Sequence record: ON528745
Strand: one strand, 5' to 3'
DNA: 64,000 nucleotides
Source: Shigella phage ESH35
In this document: piece after piece, positions 1 through 64,000 of the stretch
Position numbering within the stretch: position 1 is the stretch's first letter
How the letters are laid out: every line of letters begins with the position of its first letter
Position numbers and translations under genes: made by a program
Notes under the pieces: model-generated
What the model saw: the letters and a program-made list of their open reading frames with translations, nothing else
What the model was told of the DNA's origin: nothing
The model's database searches: none

Positions 1-29
1 GGATTTGACCAACTGCGAGAATATTTTAA

Positions 30-245
30 ATGATGCTCGAAGGAACTGACTATATTCATGATTACCGCGGAAGCGCGGTATATGTAGGTGATGAAGTTGC
101 AGTTTATTATGGGTATGGAACTTTGATGACAGCCAAGGTTATTCAAATTAAAAATAATCGTGCTAAACTTGAAGTTTATTATTCTAATGGTGAAAAGTCT
201 ATTTCTAAGTGGAAATACGGCGATTGTATGGTCAAACTGGGGTAA
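30..245 (+). CDS. hypothetical small protein (71 aa)
   Basis: ATG ORF; start overlaps stop of a partial upstream ORF (1..33) in ATGA arrangement. Confidence 0.45.
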   Translation: MMLEGTDYIHDYRGSAVYVGDEVAVYYGYGTLMTAKVIQIKNNRAKLEVYYSNGEKSISKWKYGDCMVKLG

Positions 246-247
246 AT

Positions 248-418
248 ATGATTTACGATATTAATGTAGCAAGAGCTCCGTCAATGGTTACTATTCCTGC
301 TGAAGAACTAGATCGTCTTCATAAAATTGAAGAACTTCTTTGGGAAATTGAATCTGATTTGCCATCAGGATTAGAATCCTGGATTGATTATGAAGAACTT
401 AATAAATTGCGAAATTAA
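248..418 (+). CDS. hypothetical small acidic protein (56 aa)
   Basis: first ATG after stop of previous ORF; same frame as track ORF 209..418. Confidence 0.4.
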   Translation: MIYDINVARAPSMVTIPAEELDRLHKIEELLWEIESDLPSGLESWIDYEELNKLRN

Positions 419-428
419 TTGGTGAAAA

Positions 429-749
429 ATGACTATTGAAAATAAATTAGATGTTGATGCAGTTCTGAGCGAAATCATTGAAGACCATGATGCATTTTCG
501 GAAAACTATGATTTCGATTTTTCCGATTATCTTAAACCTATCGAAATAGAAGACTGGGTGCAAGATGGTAAATGCCAATATCGTCAGTGTGTTTACTTTA
601 GTCCAAAACATAATGTACATGTAGCGGTAAATGAATCTCGGTCAGGTTCTTATCATTCTGACTGGTATTATGCAGTTCCGACTGTTGAACTAGTCGAGCC
701 CCGTGAACGTGTAGTAACTCAGATAGTACGAGAATGGATTACGATATAA
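429..749 (+). CDS. hypothetical protein (106 aa)
   Basis: ATG ORF, acidic, tightly packed with neighbours. Confidence 0.5.
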   Translation: MTIENKLDVDAVLSEIIEDHDAFSENYDFDFSDYLKPIEIEDWVQDGKCQYRQCVYFSPKHNVHVAVNESRSGSYHSDWYYAVPTVELVEPRERVVTQIVREWITI

Positions 750-872
750 AACCTTGGTGGGCGGCTAGATGGGAAACTGTAGAGCCAGAGCCGGAAGAAC
801 CGGTTTACACTGATGAAGAAACAGTATATAATGAACCAACGATAAATGACTTAATTGATATGGATATGGGAC

Positions 873-1358
873 ATGATTACAGTAGATAAGTGGTTTAGAA
901 TTAATCGTGCTGATACAGGGCTGTGTAATTACTGGCCGGAACTTAGTGCAGGTACTGTCTTTAAAGTTCGTGAACTTGCAAAAGAATGTGAAGATGATAT
1001 AGAGCCTGATACTGGAATTATTGAAATTGAACTTTCCGACGGAAAGATTATTAATATCTATGATAAGCCAATTACGTATTGGTGCTTATGGAATACTGAA
1101 TCCATTGAAAATGGCGAAATTGAAGAAGTTGTAGAGCGAACTAATCAAGTTGTTCAGAAGCCTAAAGCCGATTTTCAAGGTGAACGTATTTCATACGCAT
1201 TAGCTAAATTAGCTGCACAAGAAAATAACGATGGCTATGAAGGAAATTTGATGCAAACTGCGGCAGAATATATTGAATGGCTTGAAACCCAAATTTCTTT
1301 TTCTGACCAAAAGATTCGGCAATATAAGCGATTGAATCAAATGTTTTACAATACTTGA
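873..1358 (+). CDS. 161-aa acidic protein; position and size match T4 Pin (Lon protease inhibitor), inferred only
   Basis: internal ATG of track ORF 855..1358; lies immediately upstream of gene 49 as pin does in T4. Confidence 0.4.
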   Translation: MITVDKWFRINRADTGLCNYWPELSAGTVFKVRELAKECEDDIEPDTGIIEIELSDGKIINIYDKPITYWCLWNTESIENGEIEEVVERTNQVVQKPKADFQGERISYALAKLAAQENNDGYEGNLMQTAAEYIEWLETQISFSDQKIRQYKRLNQMFYNT

Positions 1359-1400
1359 AAATAATAAATACCCTTATCTATTTAAGGTAAGGGTTTTATT

Positions 1401-1874
1401 ATGTTATTGACTGGCAAATTATACAAAGAAGAAAAACAGAAATTTTATGATGCACAAAATGGTAAATGCTTAATTTGCCAACGAGAACTAAATCCTGACG
1501 TTCAAGCTAATCACCTCGACCATGACCATGAATTAAATGGACCAAAAGCAGGAAAGGTACGTGGATTGCTTTGTAATCTCTGCAATGCCGCAGAAGGTCA
1601 AATGAAGCATAAATTTAATCGTTCTGGCTTAAAGGGACAAGGTGTTGATTATCTTGAATGGTTAGAAAATTTACTTACTTATTTAAAATCCGATTACACC
1701 CAAAATAATATTCACCCTAACTTCGTTGGAGATAAATCAAAGGAATTTTCTCGTTTAGGAAAAGAGGAAATGATGGCCGAGATGCTTCAAAGAGGATTTG
1801 AATATAATGAATCTGACACCAAAACACAATTAATAGCTTCATTCAAGAAGCAGCTTAGAAAGAGTTTAAAATGA
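1401..1874 (+). CDS. 49: endonuclease VII (Holliday junction resolvase)
   Basis: 157 aa as in T4 gp49; Cys-rich N-terminus CLICQ...HLDHDH...CNLCN; directly upstream of nrdD. Confidence 0.85.
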   Translation: MLLTGKLYKEEKQKFYDAQNGKCLICQRELNPDVQANHLDHDHELNGPKAGKVRGLLCNLCNAAEGQMKHKFNRSGLKGQGVDYLEWLENLLTYLKSDYTQNNIHPNFVGDKSKEFSRLGKEEMMAEMLQRGFEYNESDTKTQLIASFKKQLRKSLK

Positions 1875-3688
1875 CAATTGAAAAAGAAATTGAAGGATTG
1901 ATTCATAAAACTAATAAAGACCTTTTGAACGAGAATGCTAATAAAGATTCTCGTGTTTTTCCAACTCAACGGGACCTTATGGCTGGTATTGTGTCTAAAC
2001 ACATTGCCAAAAATATGGTCCCGTCTTTTATTATGAAAGCGCATGAAAGCGGAATTATTCATTTCCATGATATTGATTATTCCCCTGCTCTTCCATTTAC
2101 TAATTGTTGTTTAGTAGATTTAAAAGGAATGCTTGAAAACGGATTTAAGCTAGGTAATGCACAGATTGAAACTCCTAAATCAATTGGAGTTGCTACTGCA
2201 ATTATGGCACAAATTACTGCGCAAGTTGCTTCTCACCAATACGGCGGAACGACTTTTGCGAATGTAGATAAAGTACTTTCTCCTTATGTTAAACGCACCT
2301 ATGCAAAACATATTGAGGATGCAGAAAAATGGCAAATCGCTGATGCGTTAAATTATGCTCAATCTAAAACAGAAAAAGATGTATACGATGCATTCCAAGC
2401 TTATGAATATGAAGTAAATACTCTCTTTAGTTCAAACGGACAGACTCCTTTTGTAACAATTACATTTGGTACGGGAACTGACTGGACTGAACGAATGATT
2501 CAGAAAGCAATTCTGAAAAATCGTATTAAAGGTCTCGGTCGTGATGGGATAACTCCTATTTTCCCTAAGCTTGTTATGTTCGTTGAAGAAGGTGTTAATC
2601 TTTATAAAGACGATCCGAACTATGATATTAAGCAGCTTGCTCTAGAGTGTGCAAGCAAAAGGATGTATCCTGATATTATTTCAGCTAAGAACAATAAAGC
2701 TATCACCGGCTCATCTATTCCTGTTTCTCCAATGGGTTGCCGCAGTTTCTTGAGTGCGTGGAAAGATTCAACCGGTAATGAAATTCTTGATGGACGTAAT
2801 AATCTTGGTGTTGTAACACTGAATCTTCCTCGTATTGCGTTGGATTCTTATATTGGAACACAGTTCAATGAACAGAAATTTACTGAATTGTTCAATGAGC
2901 GAATGGATTTATGTTTTGAAGCTTTGATGTGTAGAATTAGTTCCTTAAAAGGAGTTAAAGCGACTGTTGCTCCTATTCTTTATCAAGAAGGTGCATTCGG
3001 GGTTCGTCTTAAACCTGATGACGACATAATTGAGTTATTTAAAAACGGTAGAAGTTCAGTGTCTTTAGGATACATTGGTATTCATGAATTGAATATTCTT
3101 GTCGGTCGTGATATTGGACAAGAAATTTTAACTAAAATGAATGCTCGTCTTAAACAGTGGGCTGAAAGAACTGGGTTTGCTTTTAGTTTGTATTCGACTC
3201 CTGCTGAAAACCTTTGTTATCGCTTCTGTAAACTTGATACAGAAAAATATGGAAGTGTAAAAGATGTTACCGATAAAGGATGGTACACTAACAGTTTCCA
3301 TGTTTCAGTAGAAGAAAATATTACTCCGTTTGAAAAGATTTCTCGCGAAGCCCCATATCATTTCATTGCGACAGGTGGTCACATTTCTTATGTTGAACTT
3401 CCTGATATGAAAAATAACCTAAAAGGTCTTGAGGCTGTCTGGGATTATGCTGCACAACATTTAGATTATTTTGGTGTTAATATGCCAGTAGATAAATGTT
3501 TTACATGTGGAAGTACCCATGAAATGACTCCTACTGAAAACGGATTTGTTTGTTCTATTTGTGGAGAAACTGATCCTAAAAAGATGAACACAATAAGAAG
3601 AACATGTGGTTATTTGGGAAATCCGAACGAACGCGGATTTAATCTCGGCAAAAATAAAGAAATCATGCATAGGGTTAAGCACCAATGA
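1871..3688 (+). CDS. nrdD: anaerobic ribonucleoside-triphosphate reductase, uninterrupted
   Basis: 605 aa; C-terminal CxxC...CxxC zinc site and glycyl-radical region; ATGA overlap with gene 49. Confidence 0.95.
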   Translation: MTIEKEIEGLIHKTNKDLLNENANKDSRVFPTQRDLMAGIVSKHIAKNMVPSFIMKAHESGIIHFHDIDYSPALPFTNCCLVDLKGMLENGFKLGNAQIETPKSIGVATAIMAQITAQVASHQYGGTTFANVDKVLSPYVKRTYAKHIEDAEKWQIADALNYAQSKTEKDVYDAFQAYEYEVNTLFSSNGQTPFVTITFGTGTDWTERMIQKAILKNRIKGLGRDGITPIFPKLVMFVEEGVNLYKDDPNYDIKQLALECASKRMYPDIISAKNNKAITGSSIPVSPMGCRSFLSAWKDSTGNEILDGRNNLGVVTLNLPRIALDSYIGTQFNEQKFTELFNERMDLCFEALMCRISSLKGVKATVAPILYQEGAFGVRLKPDDDIIELFKNGRSSVSLGYIGIHELNILVGRDIGQEILTKMNARLKQWAERTGFAFSLYSTPAENLCYRFCKLDTEKYGSVKDVTDKGWYTNSFHVSVEENITPFEKISREAPYHFIATGGHISYVELPDMKNNLKGLEAVWDYAAQHLDYFGVNMPVDKCFTCGSTHEMTPTENGFVCSICGETDPKKMNTIRRTCGYLGNPNERGFNLGKNKEIMHRVKHQ

Positions 3689-4155
3689 ATTATGATAGAT
3701 TTTATCCTTGCGATTTTGTTAATGGTCCTGGCTGTAGGACCGTTCTTTTCGTTACAGGTTGTTTGCATAAATGTGAAGGGTGTTATAATAAATCAACATG
3801 GAATGCTAGAAATGGTGTTCCATTCACTGGTGAAACACTAGAACAATTAATTGAATGTTTGAATAATGATTATATAGAAGGATTGACTATAACCGGAGGT
3901 GACCCTCTCTATCCTGATAACCGAGATGTTGTTCATTGCATTGTTCAAACAGTAAAAAATTTTTATCCCAATAAAAGCATTTGGTTGTGGACAGGATATA
4001 AATTTGAAGATATTAAACAACTAGAAATGCTTAAATATGTTGATGTTATTATTGATGGGAAGTATGAGAAAAATCTTCCGACCAAAAAGCTGTGGCGAGG
4101 ATCAGATAATCAGCGACTTTGGTCAAATACCGATGGGGTGTGGAAACATGATTAA
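3685..4155 (+). CDS. nrdG: anaerobic RNR activating enzyme (radical SAM)
   Basis: 156 aa; CxxxCxxC motif (CLHKCEGC); ATGA overlap with nrdD stop. Confidence 0.9.
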   Translation: MNYDRFYPCDFVNGPGCRTVLFVTGCLHKCEGCYNKSTWNARNGVPFTGETLEQLIECLNNDYIEGLTITGGDPLYPDNRDVVHCIVQTVKNFYPNKSIWLWTGYKFEDIKQLEMLKYVDVIIDGKYEKNLPTKKLWRGSDNQRLWSNTDGVWKHD

Positions 4156-4269
4156 ATTGAATTATATTATGGACACTATAAATGATATGATTTTTCATTT
4201 TGGTCCAGAATTTTATTCGCAATATAGTTTAGTGCTTATCAATGCTTGGTTAATCAATTAAGGGTAAAT

Positions 4270-4482
4270 ATGTATAAATTTCGTAAAGGTTTAGCTGATT
4301 TTCTTACAACCGTAACATTCTTTTTGTTTATGGCAGTTGGAGCTATTTTCCTTATTCCTTTTATTGCTATATTTTTCGTGATTAGTTTGATTTCTCCAGA
4401 AAAAGGACTATCTTCTAGTGAGTTCAATGAGCGTCTGGATAAAATTACTAATAAGCTGAATGCTGCTCTTAGTAAGGAATAG
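4270..4482 (+). CDS. small membrane protein (70 aa)
   Basis: internal ATG of track ORF with SD-like AGGG upstream; one long hydrophobic segment. Confidence 0.45.
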   Translation: MYKFRKGLADFLTTVTFFLFMAVGAIFLIPFIAIFFVISLISPEKGLSSSEFNERLDKITNKLNAALSKE

Positions 4483-4484
4483 TT

Positions 4485-4793
4485 GTGAAACAAAACAAGA
4501 TTGAAGTCTATGGAATTCCAGATGAAGTAGGTCGTTGTCCTGGATGTCAATCAGTTACAAAACTTCTAAAGGAGCTCAATGCTCCTTTTACTTTCTATAA
4601 AGTTCTTACAAATAATGGTAAGATTGAGTATGATCGTCCACTGATTGTATCTCTTGCTAAACGCGCTGGATTCACATCTCTTAACATTCGTTATCCAGTC
4701 ATTTTCATCAATGATTCTAGACAAAAGAACATTAAACACTTCAAAGAAACTCTCATTTCACTTGGATATGATAGAGATATCATAGAAGACTAA
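4485..4793 (+). CDS. nrdH: glutaredoxin-like protein (NrdH-type)
   Basis: 102 aa, CPGC redox motif near N-terminus, GTG start, next to nrdG. Confidence 0.65.
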   Translation: MKQNKIEVYGIPDEVGRCPGCQSVTKLLKELNAPFTFYKVLTNNGKIEYDRPLIVSLAKRAGFTSLNIRYPVIFINDSRQKNIKHFKETLISLGYDRDIIED

Positions 4794-4796
4794 GAC

Positions 4797-4820
4797 GGGC
4801 CCTCTGGGCCTTTCTTTCTC
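4797..4820 (+). terminator. GC hairpin plus U-rich tract after nrdH
   Basis: GGCCC-tct-GGGCC followed by TTTCTTTCTC. Confidence 0.5.
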
Positions 4821-4891
4821 GCATTCTGTATATTACCATTCTAAGCTATCGTTCCCTTCTTATCGTTCCCTAAAATAATTTCACAAAGTTG

Positions 4892-4920
4892 TTTACAAGA
4901 AGTTCAAACTGTGGTATTAT
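4892..4920 (+). promoter_or_regulatory. T4-type early promoter
   Basis: TTTACA, 17 bp spacer, TGgTATTAT extended -10. Confidence 0.6.
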
Positions 4921-4950
4921 TAACATATGAATTGCCTTTGAGGATTTGAT

Positions 4951-5127
4951 ATGGTTGATAAAGAGATTAAAAAGGATCAGTATTATCGTGTTAACGGACA
5001 TATTGTTATTGTTACAGCAGTAGATGATCTAGATGTTCATTATACTGTACTTAAATGGAATAAACAGATGATTTGCGATCGTGCTGTATTTAGTTCAGTT
5101 GCTAAGGAAATTAAACTCCATGGGTAA
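4951..5127 (+). CDS. hypothetical small protein (58 aa)
   Basis: ATG preceded by GAGGA; just below the ORF-track length cutoff. Confidence 0.35.
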   Translation: MVDKEIKKDQYYRVNGHIVIVTAVDDLDVHYTVLKWNKQMICDRAVFSSVAKEIKLHG

Positions 5128-5413
5128 AACGTATCGTCGTAAAGATTTAAAAGTACGTGATTATGACTATTTCGGAAAGCGTAAAGCTCCTGATGGTGTA
5201 AGTCATAAAGATATGGTTGAAAACATTTTTCGCTCAGATAAATGGCGTAGAATGAAAGGCATTGATTCAGAAGTTAAAGATGAGTTAAATCGTCAATTAC
5301 GTGGTGAAGTAAGAAAGTTGAAAAAATCAGTTTACATTGACGATGATTTTGATTACAATACTTCTCAACGAGTTGCTAAGCGTAAATCAAACGAGTGCTA
5401 TCGTTACAGCTGA
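5120..5413 (+). CDS. hypothetical basic protein (97 aa)
   Basis: internal ATG of track ORF 5081..5413; start overlaps stop of preceding ORF. Confidence 0.4.
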   Translation: MGKTYRRKDLKVRDYDYFGKRKAPDGVSHKDMVENIFRSDKWRRMKGIDSEVKDELNRQLRGEVRKLKKSVYIDDDFDYNTSQRVAKRKSNECYRYS

Positions 5414-5420
5414 GGAAAAT

Positions 5421-5552
5421 ATGAATATCAAACGCATGCTTTTTAAACAGGGATTATATACTTTAAATGTTGCTCCAAAAGGCGATACGACCAAGTGGTC
5501 AGTAAATGACTGGATTAAATTTATTGATGAAAATGGTAATTGGAAAATTTAA
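5421..5552 (+). CDS. hypothetical small protein (43 aa)
   Basis: ATG with GAGGA upstream; followed immediately by next start. Confidence 0.25.
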   Translation: MNIKRMLFKQGLYTLNVAPKGDTTKWSVNDWIKFIDENGNWKI

Positions 5553-5753
5553 ATGAATCCTGAATCTAAATTATCGCAACGAATTGCTGAAGCTCGTCGC
5601 CAGTTCTTTGAAAATATGATAGCCCAGGGTATTGATGACGAAGTTTTTCTGAACTGGTTTTGGAATCACAAATATTCAAAATGCGCAGGAGCAATATTAA
5701 TATCAGCCGCAATGATGTACGAAGGCTGGAAGGGTGCCAAACAGTTTAGCTAA
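5553..5753 (+). CDS. hypothetical small protein (66 aa)
   Basis: ATG directly after previous stop. Confidence 0.4.
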   Translation: MNPESKLSQRIAEARRQFFENMIAQGIDDEVFLNWFWNHKYSKCAGAILISAAMMYEGWKGAKQFS

Positions 5754-5771
5754 GGGCTTCGGCCCTTTTTG
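5753..5771 (+). terminator. rho-independent terminator, UUCG tetraloop hairpin
   Basis: AGGGC-ttcg-GCCCT followed by TTTTT. Confidence 0.65.
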
Positions 5772-5805
5772 GATAATAAAATTTTAACGCAATTGAGGAT
5801 AATGT

Positions 5806-6132
5806 ATGACTATTCAAATTAAAAACGCCATCAATTCTTATGCATATGATAAAGTAGTTTCTCTGCTAGAAAAAGGCGATATTGTAACTCCTCAAATTTT
5901 GGATAAATGGGAAAAAGAGCTTCATCAGACGATGAAACAGAATGATCAGAAGATTGGACGAAATACTGTCCGTGAATTGTTGGTTCAATATATCTTGTCA
6001 GAATTTGATGTTAAAGCTTTTGGTGTAGAATCTAAAGCTTATCAAAAACATGAAATTTCCGATAAAACTATTCGTCGTATGAAAAATCAACGCAAGAAAA
6101 AATTTGCTGACCTGAAAATTGCTAAGGTATGA
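5806..6132 (+). CDS. hypothetical protein (108 aa)
   Basis: ATG with GAGGA 8 nt upstream. Confidence 0.5.
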   Translation: MTIQIKNAINSYAYDKVVSLLEKGDIVTPQILDKWEKELHQTMKQNDQKIGRNTVRELLVQYILSEFDVKAFGVESKAYQKHEISDKTIRRMKNQRKKKFADLKIAKV

Positions 6133-6350
6133 ATATGAACGAAGCTCTTATTAACGATTTACGTCTTGCCGGATATGAAGTAAATACAAATGGCATTGGT
6201 TTAACTCAAATTGAAGGAAATGGATTCATCCTTGAGTATGAATTTAGCCAATGGTGGTTATACGCTAATTATGGCGAATTGATTGAATACGTTGACCAGT
6301 TTGATTCACTAGATGCAGCTCTCGAAGCGGCTAAGTTGATGAATGTATGA
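6129..6350 (+). CDS. hypothetical small acidic protein (73 aa)
   Basis: ATGA overlap with previous ORF. Confidence 0.45.
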   Translation: MNMNEALINDLRLAGYEVNTNGIGLTQIEGNGFILEYEFSQWWLYANYGELIEYVDQFDSLDAALEAAKLMNV

Positions 6351-6616
6351 AATTTATTAATATTTCTATTACTATTGAAAATTATGGCATTTTCTATGTT
6401 GACCAATACATGAAAATTTCATTTTTCCCAAATAAGACTGGTATTGGATATTGGGAAAGCCATGTTTCTGAATTAAATGAAAGTGAATATGTTAGTACAC
6501 ATGAAAAGTTTTTAGACTTTTTATATCATGCTGATCTAACTAGTCATTATATAGATATTCATGAATTTAAAAAGATGATGGAAAAAGTATTCCAAGCATA
6601 CTGTTTACTTAGATAA
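6347..6616 (+). CDS. hypothetical protein (89 aa)
   Basis: ATGA overlap with previous ORF. Confidence 0.45.
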   Translation: MKFINISITIENYGIFYVDQYMKISFFPNKTGIGYWESHVSELNESEYVSTHEKFLDFLYHADLTSHYIDIHEFKKMMEKVFQAYCLLR

Positions 6617-6638
6617 CTGATATCCTCTATGCTTTAAG

Positions 6639-6673
6639 ATAGATCTTCAAATATTATGATATAATAGATCTAT
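6639..6673. repeat. 8-bp inverted repeat (ATAGATCT / AGATCTAT) bracketing a TATAAT hexamer upstream of gene 55
   Basis: read directly; perfect MotA-box-like TATGCTTTA at 6628..6636 lies just upstream. Confidence 0.5.
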
Positions 6674-6694
6674 GAATTGAGCTAAGAGGTGAAA

Positions 6695-7252
6695 ATGACA
6701 GAAACTAAGCCTAAATATAATTACGTAAACAATAAAGAGCTTTTACAAGCTATTATTGATTGGAAAACAGAATTAGCAAATAATAAAGACCCAAATAAAG
6801 TAGTTCGTCAGAATGATACTATCGGATTAGCCATTATGCTTATTGCAGAAGGCTTATCTAAGCGTTTCAACTTTTCAGGATACACCCAGTCCTGGAAACA
6901 AGAAATGATTGCAGATGGTATAGAAGCTTCTATTAAGGGGCTTCATAATTTTGATGAAACGAAATATAAAAACCCACATGCATATATAACTCAAGCTTGT
7001 TTTAATGCATTCGTCCAACGTATTAAAAAAGAACGTAAGGAAGTTGCAAAGAAATATAGTTACTTCGTTCACAATGTCTATGACAGCCGTGACGACGATA
7101 TGGTTGCGTTAGTAGATGAAACTTTTATTCAAGACATCTATGATAAAATGACGCATTACGAAGAATCAACCTATAGAACACCGGGGGCTGAAAAGAAAAG
7201 TGTTGTAGACGATTCTCCTAGTTTGGATTTTTTATATGAGGCTAACGATTAA
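6695..7252 (+). CDS. 55: sigma factor for late transcription
   Basis: 185 aa from ATG 6695 (track ORF starts at GTG 6689); near-identical to recalled T4 gp55. Confidence 0.9.
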
Positions 7253-7454
7253 CCTCTCCGGATTCTTGGAAGAAATACCTGAAGTTGAAGCTATTCCCTA
7301 TTTACTTAAAATGTATCTCAGGGAAGTTTTAGCTCTTGACATTGATATTGATCCAGAAAATCCGTATGATACCGCTTTTAAATCTAATGGTGTAGAATTA
7401 AACTATCGGTATCATTTAACAGATGATGATTTTTATTTTATATTAGAGAAATAA
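7236..7454 (+). CDS. hypothetical small acidic protein (72 aa)
   Basis: ORF overlapping end of gene 55. Confidence 0.4.
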
Positions 7455-7455
7455 T

Positions 7456-7773
7456 ATGACTGATAAACCCGAAATTAATGATGAAGTGGAAAAGCTTATT
7501 TCTTCTATTGAAGAAAAGAACCGTCTTGAAGCAGAAAGAAAAGCAAATAAGTTATTGTCTAAAAACAAACGCGAACTGAACCGTCTTTATAAGCACGCTC
7601 AGATTGCAGCTGAAAACAATAATTTCGCTCAATACGAATATGCTATCAAGAAAAGTCGGGATATTCTAAAACAGCCATATAACGATGAACTCATTAGTAT
7701 TCTTTGGAAGACTACTAGATCGCAGATTGAGGATATGATTGATGCTTACACACGTAAAATTCAAGCGTCTTAA
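7456..7773 (+). CDS. hypothetical protein (105 aa)
   Basis: ATG ORF, charged, helical-looking. Confidence 0.5.
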   Translation: MTDKPEINDEVEKLISSIEEKNRLEAERKANKLLSKNKRELNRLYKHAQIAAENNNFAQYEYAIKKSRDILKQPYNDELISILWKTTRSQIEDMIDAYTRKIQAS

Positions 7774-7945
7774 AATTAATGCAGGATTTACTGAATCTTT
7801 GAATGGTCATCTTTGCGTGAAAATTTCTGAAAAAGAATACCATGATAGTTCAATTAAAGAAGTTAATCCTCCTATTGTAAGAGCAGACCCTAATATGAAA
7901 GTGTGGGTTGATTCCTATCAAGTCAAAAAATGGTGGCAACTGTGA
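7742..7945 (+). CDS. hypothetical small protein (67 aa)
   Basis: second ATG of track ORF 7739..7945. Confidence 0.35.
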   Translation: MLTHVKFKRLKINAGFTESLNGHLCVKISEKEYHDSSIKEVNPPIVRADPNMKVWVDSYQVKKWWQL

Positions 7946-7948
7946 AAG

Positions 7949-8122
7949 ATGAACACCCAGACTTCTGAAATAGATTATAATAAAATTCGTTCCTCTAAAG
8001 AGGAAATGATGAGACGCTTTAAAGAGTCTCATGATAAAGCTAAAGCAGAAGGAACTATAAAATATAAGCGCATAAAATTTAAAAGTTCTAACGAGCCTCT
8101 GTATGGCGTATTATGTGGATAG
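7949..8122 (+). CDS. hypothetical basic protein (57 aa)
   Basis: ATG ORF ending at the hairpin at 8121. Confidence 0.35.
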   Translation: MNTQTSEIDYNKIRSSKEEMMRRFKESHDKAKAEGTIKYKRIKFKSSNEPLYGVLCG

Positions 8123-8136
8123 GAGCTTCGGCTCCT
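8121..8136 (+). terminator. UUCG-tetraloop hairpin (terminator-like)
   Basis: AGGAGC-ttcg-GCTCCT; weak U tract. Confidence 0.4.
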
Positions 8137-8138
8137 AT

Positions 8139-8164
8139 ATTGCTTTATAAATTTTTGGTAAAAT
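8139..8164 (+). promoter_or_regulatory. MotA-dependent middle promoter for alpha-gt
   Basis: MotA box ATTGCTTTA, 11 bp, then TAAAAT. Confidence 0.55.
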
Positions 8165-8188
8165 AAACCAAAACAAAGAGGATATTAA

Positions 8189-9391
8189 ATGAAAGTATGT
8201 ATTTTTATGGTTCGAGGTCTTGAAGGTTGTGGTGTAACTAAATTTTCTCTTGAGCAACGTGATTGGTTTATTAAGAATGGTCATGAAGTAACTTTGGTTT
8301 ATGCTAAAGATAAATCATTTACTCGTAATTGCGCGCATGATTATAAATCATTTTCAATTCCGGTTTTATTGGCAAAAGAATATGATAAAACACTTAAGCT
8401 GGTAAATGATTGTGATATTCTAATTATCAATTCAGTTCCTGCTACTTCGGTTGAAGAAGACACTATTAATAACTATAAAAAAATTATTGATAACATTAAA
8501 CCTTCTGTTCGTGTTGTAGTTTATCAACATGACCATTCTTCTCTTTCTTTGCGCCGAAATTTGGGATTAGAAGAAACTGTTCGTCGAGCTGATGTTATTT
8601 TTAGCCATTCTGATAATGGTGATTTTAATAAAGTTCTGATGAAAGAATGGTATCCTGAAACAGTTTCTCTGTTTGATGATATTGAAGAAGCACCGACAGT
8701 ATATAACTTTCAGCCTCCTATGGATATTGCGAAGGTTCGGTCAACCTACTGGAAAGATGTTTCTGAAATTAACATGAATATCAACCGTTGGATTGGTCGT
8801 ACGACCACATGGAAAGGTTTTTATCAGATGTTTGATTTTCATGAAAAACATCTTAAACCTGCAGGACTAAGTACTATTATGGAAGGTCTGGAACGTTCTC
8901 CAGCGTTCATTCCTATTAAAGAAAAAGGAATTCCATACGAGTATTATCGTCTTCATCAAGTAGACCAAATTAAAATTGCTCCTAATTTGCCAACGCAAAT
9001 TCTTGACCGTTATGTAAATAGCGAAATGCTTGAACGTATGAGTAAATCCGGATTTGGTTATCAGTTGAGTAAGTTGGATAAAAAATATCTACAGCGTTCT
9101 TTAGAATATACTCATCTCGAGCTTGGTGCATGTGGAACAATTCCGGTATTTTGGAAATCTACTGGCGAAAATTTAAAATTCCGTGTTGATAATACTCCTT
9201 TGACCTCGCATGATAGCGGTATCATTTGGTTTGATGAAAATGATATGGAATCAACATTTGAACGTATTAAAGAACTGTCATCTGACCGAGCTCTTTATGA
9301 CCGTGAGCGAGAAAAAGCATATGAATTTTTGTATCAGCATCAAGATTCAAGCTTCTGCTTTAAAGAACAGTTTGACATTATTACAAAATAA
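8189..9391 (+). CDS. agt: DNA alpha-glucosyltransferase
   Basis: 400 aa; near-identical to recalled T4 alpha-gt. Confidence 0.92.
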   Translation: MKVCIFMVRGLEGCGVTKFSLEQRDWFIKNGHEVTLVYAKDKSFTRNCAHDYKSFSIPVLLAKEYDKTLKLVNDCDILIINSVPATSVEEDTINNYKKIIDNIKPSVRVVVYQHDHSSLSLRRNLGLEETVRRADVIFSHSDNGDFNKVLMKEWYPETVSLFDDIEEAPTVYNFQPPMDIAKVRSTYWKDVSEINMNINRWIGRTTTWKGFYQMFDFHEKHLKPAGLSTIMEGLERSPAFIPIKEKGIPYEYYRLHQVDQIKIAPNLPTQILDRYVNSEMLERMSKSGFGYQLSKLDKKYLQRSLEYTHLELGACGTIPVFWKSTGENLKFRVDNTPLTSHDSGIIWFDENDMESTFERIKELSSDRALYDREREKAYEFLYQHQDSSFCFKEQFDIITK

Positions 9392-9405
9392 AGGGCTTCG
9401 GCCCT
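9392..9405 (+). terminator. UUCG-tetraloop hairpin after alpha-gt
   Basis: AGGGC-ttcg-GCCCT then TTT. Confidence 0.5.
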
Positions 9406-9432
9406 TTAGCTTTATACGGAGTTTGATATAAT
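9406..9432 (+). promoter_or_regulatory. middle-promoter-like element for gene 47
   Basis: TTAGCTTTA (one mismatch to MotA box), 12 bp, then TATAAT. Confidence 0.45.
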
Positions 9433-9571
9433 GATATTTCTTGGATATGTGATACTTTTTCTTGCATTTTATCTATTCACTAGAGCATGCTGGATTGGGT
9501 TCTTTAGCACTCCAGATGGATTTATTTCAATAATTTTATTTTGCATTTCAATGACGGTTCTTGATATATGA
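9431..9571 (+). CDS. small membrane protein (46 aa), doubtful
   Basis: ATG ORF, two hydrophobic segments; start sits inside the putative -10. Confidence 0.25.
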   Translation: MIFLGYVILFLAFYLFTRACWIGFFSTPDGFISIILFCISMTVLDI

Positions 9572-10587
9572 AAATTTTAAATTTAGGTGATTGGCATTTA
9601 GGCGTTAAAGCCGATGATGAGTGGGTTCAATCCATTCAGTTAGATGGAATTAAACAAGCAATAGAATATTCTAAGAAAAATGGAATTACTACCTGGATTC
9701 AATATGGTGATATTTTTGATGTGCGAAAAGCAATCACACATAAAACTATGGAGTTCGCTCGTGAAATAGTTCAAATGCTTGATGATGCTGGTATTACCCT
9801 GCATACTGTTGTAGGAAACCATGATATGCACTTTAAAAATACTTTAACTCCAAATGCCTCTACTGAGCTTTTGGCTAAATATCCTAATGTTAAAGTATAT
9901 GATAAGCCTACTACAGTAGATTTTGACGGATGTTTAATTGATTTAATTCCTTGGATGTGTGAAGAAAATACTGGTGAAATTCTCGAGCACATAAAAACTT
10001 CTTCTGCTTCTTTTTGTGTTGGTCACTGGGAACTGAATGGATTTTATTTTTATAAAGGAATGAAATCTCACGGTCTTGAACCTGATTTCCTTAAGACTTA
10101 TAAAGAGGTGTGGTCTGGTCACTTCCATACTATTTCTGAGGCTGCAAACGTCAGATATATTGGGACACCATGGACACTAACTGCAGGTGACGAGAATGAC
10201 CCTCGTGGGTTCTGGATGTTTGATACAGAAACAGAACGAATGGAATTTATTCCAAACAACACTACCTGGCATCGTAGAATTCATTATCCATTTAAAGGAA
10301 AAATTGACTATAAAGATTTTACAAATCTATCAGTACGTGTTATAGTAACTGAAGTAGACAAAAATCTAACGAAGTTCGAATCTGAACTAGAAAAAGTTGT
10401 GCATTCGTTACGAGTTGTGTCAAAGATTGATAACTCTGTCGAGTCAGATGACAGTGAAGAAGTTGAAGTTCAATCTCTTCAGACGTTGATGGAAGAATAC
10501 ATTAATGCAATTCCAGACATCACTGATTCTGACCGCGAAGCACTTATTCAATATGCAAATCAGTTATATGTAGAGGCAACGCAATGA
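9568..10587 (+). CDS. 47: recombination endonuclease subunit (Mre11/SbcD-like)
   Basis: 339 aa; phosphoesterase motifs (GDWH, GNHD, GHFH). Confidence 0.92.
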   Translation: MKILNLGDWHLGVKADDEWVQSIQLDGIKQAIEYSKKNGITTWIQYGDIFDVRKAITHKTMEFAREIVQMLDDAGITLHTVVGNHDMHFKNTLTPNASTELLAKYPNVKVYDKPTTVDFDGCLIDLIPWMCEENTGEILEHIKTSSASFCVGHWELNGFYFYKGMKSHGLEPDFLKTYKEVWSGHFHTISEAANVRYIGTPWTLTAGDENDPRGFWMFDTETERMEFIPNNTTWHRRIHYPFKGKIDYKDFTNLSVRVIVTEVDKNLTKFESELEKVVHSLRVVSKIDNSVESDDSEEVEVQSLQTLMEEYINAIPDITDSDREALIQYANQLYVEATQ

Positions 10588-10847
10588 CTTTTGATGAATT
10601 TAAAAATGTTATGATGAGTCAGCATTTTGAATGCGAAGTAAAAGATGATATTGGTCATAAAGAAATTATTGAATATTGGTTTGAACCGTTAGAGGTTGAA
10701 GATAATTGTATTAAAAAGGTTACAGTCTGCACTGACTGGGCTGTATCTTTTAACTTCAACATTTTAGATAATGACACACCTAAATCATTACAAGATATGG
10801 CTGTATCTTGTATTAAGGATGCATACTGTGAAGTTTTCGACATTTGA
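10584..10847 (+). CDS. hypothetical acidic protein (87 aa)
   Basis: ATGA overlap with gene 47 stop. Confidence 0.45.
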   Translation: MTFDEFKNVMMSQHFECEVKDDIGHKEIIEYWFEPLEVEDNCIKKVTVCTDWAVSFNFNILDNDTPKSLQDMAVSCIKDAYCEVFDI

Positions 10848-11034
10848 CATTAATGATGAATTCATAGCAAACATTGATTATACCGAAGAAGATTCTAGAT
10901 ATGTTGGAATAATTTATATCACATCAAAAACAGCACAAGGCGTTGTTTGCATGGCTGAATTTGATGAATACTTTTTAGATTATGATGATATGATAGAATG
11001 GTCTAAAAGATACATTAAAAGGAATCTTTTGTGA
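10819..11034 (+). CDS. hypothetical acidic protein (about 71 aa)
   Basis: internal ATG of track ORF 10771..11034; overlaps gene 46 start. Confidence 0.4.
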   Translation: MHTVKFSTFDINDEFIANIDYTEEDSRYVGIIYITSKTAQGVVCMAEFDEYFLDYDDMIEWSKRYIKRNLL

Positions 11035-12719
11035 AGAATTTTAAACTAAACCGAGTTAGGTATCAAAATATAATGTCAGTAGGTGGAAATCCTATTGACA
11101 TTCAATTAGATAAGGTTCAAAAAACTCTTATTACTGGACGAAATGGCGGTGGTAAGTCTACTATGTTAGAAGCCATCACATTTGGGCTTTTTGGCAAGCC
11201 ATTTCGTGATGTAAAGAAAGGTCAATTAATAAACAGCACAAATAAGAAAGAACTTTTAGTTGAACTGTGGATGGAATATGATGAGAAAAAGTACTATATC
11301 AAAAGAGGACAAAAACCAAACGTTTTCGAAATCACCGTTAACGGTACACGTCTTAATGAATCTGCCAGCAGTAAAGATTTCCAAGCAGAATTTGAACAGC
11401 TTATCGGAATGTCATATGCCAGTTTCAAGCAGATTGTTGTCCTTGGTACAGCAGGGTATACCCCTTTCATGGGTTTGTCGACCCCTGCACGAAGAAAGCT
11501 TGTGGAAGACCTGCTTGAGGTAGGAACATTAGCTGAAATGGATAAGCTTAATAAAGCACTAATACGTGAATTAAATTCACAAAACCAAGTGCTTGATGTT
11601 AAAAAAGATAGTATTATCCAACAAATTAAAATATATAATGATAACGTTGAACGCCAGAAAAAATTAACTGGTGACAACCTTACTCGTCTTCAAAATATGT
11701 ATGATGATTTGGCAAAAGAAGCTAGAACGCTAAAATCAGAAATAGAAGAAGCTAATGAAAGATTAGTTAATATTGTTTTAGACGAAGACCCGACTGATGC
11801 ATTTAATAAAATCGGTCAAGAAGCAGTTTTAATTAAATCAAAAATTGACTCGTATAATAAAGTCATTAATATGTATCATGAAGGTGGATTATGTCCAACC
11901 TGCTTGTCACAATTAAGTTCCGGTGATAAAGTTGTTTCTAAAATTAAAGATAAAGTTTCTGAATGTACGCATTCGTTTGAACAGCTTTCAACACATCGTG
12001 ATAATTTAAAAGTTCTTGTTGATGAATACCGAGATAATATTAAAACCCAGCAGTCGTTGGCAAATGATATTCGCAATAAAAAGCAATCTCTAATCACGAC
12101 GGTAGATAAAGCTAAAAAAGTTAAAGCAGCTATAGAAAAAGCATCTTCTGAGTTTATTGACCATGCTGATGAAATAGCATTGCTTCAAGAAGAACTTGAT
12201 AAAATTGTTAAGACAAAAACTAATTTAGTAATGGAAAAATACCACCGAGGAATTTTGACTGATATGCTCAAAGATTCTGGTATTAAAGGTGCTATTATTA
12301 AAAAGTACATTCCATTATTTAATAAGCAGATTAACCATTATCTTAAAATAATGGAAGCGGATTATGTGTTTACATTAGATGAAGAATTTAATGAGACAAT
12401 TAAATCCCGTGGTCGTGAAGATTTTAGTTATGCTTCATTCAGTCAAGGTGAAAAAGCGCGAATTGATATTGCTCTTTTATTTACTTGGCGTGATATTGCT
12501 GAAAAAGTTTCAGGTGTTAAAATAAGTTGTTTATTTCTTGATGAAGTGTATGACGGTGCATTTGATGCTGAAGGCATTAAAAATGTAGCTAAAATTTTAG
12601 ATGGTTTGAAGGATACCAACTTCTTCATAATTTCGCATAAAGACCATGATCCGCAGGATTATGGACAGCATATTAAAATGGAAAAAGTTGGTAGATTTAG
12701 TGTTGCCACTATTAATTAA
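11031..12719 (+). CDS. 46: recombination endonuclease subunit (Rad50/SbcC-like ATPase)
   Basis: 562 aa, GTG start; Walker A GRNGGGKST, CPTC zinc hook, long coiled coil, C-terminal Walker B. Confidence 0.92.
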   Translation: MKNFKLNRVRYQNIMSVGGNPIDIQLDKVQKTLITGRNGGGKSTMLEAITFGLFGKPFRDVKKGQLINSTNKKELLVELWMEYDEKKYYIKRGQKPNVFEITVNGTRLNESASSKDFQAEFEQLIGMSYASFKQIVVLGTAGYTPFMGLSTPARRKLVEDLLEVGTLAEMDKLNKALIRELNSQNQVLDVKKDSIIQQIKIYNDNVERQKKLTGDNLTRLQNMYDDLAKEARTLKSEIEEANERLVNIVLDEDPTDAFNKIGQEAVLIKSKIDSYNKVINMYHEGGLCPTCLSQLSSGDKVVSKIKDKVSECTHSFEQLSTHRDNLKVLVDEYRDNIKTQQSLANDIRNKKQSLITTVDKAKKVKAAIEKASSEFIDHADEIALLQEELDKIVKTKTNLVMEKYHRGILTDMLKDSGIKGAIIKKYIPLFNKQINHYLKIMEADYVFTLDEEFNETIKSRGREDFSYASFSQGEKARIDIALLFTWRDIAEKVSGVKISCLFLDEVYDGAFDAEGIKNVAKILDGLKDTNFFIISHKDHDPQDYGQHIKMEKVGRFSVATIN

Positions 12720-13429
12720 TGTTTGTGCTTACAGTTATCATTATGCCACCTTGATAAATTTCCGAAAGTGGTAACTTTACCACAATGGACGCAAGTACCA
12801 GTCTTTTCAGTTTTCTTGCGTCCATTTGGATTTTTCTTGCAGAAATTTCTATGCGCTGCGATAACGCATTTCTTGCCTATCATTCCGCAGAATTCGCAGG
12901 ATGTTTCTTCAAGAATGATTGCTTTAAGCCCGTTTGAGATATTATTTCTGTGTTCTTTAGACATCGGTGGTCTAACTTTAGGATTAGGGTGATTCGGGCA
13001 GTTATCAAAATGCCATCGATTCATATTCCCGCTTAATCCGGACTTACCGCAATGTGGACAAGTTAGTCTTGCTTTATTAGCTACTGCATCAGACATTTTC
13101 TTTCGTGTCTCCTGGGAGAATTCTTTATTCTTTTCTATTTCCCAGAGTTTACGACGAATCCAACCGAAAGTTTTATTGTTACGTTTAGCGTATTTCGTGG
13201 AAACTGTCATCATGTTAGCAGCATAGACTAATTTTGGTTCAGAAGGATAAATTTTTACTAAAAGTTGATGAGCTACATAGTGCTCTTCCGGTGTTAAATC
13301 TACTAAGTTTGAAGCATCATCGCTGCCATTTAAACAGCGTGGTATAATGTGATGAGATTCAGTATAGCAATCAAGTTTTCGAGATTTAGCATTAGAGATT
13401 AACTTTTCATAAATTAGTTTATAATTCAT
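12716..13429 (-). mobile_element. free-standing HNH homing endonuclease with three C-x2-C...H...C zinc-knuckle repeats
   Basis: N-terminal HNH motif (SHHIIPR...NLVDLTPEEH); antisense to neighbours; 4-bp tail-to-tail overlap with gene 46. Confidence 0.75.
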
Positions 13430-13462
13430 AACATATCCTTTTGATACAGCGAGTGATAAACA

Positions 13463-13470
13463 TATTTATA
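13463..13470 (-). promoter_or_regulatory. late promoter TATAAATA for the HNH gene
   Basis: exact TATAAATA on - strand about 35 nt upstream of start; AAGGA SD at 6 nt spacing. Confidence 0.55.
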
Positions 13471-13480
13471 CGGAGGAACT

Positions 13481-13672
13481 GTGGCAGAATATTCAACTGG
13501 ACAGCATCTATTAACTTTTCCTGAAATAAAACGATATATTCTGAGAAATAATTTTTCTAATGAAGAGCATATAGTTACTGAATCTATGCTTAGGAATGCA
13601 TTTAAAGCAGAATATACAAAAATAATGTCCAATAGAAATGAAGCTTGGACTGTTACTGATTATTATGACTAA
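13481..13672 (+). CDS. hypothetical protein (63 aa)
   Basis: GTG start with GGAGG upstream. Confidence 0.4.
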   Translation: MAEYSTGQHLLTFPEIKRYILRNNFSNEEHIVTESMLRNAFKAEYTKIMSNRNEAWTVTDYYD

Positions 13673-13681
13673 AGGTGTATT

Positions 13682-14071
13682 ATGACTAAAATTACTGTGA
13701 ATTATACTGTTGATGTAAAAGATATTCAGCCAAAACACGTGCGTTCTGAATCAAATCCACAAAACCAAAATAAAATTCGTCGAGCATGGGTTTTGTCTCT
13801 TTCTGATAACGCAATGGAAGTTATTCAGAACAAAATTAAATCTGCACCTGCTCGTCATGCGTATTATGAAGCTATCGATCGTGAAGTAAGTAATAAATGG
13901 ATTGAACTAATGCGCAAACATACTACAGAATCCCTAAACGCCGGTGCTAAATTTATTATGACTTCATGCGGTGAACGTCTTGAAGATGAATATTGCGGCA
14001 ATGCAGATGAACGTCTGATTGTTGCTGCTCAAATTGTTGCCGAAACAATCGCAGCTGATTTTAATCGTTAA
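13682..14071 (+). CDS. rpbA: RNA-polymerase-binding protein RpbA-like (by size and position)
   Basis: 129 aa, between genes 46 and 45 as in T4. Confidence 0.5.
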
Positions 14072-14126
14072 TTGCTTTATTAAATTAGTTATAAAATTAA
14101 ATCTCATTTGAATTGAAGGAAATTAC

Positions 14127-14813
14127 ATGAAACTGTCTAAAGATACTACTGCTCTGCTTAAAAATTTCGCTACTATTAACTCTGGTATTATGCTTAAATC
14201 AGGTCAATTTATTATGACTCGTGCGGTTAATGGTACAACTTATGCGGAAGCAAATATTTCTGACGTTATTGATTTTGATGTAGCAATTTACGATTTGAAC
14301 GGTTTTCTCGGTATTCTGTCTCTAGTTAATGATGATGCAGAAATTTCCCAGTCAGAAGATGGAAATATTAAAATTGCTGATGCCCGCTCAACAATTTTTT
14401 GGCCAGCAGCCGATCCGAGTACAGTAGTTGCTCCTAATAAACCAATTCCATTCCCGGTAGCATCTGTTGTTACTGAAATTAAAGCTGAAGACCTTCAACA
14501 GCTGTTGCGTGTATCTCGTGGTCTGCAGATTGATACAATTGCTATCACGGTAAAAGAAGGTAAAATCGTAATTAACGGTTTTAATAAAGTAGAAGATTCT
14601 GCTCTTACCCGTGTTAAATATTCTTTGACTCTTGGTGATTATGATGGTGAAAATACATTTAATTTCATTATCAATATGGCAAATATGAAAATGCAACCAG
14701 GAAATTATAAACTTCTGCTCTGGGCAAAAGGTAAACAAGGCGCTGCTAAATTTGAAGGTGAACACGCGAATTATGTAGTAGCTCTTGAAGCTGATTCTAC
14801 CCACGATTTTTAA
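14127..14813 (+). CDS. 45: sliding clamp
   Basis: 228 aa; position in the 45-44-62 operon. Confidence 0.92.
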   Translation: MKLSKDTTALLKNFATINSGIMLKSGQFIMTRAVNGTTYAEANISDVIDFDVAIYDLNGFLGILSLVNDDAEISQSEDGNIKIADARSTIFWPAADPSTVVAPNKPIPFPVASVVTEIKAEDLQQLLRVSRGLQIDTIAITVKEGKIVINGFNKVEDSALTRVKYSLTLGDYDGENTFNFIINMANMKMQPGNYKLLLWAKGKQGAAKFEGEHANYVVALEADSTHDF

Positions 14814-14816
14814 TAG

Positions 14817-14832
14817 AGGGCTTCGGCCCTTT
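14817..14832 (+). terminator. UUCG-tetraloop hairpin after gene 45
   Basis: AGGGC-ttcg-GCCCT then TTT. Confidence 0.5.
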
Positions 14833-14864
14833 ATAATTTACACTAAAACTTGAATGAGGAAATT

Positions 14865-15824
14865 ATGATTACCGTAAATGAAAAAGAACACATTCTTGAA
14901 CAGAAATATCGTCCATCTACTATCGATGAATGTATTCTTCCCGCCTTTGATAAAGAAACCTTTAAATCTATTACAAGTAAAGGTAAGATTCCACATATTA
15001 TTCTTCATTCTCCTTCTCCAGGAACAGGTAAAACAACTGTAGCAAAAGCATTGTGTCATGATGTAAATGCTGATATGATGTTTGTGAATGGGTCAGATTG
15101 TAAAATTGATTTCGTTCGTGGTCCTTTGACTAATTTTGCCAGCGCCGCTTCATTTGATGGTCGTCAAAAAGTAATCGTTATTGATGAATTTGACCGTTCA
15201 GGGTTAGCAGAGTCTCAGCGACATCTTCGTTCCTTTATGGAAGCTTATAGTTCAAACTGCAGTATTATTATTACTGCTAACAATATTGATGGTATTATTA
15301 AACCGCTTCAGTCACGCTGTCGAGTTATTACATTCGGTCAACCAACTGATGAAGATAAAATTGAAATGATGAAGCAGATGATTCGTCGATTAACTGAAAT
15401 CTGCAAGCATGAAGGAATTGCTATAGCTGATATGAAAGTTGTAGCAGCTTTGGTTAAAAAGAATTTTCCTGATTTTCGTAAAACTATTGGTGAGCTCGAT
15501 AGTTATTCATCTAAAGGTGTTTTGGATGCTGGTATTTTATCACTGGTTACTAACGATCGTGGTGCTATTGATGATGTTCTTGAATCTCTCAAAAATAAAG
15601 ATGTTAAACAGCTCAGAGCTTTAGCGCCAAAATATGCAGCTGATTATTCGTGGTTCGTAGGTAAACTTGCCGAAGAAATCTATACACGCGTAACTCCACA
15701 AAGTATTATTCGTATGTATGAAATTGTTGGTGAAAATAACCAGTATCACGGAATTGCGGCTAATACTGAATTACATTTAGCATATCTTTTCATTCAATTA
15801 GCATGCGAAATGCAGTGGAAGTGA
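14865..15824 (+). CDS. 44: clamp loader large subunit (AAA+)
   Basis: 319 aa from internal ATG; Walker A GTGKTT; matches recalled T4 gp44. Confidence 0.92.
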
Positions 15825-15825
15825 T

Positions 15826-16389
15826 ATGAGCTTATTTGAAGATGATATTCAATTAAACGAGCATCAAGTTGCTTGGTATTCAAAAGATTGGACAGCTGTC
15901 CAATCTGCTGCTGATTCTTTTAAGGAAAAAGCTGAAAATGAATTTTTTGAAATAATTGGAGCTATTAATAATAAAACTAAATGCTCTATTGCTCAAAAAG
16001 ATTATTCAAAATACATGGTTGAGAATGCATTATCACAATTTCCTGAATGCATGCCAGCTGTATATGCTATGAATTTAATTGGATCAGGTTTAAGCGATGA
16101 AGCCCATTTTAATTATCTGATGGCTGCTGTTCCTCGTGGTAAAAGATATGGTAAATGGGCAAAACTGGTCGAAGATTCTACTGAAGTATTGATTATTAAG
16201 TTGCTTGCTAAGCGATATCAAGTTAATACAAATGATGCAATTAACTATAAATCAATTCTTACTAAAAATGGAAAACTTCCTTTAGTATTAAAAGAACTAA
16301 AAGGTTTAGTCACGGATGATTTTTTAAAAGAAGTGACTAAGAATGTAAAAGAACAGAAACAACTCAAAAAACTAGCATTGGAATGGTAA
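15826..16389 (+). CDS. 62: clamp loader small subunit
   Basis: 187 aa, immediately after gene 44. Confidence 0.85.
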
Positions 16390-16390
16390 A

Positions 16391-16759
16391 ATGATTGAAA
16401 TTACTCTTAAAAAACCTGAAGATTTTCTGAAAGTAAAAGAAACTTTGACTCGTATGGGAATTGCTAATAATAAAGATAAAGTTCTGTATCAGTCCTGCCA
16501 CATTCTTCAGAAAAAAGGACTATACTATATCGTCCATTTTAAAGAAATGCTTCGTATGGATGGTCGTCAGGTTGAAATGACAGAAGAAGATGAAGTTCGT
16601 CGTGATTCGATTGCGTGGCTGTTAGAAGATTGGGGATTGATTGAAATCGTTCCTGGTCAAAGAACTTTTATGAAAGATTTAACCAATAACTTCCGAGTTA
16701 TTTCTTTTAAACAAAAACATGAATGGAAACTTGTTCCTAAATATACGATTGGTAATTAA
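16391..16759 (+). CDS. regA: translational repressor RegA
   Basis: 122 aa, position between 62 and 43. Confidence 0.85.
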   Translation: MIEITLKKPEDFLKVKETLTRMGIANNKDKVLYQSCHILQKKGLYYIVHFKEMLRMDGRQVEMTEEDEVRRDSIAWLLEDWGLIEIVPGQRTFMKDLTNNFRVISFKQKHEWKLVPKYTIGN

Positions 16760-16760
16760 T

Positions 16761-16982
16761 ATGACTGCTATAATTCCGCAAGAATACATGGCGTCTCTTA
16801 AAGAAAAATATAATCTTTCTGCAACAGAAACACTTTTTGATTTACCAGAAAACCTCCAACTAAAATTTCAGGTAGAATTTCAAAAATTAGTTCACCCAGA
16901 ACAAAAACACTTTACCGCAGTGGTTAAGTCAATTAATGCAGATGGATTAACAATTTTTCACCGACAACTGGTATTAATTTAA
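16761..16982 (+). CDS. hypothetical protein (73 aa)
   Basis: internal ATG of track ORF 16719..16982. Confidence 0.4.
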   Translation: MTAIIPQEYMASLKEKYNLSATETLFDLPENLQLKFQVEFQKLVHPEQKHFTAVVKSINADGLTIFHRQLVLI

Positions 16983-16986
16983 GCAA

Positions 16987-17006
16987 GGGGCTTCGGCCCC
17001 TTATTT
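16987..17006 (+). terminator. UUCG-tetraloop terminator
   Basis: GGGGC-ttcg-GCCCC then TTATTT. Confidence 0.6.
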
Positions 17007-17023
17007 GGAGTATAATATATCAA

Positions 17024-17060
17024 GAGCCTAATAACTCGGGCTATAAACTAAGGAATATCT
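17024..17060 (+). promoter_or_regulatory. gene 43 translational operator hairpin plus RBS
   Basis: AGCC-loop-GGCT hairpin then AAGGAA and ATG, matching the recalled T4 gp43 autoregulatory site. Confidence 0.55.
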
Positions 17061-19757
17061 ATGAAAGAATTTTATATCTCTATCGAAACAGTCGGAAATA
17101 ATATTGTTGAACGTTATATTGATGAAAATGGAAAGGAACGTACCCGTGAAGTAGAATATCTTCCGACTATGTTTAGGCATTGTAAGGAAGAGTCAAAATA
17201 CAAAGACATTTATGGTAAAAATTGTGCTCCTCAAAAATTTCCATCAATGAAAGATGCACGAGACTGGATGAAACGAATGGAAGACATTGGTCTCGAAGCT
17301 CTCGGTATGAACGATTTTAAACTCGCTTATATCAGTGATACATATGGTTCAGAAATTGTTTATGACCGAAAATTTGTTCGTGTAGCTAACTGTGACATTG
17401 AGGTTACTGGTGATAAATTTCCTGACCCAATGAAAGCAGAATATGAAATTGATGCTATCACTCATTATGATTCAATTGACGATCGTTTTTACGTCTTTGA
17501 TTTGTTGAATTCAATGTACGGTTCAGTATCAAAATGGGATGCAAAGTTAGCTGCTAAGCTTGACTGTGAAGGTGGTGATGAAGTTCCTCAAGAAATTCTT
17601 GACCGAGTAATTTATATGCCATTTGATAATGAGCGTGATATGCTCATGGAATATATTAATCTCTGGGAACAGAAACGACCTGCTATTTTTACCGGTTGGA
17701 ATATTGAGGGATTTGACGTTCCGTATATCATGAATCGTGTTAAAATGGTTCTCGGTGAACGTAGTATGAAACGCTTCTCTCCAATCGGTCGAGTAAAATC
17801 TAAACTAATTCAAAATATGTACGGTAGCAAAGAAATTTATTCTATTGATGGCGTATCTATTCTTGATTATTTAGATTTATACAAGAAGTTCGCATTTACT
17901 AATTTGCCATCGTTCTCTTTGGAATCAGTTGCTCAACATGAAACCAAAAAAGGTAAATTGCCGTACGATGGTCCTATTAATAAACTTCGTGAGACTAATC
18001 ATCAACGATACATTAGTTATAACATCATTGACGTAGAATCAGTTCAAGCAATTGATAAAATTCGTGGGTTTATCGATCTAGTTTTAAGTATGTCTTATTA
18101 CGCTAAAATGCCTTTTTCTGGTGTAATGAGTCCTATTAAAACTTGGGATGCTATTATTTTTAACTCACTGAAAGGTGAACATAAGGTTATTCCTCAACAA
18201 GGTTCGCACGTTAAACAGAGTTTTCCAGGTGCATTTGTGTTTGAACCTAAACCGATTGCTCGTCGATACATTATGAGTTTTGACTTGACGTCTCTGTATC
18301 CTAGCATTATTCGTCAGGTTAACATTAGTCCTGAGACTATTCGTGGGCAGTTTAAAGTTCATCCAATTCATGAATATATCGCAGGAACAGCTCCTAAGCC
18401 AAGTGATGAATATTCTTGCTCTCCGAATGGATGGATGTATGATAAGCACCAAGAAGGTATCATTCCAAAGGAAATCGCTAAAGTATTTTTCCAGCGTAAA
18501 GATTGGAAAAAGAAAATGTTCGCGGAAGAAATGAATGCCGAAGCTATTAAAAAGATTATTATGAAAGGTGCAGGGTCTTGCTCAACTAAACCAGAAGTTG
18601 AACGATATGTTAAGTTCAATGATGATTTCTTAAACGAATTATCGAATTACACTGAATCTGTTCTTAATAGTCTGATTGAAGAATGTGAAAAAGCTGCTAC
18701 ACTCGCTAACACAAATCAGCTGAACCGTAAAATTCTTATTAACAGTCTTTATGGTGCTCTTGGTAATATTCATTTCCGCTACTATGATTTGCGAAATGCT
18801 ACTGCTATCACAATTTTCGGTCAAGTCGGTATTCAGTGGATTGCTCGTAAAATTAATGAGTATCTAAATAAAGTATGTGGAACTAATGGTGAAGATTTCA
18901 TCGCAGCAGGTGATACTGATTCGGTATATGTTTGTGTAGATAAAGTTATTGAAAAAGTAGGTCTTGACCGCTTTAAAGAACAAAATGATTTAGTTGAATT
19001 CATGAATCAGTTCGGTAAGAAAAAGATGGAACCTATGATTGATGTTGCATATCGTGAGTTATGTGATTATATGAATAATCGCGAGCATCTGATGCATATG
19101 GACCGTGAAGCTATTTCTTGTCCTCCGCTTGGTTCAAAGGGTGTTGGTGGATTTTGGAAAGCGAAAAAACGTTATGCTCTGAACGTTTATGATATGGAAG
19201 ATAAGCGATTTGCTGAACCACATCTAAAAATCATGGGTATGGAAACTCAGCAGAGTTCAACACCAAAAGCAGTACAAGAAGCTCTCGAAGAAAGTATTCG
19301 TCGTATTCTTCAAGAAGGTGAAGAGTCTGTCCAAGAATATTACAAGAACTTCGAGAAAGAATATCGTCAACTTGACTATAAAGTTATTGCTGAAGTAAAA
19401 ACTGCGAACGATATAGCGAAATATGATGATAAAGGTTGGCCAGGATTTAAATGCCCGTTCCATATTCGTGGTGTGCTAACTTATCGTCGAGCTGTTAGCG
19501 GTTTAGGTGTAGCTCCAATTTTGGATGGAAATAAAGTAATGGTTCTTCCATTGCGTGAAGGAAATCCATTTGGTGACAAATGCATTGCTTGGCCGTCGGG
19601 TACAGAACTTCCAAAAGAAATTCGTTCTGACGTACTGTCTTGGATTGACTACTCAACTTTGTTCCAAAAATCGTTTGTTAAACCGCTTGCGGGCATGTGT
19701 GAATCGGCTGGTATGGACTATGAAGAAAAAGCTTCGTTAGACTTCCTGTTTGGCTGA
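17061..19757 (+). CDS. 43: DNA polymerase (family B)
   Basis: 898 aa; exonuclease and polymerase motifs (DIE, SLYPSII, DTDS). Confidence 0.97.
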   Translation: MKEFYISIETVGNNIVERYIDENGKERTREVEYLPTMFRHCKEESKYKDIYGKNCAPQKFPSMKDARDWMKRMEDIGLEALGMNDFKLAYISDTYGSEIVYDRKFVRVANCDIEVTGDKFPDPMKAEYEIDAITHYDSIDDRFYVFDLLNSMYGSVSKWDAKLAAKLDCEGGDEVPQEILDRVIYMPFDNERDMLMEYINLWEQKRPAIFTGWNIEGFDVPYIMNRVKMVLGERSMKRFSPIGRVKSKLIQNMYGSKEIYSIDGVSILDYLDLYKKFAFTNLPSFSLESVAQHETKKGKLPYDGPINKLRETNHQRYISYNIIDVESVQAIDKIRGFIDLVLSMSYYAKMPFSGVMSPIKTWDAIIFNSLKGEHKVIPQQGSHVKQSFPGAFVFEPKPIARRYIMSFDLTSLYPSIIRQVNISPETIRGQFKVHPIHEYIAGTAPKPSDEYSCSPNGWMYDKHQEGIIPKEIAKVFFQRKDWKKKMFAEEMNAEAIKKIIMKGAGSCSTKPEVERYVKFNDDFLNELSNYTESVLNSLIEECEKAATLANTNQLNRKILINSLYGALGNIHFRYYDLRNATAITIFGQVGIQWIARKINEYLNKVCGTNGEDFIAAGDTDSVYVCVDKVIEKVGLDRFKEQNDLVEFMNQFGKKKMEPMIDVAYRELCDYMNNREHLMHMDREAISCPPLGSKGVGGFWKAKKRYALNVYDMEDKRFAEPHLKIMGMETQQSSTPKAVQEALEESIRRILQEGEESVQEYYKNFEKEYRQLDYKVIAEVKTANDIAKYDDKGWPGFKCPFHIRGVLTYRRAVSGLGVAPILDGNKVMVLPLREGNPFGDKCIAWPSGTELPKEIRSDVLSWIDYSTLFQKSFVKPLAGMCESAGMDYEEKASLDFLFG

Positions 19758-19770
19758 TAGAATAAATCTA

Positions 19771-19791
19771 GGGACCTCCGGGTCCCTTTTT
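19771..19791 (+). terminator. rho-independent terminator after gene 43
   Basis: GGGACC-tccg-GGTCCC then TTTTT. Confidence 0.7.
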
Positions 19792-19874
19792 CATACAAGT
19801 AATATAAATCTATACTTATGAAAAACAGATGATTCTGGACCTTTAGAATTCCCTAAAAAATTTTCACAAAACTG

Positions 19875-19903
19875 TTTACAAGACTGTTCTTCTGTGGTAC
19901 TAT
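19875..19903 (+). promoter_or_regulatory. T4-type early promoter with conserved leader
   Basis: TTTACA, 17 bp, TGgTACTAT; leader shared with copies at 38436 and 48910. Confidence 0.6.
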
Positions 19904-19940
19904 ACAACTATCAACTACTGATACAGATTTGGAGAATAAA

Positions 19941-20177
19941 ATGAAAATTGTTATGGGATGCTTAGCAGTTTGTTTAGTTGCATTAGTAGCAGTTCCATTT
20001 GTTAGTGTTGAAAATGATACTCAACCTGTGATTAAATCTAGCACCGTTATTCACACTAATGGTAAAATATCAGTTAAAATTGATGATAATCTTCATATGA
20101 ATACTAATGGAACGTTGGGTGTTCAATTAGGTAATACCTGTGTAAGCACTACTGGAGTAATTACTACTTGTATTTGA
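19941..20177 (+). CDS. small secreted protein with signal peptide (78 aa)
   Basis: GGAGA SD; hydrophobic N-terminus. Confidence 0.45.
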   Translation: MKIVMGCLAVCLVALVAVPFVSVENDTQPVIKSSTVIHTNGKISVKIDDNLHMNTNGTLGVQLGNTCVSTTGVITTCI

Positions 20178-20187
20178 GGAAATTATT

Positions 20188-20568
20188 ATGAAAATCGCTA
20201 TTTTGGTTATTGCATTAGGTCTTACTGGCTGTGTAGCTCAAGGACCGGTAGTAAATCAATCTGATGTAGGAAAAATTGTAAACTGTTCAAGCAAATTTTA
20301 TAATCCTAATGTTAAGTGTTATAAAGAAGCTCCAAAACAGACAGTAGAACAGATGCAGGCGAATTTTGACGAAGCTATTCGCCCAGATGAATCTGCTCAA
20401 GCATATCGTAATTCAGATGTAATTACACGCGAAGAAAAAATTGAAAACTACTGCGCCGAAATTTGGGCTAATTGGGCTAATAATTACCAATGGCGTACTG
20501 GTAAAAATGCTCCGATGGAGTATGTAGTGAATTCTTATAATTCATGTGTAAAAAATTTGACTAAGTGA
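20188..20568 (+). CDS. putative lipoprotein (126 aa)
   Basis: signal peptide ending in lipobox LTGC. Confidence 0.5.
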   Translation: MKIAILVIALGLTGCVAQGPVVNQSDVGKIVNCSSKFYNPNVKCYKEAPKQTVEQMQANFDEAIRPDESAQAYRNSDVITREEKIENYCAEIWANWANNYQWRTGKNAPMEYVVNSYNSCVKNLTK

Positions 20569-20575
20569 GGAAAAC

Positions 20576-20827
20576 ATGGAAACTTTAGTAGCAGGTTCAA
20601 TTTTTATGGTTTTAGTTTCAGGTGTGTTGGCTATTATTATATACATGCTTCCATGGTTCATCGCCTTGATGCGTGGGTCAAAATCAACAGTAGGAATCTT
20701 TTTCACGTCTTTACTGTTTAACTGGTCAATTATTGGTTGGTTTATTACATTTATTTGGTCAATTGCGGGTGAAACTAAAAAGTCTGCACAACCAAATCAG
20801 GTAATTATCATCAGAGAGAAGGAATGA
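20576..20827 (+). CDS. imm: immunity (superinfection exclusion) membrane protein
   Basis: 83 aa, two transmembrane segments, between 43 and 42. Confidence 0.65.
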   Translation: METLVAGSIFMVLVSGVLAIIIYMLPWFIALMRGSKSTVGIFFTSLLFNWSIIGWFITFIWSIAGETKKSAQPNQVIIIREKE

Positions 20828-20973
20828 AAAGCAAAATTATAGCAGTGTTGCTTTTAATCTTGATGATTATAATAAGTATATACTATAGTGTAACGGTTCC
20901 TCTTATGATTCCAACTATTATTTTAGGTTGGGGTTTATTACTGTTACAAGTTAAATATGAATGTATCAATTGA
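20824..20973 (+). CDS. small membrane protein (49 aa)
   Basis: ATGA overlap with imm; entirely hydrophobic. Confidence 0.3.
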   Translation: MKSKIIAVLLLILMIIISIYYSVTVPLMIPTIILGWGLLLLQVKYECIN

Positions 20974-20980
20974 GGTTTAA

Positions 20981-21721
20981 ATGATTAGTGACTCTATGAC
21001 AGTTGAAGAAATCCGTCTTCATTTGGGGCTTGCATTAAAAGAAAAAGATTTCGTAGTTGATAAAACTGGTGTTAAAACTATTGAAATTATTGGCGCATCA
21101 TTTGTAGCAGATGAACCGTTTATTTTTGGCGCTCTTAATGATGAATACATTCAGCGTGAACTTGAATGGTATAAATCTAAGAGCTTGTTTGTTAAAGATA
21201 TTCCAGGTGAAACACCAAAGATTTGGCAGCAGGTAGCATCTTCTAAAGGCGAAATTAACTCGAATTATGGTTGGGCTATCTGGTCAGAAGATAACTATGC
21301 CCAGTATGATATGTGTTTAGCTGAACTTGGTCAAAATCCTGATTCTCGACGTGGTATCATGATTTATACTCGTCCATCCATGCAATTTGACTACAATAAA
21401 GATGGTATGTCAGATTTCATGTGTACGAATACAGTACAGTACCTGATTCGTGATAAGAAAGTCAATGCAGTAGTAAGCATGCGTTCAAATGACGTGGTCT
21501 TCGGATTCCGTAATGATTATGCATGGCAAAAATACGTATTAGATAAATTAGTATCTGATTTGAATGCAGGTGATTCAACTCGTCAGTATAAAGCAGGTTC
21601 CATTATATGGAATGTCGGGAGCCTTCATGTGTATTCCCGTCATTTTTATTTGGTTGACCATTGGTGGAAAACTGGTGAAACACATATTGCGAAAAAAGAT
21701 TATAACGGTGAGTGGAAATGA
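20981..21721 (+). CDS. 42: dCMP hydroxymethylase
   Basis: 246 aa, thymidylate-synthase-like fold motifs. Confidence 0.93.
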   Translation: MISDSMTVEEIRLHLGLALKEKDFVVDKTGVKTIEIIGASFVADEPFIFGALNDEYIQRELEWYKSKSLFVKDIPGETPKIWQQVASSKGEINSNYGWAIWSEDNYAQYDMCLAELGQNPDSRRGIMIYTRPSMQFDYNKDGMSDFMCTNTVQYLIRDKKVNAVVSMRSNDVVFGFRNDYAWQKYVLDKLVSDLNAGDSTRQYKAGSIIWNVGSLHVYSRHFYLVDHWWKTGETHIAKKDYNGEWK

Positions 21722-22560
21722 TTCAATTCGTAATTCCAAGCTATCAACGCGTAGGGGCAGTTTCTGCCCTTGATATGTTTCCATCTGATTATGAACCGCA
21801 TATTGTAGTACGTGAACACGAAGAAAAAGCTTATTATGACGCTTACGGGTCTAGAGCTAAAATTATAACTATTCCTGATGATGTTAACGGAATTGCTGGT
21901 ACTCGTAAAGCAATTACTGATATGTATGCAGGTCAACGAATTTGGATGATTGATGATGATACTACTATTTGTATGAGTTCAATGCGAAAGAAAGATGATC
22001 GTCGCTGTGTAGATAAAATTAATCAATTAACTCGTGAACAGTTCTATGAATTGATTCAATACGTTAAAGATGCCATGGATTGCGGTTATTATCATGGCCA
22101 TGCTCGTCTACCTATTTTTAAAATTACTTCATCTTGGGGTAATTATCGTGAAAATTCATATGGATTCACGAATACTTGGTATGACCTTGGAAAACTTACA
22201 ACAGAACAAATTGGGTATGGAAAAATTGATTTATGCGAAGATATGTATGCATTTCTCAATTTAATTAATCAAGGTTATCCGCATTTGGCCTTGTTCAAAT
22301 ATCTGGTTGTATCTGGAAAAGCACAGGCTCCGGGCGGGTGCAGTTCAATTCGTAGTAATTCAAAACATAATAGAGCTCTTGAGCAAATCAATAGAGAGTT
22401 TCCAGAGCAAGCTCGTTGGAAAACTTCTAATATTGAAAAACGAAAATCGTTGGGTGAAGAAGACGAGCCATTAAAGGTTCTTCGCATGTGTGTTTCGCGC
22501 AAAGAAAAATCAGAAGCATTTCATAAGTTTAATGCTATTCATCCAATAGCAGTTGATTAA
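21718..22560 (+). CDS. GT-A fold glycosyltransferase at the beta-gt locus (T2/T6 beta-alpha-gt type, inferred)
   Basis: 280 aa; DxD motif (IDDD); unlike recalled T4 beta-gt; ATGA overlap with gene 42. Confidence 0.6.
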   Translation: MIQFVIPSYQRVGAVSALDMFPSDYEPHIVVREHEEKAYYDAYGSRAKIITIPDDVNGIAGTRKAITDMYAGQRIWMIDDDTTICMSSMRKKDDRRCVDKINQLTREQFYELIQYVKDAMDCGYYHGHARLPIFKITSSWGNYRENSYGFTNTWYDLGKLTTEQIGYGKIDLCEDMYAFLNLINQGYPHLALFKYLVVSGKAQAPGGCSSIRSNSKHNRALEQINREFPEQARWKTSNIEKRKSLGEEDEPLKVLRMCVSRKEKSEAFHKFNAIHPIAVD

Positions 22561-22637
22561 TGCCTAAATTTATTGTGTTATAATTACTCTATCTTTAACC
22601 AGTGAGGAAAATATAATGATGCCTATGGAAAAAATGA

Positions 22638-23819
22638 ATGTCTATTGCAGATTTAAAATCCCGTTTGATTAAAGCTTCCACTTCTAAAATGACTGCTGAA
22701 CTGACTACATCTAAATTCTTTAATGAAAAGGATGTAATCCGTACAAAAATCCCAATGCTTAATATTGCTATTTCTGGTGCGATTGATGGCGGCATGCAGT
22801 CTGGTTTAACTATTTTCGCAGGGCCTTCTAAACACTTTAAATCAAATATGTCTTTGACTATGGTTGCGGCATATTTGAACAAATATCCTGACGCGGTTTG
22901 TCTATTCTATGATAGTGAATTTGGTATTACTCCAGCTTATTTGCGATCTATGGGAGTTGACCCGGAACGAGTAATTCATACGCCGATTCAGTCAGTTGAA
23001 CAGCTGAAAATTGATATGGTGAACCAGCTTGAAGCTATTGAGCGTGGTGAAAAGGTTATTGTATTCATCGACTCAATTGGTAATATGGCTTCTAAGAAAG
23101 AAACGGAAGATGCCTTGAATGAAAAATCTGTGGCAGATATGACTCGTGCTAAATCACTGAAGTCATTATTCCGTATTGTTACTCCTTATTTTAGTATTAA
23201 AAATATTCCATGTGTTGCAGTTAACCATACAATTGAAACAATTGAAATGTTTAGTAAAACCGTGATGACAGGTGGTACAGGCGTAATGTATTCGGCTGAT
23301 ACTGTATTCATTATCGGTAAGCGTCAGATTAAAGATGGTTCTGATCTTCAGGGGTATCAATTTGTTCTAAATGTAGAAAAATCTCGTACCGTTAAAGAAA
23401 AAAGTAAATTCTTTATTGATGTTAAATTTGACGGTGGTATCGATCCTTATTCTGGATTGTTAGATATGGCTCTAGAATTAGGATTTGTAGTAAAACCTAA
23501 AAATGGCTGGTATGCTCGTGAATTTCTTGACGAAGAAACCGGCGAGATGATTCGCGAAGAAAAATCTTGGCGTGCAAAAGATACTAACTGCACTACATTC
23601 TGGGGTCCTTTATTTAAGCATCAACCATTCCGAGATGCTATTAAACGTGCTTATCAGTTAGGTGCTATTGATAGTAATGAAATTGTTGAAGCTGAAGTTG
23701 ATGAATTGATTAACTCAAAGGTTGAAAAATTTAAATCTCCAGAAAGTAAAAGTAAATCAGCTGCTGATTTAGAAACTGACCTCGAGCAGTTAAGTGATAT
23801 GGAAGAATTTAATGAATAA
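22638..23819 (+). CDS. uvsX: RecA-like recombinase
   Basis: 393 aa; Walker A GPSKHFKS; matches recalled T4 UvsX. Confidence 0.95.
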   Translation: MSIADLKSRLIKASTSKMTAELTTSKFFNEKDVIRTKIPMLNIAISGAIDGGMQSGLTIFAGPSKHFKSNMSLTMVAAYLNKYPDAVCLFYDSEFGITPAYLRSMGVDPERVIHTPIQSVEQLKIDMVNQLEAIERGEKVIVFIDSIGNMASKKETEDALNEKSVADMTRAKSLKSLFRIVTPYFSIKNIPCVAVNHTIETIEMFSKTVMTGGTGVMYSADTVFIIGKRQIKDGSDLQGYQFVLNVEKSRTVKEKSKFFIDVKFDGGIDPYSGLLDMALELGFVVKPKNGWYAREFLDEETGEMIREEKSWRAKDTNCTTFWGPLFKHQPFRDAIKRAYQLGAIDSNEIVEAEVDELINSKVEKFKSPESKSKSAADLETDLEQLSDMEEFNE

Positions 23820-24156
23820 AGATGATTTAGATTTAGATCTAGAAATTATCGATGAATCCCCCTCTTCGGAGGGGGAAGAAGAAAGAAAAGAACGTCTTTT
23901 TAATGAATCTCTTAAGATAATTAAATCCGCTATGGAAAATGTTATCCAGGAGATTGTCATTAAACTAGAAGATGGTTCTACACATATAGTGTATGTAACT
24001 AAACTGGATTGGGTTGATGGAAAGGTTGTAATGGACTTTGCTGTTCTTGACCAAGAAAGAAAAGCTGAGTTAGCTCCTCATGTAGAAAAATGTATTACAA
24101 TGCAACTACAAGATGCATTTAATAAAAGGTCAAAGAAAAAGTTTAAATTCTTTTAA
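23812..24156 (+). CDS. 40: head vertex assembly chaperone gp40
   Basis: 114 aa from internal ATG overlapping uvsX stop. Confidence 0.7.
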   Translation: MNKDDLDLDLEIIDESPSSEGEEERKERLFNESLKIIKSAMENVIQEIVIKLEDGSTHIVYVTKLDWVDGKVVMDFAVLDQERKAELAPHVEKCITMQLQDAFNKRSKKKFKFF

Positions 24157-24165
24157 GGAGTAAGT

Positions 24166-25593
24166 GTGGTAGAAATTATTCTTTCTCATCTTATATTTGA
24201 TCAAGCTTATTTTTCAAAAGTTTGGCCATATATGGATTCAGAATATTTTGAAAGTGGTCCAGCTAAAAATACATTCAAATTAATTAAATCTCATGTTAAT
24301 GAGTACCATAGCGTTCCATCTATTAATGCGTTAAATGTTGCATTAGAAAATAGTTCATTTACTGAAACAGAATATTCTGGTGTAAAAACACTTATTTCAA
24401 AACTGGCTGATTCTCCGGAAGACCACAGCTGGTTAGTAAAAGAAACAGAAAAATATGTTCAGCAAAGGGCGATGTTTAACGCCACATCTAAAATAATTGA
24501 AATTCAAACTAATGCTGAGCTTCCTCCGGAAAAACGAAATAAGAAAATGCCGGATGTTGGTGCTATTCCTGACATCATGCGCCAAGCATTATCAATTTCA
24601 TTTGATAGTTACGTTGGTCATGATTGGATGGATGACTACGAAGCACGTTGGCTATCTTATATGAATAAAGCTCGTAAGGTTCCATTTAAACTCAGAATTC
24701 TAAACAAAATTACGAAAGGCGGAGCTGAAACTGGAACGCTGAACGTTTTAATGGCTGGCGTTAACGTTGGTAAGTCATTAGGATTGTGTTCATTGGCAGC
24801 AGATTATTTACAGCTCGGACATAATGTTCTTTACATTTCCATGGAAATGGCAGAAGAAGTCTGCGCTAAACGTATTGATGCTAATATGCTTGATGTTTCT
24901 CTTGATGACATTGATGATGGGCATATTTCTTACGCTGAGTATAAAGGAAAAATGGAAAAATGGCGTGAGAAATCTACTCTCGGTCGTTTAATCGTTAAAC
25001 AGTATCCTACTGGTGGAGCAGATGCTAATACATTTCGATCGCTTTTAAACGAATTAAAGCTCAAGAAGAATTTTGTTCCAACAATCATTATTGTCGACTA
25101 TCTGGGTATTTGTAAATCTTGCCGCATTAGAGTTTACTCAGAAAATAGTTACACAACTGTTAAAGCCATTGCAGAGGAATTACGTGCTCTTGCTGTTGAA
25201 ACCGAAACTGTTCTTTGGACTGCAGCACAGGTTGGTAAACAAGCTTGGGATTCTTCTGATGTTAACATGAGCGATATTGCAGAATCTGCCGGTCTTCCAG
25301 CAACAGCTGATTTTATGCTTGCGGTCATTGAAACCGAGGAGTTAGCAGCTGCTGAACAACAACTTATTAAGCAAATCAAATCACGATATGGTGATAAGAA
25401 TAAATGGAATAAGTTTTTGATGGGTGTTCAAAAAGGAAATCAGAAATGGGTAGAAATTGAACAAGATTCTACTCCAACCGAAGTGAGTGAAGTAGCAGGT
25501 TCACAACAGATTCAGGCTGAACAGAATCGCTATCAAAGAAACGAATCAGCTCGAGCTCAGTTAGATGCTTTGGCAAATGAATTAAAATTTTAG
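24166..25593 (+). CDS. 41: replicative DNA helicase (DnaB-like)
   Basis: 475 aa, GTG start after AAGGAG; Walker A GVNVGKS. Confidence 0.97.
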   Translation: MVEIILSHLIFDQAYFSKVWPYMDSEYFESGPAKNTFKLIKSHVNEYHSVPSINALNVALENSSFTETEYSGVKTLISKLADSPEDHSWLVKETEKYVQQRAMFNATSKIIEIQTNAELPPEKRNKKMPDVGAIPDIMRQALSISFDSYVGHDWMDDYEARWLSYMNKARKVPFKLRILNKITKGGAETGTLNVLMAGVNVGKSLGLCSLAADYLQLGHNVLYISMEMAEEVCAKRIDANMLDVSLDDIDDGHISYAEYKGKMEKWREKSTLGRLIVKQYPTGGADANTFRSLLNELKLKKNFVPTIIIVDYLGICKSCRIRVYSENSYTTVKAIAEELRALAVETETVLWTAAQVGKQAWDSSDVNMSDIAESAGLPATADFMLAVIETEELAAAEQQLIKQIKSRYGDKNKWNKFLMGVQKGNQKWVEIEQDSTPTEVSEVAGSQQIQAEQNRYQRNESARAQLDALANELKF

Positions 25594-25594
25594 T

Positions 25595-25622
25595 TTACAA
25601 GCTGACAAGACTATGGTATAGT
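25595..25622 (+). promoter_or_regulatory. early-promoter-like element
   Basis: TTTACA, 16 bp, TATAGT. Confidence 0.45.
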
Positions 25623-25651
25623 AGTCTTGTTGGTTAAATGAGGAGATTGTT

Positions 25652-25828
25652 ATGGAATTGGTAAAGGTAGTTTTTATGGGGTGGTTTAAGAATGAAAGCA
25701 TGTTTACTAAAGAAATCACAATGATGAAAGATGACGTTCAATGGGCTACTACTCAATATGCTGAAGTTAATAAAGCATTAGTTGAAGCTTTCATTGATGA
25801 CAAGAAAGTATGTGAAGTGGATTGCTGA
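25652..25828 (+). CDS. dmd: Dmd-like small protein (antitoxin against RnlA/LsoA in T4)
   Basis: 58 aa, strong GAGGAG SD; size and position between 41 and 61. Confidence 0.6.
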   Translation: MELVKVVFMGWFKNESMFTKEITMMKDDVQWATTQYAEVNKALVEAFIDDKKVCEVDC

Positions 25829-25835
25829 GGATAAT

Positions 25836-26093
25836 ATGCATATTGTTTTATTTAAACCTACTCCGTATAACGTCAGGAAAAATACTCAATTCAAAGCACT
25901 TATTGCAGATACATGGGAATTGGTGTTAGATATTCCAGCAGAAGAAAGTCCTCCATTTGGTCGAGTGGAATTTATTAAGTTTGCTGTACGTCCTACGAAG
26001 AGGCAGATTCGTCAGTATAAAAGGTATTTTCGTAAAATCGTTAAGCTAGAGAAACAGTTTGTAACATGTGATTACGCAGAAGTTTTAAAATAG
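25836..26093 (+). CDS. hypothetical basic protein (85 aa)
   Basis: internal ATG of track ORF 25782..26093; Arg/Lys-rich. Confidence 0.45.
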   Translation: MHIVLFKPTPYNVRKNTQFKALIADTWELVLDIPAEESPPFGRVEFIKFAVRPTKRQIRQYKRYFRKIVKLEKQFVTCDYAEVLK

Positions 26094-26153
26094 CTGTTTA
26101 CTTTTGTTGGAAATTGAGATACTATATAAACATAAACTACTGAGGAGATTATC

Positions 26154-26447
26154 ATGAAAAAATTTATTTTTGCTACAATTTTTACTTTGGCTTCTTGTGC
26201 TGCTCAGCCTGCTATGGCAGGTTATGATAAAGATTTGTGCGAATGGTCTATGACTGCTGATCAGACTGAGGTTGAAACTCAAATTGAAGCAGATATTATG
26301 AATATCGTTGAGCGCGATCGCCCTGAAATGAAAGCTGAAGTGCAAAAACAGCTTAAGTCTGGTGGTGTAATGCAGTATAATTATGTTCTATATTGCGATA
26401 AAAACTTTAATAATAAAAATATCATCGCTGAAGTGGTAGGTGAATAA
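26154..26447 (+). CDS. sp: spackle-like periplasmic protein
   Basis: 97 aa with cleavable signal peptide; GAGGAG SD. Confidence 0.65.
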   Translation: MKKFIFATIFTLASCAAQPAMAGYDKDLCEWSMTADQTEVETQIEADIMNIVERDRPEMKAEVQKQLKSGGVMQYNYVLYCDKNFNNKNIIAEVVGE

Positions 26448-27073
26448 TGCTCTATCAAATGCACAAGTGCAAAGATACATACAAATATAAAGGTGCCCAG
26501 TGTTATATCATTAATCGTGAAAACGCGGGTCCAGGTCATTCGCATCAATCACGGTTTGTATTCGTTAAAAACAATGAAATTATAGCAGTTGCTAATTATA
26601 TGCTTGTGACTAATGATGTTAATCCGGTGCCTTTTACATATTATAATCTAATGGACTTGGCGTACGATTATAATTGGTTTAATCATGACACTTTGGCTCA
26701 TATCGAAGGCGTAGGATTTGACATCTCTTATTCTAGTTACTCGTTGTGTCCTATGAGCAGAGCTCATAAAGAGCCTGAATATTTTTCATTTCGTCGGCGT
26801 GTAGACTCTAAACGCAGTACAGAGTATGTCGGTGGAATCTTTGTTAAAGATAATCGAATTACTCGCATTATTTATCCTTTGGGCTGTGGTCAAAAAGATA
26901 TTGATGTTGATTTAGACTTTACTGAAAACATCATTAATCATATTGCTTCTGTGTATTTTGATATTGATCACAAAATTGTAATATGTGGATATGAATTACC
27001 ATCAGAAAAACAGTCTAAAGTAGATGTTTCTATTGATGACCAAATTTTTAATGCTTTTATGAATAGAGGTTAA
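26447..27073 (+). CDS. hypothetical protein (208 aa) at the T4 61.2 position
   Basis: ATGA overlap with sp; synteny only. Confidence 0.5.
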   Translation: MLYQMHKCKDTYKYKGAQCYIINRENAGPGHSHQSRFVFVKNNEIIAVANYMLVTNDVNPVPFTYYNLMDLAYDYNWFNHDTLAHIEGVGFDISYSSYSLCPMSRAHKEPEYFSFRRRVDSKRSTEYVGGIFVKDNRITRIIYPLGCGQKDIDVDLDFTENIINHIASVYFDIDHKIVICGYELPSEKQSKVDVSIDDQIFNAFMNRG

Positions 27074-27074
27074 T

Positions 27075-27239
27075 ATGAAAACATATAAAGAATTTATTAA
27101 AGAAGATATGGTAGCTGGAGATTCAGGTGGTAATCCTGAAAATATCTCTACTGGAACAACGTCAGGTGCTGTAGTAAATAAAGGTCCTGAACAGATTCCT
27201 AAAAAGAAAAAAGAGGAATCTAAAGAAAAAGAAGAGTAA
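27075..27239 (+). CDS. hypothetical small protein (54 aa), Lys/Glu-rich tail
   Basis: ATG ORF filling the gap before gene 61. Confidence 0.35.
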   Translation: MKTYKEFIKEDMVAGDSGGNPENISTGTTSGAVVNKGPEQIPKKKKEESKEKEE

Positions 27240-27241
27240 AA

Positions 27242-28270
27242 ATGTCATTAATACCTTGGATTGATAATGAGTTTGCATACCGTGCATTGGCTCATTTACC
27301 TAAATTCGCACAAGTAAATAATAGTTCAACTTTTAAATTACGGTTTAGATGTCCCGTTTGTGGAGATTCAAAAACCGATCAAAATAAAGCCCGTGGATGG
27401 TATTATGGCGATAATAATGAAGGAAATATTCATTGTTATAACTGTAACTATCATGCACCAATTGGAATATATTTAAAGGAGTTTGAACCTGATTTATATC
27501 GTGAGTATATCTTTGAAATAAGAAAAGAAAAAGGTAAAAGTCGTCCAGTAGAAAAACCTAAAGAACTTCCTAAACAACCTGAGAAAAAAATAATTAAATC
27601 TCTTCCGTCATGTATTAGATTAGATAAACTGGCGGAAGACCATCCAATTATAAAATATGTAAAAGCTCGTTGTATTCCAAAGGATAAATGGAAATATCTT
27701 TGGTTTACAACCGAATGGCCTAAATTAGTTAATAGTATAGCGCCAGGAACATATAAAAAGGAAATACCTGAGCCTCGTCTTGTTATTCCAATTTATAATG
27801 CTAACGGAAAAGCCGAGTCTTTTCAAGGCCGTGCATTAAAGAAAGATGCTCCTCAAAAATATATCACCATAAAAGCTTATCCTGAAGCAACAAAAATCTA
27901 TGGCGTTGAACGAGTTAAAGATGGTGATGTATATGTTCTAGAAGGACCTATAGATTCACTTTTTATTGAAAATGGTATAGCTATTACGGGTGGTCAATTA
28001 GACCTAGAAGTTGTTCCATTTAAAGATAGACGTGTGTGGGTTTTAGATAATGAACCTCGTCATCCTGACACTATTAAACGAATGACTAAATTAGTTGATG
28101 CAGGAGAAAGGGTTATGTTTTGGGACAAATCTCCCTGGAAATCAAAAGATGTTAATGATATGATTAGAAAGGAAGGTGCAACCCCTGAACAAATTATGGA
28201 ATATATGAAAAATAATATTGCTCAGGGGTTGATGGCTAAAATGCGGTTATCTAAATATGCTAAGATTTAA
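27242..28270 (+). CDS. 61: DNA primase
   Basis: 342 aa; N-terminal zinc-binding CPVCGDS...CYNCN; TOPRIM-like region. Confidence 0.92.
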   Translation: MSLIPWIDNEFAYRALAHLPKFAQVNNSSTFKLRFRCPVCGDSKTDQNKARGWYYGDNNEGNIHCYNCNYHAPIGIYLKEFEPDLYREYIFEIRKEKGKSRPVEKPKELPKQPEKKIIKSLPSCIRLDKLAEDHPIIKYVKARCIPKDKWKYLWFTTEWPKLVNSIAPGTYKKEIPEPRLVIPIYNANGKAESFQGRALKKDAPQKYITIKAYPEATKIYGVERVKDGDVYVLEGPIDSLFIENGIAITGGQLDLEVVPFKDRRVWVLDNEPRHPDTIKRMTKLVDAGERVMFWDKSPWKSKDVNDMIRKEGATPEQIMEYMKNNIAQGLMAKMRLSKYAKI

Positions 28271-28467
28271 ATTAACCCAACTAAAGCGAATGCTAAATCT
28301 ACAAATGTATCAAGAGTAACTACTGGAATATTAATACCATGTGCAATTGCAACAGGTGATAGAATAAAGTTCCAGAGTAAAATTCCTACCATAGCAGAAA
28401 TAGTAAAAGCTATACGTTTTTTATTACCTTTTATGGCATTAACAAGTGCCATTAATTTTTGTACCAT
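28267..28467 (-). CDS. antisense small hydrophobic protein (66 aa)
   Basis: strong AAGGAGG SD 4 nt upstream; tail-to-tail 4-bp overlap with gene 61; two hydrophobic segments. Confidence 0.35.
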   Translation of the reverse strand: MVQKLMALVNAIKGNKKRIAFTISAMVGILLWNFILSPVAIAHGINIPVVTLDTFVDLAFALVGLI

Positions 28468-28478
28468 ATGTCCTCCTT

Positions 28479-28504
28479 ATTGCTTTATATATTTATTGTA
28501 TAAT
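28479..28504 (+). promoter_or_regulatory. MotA-dependent middle promoter for gene 56
   Basis: perfect MotA box ATTGCTTTA, 11 bp, then TATAAT. Confidence 0.55.
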
Positions 28505-28540
28505 TAATCTACTAACCCATGAATTGAAAGGAAAAATAAC

Positions 28541-29059
28541 ATGCCACATTTCAACGAATGTAGTCAACTGATCGAAGGCGCTGATAAAGCTCAAAATGAA
28601 TATTGGGATATTCTCGGTGATGAAAAAGACCCGCTGCAGGTAATGCTTGACATGCAGAAATCTCTGCAGATTCGTTTAGCTAAAGATAAACCTGAATATA
28701 ATCGTCATCCTGATGATTTGGCTACTGCCGGTGAAGTTGTTGATTGGCTACGTAATCAGAAAGATTATATTGACGATGAATTCCGTGAACTTCTGACATC
28801 TCTTGGCGGTATGAGCAATGGCGAAAAAGATGCATCTGCTGTATGGAAGCCTTGGAAAGCTCAACATGGTGAACGCCGTGAAACTCTGATTACTGATTTG
28901 TCTCCACAAGACCAATTGGAAATTAAATTTGAAATGATTGATATTCTCCATTTCGTTCTGAACATGTTCCAAGGTCTTGGTCTTACAGCTGAAGAAATCT
29001 TTAAACTTTATTACCTGAAAAATGCTGAAAATTTCGCACGTCAAGACCGAGGTTATTAA
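28541..29059 (+). CDS. 56: dCTPase/dUTPase (MazG-like NTP pyrophosphohydrolase)
   Basis: 172 aa, acidic EExxE-type motifs. Confidence 0.7.
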   Translation: MPHFNECSQLIEGADKAQNEYWDILGDEKDPLQVMLDMQKSLQIRLAKDKPEYNRHPDDLATAGEVVDWLRNQKDYIDDEFRELLTSLGGMSNGEKDASAVWKPWKAQHGERRETLITDLSPQDQLEIKFEMIDILHFVLNMFQGLGLTAEEIFKLYYLKNAENFARQDRGY

Positions 29060-29089
29060 CAGCTCGTCTTAAAAGCCGCGAGAATTTAT

Positions 29090-29097
29090 TATAAATA
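29090..29097 (+). promoter_or_regulatory. late promoter TATAAATA upstream of soc
   Basis: exact TATAAATA about 30 nt upstream of soc start. Confidence 0.55.
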
Positions 29098-29127
29098 ATC
29101 ATGTAATTTAAATAAAAGGAGAATTAC

Positions 29128-29385
29128 ATGGCTAGTACTCGCGGTTATGTTAATATCAAAACATTTGACCAAGCAGTTGATGGTGGTACAATTCAGGGTA
29201 AAGAAATTTCTGTAGCTTTCCCTCTTTATTCTGATGTTCACAAAATTTCTGGTGCTCATTATCAGACATTCCCTTCTGAAAAAGCAGCATATTCTACAGT
29301 ATATGAAGAAAATCAGCGTACTAAATGGATCACTGCTAATGAAGGTCTTTGGACTGTTACACCGACACCAGGTGTCGGTGGTTAA
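29128..29385 (+). CDS. soc: small outer capsid protein
   Basis: 85 aa; closely matches recalled T4 Soc. Confidence 0.8.
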   Translation: MASTRGYVNIKTFDQAVDGGTIQGKEISVAFPLYSDVHKISGAHYQTFPSEKAAYSTVYEENQRTKWITANEGLWTVTPTPGVGG

Positions 29386-29394
29386 ATAATTTAA

Positions 29395-29418
29395 GGAATC
29401 CTCCGGGATTCCTTTTTT
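29395..29418 (+). terminator. rho-independent terminator after soc
   Basis: GGAATCC-tccg-GGATTCC then TTTTTT. Confidence 0.7.
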
Positions 29419-29428
29419 CATTTTATGG

Positions 29429-29457
29429 TTTACATGTCAAAATGAGTGTGGTATAAT
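29429..29457 (+). promoter_or_regulatory. T4-type early promoter
   Basis: TTTACA, 17 bp, TGgTATAAT. Confidence 0.6.
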
Positions 29458-29483
29458 AAAAATATCTTATAGAGGAGAACACT

Positions 29484-29696
29484 ATGTTAAATCGTTGGAT
29501 TAAACCAAATGAAGACCTCCAGAAGGTTCTTGATAAAGCTATCGCTGATAAATGGGGTATGAAAAGCTGGGATTGTGATGTCGTCACGCATTCATTCATG
29601 ATGCACGCAGATGGTTCAGTCGAGTTCAATGCTGAAATGCGATATACTGACTGGGGTGGATTTCAAAGAGTCGAATTTCAAAGAGGATTTTTGTGA
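29484..29696 (+). CDS. hypothetical protein (70 aa)
   Basis: ATG with AGAGGAG SD. Confidence 0.45.
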   Translation: MLNRWIKPNEDLQKVLDKAIADKWGMKSWDCDVVTHSFMMHADGSVEFNAEMRYTDWGGFQRVEFQRGFL

Positions 29697-30037
29697 TGTT
29701 TATCTTTAATTGGTTTAAAAGTTTCTTTACGGATTTTTTCTCTACGACTCCTGGGGAAGGTGTAGTTCCTATTTCAAATGACTACCTCCCTTTAACTGTA
29801 GTTGAATATGTTTATATGGGAGATGGAACAGTAGAAGCAGTTACTATGACTTATGAAGAAGCCCAAGAATATTATAAAAATCCTTGGCGCTGGTCAACAC
29901 CTACTACATCATCTAATACGCAGAATACACAGTCTAGTTCTGATTCATATGACACTAATGTTCCTGTTCATGTATGGACGGGCGATTCGTGTGGAAGTTC
30001 TTGCGATTCTAGTTGTTCATCTACATCATGCGATTGA
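29696..30037 (+). CDS. hypothetical protein with Ser/Cys-rich C-terminal tail
   Basis: hydrophobic N-terminus; C-terminus [18 protein letters not shown]. Confidence 0.45.
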
Positions 30038-30045
30038 GGAAAAAT

Positions 30046-30531
30046 ATGGAAGCGATTTTGTTTGAAATGTATATTAGCAGTAATAGCATGTCGTTTGCTA
30101 AAGACGTTCCAATTACCGTAGCAGTAATGATTGATAAGGGTTATTGTGACCCAATGTATCTCGTAGAAAATTTTGTTTCAATGCCAGTTCCAGAAGATGC
30201 TGAAATAAAACTTAAAAAGATTGGTATTATTGAAACTGTACCAAATATTCCGTTTAGAGCAATTGAAGCATTTACTAAATCTGAATACATTAATGTTAGC
30301 ACAGAACATTATAATGATAAACCTTTATCTTTCTATTCGTATGATTCAGTATATAGTTGGAAAATAGATAAAGGAAATAAATTTATAATTGTGAGTGAAG
30401 ATGCTTTATCATACTTTATTTCTTCTGTATGGAATAGTTTACATCCAAATTTGCTAAAAATTCATGAATTTGATGATGCTCCTACTGTTGTTTTAGGTAA
30501 AACAAATGAAAGTTCTGAAGAAAATGTTTGA
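30046..30531 (+). CDS. hypothetical protein (161 aa)
   Basis: internal ATG of track ORF with GAGGA SD. Confidence 0.45.
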
Positions 30532-30709
30532 ATGGTTCAATAGACCAAACTCAATGTACATTGATGATGGTTGGGTTGAACAAGCAAATAAAGAAATGCA
30601 GAACGAGTCAGAAGAATGGATGAAATCAATGATTAGTGCTGAGAAAGAAAAGAAATTAGAACGCTCAGCGCTTAAATTGATGAGAGACATCTATGGTGAT
30701 AAATCATGA
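30524..30709 (+). CDS. hypothetical small protein (61 aa)
   Basis: internal ATG overlapping previous stop. Confidence 0.35.
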
Positions 30710-30870
30710 CCAAAGATATGACGTTAGAAGAGGCTAAAGCTAAAGCAAATGAAGCCTTGGATTTGCTTCTTAAAATTGGCAGTAAAATGATGGAAGAAAA
30801 TGAGAAGTATATCCAGGAAAATAAAATTCCTGACGGTCCATTAGTAGGCAAAAGGAAATCACATGATTGA
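30706..30870 (+). CDS. hypothetical small protein (54 aa)
   Basis: ATGA overlaps at both ends. Confidence 0.3.
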
Positions 30871-31333
30871 AGTAGCAAAATTATATTCAATAGAATTTAT
30901 GTCCAAAGAAGGTAAATCAGTAAATACACTTGATAAAAAATGCTCATTGATTATTCCTTTAGCAGAAAATCCGGATTTTTTAATTAAAGATATAAAAGAA
31001 AGAAAATATCCAGAAAATGTTATTCTAATTATAAAGCATACTGAAGATATTTTGCAGAATACTGATTCACCGTTTTCTTCTTCTGAAGCTTTAACTATTA
31101 AAGGCTATAAAAGAGCTCATGAATATGGTCTTTTTGACCTGTTTGAAGATGATAAAGTTAAATTAGCGAGTCAGCCTTTTAAAAGTAAAACATTCATTAT
31201 TGAAGATATTAAAGATATAAATGCATTTGTTAAGATGGTCTGGGCTCATTTTGATGTTGGACTACGCTGGAGAATGTCCGAAGAAGAAAGAAAGATTATT
31301 GAAGCTAATCGTCAATTTGGTTTTTATCGCTAG
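30863..31333 (+). CDS. hypothetical protein (156 aa)
   Basis: ATG ORF; sits where T4 mrh lies relative to modB, identity not established. Confidence 0.45.
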
Positions 31334-31341
31334 GAATTAAT

Positions 31342-31524
31342 ATGGATTTATTTGAGATGTTAGAAGATAATCATTCTACGAATATCCAGAATGATTCTAG
31401 TGATTATAAGAAAGAGTACCGTATAGTATTACAGAATTATGGAATTGAAGCCCCAGATGCTCTTCTAGAAGAACTAGCTTCATACCATCTTGACCCTCCG
31501 CCTTGGGCTCCCTGGGCAAAATAA
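31342..31524 (+). CDS. hypothetical small acidic protein (60 aa)
   Basis: ATG ORF. Confidence 0.35.
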   Translation: MDLFEMLEDNHSTNIQNDSSDYKKEYRIVLQNYGIEAPDALLEELASYHLDPPPWAPWAK

Positions 31525-31536
31525 TTCAAAAAGTTG

Positions 31537-31565
31537 TTTACTTTCCTTTCTAACGATGATATGAT
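31537..31565 (+). promoter_or_regulatory. early-promoter-like element upstream of modB
   Basis: TTTACT, 17 bp, TATGAT. Confidence 0.4.
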
Positions 31566-31591
31566 AGCTTCTGAAGTATACGGAGGCTATC

Positions 31592-32215
31592 ATGATTATT
31601 AATCTTGCAGATGTTGAACAGTTATCTATAAAAGCTGAAAGCGTTGATTTTCAATATGATATGTATAAAAAGGTCTGTGAAAAATTTACTGACTTTGAAC
31701 AGTCAATTCTTTGGCAATGTATGGAAGCCAAAAAGAATGAAGCTCTTCATAGGCAGTTGAATAAAATCATTAAAAAGCATTTAACTAAATCACCTTATCA
31801 GTTATATCGTGGTATATCAAAATCGACAAAAGAACTCATTAAAGATTTACAAGTTGGAGAAGTGTTTTCAACGAACAGGGTAGATTCATTTACTACTAGT
31901 TTGCACACAGCATGTGGTTTTTCTTATGTTGAGTATTTCACTGAAATAATATTTCGCTTAAAAACTGATAAAGCTTTTAATTATTCTGACCATATCAGCG
32001 ATATTATACTTTCTTCTCCTAATACTGAGTTTAAGTACACGTATGAAGATACTGGTGGGCTAGATTCAGAGCGTACTGATAACTTAATGATGATTGTGCG
32101 TGAACAAGAATGGATGATTCCAATTGGAAAGTATAGAATAACTTCTATTTCAAAAGAAAAATTACACGATTCATTTGGAACATTTAAAGTGTATGATATT
32201 GAGGTAGTTGAATGA
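31592..32215 (+). CDS. modB: ADP-ribosyltransferase (ModB-like)
   Basis: 207 aa; R...S-T...E catalytic triad pattern; paralogue of next gene. Confidence 0.65.
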   Translation: MIINLADVEQLSIKAESVDFQYDMYKKVCEKFTDFEQSILWQCMEAKKNEALHRQLNKIIKKHLTKSPYQLYRGISKSTKELIKDLQVGEVFSTNRVDSFTTSLHTACGFSYVEYFTEIIFRLKTDKAFNYSDHISDIILSSPNTEFKYTYEDTGGLDSERTDNLMMIVREQEWMIPIGKYRITSISKEKLHDSFGTFKVYDIEVVE

Positions 32216-32814
32216 AATATTCAGCAATGCAATTAAAAGATTTTAAAATCAAATCAATGGATGCATCTGTGCGTGCTTCTATTCGTGAAGAATTACTTTC
32301 CGAAGGATTTAATTTATCTGAAATTGAACTTTTAATTCATTGTATTACTAATAAACCAGACGATCATTCTTGGTTAAATGAAATAGTCAAATCTCGTTTG
32401 GTTCCAAACGATAAACCTCTTTGGAGAGGTGTTCCAGTTGAGACTAAACAGGTGTTAAATCAAGGAATTGATATTATTACATTTGATAAAGTAGTATCAG
32501 CTTCATATGATAAAAATATAGCTCTACATTTTGCTTCTGGATTAGAATACAACACACAAGTTATTTTTGAATTCAAAGCTCCTATGGTGTTTAATTTCCA
32601 GGAGTATGCTATAAAAGCTTTACGTTGTAAAGAATATAGTCCGAGTTTTAAGTTTCCGGATAGCCATCGCTATCGTAATATGGAATTAGTTTCAGATGAA
32701 CAAGAAGTAATGATACCAGCTGGAAGTGTATTTAGAATTGCGGATAGATACGAGTATAAAAAGTATTCAACATACACTATCTATACTCTTGATTTTGAAG
32801 GATTTAATCTATAA
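32212..32814 (+). CDS. modA: ADP-ribosyltransferase (ModA-like)
   Basis: 200 aa; same triad pattern; ATGA overlap with modB. Confidence 0.65.
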   Translation: MKYSAMQLKDFKIKSMDASVRASIREELLSEGFNLSEIELLIHCITNKPDDHSWLNEIVKSRLVPNDKPLWRGVPVETKQVLNQGIDIITFDKVVSASYDKNIALHFASGLEYNTQVIFEFKAPMVFNFQEYAIKALRCKEYSPSFKFPDSHRYRNMELVSDEQEVMIPAGSVFRIADRYEYKKYSTYTIYTLDFEGFNL

Positions 32815-32871
32815 TGGAAGGACTTAGATTCATTATACCATGAAAGTTTTAAAGCATTTTTCATAAAGTTG

Positions 32872-32900
32872 TTTACAAGCCAAGGTAAAAATGTTATAGT
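32872..32900 (+). promoter_or_regulatory. T4-type early promoter
   Basis: TTTACA, 17 bp, TATAGT. Confidence 0.5.
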
Positions 32901-32930
32901 ATAAGTAGTTAACCCGTCCGTGAGAAAAAT

Positions 32931-33677
32931 ATGAAACTGTCTAAAAATCAAATTCGTAAAATTACACGTCGTCTAGAGCACACTCAGGCATCTGCTAAAA
33001 GACGTTCTAAAGATTTTAACTTAGACTTCAATTACATTAAGAACATTTTAGATCAGAAAGTTTGCGCTTACTCAGGAGAACCTTTTGATAATCGTATTGA
33101 AGGAGAGAAATTATCATTAGAACGTTTTGATAATAACGTTGGATACATTAAAGGGAATGTTATTGCAGTAAAGAAAAAGTACAATACATTTCGTTCTGAT
33201 TATACTTTAGAAGAGTTGATTGAAAAACGGGATTTATTTGCTTTGCGAATTGGTCGTTCATCTGCGAAAAAAGTTCATAAACTAAATTTAGATGAAAAGA
33301 AATGGGCTAAAATCAAAAAGACTTATAATCAAATTAAAGCTATACAGAAAAAACGTGAAAATCGAATTGAACACATTTCTCAGCTTTCTAAATCAAAACA
33401 GACCTCTGACATTAAGCTAAGGATTATAGCACTTAAAGCTCGTATTGATGGTTCTCGCATAGCAGAAGGCGCTGAAGTTGTTAAACTGAACGTTCTTCTT
33501 AAAGGCTCGGATTGGAAAATTGTGAAAAAGTTGTCAGAAGCAGAAATGCAATATGATATGTGTGATAAAATTATTCAAGGTGTAGAGCGGTATCAAAACT
33601 TGTCTTTTATTGATAAACTTAAACTGAAAAGAGGATACCCGCTAAATTGTTCAATTTTTAAACTTATCCGAGGATAA
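32931..33677 (+). CDS. basic protein (248 aa) at the T4 srd position
   Basis: size and synteny only. Confidence 0.45.
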   Translation: MKLSKNQIRKITRRLEHTQASAKRRSKDFNLDFNYIKNILDQKVCAYSGEPFDNRIEGEKLSLERFDNNVGYIKGNVIAVKKKYNTFRSDYTLEELIEKRDLFALRIGRSSAKKVHKLNLDEKKWAKIKKTYNQIKAIQKKRENRIEHISQLSKSKQTSDIKLRIIALKARIDGSRIAEGAEVVKLNVLLKGSDWKIVKKLSEAEMQYDMCDKIIQGVERYQNLSFIDKLKLKRGYPLNCSIFKLIRG

Positions 33678-33678
33678 T

Positions 33679-33990
33679 ATGGTTTATGTATATGCGATAG
33701 TTTACCGAGACAAAGACGGATTTACGGCGCCAGTTCCACTTGATGAACATCGTCCTGCTGTGTTTTTTGAAAGAGAGATTGCTGATAGAGTTTTTACTAC
33801 TCTCAAAGACCAATATAAACTAGCTTTAGGTATGGGAATTCCAAGACTAGTTGAGACTCCACGCAAGTTTTGGTTTAATAAAATAGAAGTTAAACATGTT
33901 AAGCCTGATGTAGATACACAAAGATTATATCAACGAATTCTAGATACTGGGCGTATTGTTAGTATTCCAATTGCAGGGACTTTCCGATGA
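33679..33990 (+). CDS. hypothetical protein (103 aa)
   Basis: ATG ORF overlapping dda start. Confidence 0.45.
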   Translation: MVYVYAIVYRDKDGFTAPVPLDEHRPAVFFEREIADRVFTTLKDQYKLALGMGIPRLVETPRKFWFNKIEVKHVKPDVDTQRLYQRILDTGRIVSIPIAGTFR

Positions 33991-35306
33991 CATTTGATGA
34001 TTTGACAGAAGGCCAGAAAAACGCCTTTAACATCGTTATGAGGGCTATTAAAGAAAAGAAACATCATGTAACTATTAATGGACCTGCTGGTACTGGTAAG
34101 ACTACTCTTACTAAGTTCATCATTGAAGCTTTAATATCAACAGGCGAAACTGGTATCATTTTGGCAGCTCCTACACATGCAGCTAAAAAGATTCTTTCAA
34201 AACTGTCGGGGAAAGAAGCGAGTACTATTCACAGCATTCTTAAAATTAACCCGGTAACATATGAAGAAAATGTTCTTTTTGAACAGAAGGAAGTACCAGA
34301 TTTAGCTAAATGCAGGGTATTAATCTGCGATGAAGTGTCAATGTATGATAGAAAGCTATTTAAAATTCTGCTTTCAACTATTCCACCTTGGTGTACTATA
34401 ATTGGAATAGGGGATAATAAGCAAATTAGACCTGTTGATCCAGGAGAAAATACTGCTTATATCAGTCCATTCTTTACACACAAAGATTTTTATCAGTGTG
34501 AACTTACTGAAGTTAAACGCAGTAATGCTCCTATTATTGATGTAGCTACTGATGTTCGTAACGGTAAGTGGATTTATGATAAAGTTGTTGACGGGCATGG
34601 AGTACGTGGATTTACTGGTGATACCGCTTTACGCGATTTTATGGTAAATTATTTTTCAATCGTCAAATCGCTAGATGATTTGTTTGAAAATCGCGTAATG
34701 GCATTTACGAATAAATCTGTTGACAAGTTAAACAATATTATTCGCAAAAAGATTTTTGAAACTGATAAAGATTTTATTGTCGGTGAAATTATTGTAATGC
34801 AAGAACCGTTAATTAAAACATATAAAATTGATGGAAAGCCTGTATCAGAAATTATTTTTAATAACGGACAATTAGTTCGTATTATAGAAGCAGAGTATAC
34901 ATCGACGTTTGTTAAAGCTCGTGGTGTTCCTGGAGAATATCTAATTCGTCATTGGGATTTAACAGTAGAAACTTACGGTGATGATGAATATTATCGTGAA
35001 AAGATTAAAATAATTTCATCTGATGAAGAGTTATATAAGTTTAACCTATTTTTAGGTAAAACGGCAGAAACTTATAAAAATTGGAACAAAGGCGGAAAAG
35101 CTCCGTGGAGTGATTTTTGGGATGCTAAATCACAGTTCAGTAAAGTGAAAGCACTTCCTGCATCAACATTCCATAAAGCTCAGGGTATGTCTGTAGACCG
35201 TGCTTTCATTTATACGCCTTGTATTCATTATGCAGATGCTGAATTAGCTCAACAACTTCTTTATGTTGGTGTTACCCGTGGTCGTTATGACGTATTTTAT
35301 GTGTGA
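33987..35306 (+). CDS. dda: SF1 DNA helicase Dda
   Basis: 439 aa; Walker A GPAGTGKTT; matches recalled T4 Dda. Confidence 0.92.
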   Translation: MTFDDLTEGQKNAFNIVMRAIKEKKHHVTINGPAGTGKTTLTKFIIEALISTGETGIILAAPTHAAKKILSKLSGKEASTIHSILKINPVTYEENVLFEQKEVPDLAKCRVLICDEVSMYDRKLFKILLSTIPPWCTIIGIGDNKQIRPVDPGENTAYISPFFTHKDFYQCELTEVKRSNAPIIDVATDVRNGKWIYDKVVDGHGVRGFTGDTALRDFMVNYFSIVKSLDDLFENRVMAFTNKSVDKLNNIIRKKIFETDKDFIVGEIIVMQEPLIKTYKIDGKPVSEIIFNNGQLVRIIEAEYTSTFVKARGVPGEYLIRHWDLTVETYGDDEYYREKIKIISSDEELYKFNLFLGKTAETYKNWNKGGKAPWSDFWDAKSQFSKVKALPASTFHKAQGMSVDRAFIYTPCIHYADAELAQQLLYVGVTRGRYDVFYV

Positions 35307-35312
35307 GGATAT

Positions 35313-35573
35313 ATGATTAACATCAATTCAAAATATTTAAATCGTCTAATAGATGGTATAAGGAAGCATACTAATAAGCAAGATAATCTCGATGTTATGG
35401 TAACAGGAGCTGAGCTCCTTCATAAGCTTTATCTTATAAGTGATACTATATTAGCAATTAAACGAATTGAAAAACAATCATATCACAGTAATACAGATAC
35501 GGTAATTACACTAGATGAAAGTGTCTGTAAATTACTAATTAAATTTGAGGAAGCTATTCGTGGAAATAACTAA
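35313..35573 (+). CDS. hypothetical protein (86 aa)
   Basis: ATG ORF. Confidence 0.45.
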   Translation: MININSKYLNRLIDGIRKHTNKQDNLDVMVTGAELLHKLYLISDTILAIKRIEKQSYHSNTDTVITLDESVCKLLIKFEEAIRGNN

Positions 35574-35805
35574 AGACCAGTTTTATCTGCTTCAAGATAA
35601 AGTGAGCGAAATTTATGAAATAGCTTATAGTAAAAATCGTAGAAATGTAAAAATTGAATCTGGCAAGTTAATGCTTCAATTAGAAGAAATTGAACGAGAT
35701 TTAATTGCGTTAGAATTCTTTTGTGGTGAAGTGAAAACTGTTACAATCAGTGATTATGTTTTAGGCGAAATTAGCCATCTTTATAAGGCGATTATTAATG
35801 ATTGA
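35545..35805 (+). CDS. hypothetical protein (86 aa), paralogue of 35798..36040
   Basis: shared C-terminal motif (TISDYVLGEISHLYKAI vs YIQDYTVGQIRDLARKV); start uncertain. Confidence 0.4.
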   Translation: MRKLFVEITKDQFYLLQDKVSEIYEIAYSKNRRNVKIESGKLMLQLEEIERDLIALEFFCGEVKTVTISDYVLGEISHLYKAIIND

Positions 35806-36040
35806 ATTAAGTTGGTATCAGTTTAAATCTCTTATGGCAAATGTTAAAGCTGTCATTGAAGAAAATCCAGGACCTGAAAATGTAACTATTCGTGAAAAAG
35901 CTTCAAAGATAGTATACAGTCTTGAAGAGATGCAAAAAGATATTGAATCTATGGCAAAATTTATTGATGAGCCCATTAATAAAGTTTATATCCAAGATTA
36001 TACTGTAGGTCAAATTCGCGATTTAGCGAGGAAAGTTTAA
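35798..36040 (+). CDS. hypothetical protein (80 aa), paralogue of previous ORF
   Basis: ATG ORF; ATGA overlap with dexA. Confidence 0.45.
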   Translation: MIELSWYQFKSLMANVKAVIEENPGPENVTIREKASKIVYSLEEMQKDIESMAKFIDEPINKVYIQDYTVGQIRDLARKV

Positions 36041-36723
36041 TGTTTGATTTTATTATAGATTTTGAAACGATGGGAAGCGGTGAAAAAGCAGCTGTTATTG
36101 ATTTGGCTGTAATTGCTTTTGACCCTAACCCGGAAGTTGTTGAAACATTCGATGAACTAGTTTCACGTGGCATTAAAATTAAATTTGACTTAAAAAGTCA
36201 AAAAGGACATCGTCTTTTTACTAAAAGCACTATCGAATGGTGGAAGAATCAATCTCCTGAAGCTAGAAAAAATATTGCACCATCAGATGAAGATGTAAGC
36301 ACTATCGATGGTATTGCAAAATTCAATGATTACATCAATGCACATAACATCGATCCTTGGAAATCTCAAGGTTGGTGCCGTGGAATGTCGTTTGATTTTC
36401 CAATTTTAGTCGATCTCATTCGCGATATTCAACGTCTTAACGGCGTTTCCGAGAATGAGCTTGATACATTTAAGTTAGAACCGTGTAAATTCTGGAATCA
36501 ACGCGACATTCGTACTAGAATTGAAGCACTTCTCCTTGTTCGTGATATGACCACTTGTCCTCTTCCAAAGGGAACTTTAGATGGATTCGTTGCACATGAT
36601 TCTATTCATGACTGTGCGAAAGACATCCTGATGATGAAGTATGCTTTGCGATACGCTATGGGTCTTGAAGATGCTCCGTCAGAGGAAGAGTGCGATCCTC
36701 TGTCTCTTCCAACAAAACGATAA
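36040..36723 (+). CDS. dexA: exonuclease A
   Basis: 227 aa; DEDD-type motif FETMG near N-terminus. Confidence 0.85.
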   Translation: MFDFIIDFETMGSGEKAAVIDLAVIAFDPNPEVVETFDELVSRGIKIKFDLKSQKGHRLFTKSTIEWWKNQSPEARKNIAPSDEDVSTIDGIAKFNDYINAHNIDPWKSQGWCRGMSFDFPILVDLIRDIQRLNGVSENELDTFKLEPCKFWNQRDIRTRIEALLLVRDMTTCPLPKGTLDGFVAHDSIHDCAKDILMMKYALRYAMGLEDAPSEEECDPLSLPTKR

Positions 36724-36730
36724 AAAGTTG

Positions 36731-36759
36731 TTTACTTCCTCGGTTAGTTGTGGTATTAT
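36731..36759 (+). promoter_or_regulatory. T4-type early promoter
   Basis: TTTACT, 17 bp, TGgTATTAT. Confidence 0.55.
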
Positions 36760-36786
36760 AACACCATAGCTACTGAGGATAATAAA

Positions 36787-37299
36787 ATGAAAATTTATCG
36801 TGTTGAATCATCGTTTAGCGCATTAAATGATGATAGTGGTATAATGAAAATTAGGCAAGAGTTATGTGTTCAATCAACTCCTTATCGTGGATTTGATTCT
36901 ATGAAAACTCGAACTTGGCTAAAATTTTGCGGTATTAATTCATCGTCATTTCATCATCATAGCGATAATTATGAAAGCCATGAAAGTATTCCTATTCCAC
37001 ACGATGATAAGTTATTAGTTGAAAATGCTAATGATGCTATTAAAACTAAATGGAATAAAGATTATTCACGAATTGAAAATTATATTCCATTGTGGTTTAT
37101 TGCATTATATCATTTTGCTTTCGCTAGTGAATATGATATAATGAGATGGTTTACTCGAGAAGAGCGTGAAGACTTAAAAGATCGTGGAATGTACATTGCG
37201 ATTTATGAAGTGCCAGATGATCAAGTTATCATTGGTGGGCATCAAGTAATGTTTCGCAAATCGCATGCCGAATTAAAAGGCTTTATTACCTTAGATTAA
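36787..37299 (+). CDS. hypothetical protein (170 aa) with His-rich segment
   Basis: internal ATG downstream of promoter; HHHSDNYESHESIPIPH. Confidence 0.45.
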   Translation: MKIYRVESSFSALNDDSGIMKIRQELCVQSTPYRGFDSMKTRTWLKFCGINSSSFHHHSDNYESHESIPIPHDDKLLVENANDAIKTKWNKDYSRIENYIPLWFIALYHFAFASEYDIMRWFTREEREDLKDRGMYIAIYEVPDDQVIIGGHQVMFRKSHAELKGFITLD

Positions 37300-37308
37300 A
37301 GGAAAATT

Positions 37309-37809
37309 ATGATTAAAATTAATACTACGTATCAAATGAAAAAACCATCTGAAATTGATTTCCAGACAATGTCGAATACGACTGATAGCAAGTTTTGGGA
37401 ACTTCTTGGTACAACTGGCGGATATCCTTTTACTGTTATTAGTGTTAATAGCGGAATTCTCATTGGTACAGTGTACATGGAAATTAGAAACTATTATGGA
37501 AGGGTATCATCATTCATCATCTATGAAGAAGATTTCAATTTATTGACAGAAATTGAAAAAGAAGAACAAGAAAAATCCCATATTGATATGGATTTAGTTT
37601 CTATGTATGTAACACCAGTTGAAAAAATTGAAGACCCGACTGATTTGTTGTGTAAGGCAGTTTATATTCGTCGTCCATTCGCGAATCCGATTGGCGGTTG
37701 GGTAACTGATCAGTGGATTGAAGATGGTGTTGAACTTCTGAACGTAGTTCATGCTGGAGAGTACTCTGTAGTTCCTCGCAGCGCAGTGATTAATGTTCGT
37801 GTAAGCTAG
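37309..37809 (+). CDS. hypothetical protein (166 aa), paralogue of 37883..38374
   Basis: shared C-terminal region (TDQWIEDGVELLNVVHAGEYSVVP vs TDQWVEDGVKLYNAVFLGTYKVIP). Confidence 0.5.
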   Translation: MIKINTTYQMKKPSEIDFQTMSNTTDSKFWELLGTTGGYPFTVISVNSGILIGTVYMEIRNYYGRVSSFIIYEEDFNLLTEIEKEEQEKSHIDMDLVSMYVTPVEKIEDPTDLLCKAVYIRRPFANPIGGWVTDQWIEDGVELLNVVHAGEYSVVPRSAVINVRVS

Positions 37810-37838
37810 TTTACAAACTCTTGGGATCAGAGTATAAT
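37810..37838 (+). promoter_or_regulatory. T4-type early promoter
   Basis: TTTACA, 17 bp, TATAAT. Confidence 0.6.
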
Positions 37839-37882
37839 GGTCCTGCGGAGTATAAAATCTTTTTAACAAGTGAGAGATAATT

Positions 37883-38374
37883 ATGAATATTAATATCGGT
37901 GAAATTGCTCGTGTATCTGATAAATCCCGTTCTAAAGCAGCAGGAAAATTGGTTGAAGTCGTAAGCATTCAGCTTAAACATGGTGTTAAAGATGAAGATT
38001 CTGAAGTAAAAGTGCGTATCATTCCTAAAGATGGAATGTCTAAACCTCAGTTTGGTTATGTTCGATGGAAATTTCTTGAGCCTGCGTTTTTGAAAGCTGT
38101 TCCCGCTAAAGGAATTGAAACGATTGATACTTCGCATGTAGGTGTAGACTTTAAGTGGAAACTTGGTCAAGCTATCAAGTTCGTTGCTCCTTATGAGTTT
38201 GAATTTACTGAAGGTGAGGAAGGTGTTGTTAACCGTACTCGCGCTATGTGTGCATACATTACTGATCAATGGGTAGAAGATGGCGTTAAGTTATACAACG
38301 CGGTATTTTTAGGAACATACAAAGTCATTCCTGAAAGTTGGATTAAACACTACAGCAAAGCTCGCTATGCATAA
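37883..38374 (+). CDS. hypothetical protein (163 aa), paralogue of 37309..37809
   Basis: see previous ORF. Confidence 0.5.
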   Translation: MNINIGEIARVSDKSRSKAAGKLVEVVSIQLKHGVKDEDSEVKVRIIPKDGMSKPQFGYVRWKFLEPAFLKAVPAKGIETIDTSHVGVDFKWKLGQAIKFVAPYEFEFTEGEEGVVNRTRAMCAYITDQWVEDGVKLYNAVFLGTYKVIPESWIKHYSKARYA

Positions 38375-38405
38375 AGTTTAATTTTTTTTTCATAAAACTA
38401 TATAC

Positions 38406-38448
38406 ATCAGTAGTTGATTATGGTACTATATCAATATCAACTACTGAT
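38406..38448. repeat. 13-bp perfect inverted repeat (ATCAGTAGTTGAT / ATCAACTACTGAT) flanking a -10-like TGGTACTAT
   Basis: read directly; right arm equals the leader of the early-promoter cassettes. Confidence 0.7.
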
Positions 38449-38472
38449 ACAGAAAACAACTTGGAGAATAAA

Positions 38473-38742
38473 ATGGAAAACTTAATTATCATCGAGCAAT
38501 CTTTCAACGATTATGGTATGGCTTACGGTTATCGTGCGATAATGGAAGATTCTCGTGGATGTGTTATCGATATTGCTGAATGTAAAGATTTACTGCAGCT
38601 TTTGAAGATTGTTCGCAAAAATTGGGATTGTGAAAACATTAAAGCTCGTGTTGTTACAGAAGAAGAAACTGTTTTTCATGATGTAAAATTCGCTAAAGGT
38701 GCTGCTACTCTTCTGAAACGTATCGCTCCACTGTTCAATTAA
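38473..38742 (+). CDS. hypothetical protein (89 aa)
   Basis: GGAGA SD and leader identical to that of ORF 19941. Confidence 0.45.
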   Translation: MENLIIIEQSFNDYGMAYGYRAIMEDSRGCVIDIAECKDLLQLLKIVRKNWDCENIKARVVTEEETVFHDVKFAKGAATLLKRIAPLFN

Positions 38743-38755
38743 TGAGGAAATTGTA

Positions 38756-38971
38756 ATGAAACGTAAAATTGTTCAGAATTGCACTAATGACGAATTTGAA
38801 GATGTATTATTTGATCCAGATTTGGTAGTGGTTCAAAAGGAACATACCGTTAAGTTTACTCACTTGACTTCGGTTTATGTGTATGAAAAGGTTGGTGATA
38901 AACAACCAATTTACGGTGTATTTCGTGAAATTACTGAAGATGGCACAACTTACTGGAAGGAAATTTATTAA
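38756..38971 (+). CDS. hypothetical protein (71 aa)
   Basis: ATG with GAGGA SD. Confidence 0.45.
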
Positions 38972-39396
38972 TGGCTATTAAATTTGAAGTTAATAAATGG
39001 TATCAATTTAAAAATAAACAAGCTCAAGAAGATTTTATCAAGGACCATACTGAAAACGGAATTTATGCACGACGTCTTGGTATGGAACCTTTTAGAGTTA
39101 CAGATATTGACTATCTTGGTCGTCCTACTAAAATTATGTCATTTACTGGCACAATTGGATATGCAACACATGGTGATATCCTTGACGAAAACTTTATCTG
39201 GCTCTCTACTAACGAAGCCGAGTTCTTTGATGAAGTGGAAAATCCATATCAGGCAGCTGAAGAGCAAGAGCAGGAAGAGAAAGAGCAAGAACAAATAGAA
39301 GATTTCACAGAATTTCCTGTCATGAAAGTTACTATTGAAAATAATGAACAGGCATGGTCCTTGTATCAAATGCTGAAAGCACACTTTAAGGAATAA
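38971..39396 (+). CDS. acidic protein (141 aa) at the T4 goF position
   Basis: size and synteny; [12 protein letters not shown] tract. Confidence 0.4.
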
Positions 39397-39398
39397 TT

Positions 39399-39575
39399 AT
39401 GCCAACGTATGATTATAAATGCCAATCCGAAGATTGCGGGCATGAATATGAAAAAATTAAAAAGATTTCTGAACGAGAAAATGATGTTTGCCCTAAATGT
39501 CATCGTTTGTCTACTCGTCGGCCTTCTGCTCCTAAGCATGTGAATGGCGGTTTTTACGATTTACTTAAAGGGTGA
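39399..39575 (+). CDS. zinc-ribbon protein (FmdB-like, 58 aa)
   Basis: CQSEDCGH...CPKCH double CxxC pattern. Confidence 0.5.
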   Translation: MPTYDYKCQSEDCGHEYEKIKKISERENDVCPKCHRLSTRRPSAPKHVNGGFYDLLKG

Positions 39576-39577
39576 TT

Positions 39578-39952
39578 ATGTTTAAAATCGGTAAGAAATA
39601 TCGTGTTCGCGAAGGTGAAGAAAAGAAATATCTACTTTCTGCTAGTAATAGGAATGGTTCTATTAATGCCGTAATATCTACAAGCGAATTTATCGTTGAA
39701 GATATGAAAGGTCATAATGTTACAATGATTAGTACAGCAACTAGCAGAAATGCTGGAAAAATTCTTCACAGTCTGCGGAGTGAAGTTCTAATTTATGATG
39801 AAGAATTTGACTTCTTCGAAGAAGTTCCTGAAGATTTTGATTTTGAATGCACTATCACTATGAAATCTGGTGACCCTCTTTCTTTTACAGTTAAAGATGA
39901 AAGAAGCCGTTTGAGAATTATTAGTCTCCTTCAAGCCATTAAATTTAAGTGA
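39578..39952 (+). CDS. hypothetical protein (124 aa)
   Basis: internal ATG of track ORF 39572..39952. Confidence 0.45.
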   Translation: MFKIGKKYRVREGEEKKYLLSASNRNGSINAVISTSEFIVEDMKGHNVTMISTATSRNAGKILHSLRSEVLIYDEEFDFFEEVPEDFDFECTITMKSGDPLSFTVKDERSRLRIISLLQAIKFK

Positions 39953-40218
39953 AAATTATGAAATATATTAATCGTTCTATCGCGGCATTAGTATTAGCAG
40001 TGTCTTTAGCAGGATGTACTGATGCTGATAATGCAACCAAAGTTTTATCTTCAAGTGGTTTTACTAATATTGAAATCACTGGATATAATTGGTTTGGTTG
40101 TTCTGAAAATGATTTCCAACATACTGGATTTCGTGCTATTGGACCTACTGGGCAGAAAGTAGAAGGAACAGTATGTTCTGGGCTGTTCTTTAAGGATTCA
40201 ACTATTCGTTTTAAATAA
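39949..40218 (+). CDS. putative lipoprotein (89 aa)
   Basis: signal peptide with lipobox LAGC. Confidence 0.5.
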   Translation: MKIMKYINRSIAALVLAVSLAGCTDADNATKVLSSSGFTNIEITGYNWFGCSENDFQHTGFRAIGPTGQKVEGTVCSGLFFKDSTIRFK

Positions 40219-40219
40219 A

Positions 40220-40233
40220 AGGCCTTCGGGCCT
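40220..40233 (+). terminator. UUCG-tetraloop hairpin
   Basis: AGGCC-ttcg-GGCCT then TTT. Confidence 0.5.
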
Positions 40234-40260
40234 TTAGCTTTATGATTGCCGGAGTATAAT
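40234..40260 (+). promoter_or_regulatory. middle-promoter-like element for gene 39
   Basis: TTAGCTTTA, 12 bp, TATAAT; same module as upstream of gene 47. Confidence 0.45.
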
Positions 40261-40284
40261 ATTCCCGAAACCAAACGAGGATAA

Positions 40285-42105
40285 GTGATGATTAAGAATG
40301 AAATTAAAATTCTGAGCGATATTGAACATATCAAAAAGCGTAGCGGCATGTATATTGGCTCTTCTGCTAATGAAATGCATGAGCGCTTTCTGTTTGGTAA
40401 ATGGGAAAGTGTTCAGTATGTACCTGGTCTTGTTAAGCTTATTGATGAAATTATCGATAACTCAGTAGATGAAGGTATTCGTACTAAGTTTAAATTCGCG
40501 AATAAAATTAATGTTACCATTAAAGATAATCAGGTAACAGTTGAAGATAACGGTCGCGGTATTCCACAAGCGATGGTTAAAACACCTACTGGTGAAGAAA
40601 TTCCTGGTCCTGTTGCTGCCTGGACTATTCCAAAAGCAGGTGGTAACTTCGGTGATGATAAAGAACGCGTCACCGGTGGTATGAATGGTGTTGGTTCTAG
40701 TTTGACAAACATTTTTTCTGTGATGTTTGTCGGTGAAACTGGCGATGGTCAAAATAATATTGTAGTTCGTTGTTCAAATGGTATGGAAAATAAATCCTGG
40801 GAAACTATTCCTGGAAAATGGAAAGGAACTCGTGTTACTTTCATTCCTGATTTTATGTCATTTGAAACTAATGAGCTGTCTCAGGTTTATCTTGACATTA
40901 CACTGGACCGTCTCCAGACACTTGCTGTCGTTTATCCTGATATTCAATTTACTTTTAATGGTAAAAAGGTTCAGGGCAATTTTAAGAAATATGCACGACA
41001 GTATGATGAACATGCTATTGTTCAAGAACAAGAAAATTGTTCTATTGCGGTTGGTCGTTCACCGGATGGTTTTCGTCAATTAACTTACGTGAATAACATT
41101 CATACTAAGAATGGTGGCCATCACATTGACTGTGTTATGGATGATATTTGCGAAGACCTTATTCCACAAATCAAACGTAAATTCAAAATTGATGTAACTA
41201 AAGCACGCGTTAAAGAATGTTTGACTATCGTTATGTTTGTTCGTGATATGAAAAACATGCGATTTGATTCTCAAACTAAAGAGCGTTTGACTTCTCCATT
41301 TGGCGAAATTCGTAGTCATATTCAACTTGATGCTAAAAAGATTTCACGCGCTATTCTAAATAATGAAGCAATTCTGATGCCGATTATTGAAGCTGCGTTG
41401 GCTCGTAAATTGGCGGCAGAAAAAGCAGCAGAAACTAAAGCAGCTAAAAAGGCTTCTAAAGCTAAGGTTCATAAACATATCAAAGCGAATCTTTGTGGTA
41501 AAGATGCTGACACTACTCTTTTCTTGACTGAGGGTGATTCTGCTATCGGATATCTTATTGATGTTCGTGATAAAGAACTTCATGGTGGTTATCCATTGCG
41601 TGGTAAAGTTCTTAACAGCTGGGGTATGTCATATGCTGATATGCTTAAAAACAAAGAACTATTTGATATTTGCGCAATCACTGGATTAGTTCTTGGTGAA
41701 AAAGCTGAAAACTTGAATTATCATAATATTGCTATTATGACCGATGCTGACCATGATGGTCTAGGAAGCATTTATCCTTCTCTGCTCGGGTTTTTTAGTA
41801 ATTGGCCAGAATTGTTTGAGCAAGGACGAATTCGCTTTGTCAAAACTCCTGTAATCATCGCTCAGGTCGGTAAAAAACAAGAATGGTTTTATACAATCGC
41901 TGAATATGAGAGTGCCAAAGATGCTCTACCTAAACATAGCATCCGTTATATTAAAGGACTTGGCTCTTTGGAAAAATCTGAATATCGTGAGATGATTCAA
42001 AATCCAGCATATGATGTTGTTAAACTTCCTGAGAACTGGAAAGAGCTTTTTGAAATGCTCATGGGAGATAATGCTGACCTTCGCAAAGAATGGATGAGCC
42101 AGTAG
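40285..42105 (+). CDS. 39: DNA topoisomerase II large (ATPase) subunit, unsplit
   Basis: 606 aa from GTG (605 from ATG 40288); GHKL ATPase motifs. Confidence 0.93.
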   Translation: MMIKNEIKILSDIEHIKKRSGMYIGSSANEMHERFLFGKWESVQYVPGLVKLIDEIIDNSVDEGIRTKFKFANKINVTIKDNQVTVEDNGRGIPQAMVKTPTGEEIPGPVAAWTIPKAGGNFGDDKERVTGGMNGVGSSLTNIFSVMFVGETGDGQNNIVVRCSNGMENKSWETIPGKWKGTRVTFIPDFMSFETNELSQVYLDITLDRLQTLAVVYPDIQFTFNGKKVQGNFKKYARQYDEHAIVQEQENCSIAVGRSPDGFRQLTYVNNIHTKNGGHHIDCVMDDICEDLIPQIKRKFKIDVTKARVKECLTIVMFVRDMKNMRFDSQTKERLTSPFGEIRSHIQLDAKKISRAILNNEAILMPIIEAALARKLAAEKAAETKAAKKASKAKVHKHIKANLCGKDADTTLFLTEGDSAIGYLIDVRDKELHGGYPLRGKVLNSWGMSYADMLKNKELFDICAITGLVLGEKAENLNYHNIAIMTDADHDGLGSIYPSLLGFFSNWPELFEQGRIRFVKTPVIIAQVGKKQEWFYTIAEYESAKDALPKHSIRYIKGLGSLEKSEYREMIQNPAYDVVKLPENWKELFEMLMGDNADLRKEWMSQ

Positions 42106-42134
42106 TTTACTTTACCACAAGGATGTGGTATAAT
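42106..42134 (+). promoter_or_regulatory. T4-type early promoter
   Basis: TTTACT, 17 bp, TGgTATAAT. Confidence 0.6.
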
Positions 42135-42159
42135 TAATTGGGCAAATGAGGATATTGGA

Positions 42160-42363
42160 ATGAAATCATATAAAGTAAATTTAGAACTTTTTGATAAAGC
42201 AGTTCATCGAGAATATAGAATCATTCAACGCTTTTTCGATATGGGAGAAGCCGAAGAATTTAAAAACCGCTTTAAAGATATTAGAGATAAAATTCAATCC
42301 GACACTGCAACTAAAGATGAACTACTAGAAGTTGCTGAAGTTATTAAGCGTAATATGAATTAA
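42160..42363 (+). CDS. hypothetical protein (67 aa)
   Basis: ATG with GAGGA SD. Confidence 0.4.
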
Positions 42364-42373
42364 TGAGGAAATT

Positions 42374-44551
42374 ATGATTATCACCACTGAAAAAGAAACA
42401 ATTCTTGGTAATGGTTCTAAATCAAAAGCATTTAGCATCACAGCATCTCCTAAAGTATTTAAAATTCTGTCATCTGATTTGTATACAAACAAAATTCGCG
42501 CAGTTGTTCGTGAATTGATTACCAACATGATTGATGCCCATGCTCTCAATGGAAATCCTGAAAAATTTATCATTCAAGTTCCTGGACGTTTAGATCCACG
42601 ATTTGTTTGTCGAGATTTTGGTCCGGGTATGAGTGATTTTGATATTCAGGGTGATGATAATTCTCCTGGGTTATATAATTCATACTTCAGTTCATCTAAG
42701 GCTGAATCTAACGATTTCATTGGCGGATTTGGTTTAGGTTCTAAATCTCCGTTTAGTTATACTGATACGTTTAGTATTACTTCGTATCATAAAGGTGAAA
42801 TTCGTGGTTATGTAGCTTACATGGATGGTGATGGTCCACAAATTAAACCTACATTCGTGAAAGAAATGGGTCCAGATGATAAAACTGGTATTGAAATCGT
42901 AGTTCCAGTTGAAGAAAAAGACTTTAGAAACTTTGCTTATGAAGTTTCTTATATCATGCGACCGTTCAAAGATTTGGCTATTATTAATGGTCTTGACCGC
43001 GAAATTGATTATTTTCCGGATTTTGATGACTATTACGGTGTAAATCCAGAAAGATACTGGCCTGATCGTGGTGGATTATATGCTATCTATGGTGGTATTG
43101 TTTATCCTATCGATGGTGTTATTAGAGACCGTAACTGGCTAAGCATTCGCAATGAAGTGAATTACATTAAATTTCCAATGGGTTCACTTGATATTGCTCC
43201 ATCTCGCGAGGCTCTTTCACTGGATGATCGTACTCGTAAAAATATTATTGAACGAGTTAAAGAACTCAGTGAGAAAGCATTTAATGAAGATGTAAAACGA
43301 TTTAAAGAATCTACATCTCCCCGTCACACATATCGTGAATTGATGAAGATGGGGTATTCTGCTCGAGATTATATGATTAGTAATTCAGTCAAATTCACGA
43401 CTAAAAATCTGTCATATAAAAAGATGCAGAGCATGTTTGAACCTGACAGTAAGTTATGTAATGCAGGCGTGGTGTATGAAGTAAATCTTGACCCTCGACT
43501 GAAACGCATTAAGCAAAGTCATGAAACATCAGCCGTTGCGTCAAGTTATCGTCTGTTTGGTATTAATACAACAAAAATTAATATCGTTATTGATAATATT
43601 AAAAATCGTGTTAATATTGTCCGTGGATTAGCACATGCGCTAGATGATAGTGAATTTAATAACACTTTAAATATTCATCACAATGAGCGTCTTCTGTTTA
43701 TTAATCCGGAAGTAGAATCGCAGATTGATTTACTACCTGATATTATGGCAATGTTTGAAAGTGATGAAGTTAACATTCATTATTTGTCAGAAATTGAAGC
43801 TTTAGTTAAAAGCTATATTCCAAAGGTAGTTAAAAGTAAAGCTCCTCGTCCTAAAGCTGCTACAGCATTTAAGTTTGAAATTAAAGATGGGCGTTGGGAA
43901 AAAGAGGAATTATTTACACTTACGTCAGAAGCAGATGAAATTACTGGTTATGTAGCGTATATGCATCGTTCTGATATTTTCTCTATGGATGGTACTACAT
44001 CACTTTGTCATCCATCTATGAATATTTTGATTCGTATGGCTAATCTTATTGGCATTAATGAATTTTATGTTATTCGTCCGCTTTTACAGAAAAAGGTAAA
44101 AGAACTCGGTCAGTGCCAATGTATTTTTGAAGCTTTGCGTGATTTATATGTAGATGCTTTTGATGATGTAGATTATGATAAGTATGTAGGTTATTCAAGT
44201 TCAGCTCAACGATATATTGATAAAATTATCAAGTATCCTGAACTAGATTTTATGATGAAGTACTTCAGTACAGATGAAGTTTCTGAAGAATATACACGAC
44301 TTGGTAATATGGTTAGTTCATTACGCGGTGTGTATTTCAATGGTGGAAAAGATACCATCGGTCATGATATCTGGACAGTAACTAATCTCTTTGATGAATT
44401 ATCACGTAATGCTTCAAAAAATAGTGATAAAATGGTTGCTGAGTTTACCAAGAAATTCCGTATTGTTTCCGACTTCATCGGATATCGCAACTCTTTAAGT
44501 GATGATGAAGTTTCCCAAATCGCTAAAACTATGAAGGCCCTTGCGGCCTAA
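42374..44551 (+). CDS. rIIA: rIIA membrane-associated protein
   Basis: 725 aa as in T4; N-terminal GHKL-like ATPase motif. Confidence 0.92.
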
Positions 44552-44562
44552 TAAGGAAAATT

Positions 44563-45501
44563 ATGTACAATATTAAATGCCTGACCAAAAACGAACAAGC
44601 TGAAATTGTTAAGCTGTATTCAAGTGGTAATTACACCCAACAGGAATTGGCTGATTGGCAAGGTGTATCGGTTGACACAATTCGTCGTGTTTTGAAAAAT
44701 GCTGAAGAAGCTAAACGCTCTAAAGTTACTATTAGCGGTGATATTACAATTAAAGTTAATAGCGATGCAGTTATTGCTCCAGTTGCTAAATCTGACATTA
44801 TTTGGAATGCATCTAAAAAATTCATTTCAATTACTGTTGACGGTGTAACTTATAACGCAACTCCTAATACTCATTCAAACTTCCAGGAAATTCTTAATCT
44901 GCTTGTAGCAGATAAGTTGGAAGAAGCGGCACAAAAAATTAATGTTCGTCGCGCTGTTGAAAAATATATTTCCGGCGATGTTCGAATTGAAGGCGGAAGC
45001 TTGTTCTATCAAAATATCGAATTACGGTCTGGTTTAGTTGATCGTATTCTCGATTCGATGGAAAAAGGTGAAAACTTTGAATTTTATTTTCCGTTCTTGG
45101 AAAATCTGCTGGAAAACCCAAGCCAGAAAGCGGTATCTCGACTCTTTGATTTCTTGGTAGCAAACGATATTGAAATTACAGAAGATGGTTACTTCTATGC
45201 TTGGAAAGTAGTTCGTGACAACTACTTTGACTGTCACTCAAACACCTTTGATAACAGTCCTGGTAAAGTAGTTAAAATGCCGCGTACTCGTGTGAATGAC
45301 GATGATACACAAACTTGTTCTCGTGGTCTGCATGTGTGTTCTAAATCTTATATTCGTCACTTTGGCAGTTCAACCAGCCGAGTTGTAAAAGTTAAAGTAC
45401 ATCCACGTGATGTAGTATCAATTCCGATTGATTACAACGATGCTAAAATGCGTACCTGCCAATACGAAGTAGTTGAAGACGTTACTGAACAATTTAAATA
45501 A
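44563..45501 (+). CDS. rIIB: rIIB protein
   Basis: 312 aa as in T4, immediately after rIIA. Confidence 0.88.
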   Translation: MYNIKCLTKNEQAEIVKLYSSGNYTQQELADWQGVSVDTIRRVLKNAEEAKRSKVTISGDITIKVNSDAVIAPVAKSDIIWNASKKFISITVDGVTYNATPNTHSNFQEILNLLVADKLEEAAQKINVRRAVEKYISGDVRIEGGSLFYQNIELRSGLVDRILDSMEKGENFEFYFPFLENLLENPSQKAVSRLFDFLVANDIEITEDGYFYAWKVVRDNYFDCHSNTFDNSPGKVVKMPRTRVNDDDTQTCSRGLHVCSKSYIRHFGSSTSRVVKVKVHPRDVVSIPIDYNDAKMRTCQYEVVEDVTEQFK

Positions 45502-45514
45502 GGGCTTCGGCCCT
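45501..45514 (+). terminator. UUCG-tetraloop hairpin after rIIB
   Basis: AGGGC-ttcg-GCCCT; weak U tract. Confidence 0.4.
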
Positions 45515-45533
45515 TATCATATTAAGGAAAATT

Positions 45534-45728
45534 ATGTTAGGTTATCAAGCACGAGTAAAAGAAGAATACGATCAATTAATGCTCAAAATTAATGCACTGA
45601 GCAAATTTTTAGAAAGCGCAAAGTTTCTAACAGTTAACGCAGTTGAGCAAGAACTGCTACTTTCGCAGTTCATCTCAATGAAATCTTATGCTGAGTGTCT
45701 AGAGAAAAGAATCGCACAATTCAAATAA
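45534..45728 (+). CDS. hypothetical protein (64 aa)
   Basis: ATG with AAGGAAA upstream. Confidence 0.4.
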   Translation: MLGYQARVKEEYDQLMLKINALSKFLESAKFLTVNAVEQELLLSQFISMKSYAECLEKRIAQFK

Positions 45729-45731
45729 AAT

Positions 45732-45755
45732 AAGGGCTTCGGCCCTTTTGTTTTA
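45732..45755 (+). terminator. rho-independent terminator
   Basis: AAGGGC-ttcg-GCCCTT then TTTGTTTT. Confidence 0.7.
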
Positions 45756-45791
45756 AGAGAAATTATGATTCCGACATAAAGGAAAGTTTAA

Positions 45792-46349
45792 ATGCAGAAA
45801 ACGAATCCGGGTTTACAGAGACTATTTCAGATTCCGACATTTACCCTATCGAACAGTGACTTGACTAGTGAAATGAAGGTCAAAATTGCTGATACAGCAA
45901 GATACTCTTTAAAACAAAACCCGAACCAGGATAAAGCAGAAGTTATCGAAAGATGCCGTATCGCTGTGTACGCAGAGTTTTTTGTGGCAGATTGGCTAAG
46001 CGGATATGTCAATAAAGGCCAAGAAAATGTCGATGATCCGTACACGTATGCATGGGATGTTTTAGCGCATCCAAAATATTGCGGGCTTCGTGTAGAAGTC
46101 AAAACACATCAAACTGACTCGCGTTGGATTTCGGTAACAACGGGATGCAGCGGAGAGTATCCATATGGTTCTGGAATAAATTTAGGGCCCATTCTAAATC
46201 ATCAAGTCGCTGACTGTATAATTATATTCAACACTAAAGAAATTCATCCAGGTGTCATCCAGTACACTCCGAAGTTCATCGGTGACAGAGAAGACCTTCG
46301 TAAGGTTGTAAGAAAAAGCAACTACAACGGATGGTATCTTTCCATTTAA
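45792..46349 (+). CDS. denB: endonuclease IV-like (DenB position)
   Basis: 185 aa as in T4, after rIIB. Confidence 0.65.
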   Translation: MQKTNPGLQRLFQIPTFTLSNSDLTSEMKVKIADTARYSLKQNPNQDKAEVIERCRIAVYAEFFVADWLSGYVNKGQENVDDPYTYAWDVLAHPKYCGLRVEVKTHQTDSRWISVTTGCSGEYPYGSGINLGPILNHQVADCIIIFNTKEIHPGVIQYTPKFIGDREDLRKVVRKSNYNGWYLSI

Positions 46350-46368
46350 AAATTTTTTCACAAAACGG

Positions 46369-46397
46369 TTTACATACCACAAGGACCGTGGTACTAT
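46369..46397 (+). promoter_or_regulatory. T4-type early promoter cassette
   Basis: TTTACA, 17 bp, TGgTACTAT; modules shared with 46875 and 48881. Confidence 0.6.
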
Positions 46398-46425
46398 TAC
46401 CCTATCAACTACGGAGGAGCGGAAA

Positions 46426-46689
46426 ATGAAATTTAAATTTTATTACGCTAAACATAAAATAACTGATGAGTTTGTGTCAGTTGAATATTCTAGCGATGAT
46501 GAAGGCATGATTTATACTCGCTTAGGATTATCGCATTGGGAGTCTGATCAGCCTTATTTTTCAACTCCCGAAGAAATTACACGCTTAGTTAATGGTCATA
46601 TGAATGACCACTGGAATGTAATTCTTTCAGATAGTCTTAAAGCGGCTATTAATAGTAATGAAATGAAAATCGCTGAGATTGAGCTATGA
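46426..46689 (+). CDS. hypothetical acidic protein (87 aa)
   Basis: GGAGGAG SD. Confidence 0.45.
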   Translation: MKFKFYYAKHKITDEFVSVEYSSDDEGMIYTRLGLSHWESDQPYFSTPEEITRLVNGHMNDHWNVILSDSLKAAINSNEMKIAEIEL

Positions 46690-46867
46690 GTTCATTATGG
46701 TGGTGTTTCGTTTGGTTAATTAGTATTCCATTAATTTGTTTAACATTTACTTTTGTGATGAGGTTATTATGAAAATTTTGAATTCTGTACTTATTGCTTG
46801 TGCGTGGTGGGTTGCACAGGTTTCAGCAGTGGTGATTGGTATTCACATTTATTACGAATATTTTTAA
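46686..46867 (+). other. two overlapping micro-ORFs (28 aa and 32 aa) encoding hydrophobic peptides
   Basis: ATG ORFs 46686..46772 and 46769..46867; ATGA coupling. Confidence 0.2.
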
Positions 46868-46874
46868 AAAGTTG

Positions 46875-46903
46875 TTTACAAGACTGTTCTTCCGTGGTAC
46901 TAT
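46875..46903 (+). promoter_or_regulatory. T4-type early promoter cassette
   Basis: TTTACA, 17 bp, TGgTACTAT. Confidence 0.6.
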
Positions 46904-46931
46904 TACCCTATCAACTACGGAGGAACAGAAA

Positions 46932-47045
46932 ATGAAAAAGATTGTTAAAGCTATATGGAATGTAGTTATAATACTAATAGTTTTGAGTATATTCCCAATC
47001 GTTTTAATGATTGATGTATTAAACGTTTACTTTGGATTTATGTGA
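46932..47045 (+). CDS. small membrane peptide (37 aa)
   Basis: GGAGGA SD, single transmembrane segment. Confidence 0.3.
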   Translation: MKKIVKAIWNVVIILIVLSIFPIVLMIDVLNVYFGFM

Positions 47046-47052
47046 GGAAAAT

Positions 47053-47211
47053 ATGAATATTGCAAAATTATTAGGAGTTATTTCATTTATTTGTTGGATA
47101 GTAGCATGTGTTTTAACTATCTGTATTGATGCTAGCAGTGTGTTTTCACAAGCTTTAGCCCAGGGTATGTGTGCATATTTAACATTTGTGTTGTTATCTA
47201 CTAATGATTAA
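47053..47211 (+). CDS. small membrane protein (52 aa)
   Basis: GAGGA SD, two hydrophobic segments. Confidence 0.3.
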   Translation: MNIAKLLGVISFICWIVACVLTICIDASSVFSQALAQGMCAYLTFVLLSTND

Positions 47212-47344
47212 GAAAATCTTGGGCTATTCACTAGCCCTTGCTACTTTATTGGTAGCACTATATTATGGAGTAATGTTCGGATTAATTCAAGTCGTGCTTT
47301 TCATTTCTGATGTTATTATGGCACTACATTCACTAGTATGGTAA
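47204..47344 (+). CDS. small membrane protein (46 aa)
   Basis: overlapping start; hydrophobic. Confidence 0.25.
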   Translation: MIKKILGYSLALATLLVALYYGVMFGLIQVVLFISDVIMALHSLVW

Positions 47345-47348
47345 ATTT

Positions 47349-48677
47349 ATGCAACTGAATAATCGCGATTTAAAAAGTATCATTGATAATGAAGCACTGG
47401 CTTATGCTATGTACACGGTTGAAAATCGTGCTATCCCAAATATGATTGACGGATTTAAGCCAGTTCAACGATTTGTTATTGCTCGAGCTCTTGATTTGGC
47501 ACGAGGAAATAAAGATAAGTTTCACAAACTCGCTTCTATCGCAGGTGGTGTAGCGGACCTTGGATATCATCATGGCGAAAACTCTGCACAAGACGCAGGT
47601 GCTTTGATGGCTAACACTTGGAATAATAACTTTCCTCTGTTAGATGGTCAAGGAAACTTCGGTTCTCGTACCGTTCAAAAAGCAGCGGCAAGTCGTTATA
47701 TTTTTGCTCGTGTAAGTAAAAATTTCTATAACGTATATAAAGATACTGAGTATGCTCCGGTACATCAAGATAAAGAACACATTCCGCCTGCTTTCTATTT
47801 GCCTATTATTCCTACTGTTCTTCTTAATGGCGTTTCCGGTATTGCAACTGGTTATGCAACTTACATTCTTCCTCATAGTGTTTCTTCTGTCAAGAAAGCT
47901 GTACTGCAAGCTCTTCAAGGAAAGAAAGTAACTAAACCGAAGGTAGAATTCCCAGAATTTCGTGGTGAAGTTGTTGAAATTGATGGGCAGTATGAAATTC
48001 GTGGAACATATAAGTTTACTTCACGAACTCAAATGCATATCACTGAGATTCCATATAAGTATGATCGTGAAACTTATGTGAGTAAAATCTTAGACCCACT
48101 TGAAGATAAAGGCTTCATTACATGGGATGATGCTTGCGGTGAGCACGGTTTTGGATTCAAAGTTAAATTCCGCAAAGAATATTCTTTGAGCGATAATGAA
48201 GAAGAACGCCATGCAAAAATTATGAAAGACTTCGGGTTGATTGAGCGTCGTTCTCAGAATATTACGGTTATTAATGAGAAAGGAAAACTACAAGTTTACG
48301 ATAACGTAGTTGATTTAATTAAAGATTTCGTTGAAGTTCGTAAAACTTATGTCCAAAAACGAATTGATAACAAAATTAAAGAAACTGAGTCAGCTTTTCG
48401 TTTAGCCTTTGCCAAGGCACATTTCATTAAGAAAGTAATTTCAGGTGAAATTATTGTACAGGGTAAAACTCGTAAAGAACTGACCGAAGAACTTTCGAAA
48501 ATCGATATGTATTCTTCTTATGTTGATAAATTAGTTGGAATGAATATTTTTCATATGACTTCCGACGAAGCAAAGAAACTTGCTGAAGAAGCTAAAGCTA
48601 AAAAAGAAGAAAACGAATATTGGAAAACTACTGATGTAGTTACTGAATACACCAAAGATTTAGAGGAAATCAAATGA
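47349..48677 (+). CDS. 52: DNA topoisomerase II medium (GyrA-like) subunit
   Basis: 442 aa as in T4. Confidence 0.92.
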   Translation: MQLNNRDLKSIIDNEALAYAMYTVENRAIPNMIDGFKPVQRFVIARALDLARGNKDKFHKLASIAGGVADLGYHHGENSAQDAGALMANTWNNNFPLLDGQGNFGSRTVQKAAASRYIFARVSKNFYNVYKDTEYAPVHQDKEHIPPAFYLPIIPTVLLNGVSGIATGYATYILPHSVSSVKKAVLQALQGKKVTKPKVEFPEFRGEVVEIDGQYEIRGTYKFTSRTQMHITEIPYKYDRETYVSKILDPLEDKGFITWDDACGEHGFGFKVKFRKEYSLSDNEEERHAKIMKDFGLIERRSQNITVINEKGKLQVYDNVVDLIKDFVEVRKTYVQKRIDNKIKETESAFRLAFAKAHFIKKVISGEIIVQGKTRKELTEELSKIDMYSSYVDKLVGMNIFHMTSDEAKKLAEEAKAKKEENEYWKTTDVVTEYTKDLEEIK

Positions 48678-48823
48678 GTCCATTCATTGGTATTACAAGC
48701 GCTGCATTAGTATCTGGTAGCATTTTACTGGCGGGTTTAGGCGTTGTTCCAGCCGTAGCAGGAGGTCTTCTTGCGTTCGGAATTCAACGTGTTATCATGA
48801 CAGTTATCACAGTCATGCAGTAA
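48674..48823 (+). CDS. small membrane protein (49 aa)
   Basis: ATGA overlap with gene 52; Gly/Ala-rich hydrophobic. Confidence 0.35.
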   Translation: MSPFIGITSAALVSGSILLAGLGVVPAVAGGLLAFGIQRVIMTVITVMQ

Positions 48824-48827
48824 TTTT

Positions 48828-48860
48828 AGGGAGAGCCGAGGCTCTCCCTTTTTTATTTTA
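48828..48860 (+). terminator. rho-independent terminator
   Basis: 9-bp stem AGGGAGAGC-cgag-GCTCTCCCT then TTTTTTATTTT. Confidence 0.8.
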
Positions 48861-48880
48861 AAATTTTTTTCACAAAACGG

Positions 48881-48909
48881 TTTACAACCAAAGCATACTG
48901 TGGTACTAT
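48881..48909 (+). promoter_or_regulatory. T4-type early promoter cassette upstream of motA
   Basis: TTTACA, 17 bp, TGgTACTAT. Confidence 0.6.
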
Positions 48910-48950
48910 ACAACTATCAACTACTGATACAGAATTACGGAGATTAGAAA

Positions 48951-49586
48951 ATGTCTAAAGTAACTTACATCATCAAAGCTTCTAACGATGTTCTGAATGA
49001 AAAAACTGCTGCGATTTTAATTACTATTGCTAAGAAAGATTTCATTACAGCTGCAGAAGTTCGTGAGGTGCATCCAGATTTAGGTAACGCAGTAGTTAAT
49101 AGTAATATTGGGGTATTGATTAAAAAAGGCCTGGTGGAGAAATCTGGTGATGGATTAATCATTACAGGTGAAGCTCAGGATATTATTTCAAACGCAGCAA
49201 CTTTATACGCGCAGGAAAATGCTCCGGAACTGCTGAAAAAACGAGCAACTCGTAAAGCTCGTGAGATTACTTCTGATATGGAAGAAGATAAAGACCTCAT
49301 GTTAAAACTTTTAGATGAAAATGGATTTGTTCTTAAAAAGGTCGAAACTTATCGCAGTAACTATCTCGCTATTTTAGAAAAACGCACTCACGGAATTCGT
49401 AATTTTGAAATTAACAATAATGGAAATATGCGAATTTTTGGATACAAAATGATGGAACATCATATTCAGAAATTTACTGATATCGGAATGTCATGTAAAA
49501 TCGCTAAAAACGGTAATGTGTATCTTGACATTAAACGTTCAGCAGAAAACATTGAAGCTGTAATCACTGTAGCATCTGAACTGTGA
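48951..49586 (+). CDS. motA: middle-transcription activator MotA
   Basis: 211 aa as in T4, upstream of asiA. Confidence 0.8.
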   Translation: MSKVTYIIKASNDVLNEKTAAILITIAKKDFITAAEVREVHPDLGNAVVNSNIGVLIKKGLVEKSGDGLIITGEAQDIISNAATLYAQENAPELLKKRATRKAREITSDMEEDKDLMLKLLDENGFVLKKVETYRSNYLAILEKRTHGIRNFEINNNGNMRIFGYKMMEHHIQKFTDIGMSCKIAKNGNVYLDIKRSAENIEAVITVASEL

Positions 49587-49596
49587 GGAATAAATA

Positions 49597-49926
49597 ATGA
49601 ACAAGTTAGAAATTATCAATGAACTTCGTCGTTGTGCAGAACCTACTCAAGAGGGTTGGGATATCTGGTACCATGGAGCTTATCTTGGAAGTATCGTAAA
49701 GATTAAGACTGGTAAATATTTAATCATCCGTGGCGGTTCTGAAGCCTCTATGGGAATTCGCAAGAACTTTATGGCAGCGATCAGTACTTTTGTTCAAGCG
49801 GCTTATGAAATTTACCTTGCTGATTATAAAGAATTCCAGGAATCTCAACCAGTTATTCGCTCAATTGGTGTTAACAAAGCTCAACAGAAAACTTTGTGGC
49901 AGCGTATTAAAGGATGGTTTAAATGA
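49597..49926 (+). CDS. hypothetical protein (109 aa)
   Basis: ATG with GAGGA SD. Confidence 0.45.
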
Positions 49927-50384
49927 ACCCATTTATTAATCGTTTAAAAATGTTGAATGTTCCTTTATCTCGTGAGACTCCAGAAAGTCTTGTTGAAAAA
50001 TTTAAAGCGCATGGTTATAAATGCACAGAAGAAGATATTCTGAAAGAAGTTCCTGAAATCTGTTGGCAGTCTGCATATTGGGACGAAAATCAAAAATATC
50101 AACGACGAATTGTTTGCGCAGCCAACCGTTTTAAATTAAAAGATGGACGAACTCTTATTATTCCAGGTGCTCGTCATTATTCTAAAGATATGGCAGAAGT
50201 TTTAGATGTAGTTAAACCTCAATTAGTTACTCAGCAAGTTTGTGATGATGACCAAGGGTTTATTGACCAATATAGTAATTATTGGACACGTGAAGAAGCA
50301 ATGATTATTGCAACTTACGCCGGACAAGTACGTATTGAACGCGGTGGTAGTGAAAAAGAACTTTACTCTGAGGACCTTTACTAA
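49923..50384 (+). CDS. hypothetical protein (153 aa)
   Basis: ATGA overlap. Confidence 0.5.
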
Positions 50385-50680
50385 TGAATATTAAAAAGTT
50401 TCAAATTGATGGAATTATGAATCAAATCCAGGCATTGGAATATGCCAATAAAATGATGTCAACTAATTGGGGAATTTATGCCAATGAACCGGTATTTAAG
50501 TTCTGTAATATGGAATTCACCAAAAAGCTCGTAGGAAAAGATTATGTATGTCCATTTAGTTCTCCAATAAATGGAATGCTAAAACCTGCTTTACGCGATC
50601 TTTATATTGCGATGAACGAAGAAATGATAAAAGAATTAAAACGTCAACTGAAGGTGATTCAATTTGGCCAGGGAAATTAA
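50384..50680 (+). CDS. hypothetical protein (98 aa)
   Basis: start abuts previous stop. Confidence 0.45.
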   Translation: MNIKKFQIDGIMNQIQALEYANKMMSTNWGIYANEPVFKFCNMEFTKKLVGKDYVCPFSSPINGMLKPALRDLYIAMNEEMIKELKRQLKVIQFGQGN

Positions 50681-50882
50681 TTCAAAATCTGACTATTTTA
50701 ATTCTCTCAATGATAAAGATAAAAATCTAATACGGCATTTTATCGTTGAGATGGGATATACTGATACACGTGATTTAAGAGAACATATATTTGAATGTGG
50801 TGTAGCTAAAAAGTTTTCATTCACATGCAAATGTTTAAGAGAGGTAATTCAGCACTATGAACAATTTAGTCGCAAAACATAA
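50664..50882 (+). CDS. hypothetical protein (up to 72 aa; start uncertain)
   Basis: TTG-initiated track ORF; first in-frame ATG at 50751. Confidence 0.25.
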   Translation: MAREINSKSDYFNSLNDKDKNLIRHFIVEMGYTDTRDLREHIFECGVAKKFSFTCKCLREVIQHYEQFSRKT

Positions 50883-50965
50883 TTTTAATAAAGCTTCTGT
50901 TCATAAGGATAAGAAGAAAGCGTTTAAAGAATCTAATCGCAAACAGAAACATAAGGGGAAGGTCT

Positions 50966-51244
50966 ATGATTATTGATTCTCAATCCGTGGTTCAATACAC
51001 AATCAAAATTGATATTCTAGAAAAGCTATATAAGTTTCTACCAAATCTATACCATTCAATTGTCAATGAATTAGTTGAAGAACTACATCTTGAGAATAAC
51101 GATTTCTTAATTGGAACTTATAAAGACCTCTCAAAAGTAGGATATTTTTACGTAATTCCAGCTCCAGGAAAAAGTATTGATGATGTATTAAAAACTATAA
51201 TGATTTATGTCCATGATTACGAAATTGAAGATTATTTCGAATGA
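50966..51244 (+). CDS. hypothetical acidic protein (92 aa) at the T4 arn position
   Basis: size and synteny only. Confidence 0.4.
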   Translation: MIIDSQSVVQYTIKIDILEKLYKFLPNLYHSIVNELVEELHLENNDFLIGTYKDLSKVGYFYVIPAPGKSIDDVLKTIMIYVHDYEIEDYFE

Positions 51245-51393
51245 GTCATAATCTTGAAATGGTAATCGAGCATAATGCAGCTCAGGAACGCGAGTCGTTC
51301 AAGGAATTCGTAGAAAAAATTTTTGAAGAAAATAACACAGACCAGTTTACAAATCAAGCGTCTGATGATATTATAACAAAGTCAACTAATTGA
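51241..51393 (+). CDS. hypothetical small acidic protein (50 aa)
   Basis: ATGA overlap. Confidence 0.3.
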   Translation: MSHNLEMVIEHNAAQERESFKEFVEKIFEENNTDQFTNQASDDIITKSTN

Positions 51394-51405
51394 GTGGTAT
51401 AGTTA

Positions 51406-51678
51406 ATGAATAAAAATATTGATACAGTTCGTGAAATTATTACTGTTGCGTCTATTTTGATTAAATTTTCCAGAGAAGATATTGTTGAGAATCGTGCTAA
51501 TTTTATTGCATTTCTGAATGAGATTGGAGTAACGCATGAAGGTAGAAAATTAAATCAGAATTCATTCCGTAAAATTGTTTCTGAATTAACCCAAGAAGAT
51601 AAGAAAACCCTCATCGACGAATTCAACGAGGGTTTTGAGGGTGTATATCGATATCTAGAGATGTATACAAACAAATAA
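51406..51678 (+). CDS. asiA: anti-sigma-70 protein AsiA
   Basis: 90 aa; matches recalled T4 AsiA. Confidence 0.9.
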   Translation: MNKNIDTVREIITVASILIKFSREDIVENRANFIAFLNEIGVTHEGRKLNQNSFRKIVSELTQEDKKTLIDEFNEGFEGVYRYLEMYTNK

Positions 51679-52335
51679 TTATTTAGCCCTTCCTAATATT
51701 CTGGCCGCCTGAGAACATATTGATTCAAGGCGGTCATTACTTATATGATCATTTCTATACCAGTACATGGTTATTGTTCCAGCATAGATGTTATCCAAAT
51801 TAAAATATGGACAACTGTACATGTAGTTTATTTCGGGAGTAGGCTTTTTAGTTGGTAAAAAAGCAAATTTTGAGTTGGAATAATAATGACGTCCATTTAA
51901 ATGAACTGTATATTCATCCATAGTTTTATCAACAGGATATCCTCCAAGTGATTTTTCACTTATTGTTGAAGGTAATTTTCCTTCATATGCTATAACATCA
52001 ACAAAATAGTTTAAGTTTTTAGGGCGGAAAGAATACACCGCACTAAAGTCTGCCTCAGATGATATGTGAACTATCTGGAGTTGTTCCAGGGCGACAGATT
52101 CAAAGCGTGCATTTCTTTCCTTTTCAATAATTTCACTGTATGTTTCATACTTTGATTGCTTATAGTACTCAAAGAAACTATCTCCCCTATACCAAACAAT
52201 CGCCATCATAAATAAAAGAATTACGACAGCTACCCGGGAAGCAAGAACTTTCCCGGTAGCGTTATCTTTGAACAAGCGATCTAGAACACCAAATAGAATA
52301 TCAGAGGGCGAAAATGATATTCTAGGTGCTGCCAT
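51679..52335 (-). CDS. t: holin T
   Basis: 218 aa as in T4; one N-proximal transmembrane segment and large C-terminal domain; convergent with asiA. Confidence 0.9.
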   Translation of the reverse strand: MAAPRISFSPSDILFGVLDRLFKDNATGKVLASRVAVVILLFMMAIVWYRGDSFFEYYKQSKYETYSEIIEKERNARFESVALEQLQIVHISSEADFSAVYSFRPKNLNYFVDVIAYEGKLPSTISEKSLGGYPVDKTMDEYTVHLNGRHYYSNSKFAFLPTKKPTPEINYMYSCPYFNLDNIYAGTITMYWYRNDHISNDRLESICSQAARILGRAK

Positions 52336-52365
52336 AGACCCTCCTTTTAAGGATATTTATTCAAA

Positions 52366-53142
52366 TTATACTCTTGGACCATATATTGCTCCAACGTTTT
52401 GCCATGTCGGTGTAGACCCTATGACGGCATAACCAGCAGCTCCGCCATCGTATTCAGATCCTTGACCACGAATATTACATCTACCTCCTGCGGAGCCAAC
52501 TTCGCCACCGCCACCGCCGCTATAGATACCGTTCACAGACCCTGCGCCAGGCGCAGAAATAGTACCAGCAGTTGCTCCTGATTGCATATCAATAGATCCG
52601 CCCGGTGCGCCAAACGGACGCCCGCCGCCGCCGCCAAAAGTCAATCTCATTTGTGAAAAAGGAGAATAATATCCGCCGCCGCCACCGCCGCCACCTCCAG
52701 CAATAGCTCCGCCATTATTAATTCTTAGTCTCCCACCAATATCGTTTTGAATACAATGACCTCCAGCTGAGCCAGGACTATTGCTACCGCCATTACCGCC
52801 ACGTCCATACATCGTTACGCCGTGTATATTCAACTGAACATATTCATTCGGTGTATCTCCATACATGAAGAATAAAGGAACATCTTTAGAATATGATACT
52901 AAATCTCCAGTGATATTAAACACTATAGGTGCACTACCTGCCTCAAAACATCTATCTCGGAACCATTGACCATTGAAGTTATGGTCTGCTCCAAGTGTGT
53001 GAATTACTTCAACAGATCGACCTATCATATTACTCATCCAAAACGGAATTCCCATTCTCAATCTCTGTGCGGCACCACCCATCCAAGGATCTCCAGTCTG
53101 TACCCTTGCAGACCATCCTACCCACGGTCCTGTTACTGCCAT
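52366..53142 (-). CDS. 38: tail-fibre adhesin gp38, T2-type with glycine-rich motifs
   Basis: 258 aa from ATG after GGAGG SD; poly-Gly runs between variable segments. Confidence 0.85.
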
Positions 53143-53154
53143 ATAAACCTCCAA

Positions 53155-53168
53155 GGGGCCGAAGCCCC
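53155..53168. other. GC-rich hairpin between genes 37 and 38
   Basis: GGGGC-cgaa-GCCCC read on + strand. Confidence 0.4.
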
Positions 53169-53173
53169 TCTTA

Positions 53174-56100
53174 TTATTTTAACAATGATTTAACTAATGC
53201 TTTAAGTTCTTCAATTTCTGATTTAAGTTCCGCAATTTCTGCAGTATGCTCATTGATTGCAGCTGTATTTAAACCAATTACACCGTTATAGTTCAAACGA
53301 AGTAAAGCTTCGCCATCAGGGTCACCTTCAACTAATTCAGGCAAAATAGCTTGAACTTCTTGAGCTATCAAACCGGCGTTTGGTTCCCATTTCTGATTAC
53401 CTTCTTCATCTAGGCCTCGCTTCTGCATATAAGTGTAACCATTAATTTTTGAAAGCTTCTCAGAAGCATTTTCAAATTTAACGAGGTCTTTTTTAACACG
53501 AATATCAGAACGGACATAAACATCACGGACAAACGTTGAATAACTATCATTTGCCTGAACGAGATGCCCATGAGAAACGATAGCTCTTCCAACTTCTGTC
53601 CAAAAAGCACCGGTTGAATCCCAAAGCCCAGGATGAGATTGATAGCCTGCTCCCCAGTTTGCAATATGTATACCATTGGCAACCATATTGATTCGGCCGT
53701 CACCGCCATGAACTAACCCAGTGTCATTATCACCAATAACAACGCATGCGCCTGTCCATACAGGGTCACCTCCACCAGCTGATAATCTTACTCCAGCTTT
53801 AACCATGTCAGGAACGTACATGTTTCCATTATGGTGGAATTCGAAGATAGCTTGCGGATCGCTAGCATTTTCCTGATTACCTACACGGATAATACCTTGT
53901 GCCCAGTTATTAGTAATGCGTCGCATACCGAAATCAACACCAGATACGTACCCTTCATTAGTAATAACAGATTTTCCTTTAATAATAGGATAATAGCAGT
54001 CATTGCCGACACTACCAAAATCCACAAATATAGGAGCTTCTTGATGCCATTGGTTTCCCCAGTCACCAGCTTGATGCGCAGTCCATTGAGTCCCATTTAT
54101 ATGGAGACGATCGCAGTTAAAGTTAAATGTTGCAGCACCTTGTGGAATCAGCGCGATTTCACCAATAGAGTTAATTTGCACAGCCCCATTGGTTTTATAG
54201 TTGTAGAATGATACGGTATTATCAGCGCCGCCTTTACCAATATACCATTGATTTTCTCCACCGCCAGTAGAAAGAAGGTAGCTTGCATCAGTCGCTGAAG
54301 GCGCAGCTAAGTTAATAGCATCAGAATCTCTTCTAATAATCAACTTGCCGGTCATCGTGTCGCCTTCTTTCGAAACACGAGTCGCAATAGCATCGCGAAT
54401 ATTAGTTACGTCGCCAGCTGAAGTAAACGTTTTCCAGATATCAGACCAGATATTACCATTGCGAGCAATAGTAGCTTCACCGCCGCCAACAGAAACGTTA
54501 TCTGGGAAGTTAACAGTACCGTCTTGATTAAAACGAGACGTATGGCCTTGTGAACCATCTTCTTTCAGATGATGAATAACGAATGTACCCGAATTAATTT
54601 CAGTACCTAAAGACCAAACGGATTTACCGTTTAGAAACTTCTGTTTAACAATAGGATAATATTTGCTTACAGCATCGTCATCGATTTCCTGGAAAACAGG
54701 AGCTGCTTGAGCATATTGAATATCATAACCACCAGCGCCTGCACCATGGCCAACAAATTTAATATAGCCGTTCGCAGTGATCGTATTGTATTTTGATTGT
54801 AAATCTGGAATAGTAACTTTACCAGTATCTAAAGCCATACTAAACGGGCGAAGTGGACCGATATCGCCATCTTTGCCTTCGCCATAAGCAGTTGGAATAA
54901 TATGAAGACTTTCTTCTGAACGTCTAAAAATGGCTCCATAATCTGCGTTCCAAATACGAAGAGCATTCACTGCTCCAGATGAAATTTCACCTGTTGTGTG
55001 AACTCCTCTATCTCCAGCAGTAACACCAGATGATTCAAATGAACCATTAACGTTCATTTCTACTTCACCTGTTGTAAGTCTTTGAATATAGCTCATCCAA
55101 CTAGTTGCATCAGAAATTTCCATGACATTTTTACGATTACCTACGCTAGGATTAGTAAACGTGTTACCCCACACGGAAATTGTCATATTATCAACTGAAC
55201 TACTACCAGTTGTGTTACCTCTAAACAACAGAGTAGATGCATTGTTGCGGCCGTCAATATTAACCGAACCACCAATAACATTAATATCACCTGGAGTAAC
55301 TAACAAACCGCCTTGAGTATTAATGTTTGTAGTACCCTTACCGCGGAAATAATGATGATAGTTACCGCCTTGGTAATATCCTAAAAGAGTTTGACCGTCA
55401 CCATACGCGTTATTATCATGGTAAGTAACAACAGTGGCCAAAGCATAGTTTTCTGTCGGTGGCGTTGTCATAAGAAGCCCATCTGGAGAATAAGCCATAA
55501 CCATTTTTCTAAGGCTTTGCGTTTCTCCTGGGCCATAGATGAAAGTTTTTGTTCCGTTGTTTACTGTATAGAAATATCCATCTTGATGCCATTTTAACCC
55601 AGTGTCATTATCACCAAGAGCAATTGAGGCAGTCCCTAATTCAGAATATCCTTTTGGACCGCCTGGGGTACCTATAGAAATAGAATGACCCGCTTTCAAC
55701 CCACCGGACCACGTAAACGACCAAAGATAGGCATCTAACCCGTCACCGGCGTACCAGGTTATCCCGTCGTTATCTTTAACTTCATGGAATATACCAGATC
55801 CTACGGCATTTCGCATAACACGGAGGTGGTTAATAGCCGTTTCGCTTTCTGCCAATGGAGTGTTATTTGCTAATGAATAGATATCATAATCGCCTGTCTT
55901 CTTCCCATTTGTAATAACTTTATCGGTCAGAATTTGTGGAGACGAAATAGATTTCCATGCTGATACTTCAGGTGAAGTAAATAGGCCACTGCCTGAAAAT
56001 GCATAAGTGCTTTCGCTACCAGCGGCGTAGTCTTGAACCCTGATATTAAGTACTTGTGTAGTTAAACCATCATTAGCCGGGGCATAAATGATTCCACGTT

Positions 56101-56488
56101 CGCGACTATTGCCATCGAAAAAACGAACATGCGCTGTACCTGAACTTTTTGTAATAAGTTCTCCGCCTTCAGTCATAATCTGCCCGGCGGCAATAATATC
56201 ACGAGTTACTCGAGCAATACCAGTTAAATTAAAATTACCTGTCTGAGTGAATGTGCCATTTAAAGTATAATCGCCAGTTTGGTTATAATTGCCTGTATGA
56301 ATAACATTCCCGTCAATATTACCGCCTTTAGCAAAACCCAGATCAATAATATTTCCTTGGTCATCTTTAGTAAAAAGTACACGGTCTTTTAAGTTTATAG
56401 CCAATTCACCTTCGGCTAATACTGAAGCGGCAGGACGTGCTCCTGCAGTTTTGCTTCTTTTAAATTGTATTTGTTTTAAAGTAGCCAT
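53174..56488 (-). CDS. 37: long tail fibre distal subunit with C-terminal intramolecular-chaperone-like domain
   Basis: 1104 aa; C-terminal SDIRVKKDL...coiled-coil segment. Confidence 0.9.
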
Positions 56489-56496
56489 AAGTCCTC

Positions 56497-57153
56497 TTAA
56501 TAATAGCCGAAATCTTGAACAGAATCCTTAATAACAATTTGGTCAAATCGTGGAACATGTGAGGGTTGAGATGCAGGATTCTGTGAAAAAAGGTTTGGCG
56601 CAGTTAAATTTCCTGTCATAGTGTCTCCAGAGCGTAATACCCTAGAGTTTGCGTTTGCTGTAACAATATTTATTGCTCCATCAACATAATCTTTCCGCGT
56701 AAGGTCATAATTATTTACTGGTGATAACGAAGTTACACGGATTTGTGATGCTTCAATTACGCCCTTTGAGCTAATATCTCCATTTCGTGTGTTAATTACT
56801 ACAGTTCTACCTGCTGTTCCTTGTGATGATTTAAAACCAATACCATACCACGAAACAATATCCATATTTGTAGTATCATACGTGGCACTATCACCAGGAC
56901 CAGCAAAAATACCATTATCGCCTGACCCTGCGCCAGGAACAGTCATTCCTTTATTAAAAATTACTTTATTTAAATAAGTACCACCATTAGCTTTAGAAAC
57001 GAAATCGTTATCTGCAGCTTGTGGTTTATTATATTCTGAATATATTTTAAATGATTTATAGAGTACATCGTCACCGGCTGGATTCAATGGAAAATTTCCT
57101 TGATGCCAAATGACAGAGCCTCCGGTTGTTGAACCTACTTTTAAATCAGCCAT
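56497..57153 (-). CDS. 36: long tail fibre distal connector
   Basis: 218 aa, between 35 and 37. Confidence 0.85.
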   Translation of the reverse strand: MADLKVGSTTGGSVIWHQGNFPLNPAGDDVLYKSFKIYSEYNKPQAADNDFVSKANGGTYLNKVIFNKGMTVPGAGSGDNGIFAGPGDSATYDTTNMDIVSWYGIGFKSSQGTAGRTVVINTRNGDISSKGVIEASQIRVTSLSPVNNYDLTRKDYVDGAINIVTANANSRVLRSGDTMTGNLTAPNLFSQNPASQPSHVPRFDQIVIKDSVQDFGYY

Positions 57154-57176
57154 TGTATGCCCCTTTATTTTAATAG

Positions 57177-57184
57177 TATTTATA
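57177..57184 (-). promoter_or_regulatory. late promoter TATAAATA for gene 36
   Basis: exact TATAAATA on - strand about 23 nt upstream of gene 36 start. Confidence 0.55.
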
Positions 57185-57209
57185 AAGAAAAAGGGAACCC
57201 GAAGGCTCC
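57185..57209 (-). terminator. hairpin plus U tract after gene 35
   Basis: GGGAGCC-ttcg-GGTTCCC then TTTTTCTTT on - strand. Confidence 0.55.
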
Positions 57210-57215
57210 CTCAAT

Positions 57216-58331
57216 TTAAACTTCTCTAAATTCTTGTCCAAACACTTTACCAGTTTTAGACGATGCTTGTGTAGGAAGTACCATTATATCTGGAGGTGAA
57301 GCAGATTCACAGACATAATTAACTCGAATACCATTGACGCCAAATTCTGCAGGTTTTGAAATTCCGCCATTTCTTGATACTTCAGAAAAACTTAAATTCC
57401 TCATGCCACCTTGACCTGCTTGTGCAGTTCTTTGTGCATATATCGTAAATCCTACTGCATTTTCAGGAACAACTACATAGTCTTCCTTTAATTCCCATGA
57501 CTCAGCTTGTCCAGTAAACTCAGCATGTGTTGAAGAAATATATCCATCCGATTCATCATAAAAACGGATAGATATATTTGTAGTTCCAAGAGCAAGTAAA
57601 TCGGCATCAGCATATAGTTGTGCTTTAAGATAAAGAACATCGCCAGGAATTAAATTGTAGTCAGAAAGTTTACTTATCGCGGATGAAGTTGGTAGACGTG
57701 CAATTTCGTTATTAGTTCCACCAACCGCTGACATAAACTGCTCAACGCTTTCATATGTTCTTCTTGGAAACCCGGTAGCTCCAACGTCTTCTAAACTGTC
57801 AAATACAACATCTAAAATAGTTTGATAATCATCTGTGCTTTTTCTATTACTCAGTTTAACATGTTCTAATGCAATAGCTCTTTTAGAAGAAGTATAAAAG
57901 GCAGCATATGATACGTCAAATCTTGACAATATAGAATCAGATGGAAAAGCAGACGTTCCCGCAACTCTTAGCCAAGATACTACCTCAGGAGGAAAATTAA
58001 CCTTTCCGCTAGTTAATATAGCAACAAGTCTATTATTCGTCAAAGAGTTCATGAAACTAACAAAAGCAGCAGATGTTGTATCATTTGAAGTAGAAAAAAC
58101 ATATGACTTACTATCAACCAATGCTCCTGTAGAAGGGTCAAAAACTCTTAAATGAAGACCTGCGTTAAATGTTTGACTTCCGATAGGATTATCCTGAAAT
58201 TTGACATATGGTCCTGCTGTAGAAAGCGGGCAAGAACCCGCTATACTTATTTTATATCTTACTGAATTACTTTCCGATAAAAATGGCGTTTGGACATATC
58301 CTTGTCCAAACTTTGCCATAAATTTTTCCAT
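57216..58331 (-). CDS. 35: long tail fibre hinge protein
   Basis: 371 aa, between 34 and 36. Confidence 0.85.
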   Translation of the reverse strand: MEKFMAKFGQGYVQTPFLSESNSVRYKISIAGSCPLSTAGPYVKFQDNPIGSQTFNAGLHLRVFDPSTGALVDSKSYVFSTSNDTTSAAFVSFMNSLTNNRLVAILTSGKVNFPPEVVSWLRVAGTSAFPSDSILSRFDVSYAAFYTSSKRAIALEHVKLSNRKSTDDYQTILDVVFDSLEDVGATGFPRRTYESVEQFMSAVGGTNNEIARLPTSSAISKLSDYNLIPGDVLYLKAQLYADADLLALGTTNISIRFYDESDGYISSTHAEFTGQAESWELKEDYVVVPENAVGFTIYAQRTAQAGQGGMRNLSFSEVSRNGGISKPAEFGVNGIRVNYVCESASPPDIMVLPTQASSKTGKVFGQEFREV

Positions 58332-58339
58332 AATACCTC

Positions 58340-61300
58340 TTATTCAACCCATTCAAATTTAACAGTTTTATTCACTGGGTCAGGAATAATGCGAACATTA
58401 CCAATTCGTAAGAAATCACGAATAGTAAGATTCCCCATTATAGCATTATCAGATGGTAAAGCACCAATATCAGATGGCTGAGGAGGGTTACCTCCATCAA
58501 ATACCTGAACAAAACTTGACCAAGAGTTTTTGGTTTTCTGCCATGTACGTGTCCAGCGAGTGGTACGCGCTTCTGGTGTCGTTGGATAAGTAATCCAATC
58601 TTGGTAAAGCGAATCAAGTGTGTTACCAAACTGAGTCAGTGTACCAGGAGATTTAACTTCTTCGCCACGTTCTAAATATGGAAGACCAGTCACTTCATTA
58701 GTTTTTTCAACCATTTTAAAATAACCCGGGAACTGGTTATAAGTGGCTGAATCATTAATATCGATTGACCAGAATCCTACAGTATCAGATGTTGGAGCAC
58801 GGGTATATAAATCAGAGGTTTTAGTACCCTGAGAACGAATTCTCGAGTTAACAGTCAAACCACCTGAATTTATAGTAGCACCTTTGGCAATGATTAAGCT
58901 TTCACCAATCGTTACTTGGCCAGATGCATTATTAATAGCTAATGGGCGTAATCCATTAAATCCACCAGTCTGATCACCCGATGCAGTAAGCATAAAATTC
59001 GTTACTGATCCATCATTGCGAACAATAAAACCGTAATTTCCGTTAATAGCACGGAAAGCATTTGCGCTTCGAGAAATAATTTCACCAGTTGCAGTGACTG
59101 AATTACCAAATGTTGCTACGCCATTTGCATTCAATGTTCCTGAAGCATTAACATTTATCGGTGTTACTGTACCGTTGATATTAAATGTTATATTTCCGGC
59201 TTTATTGCGCTGAGAATAAAAATGACTAGATGTTTCATCACTAACTTCAAATACGGTAGAACGTGTTGTATCTAATTCCCCACTAAATTGATTTCCCCAC
59301 ACTCTAACCGTCATCGTTTGGGCTGGGTTTGTTCCAGTTTGAGGTCCTTTCTCAAAAATCAATCGAGTTGCTGTTCCAGTATTAGAAATAGTTAATGTAC
59401 TATTTGCTGAAACTGATCCACCGAACGTAGCAGTACTAGATGATACAAGAGGGGCACTCAGATTCGTTTGTTGAGTTAAGGTTAGTGAACCATTAACCGT
59501 CTGCGCAATATCCCTACGAATGAACTGAGATGAATCTAGACCATCCAATAAATTACTATCTGCAGCTTTTGCTTTTAATGGCAAATAATTTGCTAATACA
59601 CGGTTTAATTCGTATGGTGATACTGCATAGCTATTTTTCTCGTATAGCTCTAAGTCCTGAGTAGAACCGGCTGTATCATTACCAACGAATGTAATTGAAC
59701 CAGATGAAGTTTTAACAAAGCCTCTTACTAGGGTAGTAGCTGCCCAAGTAGGTTCACTCTGCACAATCCATTTTAAATTTTTTGGAGATACAGCAGTATT
59801 TGCCGATGTTCCAGCAACAGTTTCGGTTTGTGTTGCAACTTTAATAACACCTTCTTGTTCTTCAGTAGATTTAGTACCTAAAAGCTTTTTAGGAGTTATT
59901 AAAACATTATCTAATTTTCCAGCAGCAGCTTCAACTTGTGTAGCCACACGAAGTGTACCACGTTGTGTCTCATTTGCTTCAAGAATATTAAGGGTATAAT
60001 GGTCCCAGAGAGTTCCTGATTCAACTAATCCAGATAGAGCAACAACAGAAGTACGATCAGTACTATTAAATCTAGTTTTAATTTTTAATGGTGTAGAGAT
60101 ACGAGTATCGTCGACGCCTGCGTCGAATTCAACTTGTGTAGCAATTTCAGCTATACCACTTAAACTTTCAGTTGCTCTACGGTCATTTAAAGTTTTAGGA
60201 GTGACTGCACGAGTATAATCAGTTCCTGTATTAACTTCACTTTGCGTAGCAATTTCAATTAATCCAATTCTTCCATCAGTTGATGTCTTTTTGTGTAACG
60301 TTTCTGGCGTTACAACAGCATTTGCCCATCCTTCTTGACTTTGACCAGCAATTACTTCACTTTCAACTGCTAAAATTACTGCACCCTGTTGAGTAGGCGT
60401 AGCTTTATACTGGTCCAAAGCTTTTGGCGAAACAACTAAATTATTAGTGTTTTTATTATAAACATTCGTACCATTTAATTCACGGCTAGAAGCTGGAGTA
60501 GCACCTGCAGTAGATACAAAAGTTACAATACCAGATAATGACTCAGAACCCTGGCGGGCTTGAAGCTTTTTAGGAGTGATGATTGTAGTATCATCGGTTC
60601 CTGCATTAGTTTCTTGCTGCGTAGCAATTTCAGCAACACCTCTGCGAGTTTCAGTAGCTGTTCTTTCATTCAGCTTTTTAGGAGTGATGATAAGGTCATC
60701 TGCAAAAGAGAATGTGGTATCCTGATTTACTTGCGCAGTTGTTGCTATTCTTGCGATACCTCTACGAGTTTCTGTAGCAGTACGGTTAGCTAATGTTTCT
60801 GGAGTAATTGCTAATTCTTTTTGTGGAGAATTTTCTAAATCGGCATTAGCTTGAGCTTGTGTAGCTAAAGCAATTACGCCTAATCTTGCTCTAGTAGAAT
60901 CATTCAAAGAGTCTACTCTTTCTACGGTTGGAACGTTTTGTTGTACAACCCAGTATTTTCCGTCAGAATCTTCTATATAAGCAAGTTGTAAAACTGGAAC
61001 ATAATTAGTTTCACCGTTAAAAACTAATTCTTGAACAGTCACCCATTCAGCTTCAGGTGGATACTCTGAACGTTTTGGGAATTGCAGCAATTGAACTGAA
61101 GAAGCAATTTTATCTTCACCGGCAGCTTTGATTTTAACTGTTTGTCCTTTTCTCATGTAATTCATGGAAATTTTAACAGTATCACCAACAGAAATATTAG
61201 TTGGAAGCTGAAGCTCAATTGTTTGAGTTGTTCCATTATTCGCACCAAATACCATAACTTCTTCATTTGGACGAATGTTTGAATTAGTTGTTATGATACG

Positions 61301-62209
61301 TAAACGTGCTTTACTGTCCCCGTCAAATAATCTCCATAATTTCTCATTATCGTCATACATCAAGAAACCGTCAATAGATGTACGGCCTTCAATAGAATGA
61401 GTTCCAACTTCTTGTACTGAAGTGGTTTCATCATATGTTGTAACAATTGTATGATAAAGCGGATTTAGTTTATCTAAATCAACGAAATTAATAATATCGC
61501 CATGATTAGCAAATCTTGGAAGTTTAACATTAATTGGTGCAGCAGAAGTAAATCTACGTACGATAAAATCATTAGATTGCGCCTGATAGAGACTTGCTGG
61601 TGTTACAACGACAGCTTCTCTACTATAATCGGCAACATACATTTGCCACAGACGATTACTAAAAATTAAAACTATCTGCGATTTTGGATGAGTCATTAGT
61701 ACTGAACGTACTTGTTGACCTCTGAAGTTTACAATACTTTGCACTGGAGCTACAATTAAAACTTGGTTAACTCCAGGTTTTCCTCCAATATCTTGGAGAA
61801 CGATAGTATCACCATCAATTGGAGAAGATGGCAAAGTAAATGTAATGTCATTACCCGCTGCGGTGTTAACCGAAATAGCTTCACCAGATTTTAATTGATA
61901 TGAACCAGATGAAACCGTAATCCAGTTAGCATCGGTACGTAATGCTCTCCAGCGTCCGCTATTAAAAGCTCCTGCCGGTTTTGGAATATCATTTATAGCA
62001 GCCCAAAAGCTGTTATCATAAATGATTACAAAATCTTTTAAATATCCACGAGTTGGATCGTATTGTTGAACTGTGTTTTCTTGAATTAAGTAATCAACGT
62101 TAACACCGTCAGTTCCTACGGCACGATCAGCTAAAGCTACGTTGATTATTTTATCACCACCTGCGTCCAGACCGTCTTCTGCTCTGAACTTTCTTTTAAT
62201 CTCGGCCAT
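58340..62209 (-). CDS. 34: long tail fibre proximal subunit
   Basis: 1289 aa as in T4; internal repeat motifs. Confidence 0.93.
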   Translation of the reverse strand: MAEIKRKFRAEDGLDAGGDKIINVALADRAVGTDGVNVDYLIQENTVQQYDPTRGYLKDFVIIYDNSFWAAINDIPKPAGAFNSGRWRALRTDANWITVSSGSYQLKSGEAISVNTAAGNDITFTLPSSPIDGDTIVLQDIGGKPGVNQVLIVAPVQSIVNFRGQQVRSVLMTHPKSQIVLIFSNRLWQMYVADYSREAVVVTPASLYQAQSNDFIVRRFTSAAPINVKLPRFANHGDIINFVDLDKLNPLYHTIVTTYDETTSVQEVGTHSIEGRTSIDGFLMYDDNEKLWRLFDGDSKARLRIITTNSNIRPNEEVMVFGANNGTTQTIELQLPTNISVGDTVKISMNYMRKGQTVKIKAAGEDKIASSVQLLQFPKRSEYPPEAEWVTVQELVFNGETNYVPVLQLAYIEDSDGKYWVVQQNVPTVERVDSLNDSTRARLGVIALATQAQANADLENSPQKELAITPETLANRTATETRRGIARIATTAQVNQDTTFSFADDLIITPKKLNERTATETRRGVAEIATQQETNAGTDDTTIITPKKLQARQGSESLSGIVTFVSTAGATPASSRELNGTNVYNKNTNNLVVSPKALDQYKATPTQQGAVILAVESEVIAGQSQEGWANAVVTPETLHKKTSTDGRIGLIEIATQSEVNTGTDYTRAVTPKTLNDRRATESLSGIAEIATQVEFDAGVDDTRISTPLKIKTRFNSTDRTSVVALSGLVESGTLWDHYTLNILEANETQRGTLRVATQVEAAAGKLDNVLITPKKLLGTKSTEEQEGVIKVATQTETVAGTSANTAVSPKNLKWIVQSEPTWAATTLVRGFVKTSSGSITFVGNDTAGSTQDLELYEKNSYAVSPYELNRVLANYLPLKAKAADSNLLDGLDSSQFIRRDIAQTVNGSLTLTQQTNLSAPLVSSSTATFGGSVSANSTLTISNTGTATRLIFEKGPQTGTNPAQTMTVRVWGNQFSGELDTTRSTVFEVSDETSSHFYSQRNKAGNITFNINGTVTPINVNASGTLNANGVATFGNSVTATGEIISRSANAFRAINGNYGFIVRNDGSVTNFMLTASGDQTGGFNGLRPLAINNASGQVTIGESLIIAKGATINSGGLTVNSRIRSQGTKTSDLYTRAPTSDTVGFWSIDINDSATYNQFPGYFKMVEKTNEVTGLPYLERGEEVKSPGTLTQFGNTLDSLYQDWITYPTTPEARTTRWTRTWQKTKNSWSSFVQVFDGGNPPQPSDIGALPSDNAIMGNLTIRDFLRIGNVRIIPDPVNKTVKFEWVE

Positions 62210-62253
62210 TCTCCCGGGCTCCTATTGTGTTTTCAATAATAAGTATTTATACT

Positions 62254-62261
62254 TGTTTACT
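62254..62261 (-). promoter_or_regulatory. late promoter TATAAATA for gene 34
   Basis: exact TATAAATA on - strand about 45 nt upstream; AGGAG SD. Confidence 0.6.
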
Positions 62262-62313
62262 TTAAGATTTGGATGGTATATAATAGAAATCTCACTAATT
62301 GAACGAGGTTCAT

Positions 62314-63231
62314 ATGGATTTAGAAATGATGCTGGATGAAGATTACAAAGAAGGAATCTGCTTAATTGACTTTAGTCAAATTGCGCTTTCAACTGCTTTG
62401 GTAAACTTCCCAGATAAAGAAAAAATTAATTTATCAATGGTTCGTCATTTGATATTGAACTCAATTAAGTTTAATGTCAAAAAAGCAAAAACGCTCGGAT
62501 ACACTAAAATTGTACTGTGTATTGATAACGCGAAATCTGGATATTGGCGTCGTGATTTCGCGTATTATTACAAGAAAAACCGTGGAAAAGCACGAGAAGA
62601 ATCTACTTGGGACTGGGAAGGTTATTTTGAATCCAGTCATAAAGTTATAGATGAATTAAAAGCTTATATGCCATACATCGTTATGGATATTGATAAGTAT
62701 GAAGCAGATGACCATATTGCTGTTCTTGTTAAAAAGTTCTCTTTAGAAGGACACAAGATTTTAATCATTTCATCGGATGGTGACTTTACTCAACTTCACA
62801 AATATCCAAATGTTAAGCAATGGTCACCGATGCATAAGAAATGGGTTAAAATTAAAAGCGGTTCTGCTGAAATTGACTGTATGACTAAAATCCTTAAAGG
62901 CGACAAAAAGGATAACGTTGCTTCAGTTAAAGTACGATCTGACTTTTGGTTTACCAGAGTTGAAGGTGAACGAACTCCTTCAATGAAAACTTCAATCGTT
63001 GAAGCTATTGCTAATGACCGTGAGCAAGCTAAGGTGCTTCTCACAGAATCTGAATATAATCGTTATAAAGAAAATTTAGTTCTAATTGATTTTGATTATA
63101 TTCCTGATAATATTGCTTCAAACATTGTGAATTACTATAATTCATATAAATTACCACCGCGTGGCAAAATTTATTCATATTTTGTAAAAGCGGGTCTTTC
63201 TAAATTAACTAATAGCATTAATGAATTTTGA
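62314..63231 (+). CDS. rnh: RNase H (5-prime to 3-prime exonuclease, FEN family)
   Basis: 305 aa from internal ATG; matches recalled T4 RNase H N-terminus MDLEMMLDEDYKEG. Confidence 0.9.
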   Translation: MDLEMMLDEDYKEGICLIDFSQIALSTALVNFPDKEKINLSMVRHLILNSIKFNVKKAKTLGYTKIVLCIDNAKSGYWRRDFAYYYKKNRGKAREESTWDWEGYFESSHKVIDELKAYMPYIVMDIDKYEADDHIAVLVKKFSLEGHKILIISSDGDFTQLHKYPNVKQWSPMHKKWVKIKSGSAEIDCMTKILKGDKKDNVASVKVRSDFWFTRVEGERTPSMKTSIVEAIANDREQAKVLLTESEYNRYKENLVLIDFDYIPDNIASNIVNYYNSYKLPPRGKIYSYFVKAGLSKLTNSINEF

Positions 63232-63239
63232 GGTGAATA

Positions 63240-63509
63240 ATGGCTAAAAAAGAAATGGTTGAATTTGATGAAGCTATCCATGGCGAAGACTTGGCTAAAT
63301 TTATTAAAGAAGCATCTGATCATAAACTGAAAATTTCCGGTTATAATGAACTGATTAAAGATATTCGAATTCGTGCTAAAGATGAACTTGGCGTTGATGG
63401 TAAGATGTTTAATCGTCTATTAGCTTTGTATCATAAAGATAACCGTGATGTGTTTGAAGCTGAAACTGAAGAGGTAGTTGAACTTTATGACACAGTTTTC
63501 TCTAAATGA
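63240..63509 (+). CDS. dsbA: dsDNA-binding protein DsbA (late transcription enhancer)
   Basis: 89 aa, between rnh and 33. Confidence 0.75.
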   Translation: MAKKEMVEFDEAIHGEDLAKFIKEASDHKLKISGYNELIKDIRIRAKDELGVDGKMFNRLLALYHKDNRDVFEAETEEVVELYDTVFSK

Positions 63510-63825
63510 TATTCGTCCGGTCGATGAGACCGGTCTTTCAGAAAAAGAACTTTCAATTAAGAAAGAAAAGGATGAAATAGCAAAGCTTCTTGATCGTCAA
63601 GAAAATGGATTTATTATTGAAAAAATGGTAGAAGAGTTTGGAATGAGTTATCTTGAAGCTACAACAGCATTCTTAGAAGAAAATTCTATTCCTGAAACTC
63701 AATTTGCTAAATTTATTCCTTCGGGTATAATTGAAAAAATTCAGTCAGAAGCTATTGACGAAAATCTTTTACGTCCTTCTGTTGTTCGTTGTGAAAAAAC
63801 TAATACATTAGATTTTCTACTATGA
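63487..63825 (+). CDS. 33: late transcription co-activator gp33
   Basis: 112 aa from internal ATG. Confidence 0.8.
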   Translation: MTQFSLNDIRPVDETGLSEKELSIKKEKDEIAKLLDRQENGFIIEKMVEEFGMSYLEATTAFLEENSIPETQFAKFIPSGIIEKIQSEAIDENLLRPSVVRCEKTNTLDFLL

Positions 63826-64000
63826 TTAAACTCCGCATGCCTGCTGGTGGTGAAAGATATATTGATGGTAAATCAGTTTATAAATTATACTTAATGATAA
63901 AACAACATATGAATGGAAAGTATGATGTAATTAAGTATAATTGGTGCATGCGGGTGTCTGATGCCGCTTATCAAAAGCGAAGGGATAAGTATTTTTTCCA
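63822..64000 (+). CDS. 59: helicase loader gp59, 5-prime part (runs off window)
   Basis: ATGA overlap with gene 33; N-terminus MIKLRMPAGGERYIDG matches recalled T4 gp59. Confidence 0.8.
   Translation, partial: MIKLRMPAGGERYIDGKSVYKLYLMIKQHMNGKYDVIKYNWCMRVSDAAYQKRRDKYFF

Follow-up and report, generated by a model that had tools for sequence, protein, structure and literature searches.

The 42-nt intergenic region between pin and gene 49 of Shigella phage ESH35 is predicted to fold, as RNA, into a hairpin that encloses the ribosome-binding site of gene 49 and carries a late-promoter motif in its 5′ arm. This element is the known translational switch of T4 gene 49, here in a close T4 relative, and is in that sense already known. 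We consider it highly probable that it acts in cis so that full-length endonuclease VII is made only late in infection. The structure and its significance, its orthology with T4, the covariation of its stem, the conserved motif and the change in accessibility come directly from the present analysis. In what follows, ‘the window’ is the whole stretch of DNA analysed (64,000 nt, record ON528745), and positions are counted from its first letter.

The window is recognisable from its sequence as part of a Tequatrovirus (T4-like) genome. Region 1150–1650 matches 699 phage records and shows 99.8% identity with Shigella phage JK38 and 96.8% with T4 strain GT7. The gene upstream of the hairpin, pin (873–1358, + strand), codes for the PinA protease inhibitor, as judged from its ORF, a Pfam match to Inhibitor_I24 (PF10465, E = 4e-48) and the annotation of relatives as pin. 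The downstream ORF (1401–1874, + strand) is gene 49, encoding recombination endonuclease VII (157 aa) with the Pfam domains PF02945 (Endonuclease_7) and PF09124 (Endonuc-dimeris). Its tblastn search returned 100% identity matches carrying the endonuclease VII annotation, and the identity of its product with gp49 of T4 GT7 is 1.00 (to two decimals). The gene order nrdC-49.3-49.2-49.1-pin-49-nrdD, with nrdD beginning at 1871, is that of T4. Pfam content, identity and gene order all identify the gene that follows the hairpin as the ortholog of T4 gene 49, located 3′ of pin.

Transcripts reading through from pin, the upstream early gene, would carry the complete hairpin. A sigma-70-like promoter (TTTACA-17-TATAAT, 11/12 matches) lies at 804–832 on the + strand, within a 49.1-like ORF just 5′ of pin; it is the best such match in the first 4 kb of the window and could be a source of early read-through RNA across the hairpin. 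Inside gene 49, a MotA-box-like TGCTTCA (1783–1789) is followed 13 nt further on by TATAAT (1803–1808), both on the + strand. The position of this pair corresponds to that of PnrdD, the MotA-type middle promoter of T4 nrdD, which lies inside gene 49 at T4 coordinate 46440 (PMC2988021). With such a promoter within gene 49, nrdD and the downstream early genes could be expressed without transcripts that cross the hairpin. The nrdD gene itself (1871–3688, + strand) is one unbroken 605-aa ORF, in contrast to T4 nrdD, which is split by a group I intron with I-TevII; the ESH35 gene has no intron.

A preliminary description of this DNA had reported a 7-bp stem, ACCCTTA/TAAGGGT, with an 11-nt loop, ending 6 nt before the gene 49 ATG. 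The two arms are exactly as described, at 1370–1376 and 1388–1394, separated by 11 nt and followed by 6 nt (1395–1400) before the ATG at 1401, but these distances hold for the 7-bp core only. In the minimum free energy (MFE) fold, three more inner pairs (U1377-G1387, C1378-G1386 and U1379-A1385) reduce the loop to the 5 nt AUUUA (1380–1384). Moreover, the hairpin does not stop short of the start codon: beyond a bulged U1369, an outer helix of 8 bp joins 1361–1368 to 1395–1402 and runs into the ATG, pairing its A and U. The full hairpin (1361–1402, + strand) thus has 18 bp, in an outer helix of 8 and an inner helix of 10 that are separated by a 1-nt bulge, and is closed by a 5-nt loop. Its outer helix pairs the A/U run of the promoter motif in the 5′ arm (AUAAUAAA, 1361–1368) with the 3′ arm UUUAUUAU (1395–1402), in which the start codon's A and U lie. 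Its inner helix is formed by ACCCUUAUCU (1370–1379) and AGGUAAGGGU (1385–1394), the latter including the Shine-Dalgarno (SD) sequence UAAGGG at 1388–1393. Both helices are present in the MFE and centroid structures alike. The SD-like AAGG placed by the preliminary description in the loop and right arm was found at 1384–1387 and 1389–1392.

A 7-bp inverted repeat alone is unremarkable; such repeats are estimated to arise often by chance in AT-rich DNA of this length (64 kb). The complete structure stands apart. Its fold energy over 1361–1402 is −18.1 kcal/mol versus −8.6 ± 2.4 for dinucleotide shuffles (z = −3.99; 0/200 shuffles as stable), which ranks it in the top 0.14% for stability among all 42-nt windows on the + strand of the 64 kb, as one of 13 such sites. 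The same hairpin predominates when the sequence is folded in a 160-nt context. Folding of the complement of the + strand RNA is weaker by 4.2 kcal/mol. A search of Rfam with the hairpin gave no family at threshold, the best match being ohsC with 27 bits versus a gathering score of 50; we judged the sub-threshold matches (ohsC, PyrR, rnk leader) to be chance matches to hairpin-containing families.

The near-late-promoter noted earlier over the left arm was located as AATAAATA at 1363–1370 (+ strand), identical in T4 and differing from the consensus TATAAATA by an A at −13. In the compilation of 50 T4 late sites by Geiduschek & Kassavetis (2010, PMC2988020), not all of them proven in vivo and their relative strengths unknown, 32 are perfect TATAAATA and 9 carry A at −13, the latter being exactly the ESH35 motif. 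Judged by its letters, AATAAATA is a legitimate late-promoter variant, and the commonest natural one of the T4 late promoter. Since the late motif occupies −13 to −6, with little conservation of T(−13) among T4-like phages (Nolan et al. 2006, PMC1524935), transcription is predicted to start 6 nt past the motif, at about A1376 (+ strand) and inside the 5′ arm. RNA from this predicted start is devoid of the whole outer 5′ arm and of six of the ten bases of the inner 5′ arm. Over the whole window, both strands included, the octamers are fewer than expected: TATAAATA occurs 4 times versus 9.7 ± 3.4 and AATAAATA 5 times versus 13.9 ± 3.4. Such depletion fits selection against stray late promoters, the A(−13) variant included. 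It also means that the motif is not present above chance by count, so that the argument for it is its position and conservation. The RefSeq T4 record NC_000866 annotates no promoter or regulatory feature at the pin–49 site.

We then compared the accessibility of the ribosome site in silico in the two kinds of RNA. The probability of the SD (1389–1393) being unpaired is 0.001 in a read-through RNA (1250–1500) and 0.23 in an RNA starting at 1376. Opening 1385–1413 would cost about 20 kcal/mol in the former, where the opening costs computed lie at 18–21 kcal/mol, and about 11 in the latter. Folded in local context, the read-through RNA reaches −20.4 kcal/mol versus −2.9 for the late leader, which is essentially unstructured. 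When long-range pairing is allowed in the late RNA (1376–1500), the SD is still paired about 77% of the time. In the in silico structure of upstream-initiated transcripts, both the SD and the start codon are base-paired. These models agree with the suggestion of the preliminary description that the hairpin may sequester the ribosome-binding site. The difference is found family-wide: in 65 loci, modelled with a late RNA that begins 6 nt past the motif, read-through RNA needs a median of 15.7 kcal/mol to open −15 to +5 and late RNA 4.1, the two costs being at least 5 kcal/mol apart in 63/65 loci.

These properties are those described for T4. In the 1988 study of Barth, Powell, Trupin and Mosig (Genetics 120:329), T4 gene 49 was reportedly found to be transcribed both early and late, from different promoters. 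The long early transcripts are said to have their first ribosome-binding site masked by a hairpin, and gene 49 proteins of 18 and 12 kDa to start at the AUG and at an internal GUG, respectively. The hairpin block of T4 gene 49 evoked in the preliminary description is borne out by two reviews. That of Uzan & Miller (2010, PMC3014915) lists gene 49 with e, soc and I-TevI among T4 genes in which a helix sequesters the SD and/or AUG, with less binding of 30S subunits, and treats early transcripts as extending into gene 49. That of Edgell et al. (2010, PMC2988022) gives the general design, a late promoter sited such that late transcripts are made without the sequence needed for the inhibitory structure, and cites Barth et al. 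1988 (ref. 60) for the same mechanism; the ‘39’ printed there is read by us as a typo for 49.

The T4 element (strain GT7) belongs to the same gene, at the same position, and has the same sequence as ESH35 1361–1402 bar one T. ESH35 carries this extra T at 1395–1398 (GGGTTTTATT versus GGGTTTATT in T4 GT7), where it adds a pair and reduces the bulge from 2 nt in T4 to 1 nt. In the same 85-nt frame, the T4 fold has −17.9 kcal/mol versus −19.7 for that of ESH35. Bulge variants with and without the extra T were both found among close relatives. In T4 and ESH35 alike, the helix takes up SD and AUG, and the 5′ arm carries AATAAATA. The interpretation given in the preliminary description is therefore supported; its observation was real but understated, the only corrections being the size of the hairpin and the absence from ESH35 of the internal GUG start of T4.

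By analogy with the T4 literature, from which the actual 5′ ends, read-through and differential translation in ESH35 are inferred, the switch would operate as follows. Early or middle transcripts starting upstream and passing through pin would contain the whole 1361–1402 hairpin, whose pairing of the SD (1388–1393) and of the AU of the AUG would prevent 30S subunits from binding. Later, RNA polymerase associated with gp55 would recognise AATAAATA at 1363–1370 and begin transcription within the 5′ arm, near A1376. The resulting late RNA, made without 1361–1375, would not be able to form the hairpin, and its ribosome-binding site would be open. Endonuclease VII cuts branched DNA, and its early synthesis would be expected to damage T4-like recombination and replication intermediates. 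The switch is a textbook case of the timing of a late protein encoded within an early transcription unit; it would account for the sequence between pin and gene 49 and speaks against a plain terminator annotation of the hairpin.

To what extent the element is shared was examined on gp49 loci collected from annotated phage genomes (at least 15 Straboviridae lineages) and from IMG/VR, which gave 97 loci with 67 distinct upstream regions. A TAAATA between −39 and −23, abutting the 5′ arm of a hairpin, is present in 65 of the 67 regions (ATAAATA in 53), and in 65/67 of them, from many genera, a hairpin masking the SD lies next to it. Position −13 is most often A (35 of the motif-bearing regions), followed by G (15), T (10) and C (5); perfect TATAAATA occurs at the aligned position in Mosigvirus and in several Klebsiella and other phages. 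The predicted +1 is an A in 57/65 loci, and its column in the alignment of gp49 upstream regions is at least 90% A. In nearly every sequence the hairpin is directly 3′ of the motif and its 3′ arm holds the SD (GAGGU or AAGGU), ending at or in the AUG. The stem arms themselves vary (CCCUUAUCU/AGGUAAGGG, AGUUCAUCU/AGGUGAACU, CUAUCAUCU/AGGUGAUAG, AUGACACC/GGUGUUAU).

Covariation was tested on a plain MAFFT alignment, unfitted to any structure, with column shuffles (n = 500) as reference. The 10-pair inner helix (alignment columns 31–40 with 55–64) is paired in 84% of cells versus 62% in column shuffles (0/500 reach this value), and 133 cells are changed on both sides versus 47 expected (0/500 shuffles). 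Controls with slid partners gave 41–52% pairing; the covariation score is 0.471 versus at most 0.153 with partners slid by 1–3 columns. RNAalifold alone recovered the five promoter-proximal pairs, each with 13–41 compensatory cases. The SD-proximal pairs are less variable, as the constraint on the SD itself would lead one to expect. Stems that differ in sequence yet stay paired point to strong covariation, by statistics that are only partly adjusted for phylogeny. At one pair of the stem, 44/62 sequences have a G-U wobble, which fits a structure formed at the RNA level on the + strand. An element acting at the DNA level or on the minus strand is unlikely, given the G-U wobble pairs and the weaker fold of the complement.

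The motif and the hairpin accompany gene 49 irrespective of the upstream gene, be it pin, nrdC, a hypothetical ORF or one that is mom-like. In some Tequatroviruses, G3F6 and PP01 among them, an extra 177-nt ORF of 58 aa is found between pin and gene 49 (locus L003, 746–922; locus L004, 667–843). The sequence just 5′ of their hairpin (including aatgttttacaatactt) matches that at the end of pin in ESH35, and hairpin and promoter stay on gene 49. KVP40-like Vibrio phages (loci L019 and L090) have no hairpin and no TAAATA at −45 to −20, and are the sole such lineage sampled. Their gp49 has its upstream neighbours on the opposite strand (divergent), with TATAAACA at about −41, so that no read-through RNA is expected. 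This lack of a switch, in a single lineage, goes in the predicted direction but remains anecdotal.

The internal GUG start does not follow the same pattern. T4 annotates a second, nested CDS from an internal GUG at codon 53; in ESH35 codon 53 is GUA (GTA, 1557–1559, + strand), which is not a start codon here, and the T4 nested-protein arrangement, looked for as an in-frame GUG at this codon, is absent from ESH35. Over the 42 loci whose gp49 is at least 75% identical (within L001–L051), codon 53 is GTG in 2, GTA in 6, GTT in 32, ATA in 1 and ATT in 1. Unlike the hairpin/promoter switch, the nested start is not conserved and falls outside the conserved design, and from codon comparison looks T4-specific. 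Codon 68 is a universal in-frame AUG with GAAGG in front of it; it lies within invariant catalytic residues, and its conservation therefore says nothing about initiation. Tentatively, and with slightly more doubt than trust, we propose that the promoter-in-hairpin switch is an ancestral, family-wide feature of gene 49, that the internal GUG is a T4-specific add-on, and that the hairpin of the T4 clade may also partly terminate early pin transcripts. If so, compensatory evolution has preserved the switch in phages infecting Escherichia, Klebsiella, Serratia, Acinetobacter and Aeromonas, and early transcripts yield no codon-53 product in ESH35 and most of its relatives.

Termination is indeed the rival explanation with the most to be said for it: the hairpin would be a Rho-independent terminator or attenuator ending early pin transcripts before gene 49, instead of or, more plausibly, besides masking the SD. 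Intrinsic terminators likewise consist of a hairpin with basal G-C pairs followed by a U-run, and the ESH35 stem has three G-C pairs at its base, then UUUU. A consensus scan flags 1370–1394 followed by TTTATTATGT (10 pairs, 4 of them G-C), several GenBank records of relatives label the site ‘terminator’, and the MotA-type promoter that nrdD has of its own in gene 49 would leave the downstream early genes independent of read-through. A terminator, however, has no need to contain an SD or to abut an AUG. Unlike intrinsic terminators, the ESH35 hairpin encloses a promoter motif together with the SD and start codon of the gene that follows, and only 4 of the 10 pairs of the stem are G-C; termination as the sole function would leave the conserved TAAATA unexplained. 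T4 reviews, moreover, have early transcripts reaching into gene 49 (PMC3014915). Terminator-like traits, defined as at least 2 G-C basal pairs and no fewer than 3 U among the first 4 nt, are found in 13/15 T4-like stems but in 0/52 other gp49 upstream regions, which have kept the promoter motif and a hairpin over the SD. As these traits are not kept outside the T4-like group, the conserved function is masking and not termination. We regard the terminator explanation as unlikely on the whole, the more so as a sole function; a supplementary attenuator role in the T4 clade, acting in the same direction as masking, is possible.

Conserved structured RNA is also compatible with recognition by a protein, and the hairpin might serve RNA stability or processing, or be an operator bound by a protein, for instance a nuclease or translational repressor site. 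T4 RNA operators and endonuclease sites are listed at other initiation regions (gp32, gp43, RegA, RegB) in PMC3014915. Conservation is nevertheless limited to the SD, the promoter motif and base pairing, and does not extend to the sequences of the loop and distal stem, which speaks against sequence-specific protein recognition; the T4-type SD is without the GGAG RegB motif, and no Rfam family reached threshold. This explanation is very improbable. There is even less room, practically none, for a functionless chance inverted repeat in AT-rich intergenic DNA. How common the 7-bp core alone is estimated to be by chance in 64 kb would favour it, but neither the stability of the whole hairpin against shuffles (z = −3.99, none of 200 as stable) and its rank in the top 0.14% of local folds, nor the compensatory changes across genera would be expected of it; the observed covariation, reached by 0/500 shuffles, excludes it. 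For the translational switch, the family-wide covariation is a modest extra, adding evolutionary support to the 1988 T4 model.

The logic is identical in T4 soc, e (lysozyme) and I-TevI, likewise late genes within early transcription units, with a late promoter in the 5′ part of a hairpin and the SD and/or AUG under its 3′ part. These are other genes, their hairpin sequences are unrelated, and soc has a perfect TATAAATA with mainly the AUG masked. A scan of all NATAAATA motifs in the window returned one other site with the geometry of gene 49, that of soc, which served as a positive control. At this site (29090–29140, + strand), TATAAATA at 29090–29097 is associated with an 11-bp hairpin over the AUG at 29128 (−20.6 kcal/mol, z = −4.06). 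The 85-aa ORF at 29128, 3′ of a dCTPase (gene 56)-like ORF, is one which, from its sequence, we take to be Soc.

Finally, three of the 13 most stable + strand hairpins (31555–31597, 36737–36779 and 46884–46927) are located just 3′ of an early-promoter-like AAAAAGTTGTTTAC. Each has the −10 in its 5′ arm or loop and an SD (GAGG or GGAGG) in its 3′ arm, with the ATG at 31592, 36787 and 46932, respectively. As far as can be read from the predicted folds and motifs, their geometry is the same, a promoter inside an SD-masking hairpin, but with early promoters.

Follow-up and report, generated by a model that had tools for sequence, protein, structure and literature searches.

A 2010 review of posttranscriptional control in bacteriophage T4 describes a group of genes—e, soc, 49, and I-TevI, plus mobE and segB—whose ribosome-binding site (RBS) is sequestered in long transcripts and is freed in RNA started at an internal promoter. 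Gene 55, which encodes the late sigma factor gp55, is absent from the masked-RBS genes in that review. Its middle promoter P55, with a start at T4 position 40180, is found in Table 1 of Hinton's 2010 review (PMC2988021), and Pm55 in T4 is highly MotA-dependent by primer extension in a motA-amber infection (PMC6024815). The gene is also transcribed in T4 by extension from the early promoter Pe40.4, which is the source of its RNA in the motA-amber infection (PMC6024815). P55 shares with canonical middle promoters (PuvsX, PmobB, and P55.8(2)) a sigma-70 −10 element with TGn, a TGCTTTA box on the same strand, and MotA dependence in T4. It departs from them in geometry: their box lies 12 ± 1 bp from the −10, whereas that of P55 lies 23 bp away, one helical turn further upstream. 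In the cryo-EM model of sigma appropriation, MotA sits on a box centered at −30/−31, with AsiA at −32 to −37.

How does the gene 55 locus of a T4 relative compare with these systems? We analyzed a stretch of 64,000 nt from Shigella phage ESH35 (sequence record ON528745), referred to throughout as the window. The phage belongs to Tequatrovirus, among the T4-like phages. For the 501 bases around the site, 506 phage records match at 90–99.6% identity, nearly all of them T4-like phages of Escherichia, Shigella, and Yersinia, and MotA is encoded in the window at 48951–49586. Comparisons between lineages drew on a set of gp55-relative loci (57 viral and 28 metagenomic, 43–100% identity). An earlier note on this DNA had picked out a MotA-like box, an inverted repeat, and a TATAAT in its spacer, and each is there, position for position. 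The features of the site and its neighboring genes are as follows:

6347..6616, + strand: upstream open reading frame (ORF) of 89 aa, phrog_1822, unknown function, absent from T4
6624..6628, + strand: CCUCU, proposed anti-Shine-Dalgarno (−48 to −44, counted from the P55 start), the 5′ side of an outer helix predicted by RNAfold
6628..6636, + strand: consensus MotA box TATGCTTTA, −44 to −36 relative to the P55 start, ending 23 bp before the −10
6639..6646, + strand: 5′ arm ATAGATCT of the inverted repeat, −33 to −26, the usual place of a MotA box
6657..6665, + strand: extended −10 TGaTATAAT of P55, −15 to −7, in the loop of the inner helix
6666..6673, + strand: 3′ arm AGATCTAT of the inverted repeat, −6 to +2
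6672..6672, + strand: inferred P55 transcription start, the base homologous to T4 40180
6685..6689, + strand: gene 55 Shine-Dalgarno AGAGG, 3′ strand of the predicted outer helix
6695..7252, + strand: gene 55, late sigma factor gp55, 185 aa, 99–100% identical to Tequatrovirus gp55

The gene 55 ATG at 6695 agrees with the 185-aa T4 annotation; the ORF list also gives an upstream GTG at 6689. The inverted repeat is 8 nt long and perfect, its 19-nt spacer holds TATAAT (6660–6665), and ATAGATCT is also a direct repeat, with copies at 6639 and 6664. A TG at 6657–6658, which had been missed, makes the −10 an extended one. The repeat does lie upstream of gene 55, but its 3′ arm ends 21 nt before the ATG, not at the distance of about 25 nt given before.

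The TATAAT is the −10 of the MotA/AsiA-dependent middle promoter P55 and therefore belongs to a promoter that was already known; the earlier note had leaned away from a standard middle promoter, and comparison with T4 overturns that part of it. T4 and the window are identical from −29 to +27, and T4 40180 corresponds by homology to window 6672, the A of AGATCTAT. The sigma-70-type element TGaTATAAT stands 7 nt before the homolog of the mapped start, so the distance from 5′ end to −10 is appropriate, by homology only. Coordinates in the PMC2988021 table were calibrated on eight T4-locus promoters, each of which has TAnnnT at about −12 to −7 (−11 to −6 for PmobB). P55 of T4 also shares with the window the consensus box at −44 to −36 and the downstream gene. 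In the 5′ arm, T4 differs only in having ATAGGTCT, with a G, for the window's ATAGATCT, with an A; it is this A that makes the dyad perfect and creates two AGATCT sites. The other difference is the extra ORF of the window 5′ of TCCTCT. It ends ...VFQAYCLLR and sits between the homolog of T4 55.1 (phrog_1662, 6129–6350) and gene 55, and homology between T4 and the window restarts exactly at TCCTCTATGC. The T4 55.1 ORF itself spans the MotA box and the whole 5′ arm, as far as the TGA of the extended −10. Mosigvirus and Dhakavirus loci have, 5′ of the box, an ORF with the same C terminus as the phrog_1822 ORF. None of the open papers searched for an earlier P55 box assignment or a gene 55 hairpin contains the P55 sequence.

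With the P55 start placed within the 3′ arm, P55 transcripts cannot form the hairpin, which is possible only in read-through RNA from upstream promoters. P55 transcripts keep just the last two bases of the 3′ arm and have a leader of 23 nt, and a 49-nt RNA beginning at +1 and ending within the coding sequence is unstructured (−2.3 kcal/mol, z 0.2). The suggestion of a leader hairpin regulating gp55 thus divides in two: an RNA hairpin is backed by the compensatory changes in relatives described below, and its place in the P55 leader is contradicted by the start. The Pe40.4 early promoter sequence is present in the window (homolog at about 5310–5350). Between it and gene 55, a GGGC-UUCG-GCCC hairpin followed by TTTTT lies at 5750–5770; it is absent from the consensus-scan list and may attenuate or stabilize read-through transcripts. 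At its 5′ end (window 6672–6680), the predicted P55 transcript reads 5′-AUGAAUUGA, that is, an AUG at the extreme 5′ end, then a single codon before the stop. Tequatrovirus, Mosigvirus, PEi20-type, and L025 loci all carry ATGAATTGAG unchanged, and Dhakavirus has ATGATTTGAG. In most other box-containing lineages, (T)TGA(A)G recurs about 10 nt 5′ of the Shine-Dalgarno, and this motif is in part complementary to the MotA box as transcribed into RNA.

How unusual is the position of the box? The earlier note had called its 23-bp distance from the −10 noncanonical, and so it is: the consensus is 12 ± 1 bp, and among perfect-core boxes with strong −10s in the window, nine are at 11–13 bp and only that of P55 is at 23 bp. 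No box of the form (a/t)(a/t)(a/t)TGCTTtA is found near −30 at 12 ± 1 bp from the P55 −10. At about −30 there is only a deviant box, ATCTTCA (6643–6649, 5 of 7 positions), 10 bp from the −10 and overlapping the 5′ arm, and in other lineages (A/G)TCTTCA at −29 to −23 is not conserved as a box. Other −10s at 11–13 bp from the consensus box (AAATAT or AATATT) are not conserved in other lineages; the same is true of TATTAT at 15 bp and TATGAT at 18 bp, and it is TATAAT that agrees with the mapped start. As a single case, one TGCTTYA box at 23 bp from a strong −10 is no more than chance would give (expectation about 0.1–0.2 per spacing bin). Eleven sequence-distinct lineages, however, have (A/G)TGCTT(T/A)A 22–23 bp from TGnTATAAT, with identities across the eleven of 0.90 in the box and 0.95 in TGnTATAAT vs. 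0.30–0.42 in the flanks and spacer. The canonical 12-bp spacing occurs in one lineage (L016/L018/L020). This conservation, together with the covariation of the arms, places the site above chance.

A pattern-based locus search found MotA homologs on the contigs of most box-containing lineages; because the search missed the MotA genes of CC31-like phages, Dhakavirus, and others, absence from its results is uninformative. RB49-type phages are reported to be without MotA and without middle promoters. On two MotA-encoding contigs (L027 and L048), AGCAAATA takes the place of the TGCTTTA box at the same 22 bp from TGaTATAAT, and a pyrimidine-rich segment complementary to the RBS is retained.

Is the inverted repeat a structure or a coincidence? 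The window contains 110 perfect 8-nt inverted repeats with loops of 3–30 nt, compared with 56 ± 7 in dinucleotide shuffles, and the inverted repeat within this single sequence is not beyond chance. Folded by itself, the 41-nt hairpin has little stability (−7.8 kcal/mol, z = −1.2) and does no better than shuffles. Across the relatives, the two arms (5′ arm / 3′ arm) take the following forms:

ATAGATCT / AGATCTAT: window and most Tequatrovirus
ATAGGTCT / AGATCTAT: T4 (G·U)
ATAGGTCT / AGACCTAT: Mosigvirus-like
ATAGGTCT / AGACTTAT: L075 (G·U)
A(A/C)GGGTCT / AGACCTAT: Dhakavirus-like
AGGTCC / GGACCT: Edwardsiella phage PEi20 and relatives
AGGTCC / GGACTT: L030 (G·U)
GGGTCC / GGACCT: L070 (G·U)

Covariation was scored on a hand-registered, arms-only alignment of ten distinct haplotypes. 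Paired cells make up 88.8% of this alignment vs. 10–45% when the partner is slid by one to three columns, and the observed covariation score was reached by 3 of 500 shuffles; the independent events behind these figures are few, and the alignment, having been built around the structure, leans toward it. At two pairs both partners have changed: AU/GC, for which T4 has the GU intermediate, and UA/CG in the PEi20-like group. Three further pairs vary only to GU. The sole mismatch in the 6-bp core (A·C) is that of L008 (IMGVR_UViG_3300030021_000012). About 85 nt 5′ of gene 55, its sequence resembles Tequatrovirus as far as the −10 and Mosigvirus from the 3′ arm on, and the promoter region of this locus is, judged by that pattern, a recombinant of T4-like and Mosigvirus-like sequence. 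A 96-column MAFFT/RNAalifold alignment of the full region gave a near-zero consensus energy, with the PEi20-type 5′ arm misregistered by 1 nt, and a search with the Rfam 15 covariance models returned one chance-level match (E = 0.22), on the opposite strand and outside the element. In view of the compensatory changes, the two arms probably do form a helix in RNA.

One alternative holds that the site is the P55 promoter only, with no RNA role: the 5′ arm would be a deviant −30 contact for MotA/AsiA and the 3′ arm the discriminator plus the initial transcribed sequence. The frequency of 8-nt inverted repeats by chance and the stability of the hairpin alone, no greater than that of shuffles, agree with this account, and the 5′ arm does overlap (A/G)TCTTCA, in which the CTT center of the MotA box is kept; MotA tolerates deviant boxes, and the statistics of the outer helix (below) are marginal. 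Yet independent constraints on two promoter elements are not expected to yield matched changes, and here both sides have changed in compensation at two pairs, while the remaining one-sided changes in the 6-bp core give G·U instead of mismatches. Nor is the −30 region conserved across lineages as a MotA-like box. We consider a promoter without an RNA role unlikely.

What would the helix do in read-through RNA? For the 81 nt from 6620 to 6700, RNAfold predicts a stem in three tiers (−19.9 kcal/mol, z −3.2, 1 of 200 shuffles). The predicted outer pairing joins CCUCU (6624–6628) to the Shine-Dalgarno AGAGG (6685–6689), the middle tier joins GCUU within the MotA box (6631–6634) to GAGC (6679–6682), and the inner tier is the 8-bp palindrome; the AUG of gene 55 is also paired in the window's predicted fold. 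The mean unpaired probability of the Shine-Dalgarno core is a poor statistic here, as shuffled CU-rich upstream sequence also pairs GAGG (mean paired fraction about 0.6), and tests of opening cost and duplex energy were used in its place. Opening the stretch from Shine-Dalgarno to AUG is predicted to cost 7.9 kcal/mol in the long RNA vs. 1.5 kcal/mol in the short RNA of the window, and 12.2 vs. 2.5 kcal/mol in T4. The long-RNA cost in T4 was reached by 0 of 200 shuffled upstream sequences. That of the window was reached by 4 of 200, and by 32 of 598 natural 60-nt window segments (P about 0.05). Gene 55 ranks 8th of 60 window RBSs in opening cost and 5th in the difference between long and short RNA. 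The positive control, the known masked RBS of gene 49 (endonuclease VII; window 1318–1415, ATG 1401), ranks 3rd of 60, and its 5′ arm holds the late-promoter-like TAATAAATA.

In other lineages with the box and TGnTATAAT, the segment from −35 to −23 is unalignable with T4 and is composed of 40% C and 34% T (74% pyrimidine) in an A+T-rich genome. Its complementarity to the local RBS (upstream segment / RBS) takes a different form in each:

L025: GCCUCUU / AAGAGGC
L033: GGCCUC / GAGGCC
L035: CCUCUCGCUUC / GAAGCGAAGAGG
L038: CUUCCG / CGGAAG
L017: ACCUAUCGCU / AGCGAUGAGGU

Against shuffles, duplex P values are 0.007–0.13 in most box-containing lineages and not significant in three (0.26–0.61), and those of lineages without the box are roughly uniform, with no complementarity signal. 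When upstream segments and RBSs were swapped between lineages, native duplexes averaged −13.1 vs. −11.8 kcal/mol for swapped ones (P = 0.036), a gap small enough that much of the complementarity must be generic, CU-rich against GA-rich. On these energy calculations, a real outer helix is plausible.

We propose that P55 is embedded in an RNA structure that would mask the gene 55 RBS in read-through RNA, a model whose prospects we judge to be evenly balanced. In RNA reading through from upstream early promoters, ATAGAUCU (6639–6646) would pair with AGAUCUAU (6666–6673), and this inner helix would close the three-tier structure, in which GCUU-GAGC and CCUCU-AGAGG pairing hides the RBS. Such RNA would be a poor template for gp55. 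RNA started at P55, being without the entire 5′ half of the structure, would be freely translated, and synthesis of the late sigma factor would thereby be tied to the MotA-dependent middle mode. Phage with a motA-amber mutation still make late proteins and, given that their gene 55 RNA is Pe40.4 read-through, any block must be partial. In time-resolved omics of T4, gene 55 RNA appears at 1 min and gp55 at 5 min; gp33 and gp45 show an equal lag (RNA at 1 min, protein at 5 min), so the delay is not specific to gene 55.

Masking of this kind would resemble that of e, soc, 49, and I-TevI in two respects: the Shine-Dalgarno and/or AUG is paired in the long RNA, as predicted for gene 55, and transcripts of the internal promoter are without the 5′ strand. 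It would differ in others. Those genes have a late TATAAATA promoter, whereas gene 55 has a MotA-dependent middle promoter; a TATAAATA late promoter was sought in 6600–6695 and none was found. Each of those genes has one compact hairpin, whereas the stem computed for gene 55 is a long-range one of three tiers whose loop contains the promoter core, and its predicted stability is lower than theirs.

The masking model can be extended to the displaced box. A box centered at −30/−31, as in the cryo-EM model, does not explain activation from −40. Tentatively, P55 may exemplify a conserved, noncanonical geometry of sigma appropriation in which the box acts at about −40, displaced upstream by one turn of the helix, and the DNA from −35 to −23 is freed to encode the RNA 5′ strand, so that the middle mode would license the late sigma factor both transcriptionally and translationally. 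We regard this extension as possible but doubtful.

Could the RBS instead be uncovered by translation? In such coupling, it would stay masked in polycistronic RNA until the 5′ strand was melted by a ribosome that is translating the upstream ORF or terminating there, and translation of gene 55 would keep step with that of the ORF before it. The stop codon of the 89-aa ORF (6614–6616) is 7 nt 5′ of the CCUCU segment, and a ribosome ending there could open the outer helix. In Mosigvirus and Dhakavirus loci, the anti-Shine-Dalgarno overlaps the last codons or the stop codon, and the reach of the T4 55.1 ORF through the box and 5′ arm points the same way. The arrangement is like MS2 coat/replicase-type coupling in that the RBS pairs with a segment at or near the end of an upstream ORF. 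It differs in that the complementary segment of gene 55 is outside the upstream ORF in most lineages and a promoter lies inside the structure. In L035, L033, L025, and L010, that segment starts at least 10 nt past the stop, where a terminating ribosome would probably fall short of it. Coupling also leaves the exact place of the promoter inside the structure unexplained, and the known T4 cases act by promoter choice; we find it distinctly unlikely.

A hairpin acting on read-through RNA in some other way, as a processing or stability element or a pause site with no control of translation, would draw on the better-supported part of the structure, since covariation backs the helix itself and the tie to the Shine-Dalgarno comes from the outer helix, a weaker prediction. 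An intrinsic terminator was rejected: the A+U-rich stem is followed by GAATTGAG, without a U-run, and is absent from the terminator scan. The helix is too short for RNase III, the region is without a GGAG RegB site, and the element is without an Rfam match. The anti-Shine-Dalgarno pattern, moreover, recurs in lineages without the inner helix, and we think a role confined to processing or pausing very improbable. The least credible account, and one we give almost no weight, makes the dyad a DNA operator, an option raised in the earlier note, at which a dimeric protein represses or modulates P55: a perfect dyad does bracket the −10 (arms at −33 to −26 and −6 to +2), and an A-T to G-C change on both arms preserves DNA symmetry too, but the G·T states of T4, L030, L070, L075, and Dhakavirus loci break that symmetry while keeping RNA pairing, which favors an RNA helix, arm sequences vary by lineage with pairing kept, other MotA-containing lineages lack the dyad and have C/T-rich, RBS-complementary sequence at the same position, and no candidate protein is known. 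The earlier interpretation is thus partly supported.

Similar layouts were seen at two other places in the window. At 31509–31606, upstream of a 207-aa RNA polymerase ADP-ribosylase gene (phrog_832, ATG 31592), a predicted hairpin pairs both the GGAGG Shine-Dalgarno and the AUG (−23.8 kcal/mol, z −2.8), and this RBS has the top opening cost of the 60 in the window, 17.2 kcal/mol. A promoter of the T4 early type (GTTTAC −35) has its −10, TGaTATGAT, partly within the 5′ arm, and RNA started there would therefore be without that arm. At 36704–36801, upstream of a 170-aa gene of unknown function (phrog_1106, ATG 36787), a predicted hairpin masks the GAGGA Shine-Dalgarno (−31.7 kcal/mol, z −6.2, 0 of 200 shuffles), with a 5′ arm that covers the spacer and the −10 of a promoter of early type (GTTTAC ... 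TGgTATTAT). The phrog_1106 locus apparently has the promoter-inside-hairpin layout at an early promoter.

What would these results mean for T4-like phages? If neither masking nor the displaced box holds, what remains is a correct sighting of a promoter that has been catalogued since 1999. The perfect MotA box, displaced to a conserved 22–23 bp from the −10, departs from the geometry accepted for sigma appropriation, an exception that can be tested, and if the box does work from there, MotA or the remodeled sigma region 4 must reach 10–11 bp further upstream than in the cryo-EM model. One stretch of DNA would then carry two codes, recruiting MotA as DNA and silencing gene 55 as read-through RNA. 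T4-like phages change over to late transcription through gp55, and masking of its RBS, if true, would add a translational layer to the early–middle–late cascade and widen the promoter-inside-masking-hairpin design from late to middle promoters.

Follow-up and report, generated by a model that had tools for sequence, protein, structure and literature searches.

The window analyzed here, the whole 64,000-nucleotide stretch of DNA from Shigella phage ESH35 in sequence record ON528745, comes from a T4-like phage (Tequatrovirus) with ~99% identity to T4. Two of its regions, here called site 1 and site 2, carry a hairpin, a MotA box, and a -10 element in immediate succession. BLAST searches placed both regions in Tequatrovirus at 99-100% identity, the matches to hundreds of genomes spanning 95-100% and that to T4 itself being ~99%. 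In the T4 genome (AF158101), the counterpart of site 1 lies between a-gt and 47.1/47, and the counterpart of site 2 lies between 39.1 and 39. The genes that matter for both sites, including those for MotA and AsiA, which were located by tblastn, are as follows.

9431..9571, + strand: ORF 47.1 (46 aa), 100% identical to T4 gp47.1
9568..10587, + strand: gene 47 (recombination endonuclease subunit), the gene served by promoter P47
40288..42105, + strand: gene 39 (topoisomerase II large subunit), a single 605-aa ORF
48951..49583, + strand: motA, encoding the MotA-box activator, 98% identical to T4 MotA
51406..51675, + strand: asiA, encoding the co-activator, 100% identical to T4 AsiA

The window differs from T4 in its a-gt protein (91% identical), in the absence of mobB, and in having gene 39 in one piece. 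In T4, gene 39 is split into 39, mobA/60.1, and 60; since it is not split in the window, the gene 60 translational-bypass arrangement is missing from this phage. A 237-aa ORF with homing-endonuclease (HNH) character lies at 12716-13429 on the - strand, between gene 46 and 45.2, where T4 has no gene at the equivalent position; its product has 43% identity to the N-terminal half of T4 MobB.

Site 1 has the sequence aaaaTAAAGGGC[TTCG]GCCCTTTAGCTTTAtacggagtttgaTATAATg, and site 2 has the sequence aaataAAAGGCC[TTCG]GGCCTTTAGCTTTAtgattgccggagTATAATa. Their parts are as follows.

9389..9408, + strand: site 1 hairpin TAAAGGGC[TTCG]GCCCTTTA at the end of a-gt, from sequence and folding
9405..9414, + strand: MotA box TTTAGCTTTA of P47, matching the consensus wwwTGCTTtA (PMC2988021) at 9 of 10 positions
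9418..9421, + strand: GGAG in the P47 spacer, probably the Shine-Dalgarno sequence of ORF 47.1 on read-through RNA and also a RegB-type motif
9427..9432, + strand: sigma-70 -10 element TATAAT of P47, 12 bp past the MotA box
~9439, + strand: predicted transcription start of P47, equivalent to T4 36576 (0 substitutions in 51 nt compared with T4)
40218..40235, + strand: site 2 hairpin AAAGGCC[TTCG]GGCCTTT at the gene 39.1 stop codon (40216-40218), from sequence and folding
40233..40242, + strand: MotA box TTTAGCTTTA of P39, with a 9/10 consensus match
40251..40254, + strand: GGAG in the P39 spacer
40255..40260, + strand: -10 element TATAAT of P39, 12 bp past the MotA box
~40267, + strand: predicted transcription start of P39, equivalent to T4 5349 (1 spacer substitution in 51 nt compared with T4)

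The preliminary description, made from the sequence alone, had placed one and the same composite element at 9392..9432 and 40220..40260. Direct reading of the sequence bears this out, and a UUCG hairpin directly 5' of TTTAGCTTTA, with 12 bp to TATAAT, is seen at both sites; the coordinates are right except for the stem starts, which are actually at 9389 and 40218. At site 1, the stop codon TAA of a-gt (9389-9391) supplies the first stem bases, and the 3' arm of the hairpin provides the first four bases of the MotA box. The element had also been described as lying upstream of genes 47 and 39. This holds for site 2, but site 1 directly precedes ORF 47.1 and lies 136 nt before the ATG of gene 47 (9568). 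The pattern TTCGGNNNNTTWGCTTTA matches the window twice, with 0.00 matches expected (100 shuffles), and AGCTTTA-N11-13-TATAAT also gives 2 matches, with 0.04 expected. Across AAAGGSCTTCGGSCCTTTAGCTTTAT, the two sites are identical at 24/26 bases, and the two mismatches are the two halves of one compensatory stem change, from G:C to C:G. Folding of 61-nt contexts returned minimum-free-energy structures that contain the hairpin, at -13.1 and -15.0 kcal/mol. No Rfam family was found anywhere in the window at the gathering threshold.

Table 1 of Hinton 2010 gives start coordinates for 58 identified MotA-dependent T4 middle promoters (PMC2988021), and we examined the upstream regions of all 58 mapped starts in AF158101. 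As tabulated there, P47 starts at 36576 and P39 at 5349, with attribution to Guild et al. 1988 and Hsu & Karam 1990. In AF158101 coordinates, these published starts fall exactly 7 nt 3' of each TATAAT. From -45 to +6, P47 of the window is the same as T4 P47 at 51/51 bases, and P39 is the same at 50/51, the one difference being a spacer base. The loci, MotA box, 12-bp spacer, -10 element, and start offset are those of T4 P47 and P39, with no substantive difference. We conclude, with a probability of roughly 85%, that the two elements are this phage's copies of the mapped T4 middle promoters P47 and P39 and that the hairpin acts on upstream RNA.

The MotA box consensus is (a/t)(a/t)(a/t)TGCTTtA, located 12 +/- 1 bp from the -10 element; the box tolerates most one-base changes, and an excellent -10 element is the stricter requirement (PMC2988021). 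At both sites the box is centred near -30, and a perfect TATAAT (TAnnnT type) follows exactly 12 bp downstream, while a sigma-70 consensus scan called no -35/-10 promoter at either. Everything expected of a middle promoter that can be tested on sequence was found, namely, the box, its spacing from the -10 element, the lack of a -35 element, and genes for both MotA and AsiA. The box had been called a possible variant MotA site for having AGCTT in place of TGCTT, which is true only in a trivial sense, given how many single changes MotA tolerates. AGCTT is the box core in 4 of the 58 mapped promoters (P39, P47, Pvs.7, and P30), others have AGCTA (Pagt and Pndd.3) or CGCTT (five promoters), and GGCTT occurs too. 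As AGCTT is found elsewhere among the 58, its A is an ordinary tolerated variant and does not mark a separate class of site.

MotA dependence of P47 and P39 in the present phage is predicted from their identity to the T4 sequences and from the T4 literature. By the mechanism established for T4, AsiA would remodel sigma-70 region 4, MotA would bind the box TTTAGCTTTA centred at -30, and sigma-70 region 2 would contact the perfect TATAAT 12 bp downstream of the box. Transcription would then begin 7 nt past TATAAT, at ~9439 and ~40267. The ATG of ORF 47.1 (9431-9433) overlaps the P47 TATAAT, and the P47 start lies inside the ORF, so the middle transcript is unable to encode gp47.1 from its annotated start; only read-through early RNA could do so.

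At 4 of the 58 mapped T4 middle promoters, namely, P39, P47, PmobB, and P43, a strong hairpin ends 19-33 nt upstream of the start. Correspondingly, the window holds two more hairpin-linked middle promoters (8119-8164 and 16985-17021), which the preliminary description had missed.

8119..8164, + strand: third module, ATAGGAGC[TTCG]GCTCCTAT, then ATTGCTTTA (canonical box), 11 bp, and TAAAAT
16985..17021, + strand: P43 module, hairpin AAGGGGC[TTCG]GCCCCTT, then atttGGAG, then TATAAT, with its start equivalent to T4 29933

The module at 8119-8164 is T4 PmobB/Pa-gt.1 (start 38682). In T4 it drives mobB, whereas in the window, where mobB is absent, the promoter stands directly before a-gt (ATG 8189). 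The P43 hairpin is only 8 nt from TATAAT, with the spacer GGAG at 17007-17010. No properly spaced MotA box was seen at P43; its sole GCTT is in the hairpin loop, and recognition by MotA is not obvious from the sequence. A box register that uses this loop GCTT was rejected, as it would put the -10 element 17 nt after GCTT when 13-15 are expected.

Hairpins of this kind occur in other settings as well. On the + strand of the window there are at least 8 intergenic UUCG hairpins. Those of the form GGGC[TTCG]GCCC that have no middle promoter are found at 5752-5767, 14813-14834, 45498-45517, and 45732-45747 (all + strand, intergenic), and two of these four are followed by T-runs and resemble terminators. 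In T4, T-runs and early promoters come after many of the other hairpins. A different geometry is seen at T4 P45.2 (L004 33260-33295, T4 coordinates, - strand), which lies wholly within an inverted repeat with a 16-bp stem, AGAGATTATGCTTTAA[TTTA]TTAGAGTATAATCTCT, so that in read-through RNA its MotA box pairs with the -10 region. Outside the T4 type, three contigs (L070 7870-7894, L076 2896-2920, and L079 8138-8162) carry AAGGGCTTCGGCCCTTTTGCTTTAT, followed by 11 bp and TAAAAT. In these contigs the hairpin of T4 P47, joined to a canonical T box, precedes a different gene (its product begins MKINILMARG), and so the same cassette recurs at different loci across lineages.

The loci of T4-like relatives were gathered from IMG/VR by gp47 and gp39 protein homology, independently of hairpins, and their upstream regions were then inspected. 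At gp47 loci, a hairpin that abuts a MotA box followed by a -10 element was found in 19 of 28 evaluable cases, upstream of 47/47.1. The stems fall into five families (GGGC/GCCC, GGGCC/GGCCC, GGACC/GGTCC, GGAGC/GCTCC, and GGAAGC/GCTTCC), and the loops are UUCG, UCCG, UUUG, UUAG, or CUAGU. At gp39 loci, the hairpin, MotA box, and -10 element were found in 10/31, with three stem families; some of the remaining loci have the MotA-type promoter but lack the hairpin, and both are missing from the most distant. The loci L045-47 and L049 retain the gene 39 MotA promoter without the hairpin, which indicates that hairpin and promoter can be separated. Pairing is complete in all 17 distinct hairpins, and double changes of GC to CG and GC to AT occur at stem positions 2, 3, and 5. 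Pairs were tabulated by distance from the loop, and a MAFFT alignment of 21 modules was left unused for having lost the stem register. The table includes hairpins that were picked as hairpins, and it therefore demonstrates compensatory variation and is not an unbiased test of covariation; less bias attaches to the fact that the loci themselves were gathered by gp47/gp39 homology. Lineages other than the T4 type have a canonical box (tcTGCTTTc, tttTGCTTTa), and the A-variant box was seen only in T4-type copies, at both loci. The A that these copies share could come from common descent, from gene conversion of the cassette, or from parallel tuning. The CCTTT(T) arm of the stem always runs directly into the box, which means that the T-rich box supplies a U-rich tail.

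The stems are 8 bp (site 1) and 7 bp (site 2) long with 4 GC pairs, and the UUCG loop is closed by C:G. In isolation, the hairpins of the identical T4 copies have energies of -11.0 and -9.7 kcal/mol. T4 mRNA is where C(UUCG)G hairpins were originally observed (Tuerk et al. 1988, described in PMC4371310), and those at sites 1 and 2 are members of this T4 set, with a short GC-rich stem and an intercistronic position. At both sites the hairpin is at or next to a stop codon (a-gt and 39.1) and 31-32 nt upstream of the transcription start. Since it is 5' of +1, the hairpin is absent from the middle transcript and could act only on read-through RNA from a-gt or 39.1. The preliminary description had suggested a coupled attenuator and middle promoter. 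The promoter half agrees with the mapped P47 and P39 (PMC2988021), but attenuation of the middle transcript itself is contradicted by the position of the hairpin; an action on read-through RNA is plausible.

The hairpins have been annotated before. Among records of close relatives, MK327942 labels the one at site 1 'putative transcriptional terminator, -10.80', and in LR215722 a 'terminator' feature spans the one at site 2, both being predictions only. A 1985 T4 entry (X01804) marks the site 1 hairpin as 'dyad symmetry'. In a simple terminator scan of the + strand, neither site passes, since only 4 of the 8 bases that follow the full stem are T. When the stem is limited to its GC core, the tail is UUUAGCUUUA with a U-tract score of ~2.9, compared with 3.2-4.8 in relatives that have the T-variant box and ~5 for strong T4 terminators; only the ranking of these scores is meaningful. 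Judged as intrinsic terminators, the hairpins look weak. For the hairpins of sites 1 and 2, no 3'-end mapping or termination assay was found in the accessible literature, and a literature search for genome-wide 3'-end or terminator maps (Term-seq, cappable-seq) gave nothing on T4 itself.

A precedent exists in T4 mobE, where an internal hairpin terminates 30-50% of transcription in vivo, offset by a downstream middle promoter (PMC2790892). By U-tract score, the tail of the mobE hairpin is even poorer than those of sites 1 and 2. T4 middle genes are also expressed by extension of early transcripts, which requires leakiness, and a leaky terminator and/or a stabilizer of 3' ends would fit. We infer that the hairpins most likely end upstream early transcripts as leaky intrinsic terminators, shield them from 3' exonucleases, or do both. 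The C(UUCG)G hairpin would be part of the early RNA made from the gene before it (a-gt or 39.1), outside the middle transcript, and would end or protect RNA that comes from early promoters farther upstream. In the MotA box, the T-rich 5' half would double as the 3' arm of the hairpin and the U-tract, and the middle promoter past the hairpin would re-supply transcription of genes 47 and 39. The mobE terminator and PnrdB (Wilson & Edgell 2009, PMC2790892) are similar to what we propose here, in that a weak terminator, with a short U-tract in the case of mobE, is followed by a middle promoter that restores expression. They are several hundred bases apart, however, and within a coding region, whereas the hairpin and promoter of P47 and P39 overlap by 3-4 bases.

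The spacer GGAG points to another way in which read-through RNA might be handled. Of the 4 hairpin-linked T4 middle promoters, 3 (P39, P47, and P43) have GGAG between the box and the -10 element, compared with 1 of the 54 others (Fisher p = 5e-4, a post hoc association from only 4 hairpin-linked promoters). RegB has the strong consensus GGAGRAYARAA, targets early transcripts, and spares most middle ones (PMC3014915). The middle transcript starts 3' of GGAG, and only read-through early RNA would thus bear both the hairpin and the RegB site. The hairpin might then be a non-terminating part of an RNA-processing device. RegB would cut the spacer GGAG of read-through RNA and inactivate the downstream part, including the ribosome-binding site of ORF 47.1; 3' exonucleases would shorten the upstream mRNA until they reached the stable UUCG hairpin; and RNA from the middle promoter, begun 3' of GGAG, would be immune. 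This agrees with the known preference of RegB for early over most middle transcripts. The spacers of relatives also speak for it, as they retain TGGAGTATAGAA or TGGAGCATAGAA, which match GGAGRAYARAA at 10/11 positions. Near-consensus RegB sites at the same place in the spacer of relatives were noted as GGAGTATAGAA. The T4-type P47 site (GGAGTTTGATA), however, fits only 3 of the 7 RAYARAA positions after GGAG, and its GGAG is explained more simply as the Shine-Dalgarno sequence of ORF 47.1. The P39 GGAG is predicted to be base-paired, and RNA structure protects from RegB (PMC3014915). No cleavage data for the P47 and P39 sites were found in the literature. With the association itself being post hoc, we regard processing by RegB as an unlikely alternative to the leaky terminator and/or exonuclease barrier.

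The near identity of the two elements raises the question of whether they are related by recombination. Promoter-early stem-loop (PeSL) cassettes combine terminator and promoter activity and have a demonstrated role in recombination (Arbiol et al. 2010, PMC2839356). Promoter-middle stem-loops (PmSLs), consisting of a stem-loop, a TGCTT Mot box, and a -10 element, have been described in Vibrio phage nt-1 (Comeau et al. 2014, PMC4122927). PmSLs, PeSLs, and the elements in the window share an intergenic order, a stem-loop (a terminator/attenuator in PmSLs and PeSLs) that leads into a promoter, after which come a Shine-Dalgarno sequence and the beginning of the following gene. PmSLs, from Vibrio phage nt-1, and PeSLs, from T4 and PST, cluster in hyperplastic regions, near indels, whereas the P47 and P39 cassettes of the window precede conserved core genes. 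The window has two copies identical at 24/26 bases and related ones at 8119 and 16985, and T4 also carries copies of a hairpin with an early promoter. Among the cassettes of the window, the one at 8119 alone adjoins a difference from T4 (the absence of mobB).

Sites 1 and 2 might accordingly be recombining or mobile cassettes of the PmSL type, like PeSLs, made alike by gene conversion or spread and marking modular shuffling, as opposed to products of independent selection. Both have the minority A along with the rest of the common stretch, while orthologous sites in other lineages have T, and the near-identical T cassette AAGGGCTTCGGCCCTTTTGCTTTAT stands before a different gene in the three non-T4-type contigs. 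The 8119 cassette at the mobB presence/absence border, together with the experiments on PeSL-mediated recombination (PMC2839356), points the same way. The common stretch is short, though, and made up entirely of constrained parts (a GC-rich UUCG hairpin and a consensus box), on which convergence is easy. Neither the flanks nor the spacers of the two sites are related, both loci are in conserved core rather than hyperplastic regions, and the mobB difference is explained equally well by homing-endonuclease mobility. On this evidence we think it improbable that shuffling of mobile cassettes accounts for the resemblance.

Far less credible is a role for the inverted repeat on the opposite strand, as a bidirectional terminator of antisense or late RNA, or in the DNA itself, as a cruciform or protein site that modulates the promoter. 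Site 1 does pass the terminator scan on the - strand, where the hairpin is followed by TTTTGTAATA, but site 2 fails it, and no converging - strand genes lie beside either site. The compensatory changes keep the pairing and not the sequence, which argues against a sequence-specific protein site, and the preference for UUCG/UNCG loops concerns RNA stability and applies only to the + strand transcript. A chance match, or ordinary MotA-independent sigma-70 early promoters, was rejected as the least probable explanation of all: some transcription without MotA is possible from a perfect TATAAT alone, but the shuffle expectation is ~0, no acceptable -35 element was called, and P47 and P39 are listed as MotA-dependent (PMC2988021).

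The preferred reading, in which phage copies of P47 and P39 stand behind hairpins that act on upstream RNA, describes an arrangement that is real, conserved, and already known: P47 and P39 were mapped in 1988-1990, UUCG hairpins are classic, and PeSLs and PmSLs were named in 2010-2014. Because that class has been described and both promoters have been mapped, the finding is an instance of a described class at two known promoters. It carries little weight as a discovery, although a real regulatory module was correctly recognized from sequence alone. The small comparative addition is that several T4-like lineages preserve the direct contact of hairpin and MotA box, with compensatory changes in the stem and with the box as the U-rich tail.

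A more speculative proposal, which we rate as doubtful, would join these elements in one three-in-one switch with deliberately superimposed parts. The box would be the U-tract of a leaky terminator, RegB would cut at the spacer GGAG only in read-through RNA behind the hairpin, and the change from T to A in both T4-type copies would tune leakiness and MotA affinity at once. If this is true, T4-like phages would follow a general and unrecognized rule in the design of their hairpin-linked middle promoters. The GGAG association offers a cheap, testable lead, as RegB may treat the early read-through RNA and the middle-promoter RNA of the same gene differently.

Follow-up and report, generated by a model that had tools for sequence, protein, structure and literature searches.

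Which kind of gene runs against all of its neighbours beside gene 46 of Shigella phage ESH35, and on which DNA would its product act? Our analysis covers a stretch of 64,000 nucleotides from sequence record ON528745, referred to here as the window. The open reading frame (ORF) in question occupies 12716-13429 on the minus strand, starts with ATG and encodes 237 aa plus a stop, while gp47, 46.2, 46.1, gp46, 45.2, rpbA, gp45, gp44 and gp62 all lie on the plus strand; in this respect the original prediction was accurate. It was equally accurate in describing a tail-to-tail overlap with gene 46: gp46 ends at 12719 and the ORF at 12716, so that the two stops share 4 bp (TTAA, 12716-12719). The proposed slot between gene 46 and rpbA holds on the gene 46 side, but not on the other, where the real neighbour is gene 45.2 (13481-13672) and rpbA (13682-14071) is the next gene after it; the host interval is that between genes 46 and 45.2. 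No paralogues of the ORF were found elsewhere in the window. The features on which the argument draws are the following, with their basis in brackets:

12716-13429, minus strand: homing endonuclease gene, 237 aa, equivalent to RB32ORF054w / RB51ORF057 (phrog_655; dN/dS)
13130-13429, minus strand: predicted N-terminal HNH (His-Me finger) catalytic domain, residues 1-100 (Mob homology, invariant residues, AF2 model)
13250-13360, minus strand: predicted beta-beta-alpha core, residues 24-60 (within the HNH domain)
13079-13123, minus strand: NUMOD3-like helix SQETRKKMSDAVANK, residues 103-117 (sub-threshold Pfam match and model)
12998-13060, minus strand: putative CCHC zinc knuckle 1, C124, C127, H140, C144; CPHCG...WHFDNC (ligand pattern)
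12839-12898, minus strand: putative CCHC zinc knuckle 2, divergent, C178, C181, H193, C197; CEFCG...AHRNFC (ligand pattern)
12731-12793, minus strand: putative CCHC zinc knuckle 3, C213, C216, H229, C233; CVHCG...WHNDNC (family-wide invariant, C-terminal)
13463-13470, minus strand: T4-type late promoter consensus TATAAATA (exact match)
13436-13440, minus strand: Shine-Dalgarno sequence AAGGA (6 nt 5' of the ATG)
12501-12719, plus strand: 3'-terminal block of gene 46, diverged or foreign in genomes with the endonuclease gene (identity drop against genomes without it)
12704-13486, no strand assigned: segment replacing the 55-bp 46-45.2 spacer (alignment of six genomes with and seven without the gene)

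The gene itself is already known, as an unremarkable representative of a familiar class. Novelty had been implied, but the ORF is already annotated as RB32ORF054w / RB51ORF057 (YP_002854012.1), to which it is 97.8-99.6% identical (99.6% for the RB51 protein), with locus and orientation unchanged; RB68, RB33 and about 55 further Tequatrovirus records carry the gene there as well. The genome records of RB32 and RB51 describe it as 'similar to mobB, putative site-specific intron-like DNA endonuclease', RefSeq as 'homing endonuclease', and a tally of homing-endonuclease genes in T4-related phages includes the mob-like HNH genes of these two phages (PMC2993671). In the literature we found no experimental characterisation of RB32ORF054w or RB51ORF057, their target included. 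A 1-bp indel at the 3' junction sets the window and RB51 apart from RB32; their endonuclease has 237 aa instead of 238 aa, and gp46 ends in SVATIN in the window and RB51 and in SLAKIS in RB32. Otherwise there is no difference of substance from these genes.

The distribution of the homing endonuclease gene (HEG) is sporadic. About 59 of about 500 Tequatrovirus records carry it, all at the 46/45.2 site. T4, T2 and RB3 do not, and their 46-45.2 spacer is empty and 55 bp long, against 761 bp here. Both the statement that T4 has no endonuclease at this locus and the expectation that the gene would be missing from some relatives were thus borne out. Orthologues with 42-63% identity occur in Yersinia phage MHG19, Mosigvirus ST0, Pseudotevenvirus EBPL and Slopekvirus KpCCP1, i.e. 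in three other Straboviridae genera and one unclassified Tevenvirinae phage, and all four lie antisense and tail to tail beside gene 46. For Slopekvirus, 72 of about 114 close records possess the HEG. Among 80 gene 46 loci in IMG/VR none was accompanied by this endonuclease, and these served as comparators lacking the gene only. Because the gene had been catalogued before, its existence adds nothing new; what sequence comparison adds here are the fixed-position orthologues in four further lineages and a one-sided tract in gene 46.

The assignment to the HNH enzymes rests on several lines of evidence. The N-terminal motif named in the original prediction is present, with SHHIIPR at residues 25-31 and NLVDLTPEEH at residues 41-50. 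The profile phrog_655 ('homing endonuclease') matches the ORF with E=1.8e-68, and blastp detects T4 MobB (44% over 126 aligned positions, E=2.5e-29), MobD (53% over 75, E=4e-23) and MobC (37% over 142, E=4e-22); this homology is confined to the N-terminal domain (110 aa, 37-53% identity). According to the AF2 model of this domain (pLDDT 92, pTM 0.82), strands at 24-27 and 42-45 are followed by a helix at 47-60. E24, H26, H27, N41, H50 and H54 are invariant across 37-44 homologues; in the model H26 and H27 lie on the first strand, N41 by the second, and H50 and H54 on the helix. The catalytic His, the structural Asn and the metal-binding His/Asn of an HNH enzyme are therefore conserved on a beta-beta-alpha core. 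HNH_3 gave no match, and Pfam HNH scores the ORF at 17 bits, under its cut-off of 21.4. Foldseek against the PDB returned HNH domains as the best matches of the model, at weak E values of 0.4-2 and with a Gme HNH nicking endonuclease among them, and a sequence search of the PDB reached only E=0.17. None of nine orthologues examined contains a stop or frameshift, and dN/dS of the ORF is 0.10 against RB32, 0.05 against JE01 and 0.13 against ST0; judged by these ratios, the ORF is intact and under purifying selection rather than a decaying relic. Mob homology, phrog_655 and the sporadic distribution thus support the predicted HNH-type free-standing homing endonuclease gene, and its product is probably an active enzyme of the Mob type.

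The C-terminal half contains three C-x2-C-x11/12-H-x3-C units (residues 124-144, 178-197 and 213-233). Three copies of a W-H-x-D-N-C knuckle had been claimed: the three ligand units stand, but W-H-x-D-N-C is present only in knuckles 1 (WHFDNC) and 3 (WHNDNC), while knuckle 2 (AHRNFC) keeps the ligand pattern without the W and D-N residues. All four ligands of knuckle 3 are invariant in 37 homologues. Each unit is modelled as a beta-hairpin plus helix, at residues 121-140, 175-197 and 210-232, respectively. Between the HNH domain and the first knuckle, Pfam NUMOD3 scores below threshold (12.6 bits against a cut-off of 20.4); many homologues of the ORF have a precomputed PF07460 match, and the region is modelled as a helix at 106-117. 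The most probable architecture, which we predict with good confidence, is an N-terminal HNH domain, a NUMOD3-like linking helix and, for DNA binding, a tail of three putative CCHC knuckles.

Among known systems, the ORF resembles MobB, MobC, MobD and MobE of T4 in its homologous N-terminal HNH domain, with the start MNY..IY and the motif HHIIP...NLV.LT..EH, and in being a free-standing, sporadically distributed gene in a spacer between conserved genes. It differs from the T4 Mob genes in its locus and predicted target (gene 46) and in its unrelated C-terminal DNA-binding region; MobB, MobC and MobD lack a CCHC knuckle. A second point of reference is I-HmuI of Bacillus phage SPO1, an HNH nicking enzyme that is encoded within an intron and is not known to have a zinc knuckle array. 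I-HmuI was not among the fold matches of the ORF models. The two share an extended two-domain design, in which NUMOD-type segments connect the HNH domain at the N-terminus with a DNA-binding region at the C-terminus (PMC2790892). HEGs of the T5orf172/CapR type also combine a nuclease domain with tandem, independently folded zinc modules, and also lie at the boundary of sequence exchange between related phages; their nuclease is GIY-YIG-like, however, not HNH, and their zinc motif is CxxC...CxC, not C-x2-C-x11/12-H-x3-C (PMC10448857).

As to the cleavage chemistry, the ORF has a single HNH active site, and its sequence contains no sign of pairing to cut both strands. There is about an even chance that the enzyme acts as a site-specific nickase and not as a double-strand cutter, as MobE and I-HmuI are reported to do; its nick would become a break via replication or processing. 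The Gme nickase among the weak structural matches points in this direction, as does the strand-specific nick made by MobE, the only mapped Mob enzyme (PMC2790892). On the other hand, I-TevIII of RB3, an HNH enzyme too, gives a double-strand break (PMC2790892), and the sequence by itself fits either chemistry.

Concerning expression, the minus-strand late promoter consensus and Shine-Dalgarno sequence of the original prediction are both in place. TATAAATA is exact and ends up 33 nt 5' of the ATG, although its frequency is within chance for this AT-rich window (4 occurrences against 9.7 expected from shuffles). Its position is conserved in orthologues from three lineages (-41, -43 and -53); it is found at -43 in Yersinia phage MHG19 and at -53 in Mosigvirus ST0, and seven of its eight bases are kept in EBPL and KpCCP1. 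The orthologues of MHG19 and ST0 have kept AAGGA as well. The antisense orientation with an own late-promoter consensus differs from mobE, which is promoterless and co-transcribed with nrdA (PMC2790892). Two further regulatory devices were considered. An RNA hairpin hiding the ribosome-binding site, as in mobE and I-TevI, was rejected, since the 13400-13475 minus-strand fold (-9.5 kcal/mol, z = -0.77) is like those of shuffles. Autorepression through an operator similar to the homing site, known from I-TevI, found no support: the promoter and 5'UTR matched gene 46 or the spacer of genomes without the HEG no better than shuffles did (245 and 27 of 300 shuffles gave equally good local alignments); the best match was 13 of 14 bases, TTTTGATACAGCGA against T2 gene 46. 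A scan of 12400-14200 for sigma-70 promoters and terminators yielded nothing over background and no terminator.

In the junction alignment of six genomes with and seven without the HEG, the two sides differ. Carriers and non-carriers among the Tequatroviruses are 97-99% identical over 500 bp of upstream gene 46, but only 73-76.5% over the 3' block, which spans from just before Walker B to the gene 46 stop; no fixed differences between them were found on the 45.2 side. For a 200-bp block measured in two genera, the identity is about 72-76%. The same one-sided divergence is seen between Mosigvirus ST0 and L009, and with a shorter tract between Slopekvirus KpCCP1 and KP27. The tract measures about 200-220 bp in Tequatrovirus and Mosigvirus, where its boundary lies at about 12501-12526, and about 90 bp in Slopekvirus. 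Given these differences between genera, the boundary cannot pinpoint the cleavage site: no single position emerges, and we rejected it as a locator. A single travelling cassette was rejected as well, because the gene 46 ends of HEG carriers do not cluster across genera (window against ST0, 67%). The tract of the Tequatrovirus carriers has a best match of 76.5% to any sampled lineage.

The one-sided tract suggests a target within the 3' end of gene 46, with 12501-12719 as the predicted co-conversion tract that holds the site. A comparable pattern of co-conversion and polymorphism has been reported for MobE, which targets its conserved neighbour nrdB and leaves polymorphism beside the site (PMC2790892). 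The tract could also be mere flanking DNA brought by the element from a distant donor, and its identity of at most 76.5% to any sampled lineage is consistent with import. Such passenger DNA would accompany a target in the 46/45.2 spacer or at the start of 45.2, a placement that we regard as unlikely. The element does replace the entire 55-bp spacer and rewrites both adjoining gene ends (...RFTVMV* to ...RFSVATIN* in gene 46, ATG to GTG-Ala at the start of 45.2); the spacer is invariant in seven of seven genomes without the HEG, as expected of a conserved target, and the differing tract lengths suit this placement too. Yet the spacer is not conserved between genera (the genes abut in KP27), although the orthologues keep the site, and the divergence is strictly one-sided in three genera. 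Furthermore, SegF, SegG and MobE cut within a conserved neighbour gene, away from the insertion point (PMC2988022, Table 1; PMC2790892). Least probable is that the gene no longer homes and is kept for the parts it lends its neighbours (gp46 C-terminus, 45.2 start, 45.2-rpbA promoter) or for a domesticated role in competitor exclusion or regulation: the element does supply the final gene 46 codons and, on the other side, the RBS-proximal start of 45.2, it displaces the MotA-box/-10 motif of the T4 spacer and has a strict MotA-type promoter pattern of its own (12920-12945, plus strand), and seg and mob genes are known to be retained more readily when promoters are embedded in them (PMC2988022), but such signals need no intact ORF, whereas dN/dS is 0.05-0.13 and catalytic and zinc ligands are kept across genera, and the scattered occurrence inside each genus is what continuing gain and loss would produce.

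Returning to gene 46 as the target, we propose the following course of events. The HEG would be expressed late, driven by its own TATAAATA promoter and transcribed against the surrounding early and middle genes. During mixed infection, the enzyme would bind a long site in endonuclease-free relatives, predicted to lie in the 3'-terminal ~200 bp of gene 46, which encodes a Rad50/SbcC-like ATPase, or at the 46/45.2 junction, and would nick or cut there. Recombination-dependent repair would then copy the HEG together with the adjoining gene 46 end from the carrier genome, which itself would be protected because its own gene 46 stretch has diverged. In T4, the gene 46 product is known to process the breaks on which homing depends.

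The picture drawn from sequence is one of a Mob-family catalytic domain, intact catalytic and zinc-ligand residues, and one fixed locus in several genera. A more far-reaching joint reading, to which we give slightly less than an even chance, is that a Mob-type lineage whose usual tail was replaced by a knuckle array has become specialised for the 3' end of gene 46, persisting at this one site in at least five Straboviridae lineages (four classified genera). At each transfer the terminal 90-220 bp of gene 46 would necessarily be co-converted, which would leave an essential recombination enzyme with chimeric ATPase segments at its C-terminus (Walker B, D-loop, H-loop); in Slopekvirus, an unrelated second gene of HNH-AP2 type would compete for the junction.

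The compact combination of an HNH domain with zinc knuckles may be a source of a DNA-targeting scaffold. When related phages infect the same cell, free-standing homing endonucleases influence which alleles persist; they also mark the boundaries of genetic exchange. Targeting of gene 46, if true, would leave this current understanding unchanged; it would mean that the 3' end of the gene is attacked and that foreign sequence for an essential Rad50-like ATPase, from Walker B to the stop, is dragged along, and would add a useful further case to work on marker exclusion in T-even crosses.

The window represents a T4-like (Tequatrovirus) genome segment with the plus-strand gene order 47, 46.2, 46.1, 46, 45.2, rpbA, 45, 44, 62, regA, and the 3.4 kb around the homing endonuclease gene (HEG) are 99.0% identical to RB51 and RB68. 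HEG is the sole substantial minus-strand ORF in this region.

Features of the HEG locus and its product
11031-12719, plus strand: gene 46
12716-13429, minus strand: HEG ORF, 237 aa, ATG start
6 nt 5' of the HEG ATG, minus strand: AAGGA, ribosome-binding site
13463-13470, minus strand: exact match to the T4-type late promoter consensus TATAAATA
13481-13672, plus strand: gene 45.2, GTG start
13682-14071, plus strand: rpbA
HEG protein residues 124-144, 178-197 and 213-233: C-x2-C-x11/12-H-x3-C units

The original prediction described an antisense 237-aa ORF among plus-strand neighbors, a 4-bp tail-to-tail stop overlap with gene 46, an exact late promoter sequence plus Shine-Dalgarno sequence upstream, and a set of HNH motif residues, all of which were found; the tetranucleotide common to the two stops is TTAA. 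Two details required correction: HEG lies between genes 46 and 45.2 and does not adjoin rpbA, and of the three proposed W-H-x-D-N-C zinc knuckles, all three units exist, but the middle one reads AHRNFC. With these changes the observation is confirmed.

The HEG protein is assigned to phrog_655 'homing endonuclease' (PHROGs, E=1.8e-68). Its Pfam scores are 17 bits for HNH (cut-off 21.4) and 12.6 bits for NUMOD3 (cut-off 20.4); an IscB HNH region profile yields E=3.8e-5, yet far under its cut-off. The first ~110 residues share 44%, 53% and 37% identity with the N-termini of T4 MobB, MobD and MobC, respectively (E 3e-29 to 4e-22), and 69% with a gene named 'mobB' that phage CAM-21 carries at its gene 2/3 locus. 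E24, H26, H27, P30, G35, N41, H50 and H54, together with all four last-knuckle ligands, are invariant across alignments of 37 and 44 homologs; distant homologs possess NUMOD3 repeats in place of the internal knuckles, and hence the DNA-binding tail is modular. Confident AlphaFold models (pLDDT 88 for the whole protein; pLDDT 92 and pTM 0.82 for the N-domain) place strands 24-27 and 42-45 and helix 47-60 in a beta-beta-alpha core, followed by a helix-containing linker and three knuckles that each pair a hairpin with a helix. The best PDB matches of the N-domain are HNH domains (Cas8-HNH, McrA, IscB, Gme HNH nickase), though weak (E 0.4-2); structural searches with the whole model returned nothing informative. 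Among HEG orthologs dN/dS is 0.05-0.13, which indicates purifying selection on the ORF. Judged from sequence, the predicted identity as an HNH homing endonuclease appears to be right.

HEG belongs to a well-known class and has been annotated before. It is RB51ORF057 in RB51 and RB32ORF054w in RB32 ('putative site-specific intron-like DNA endonuclease, similar to mobB'), dozens of phages have it in RefSeq as 'homing endonuclease', and RB32 and RB51 are entered with mob-like HNH genes in a 2010 tally of homing-endonuclease genes across T4-related phages (PMC2993671). Our literature searches found no paper characterizing HEG itself. T4 reviews list no endonuclease at the 46/45.2 locus (PMC2988022), because T4 lacks the gene.

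Among ~500 records with at least 90% DNA identity, 59 contain HEG, always at the 46/45.2 site; its distribution is sporadic. A tblastn search also yields 59 records with a copy at 95% or more. As anticipated for T4, an identical 55-bp spacer without HEG occurs in T4, T2, RB3, G4507, Sf21, SA21RB and ESh33. Boundary alignment against T4, T2 and RB genomes reveals that the HEG+ allele replaces all sequence from ~12704 to ~13486, thereby altering the gp46 C-terminus (...RFSVATIN in the window and RB51, ...RFSLAKIS in the RB32 type, ...RFTVMV in HEG- genomes) and the 45.2 start (GTG-Ala in HEG+, ATG in HEG-). Two junction subtypes are found among HEG+ Tequatroviruses at 12700-12730: relative to RB32, QOTSP, JE01 and AV120, the window and RB51 show one extra base and several substitutions, a 237-aa endonuclease ending KHKH (238 aa, KYKPS/KYKLS in the RB32 subtype) and a 4-bp instead of an 8-bp overlap with gene 46.

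Orthologs occupy the same site in Yersinia phage MHG19 (63% identity), Mosigvirus ST0 (58%), Pseudotevenvirus EBPL (43%) and Slopekvirus KpCCP1 (42%), in all four antisense, tail-to-tail against gene 46 and upstream of the 45.2 homolog. The intact 238-aa ST0 ortholog (L094 2501-3217 = NC_041990.1 25203-25919) is missing from the RefSeq annotation, whose feature table leaves the 46-45.2 interval blank. MHG19 and ST0 have an exact TATAAATA at -43 and -53, respectively, and EBPL and KpCCP1 match it at 7/8 bases; a 5'UTR motif, tATC...GCTGTATCaAA.AAGGA, is common to MHG19, ST0 and the window and recurs in weaker form in EBPL and KpCCP1. The gene is present in 72 of ~114 close Slopekvirus records. 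Some Slopekviruses carry at this junction a different, sense-strand ORF of 184 aa with an AP2-like C-terminus, annotated 'HNH endonuclease' (Klebsiella phage vB_KpnM_Lychee_ER51, L101 1290-1844) and without similarity to HEG; Lychee_ER51 has its own diverged tract of ~240 bp at the gene 46 end. This junction seems to be a hotspot for which unrelated endonuclease genes compete.

The gene 46 sequences of six HEG+ and seven HEG- Tequatroviruses agree at 97-99% up to ~12500, whereas from there to the stop HEG+ and HEG- alleles share only 73-76.5% identity and are separated by ~20 fixed differences; the sequence from 45.2 onward has none. The tract begins at 12501 against T4-type and at 12526 against T2-type alleles, and identity breaks between the gp46 ABC signature motif (SQGEKARIDIALLFTWRDIA) and Walker B (LFLDE). 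Divergence is similarly one-sided between Mosigvirus ST0 and the HEG- IMG/VR locus L009 (96.6% upstream, 72% over the last ~195 bp, ~100% downstream) and between Slopekviruses KpCCP1 and KP27, where it is confined to the last ~90 bp. Because the diverged blocks of different genera are unlike one another, a single traveling cassette is ruled out. Over its last ~220 bp, gene 46 also occurs as two haplotypes within the HEG- Tequatroviruses (12500-12630 compared with L087-L092), T4/RB3/G4507/Sf21 and T2/SA21RB/ESh33, which differ at many positions although the remainder of the gene hardly varies; the gene 46 end is hence mosaic through recombination even where no endonuclease is present.

These comparisons go only as far as placing the obligatorily co-inherited tract, and with it probably the HEG target, in the 3' end of gene 46. 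Alternatively, HEG may target the spacer or the start of 45.2, both within the replaced segment, in which case the gene 46 tract would be passenger DNA. A 13-of-14 match between TTTTGATACAGCGA (13438-13451, plus strand, HEG 5'UTR) and TTTTGATTCAGCGA of T2 gene 46 (L090; the D-loop coding region of T2-type alleles, within the predicted target tract) is not significant, with 27 of 300 shuffles equally good.

MobE nicks nrdB in an HNH-dependent manner, co-converts the flanks and leaves polymorphism that tells carrier alleles from empty ones (PMC2790892). Beyond the sequence features, we infer by analogy that a monomeric HNH enzyme would be expressed late, that its zinc-knuckle/NUMOD3 tail would read a long site at the gene 46 end of endonuclease-free phages, and that a nick or cut there would be repaired by recombination from the carrier genome, itself immune because its own tract has diverged. 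The enzyme may be a nickase that makes no double-strand break.

Within HEG, on the opposite strand, lies a strict MotA-box middle-promoter pattern (TGCTTTA-N12-TATTAT, 12920-12945, plus strand), directed towards 45.2-rpbA-45 and identical in 6/6 HEG+ Tequatroviruses checked; the HEG element displaces TGCTTTA-N11-TATAAT of the T4 HEG- spacer. Strict MotA patterns number 9 on the plus and 5 on the minus strand of the window, against roughly 1.5 per strand by chance. Other seg and mob genes are known to contain embedded promoters (PMC2988022), and by analogy this one may be a replacement promoter. That HEG is retained for such embedded signals and not for homing is disfavored, since dN/dS is low and the catalytic residues are intact.

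What this analysis adds is comparative: a locus fixed across several lineages, together with a one-sided diverged gene 46 tract, yields a testable target hypothesis.
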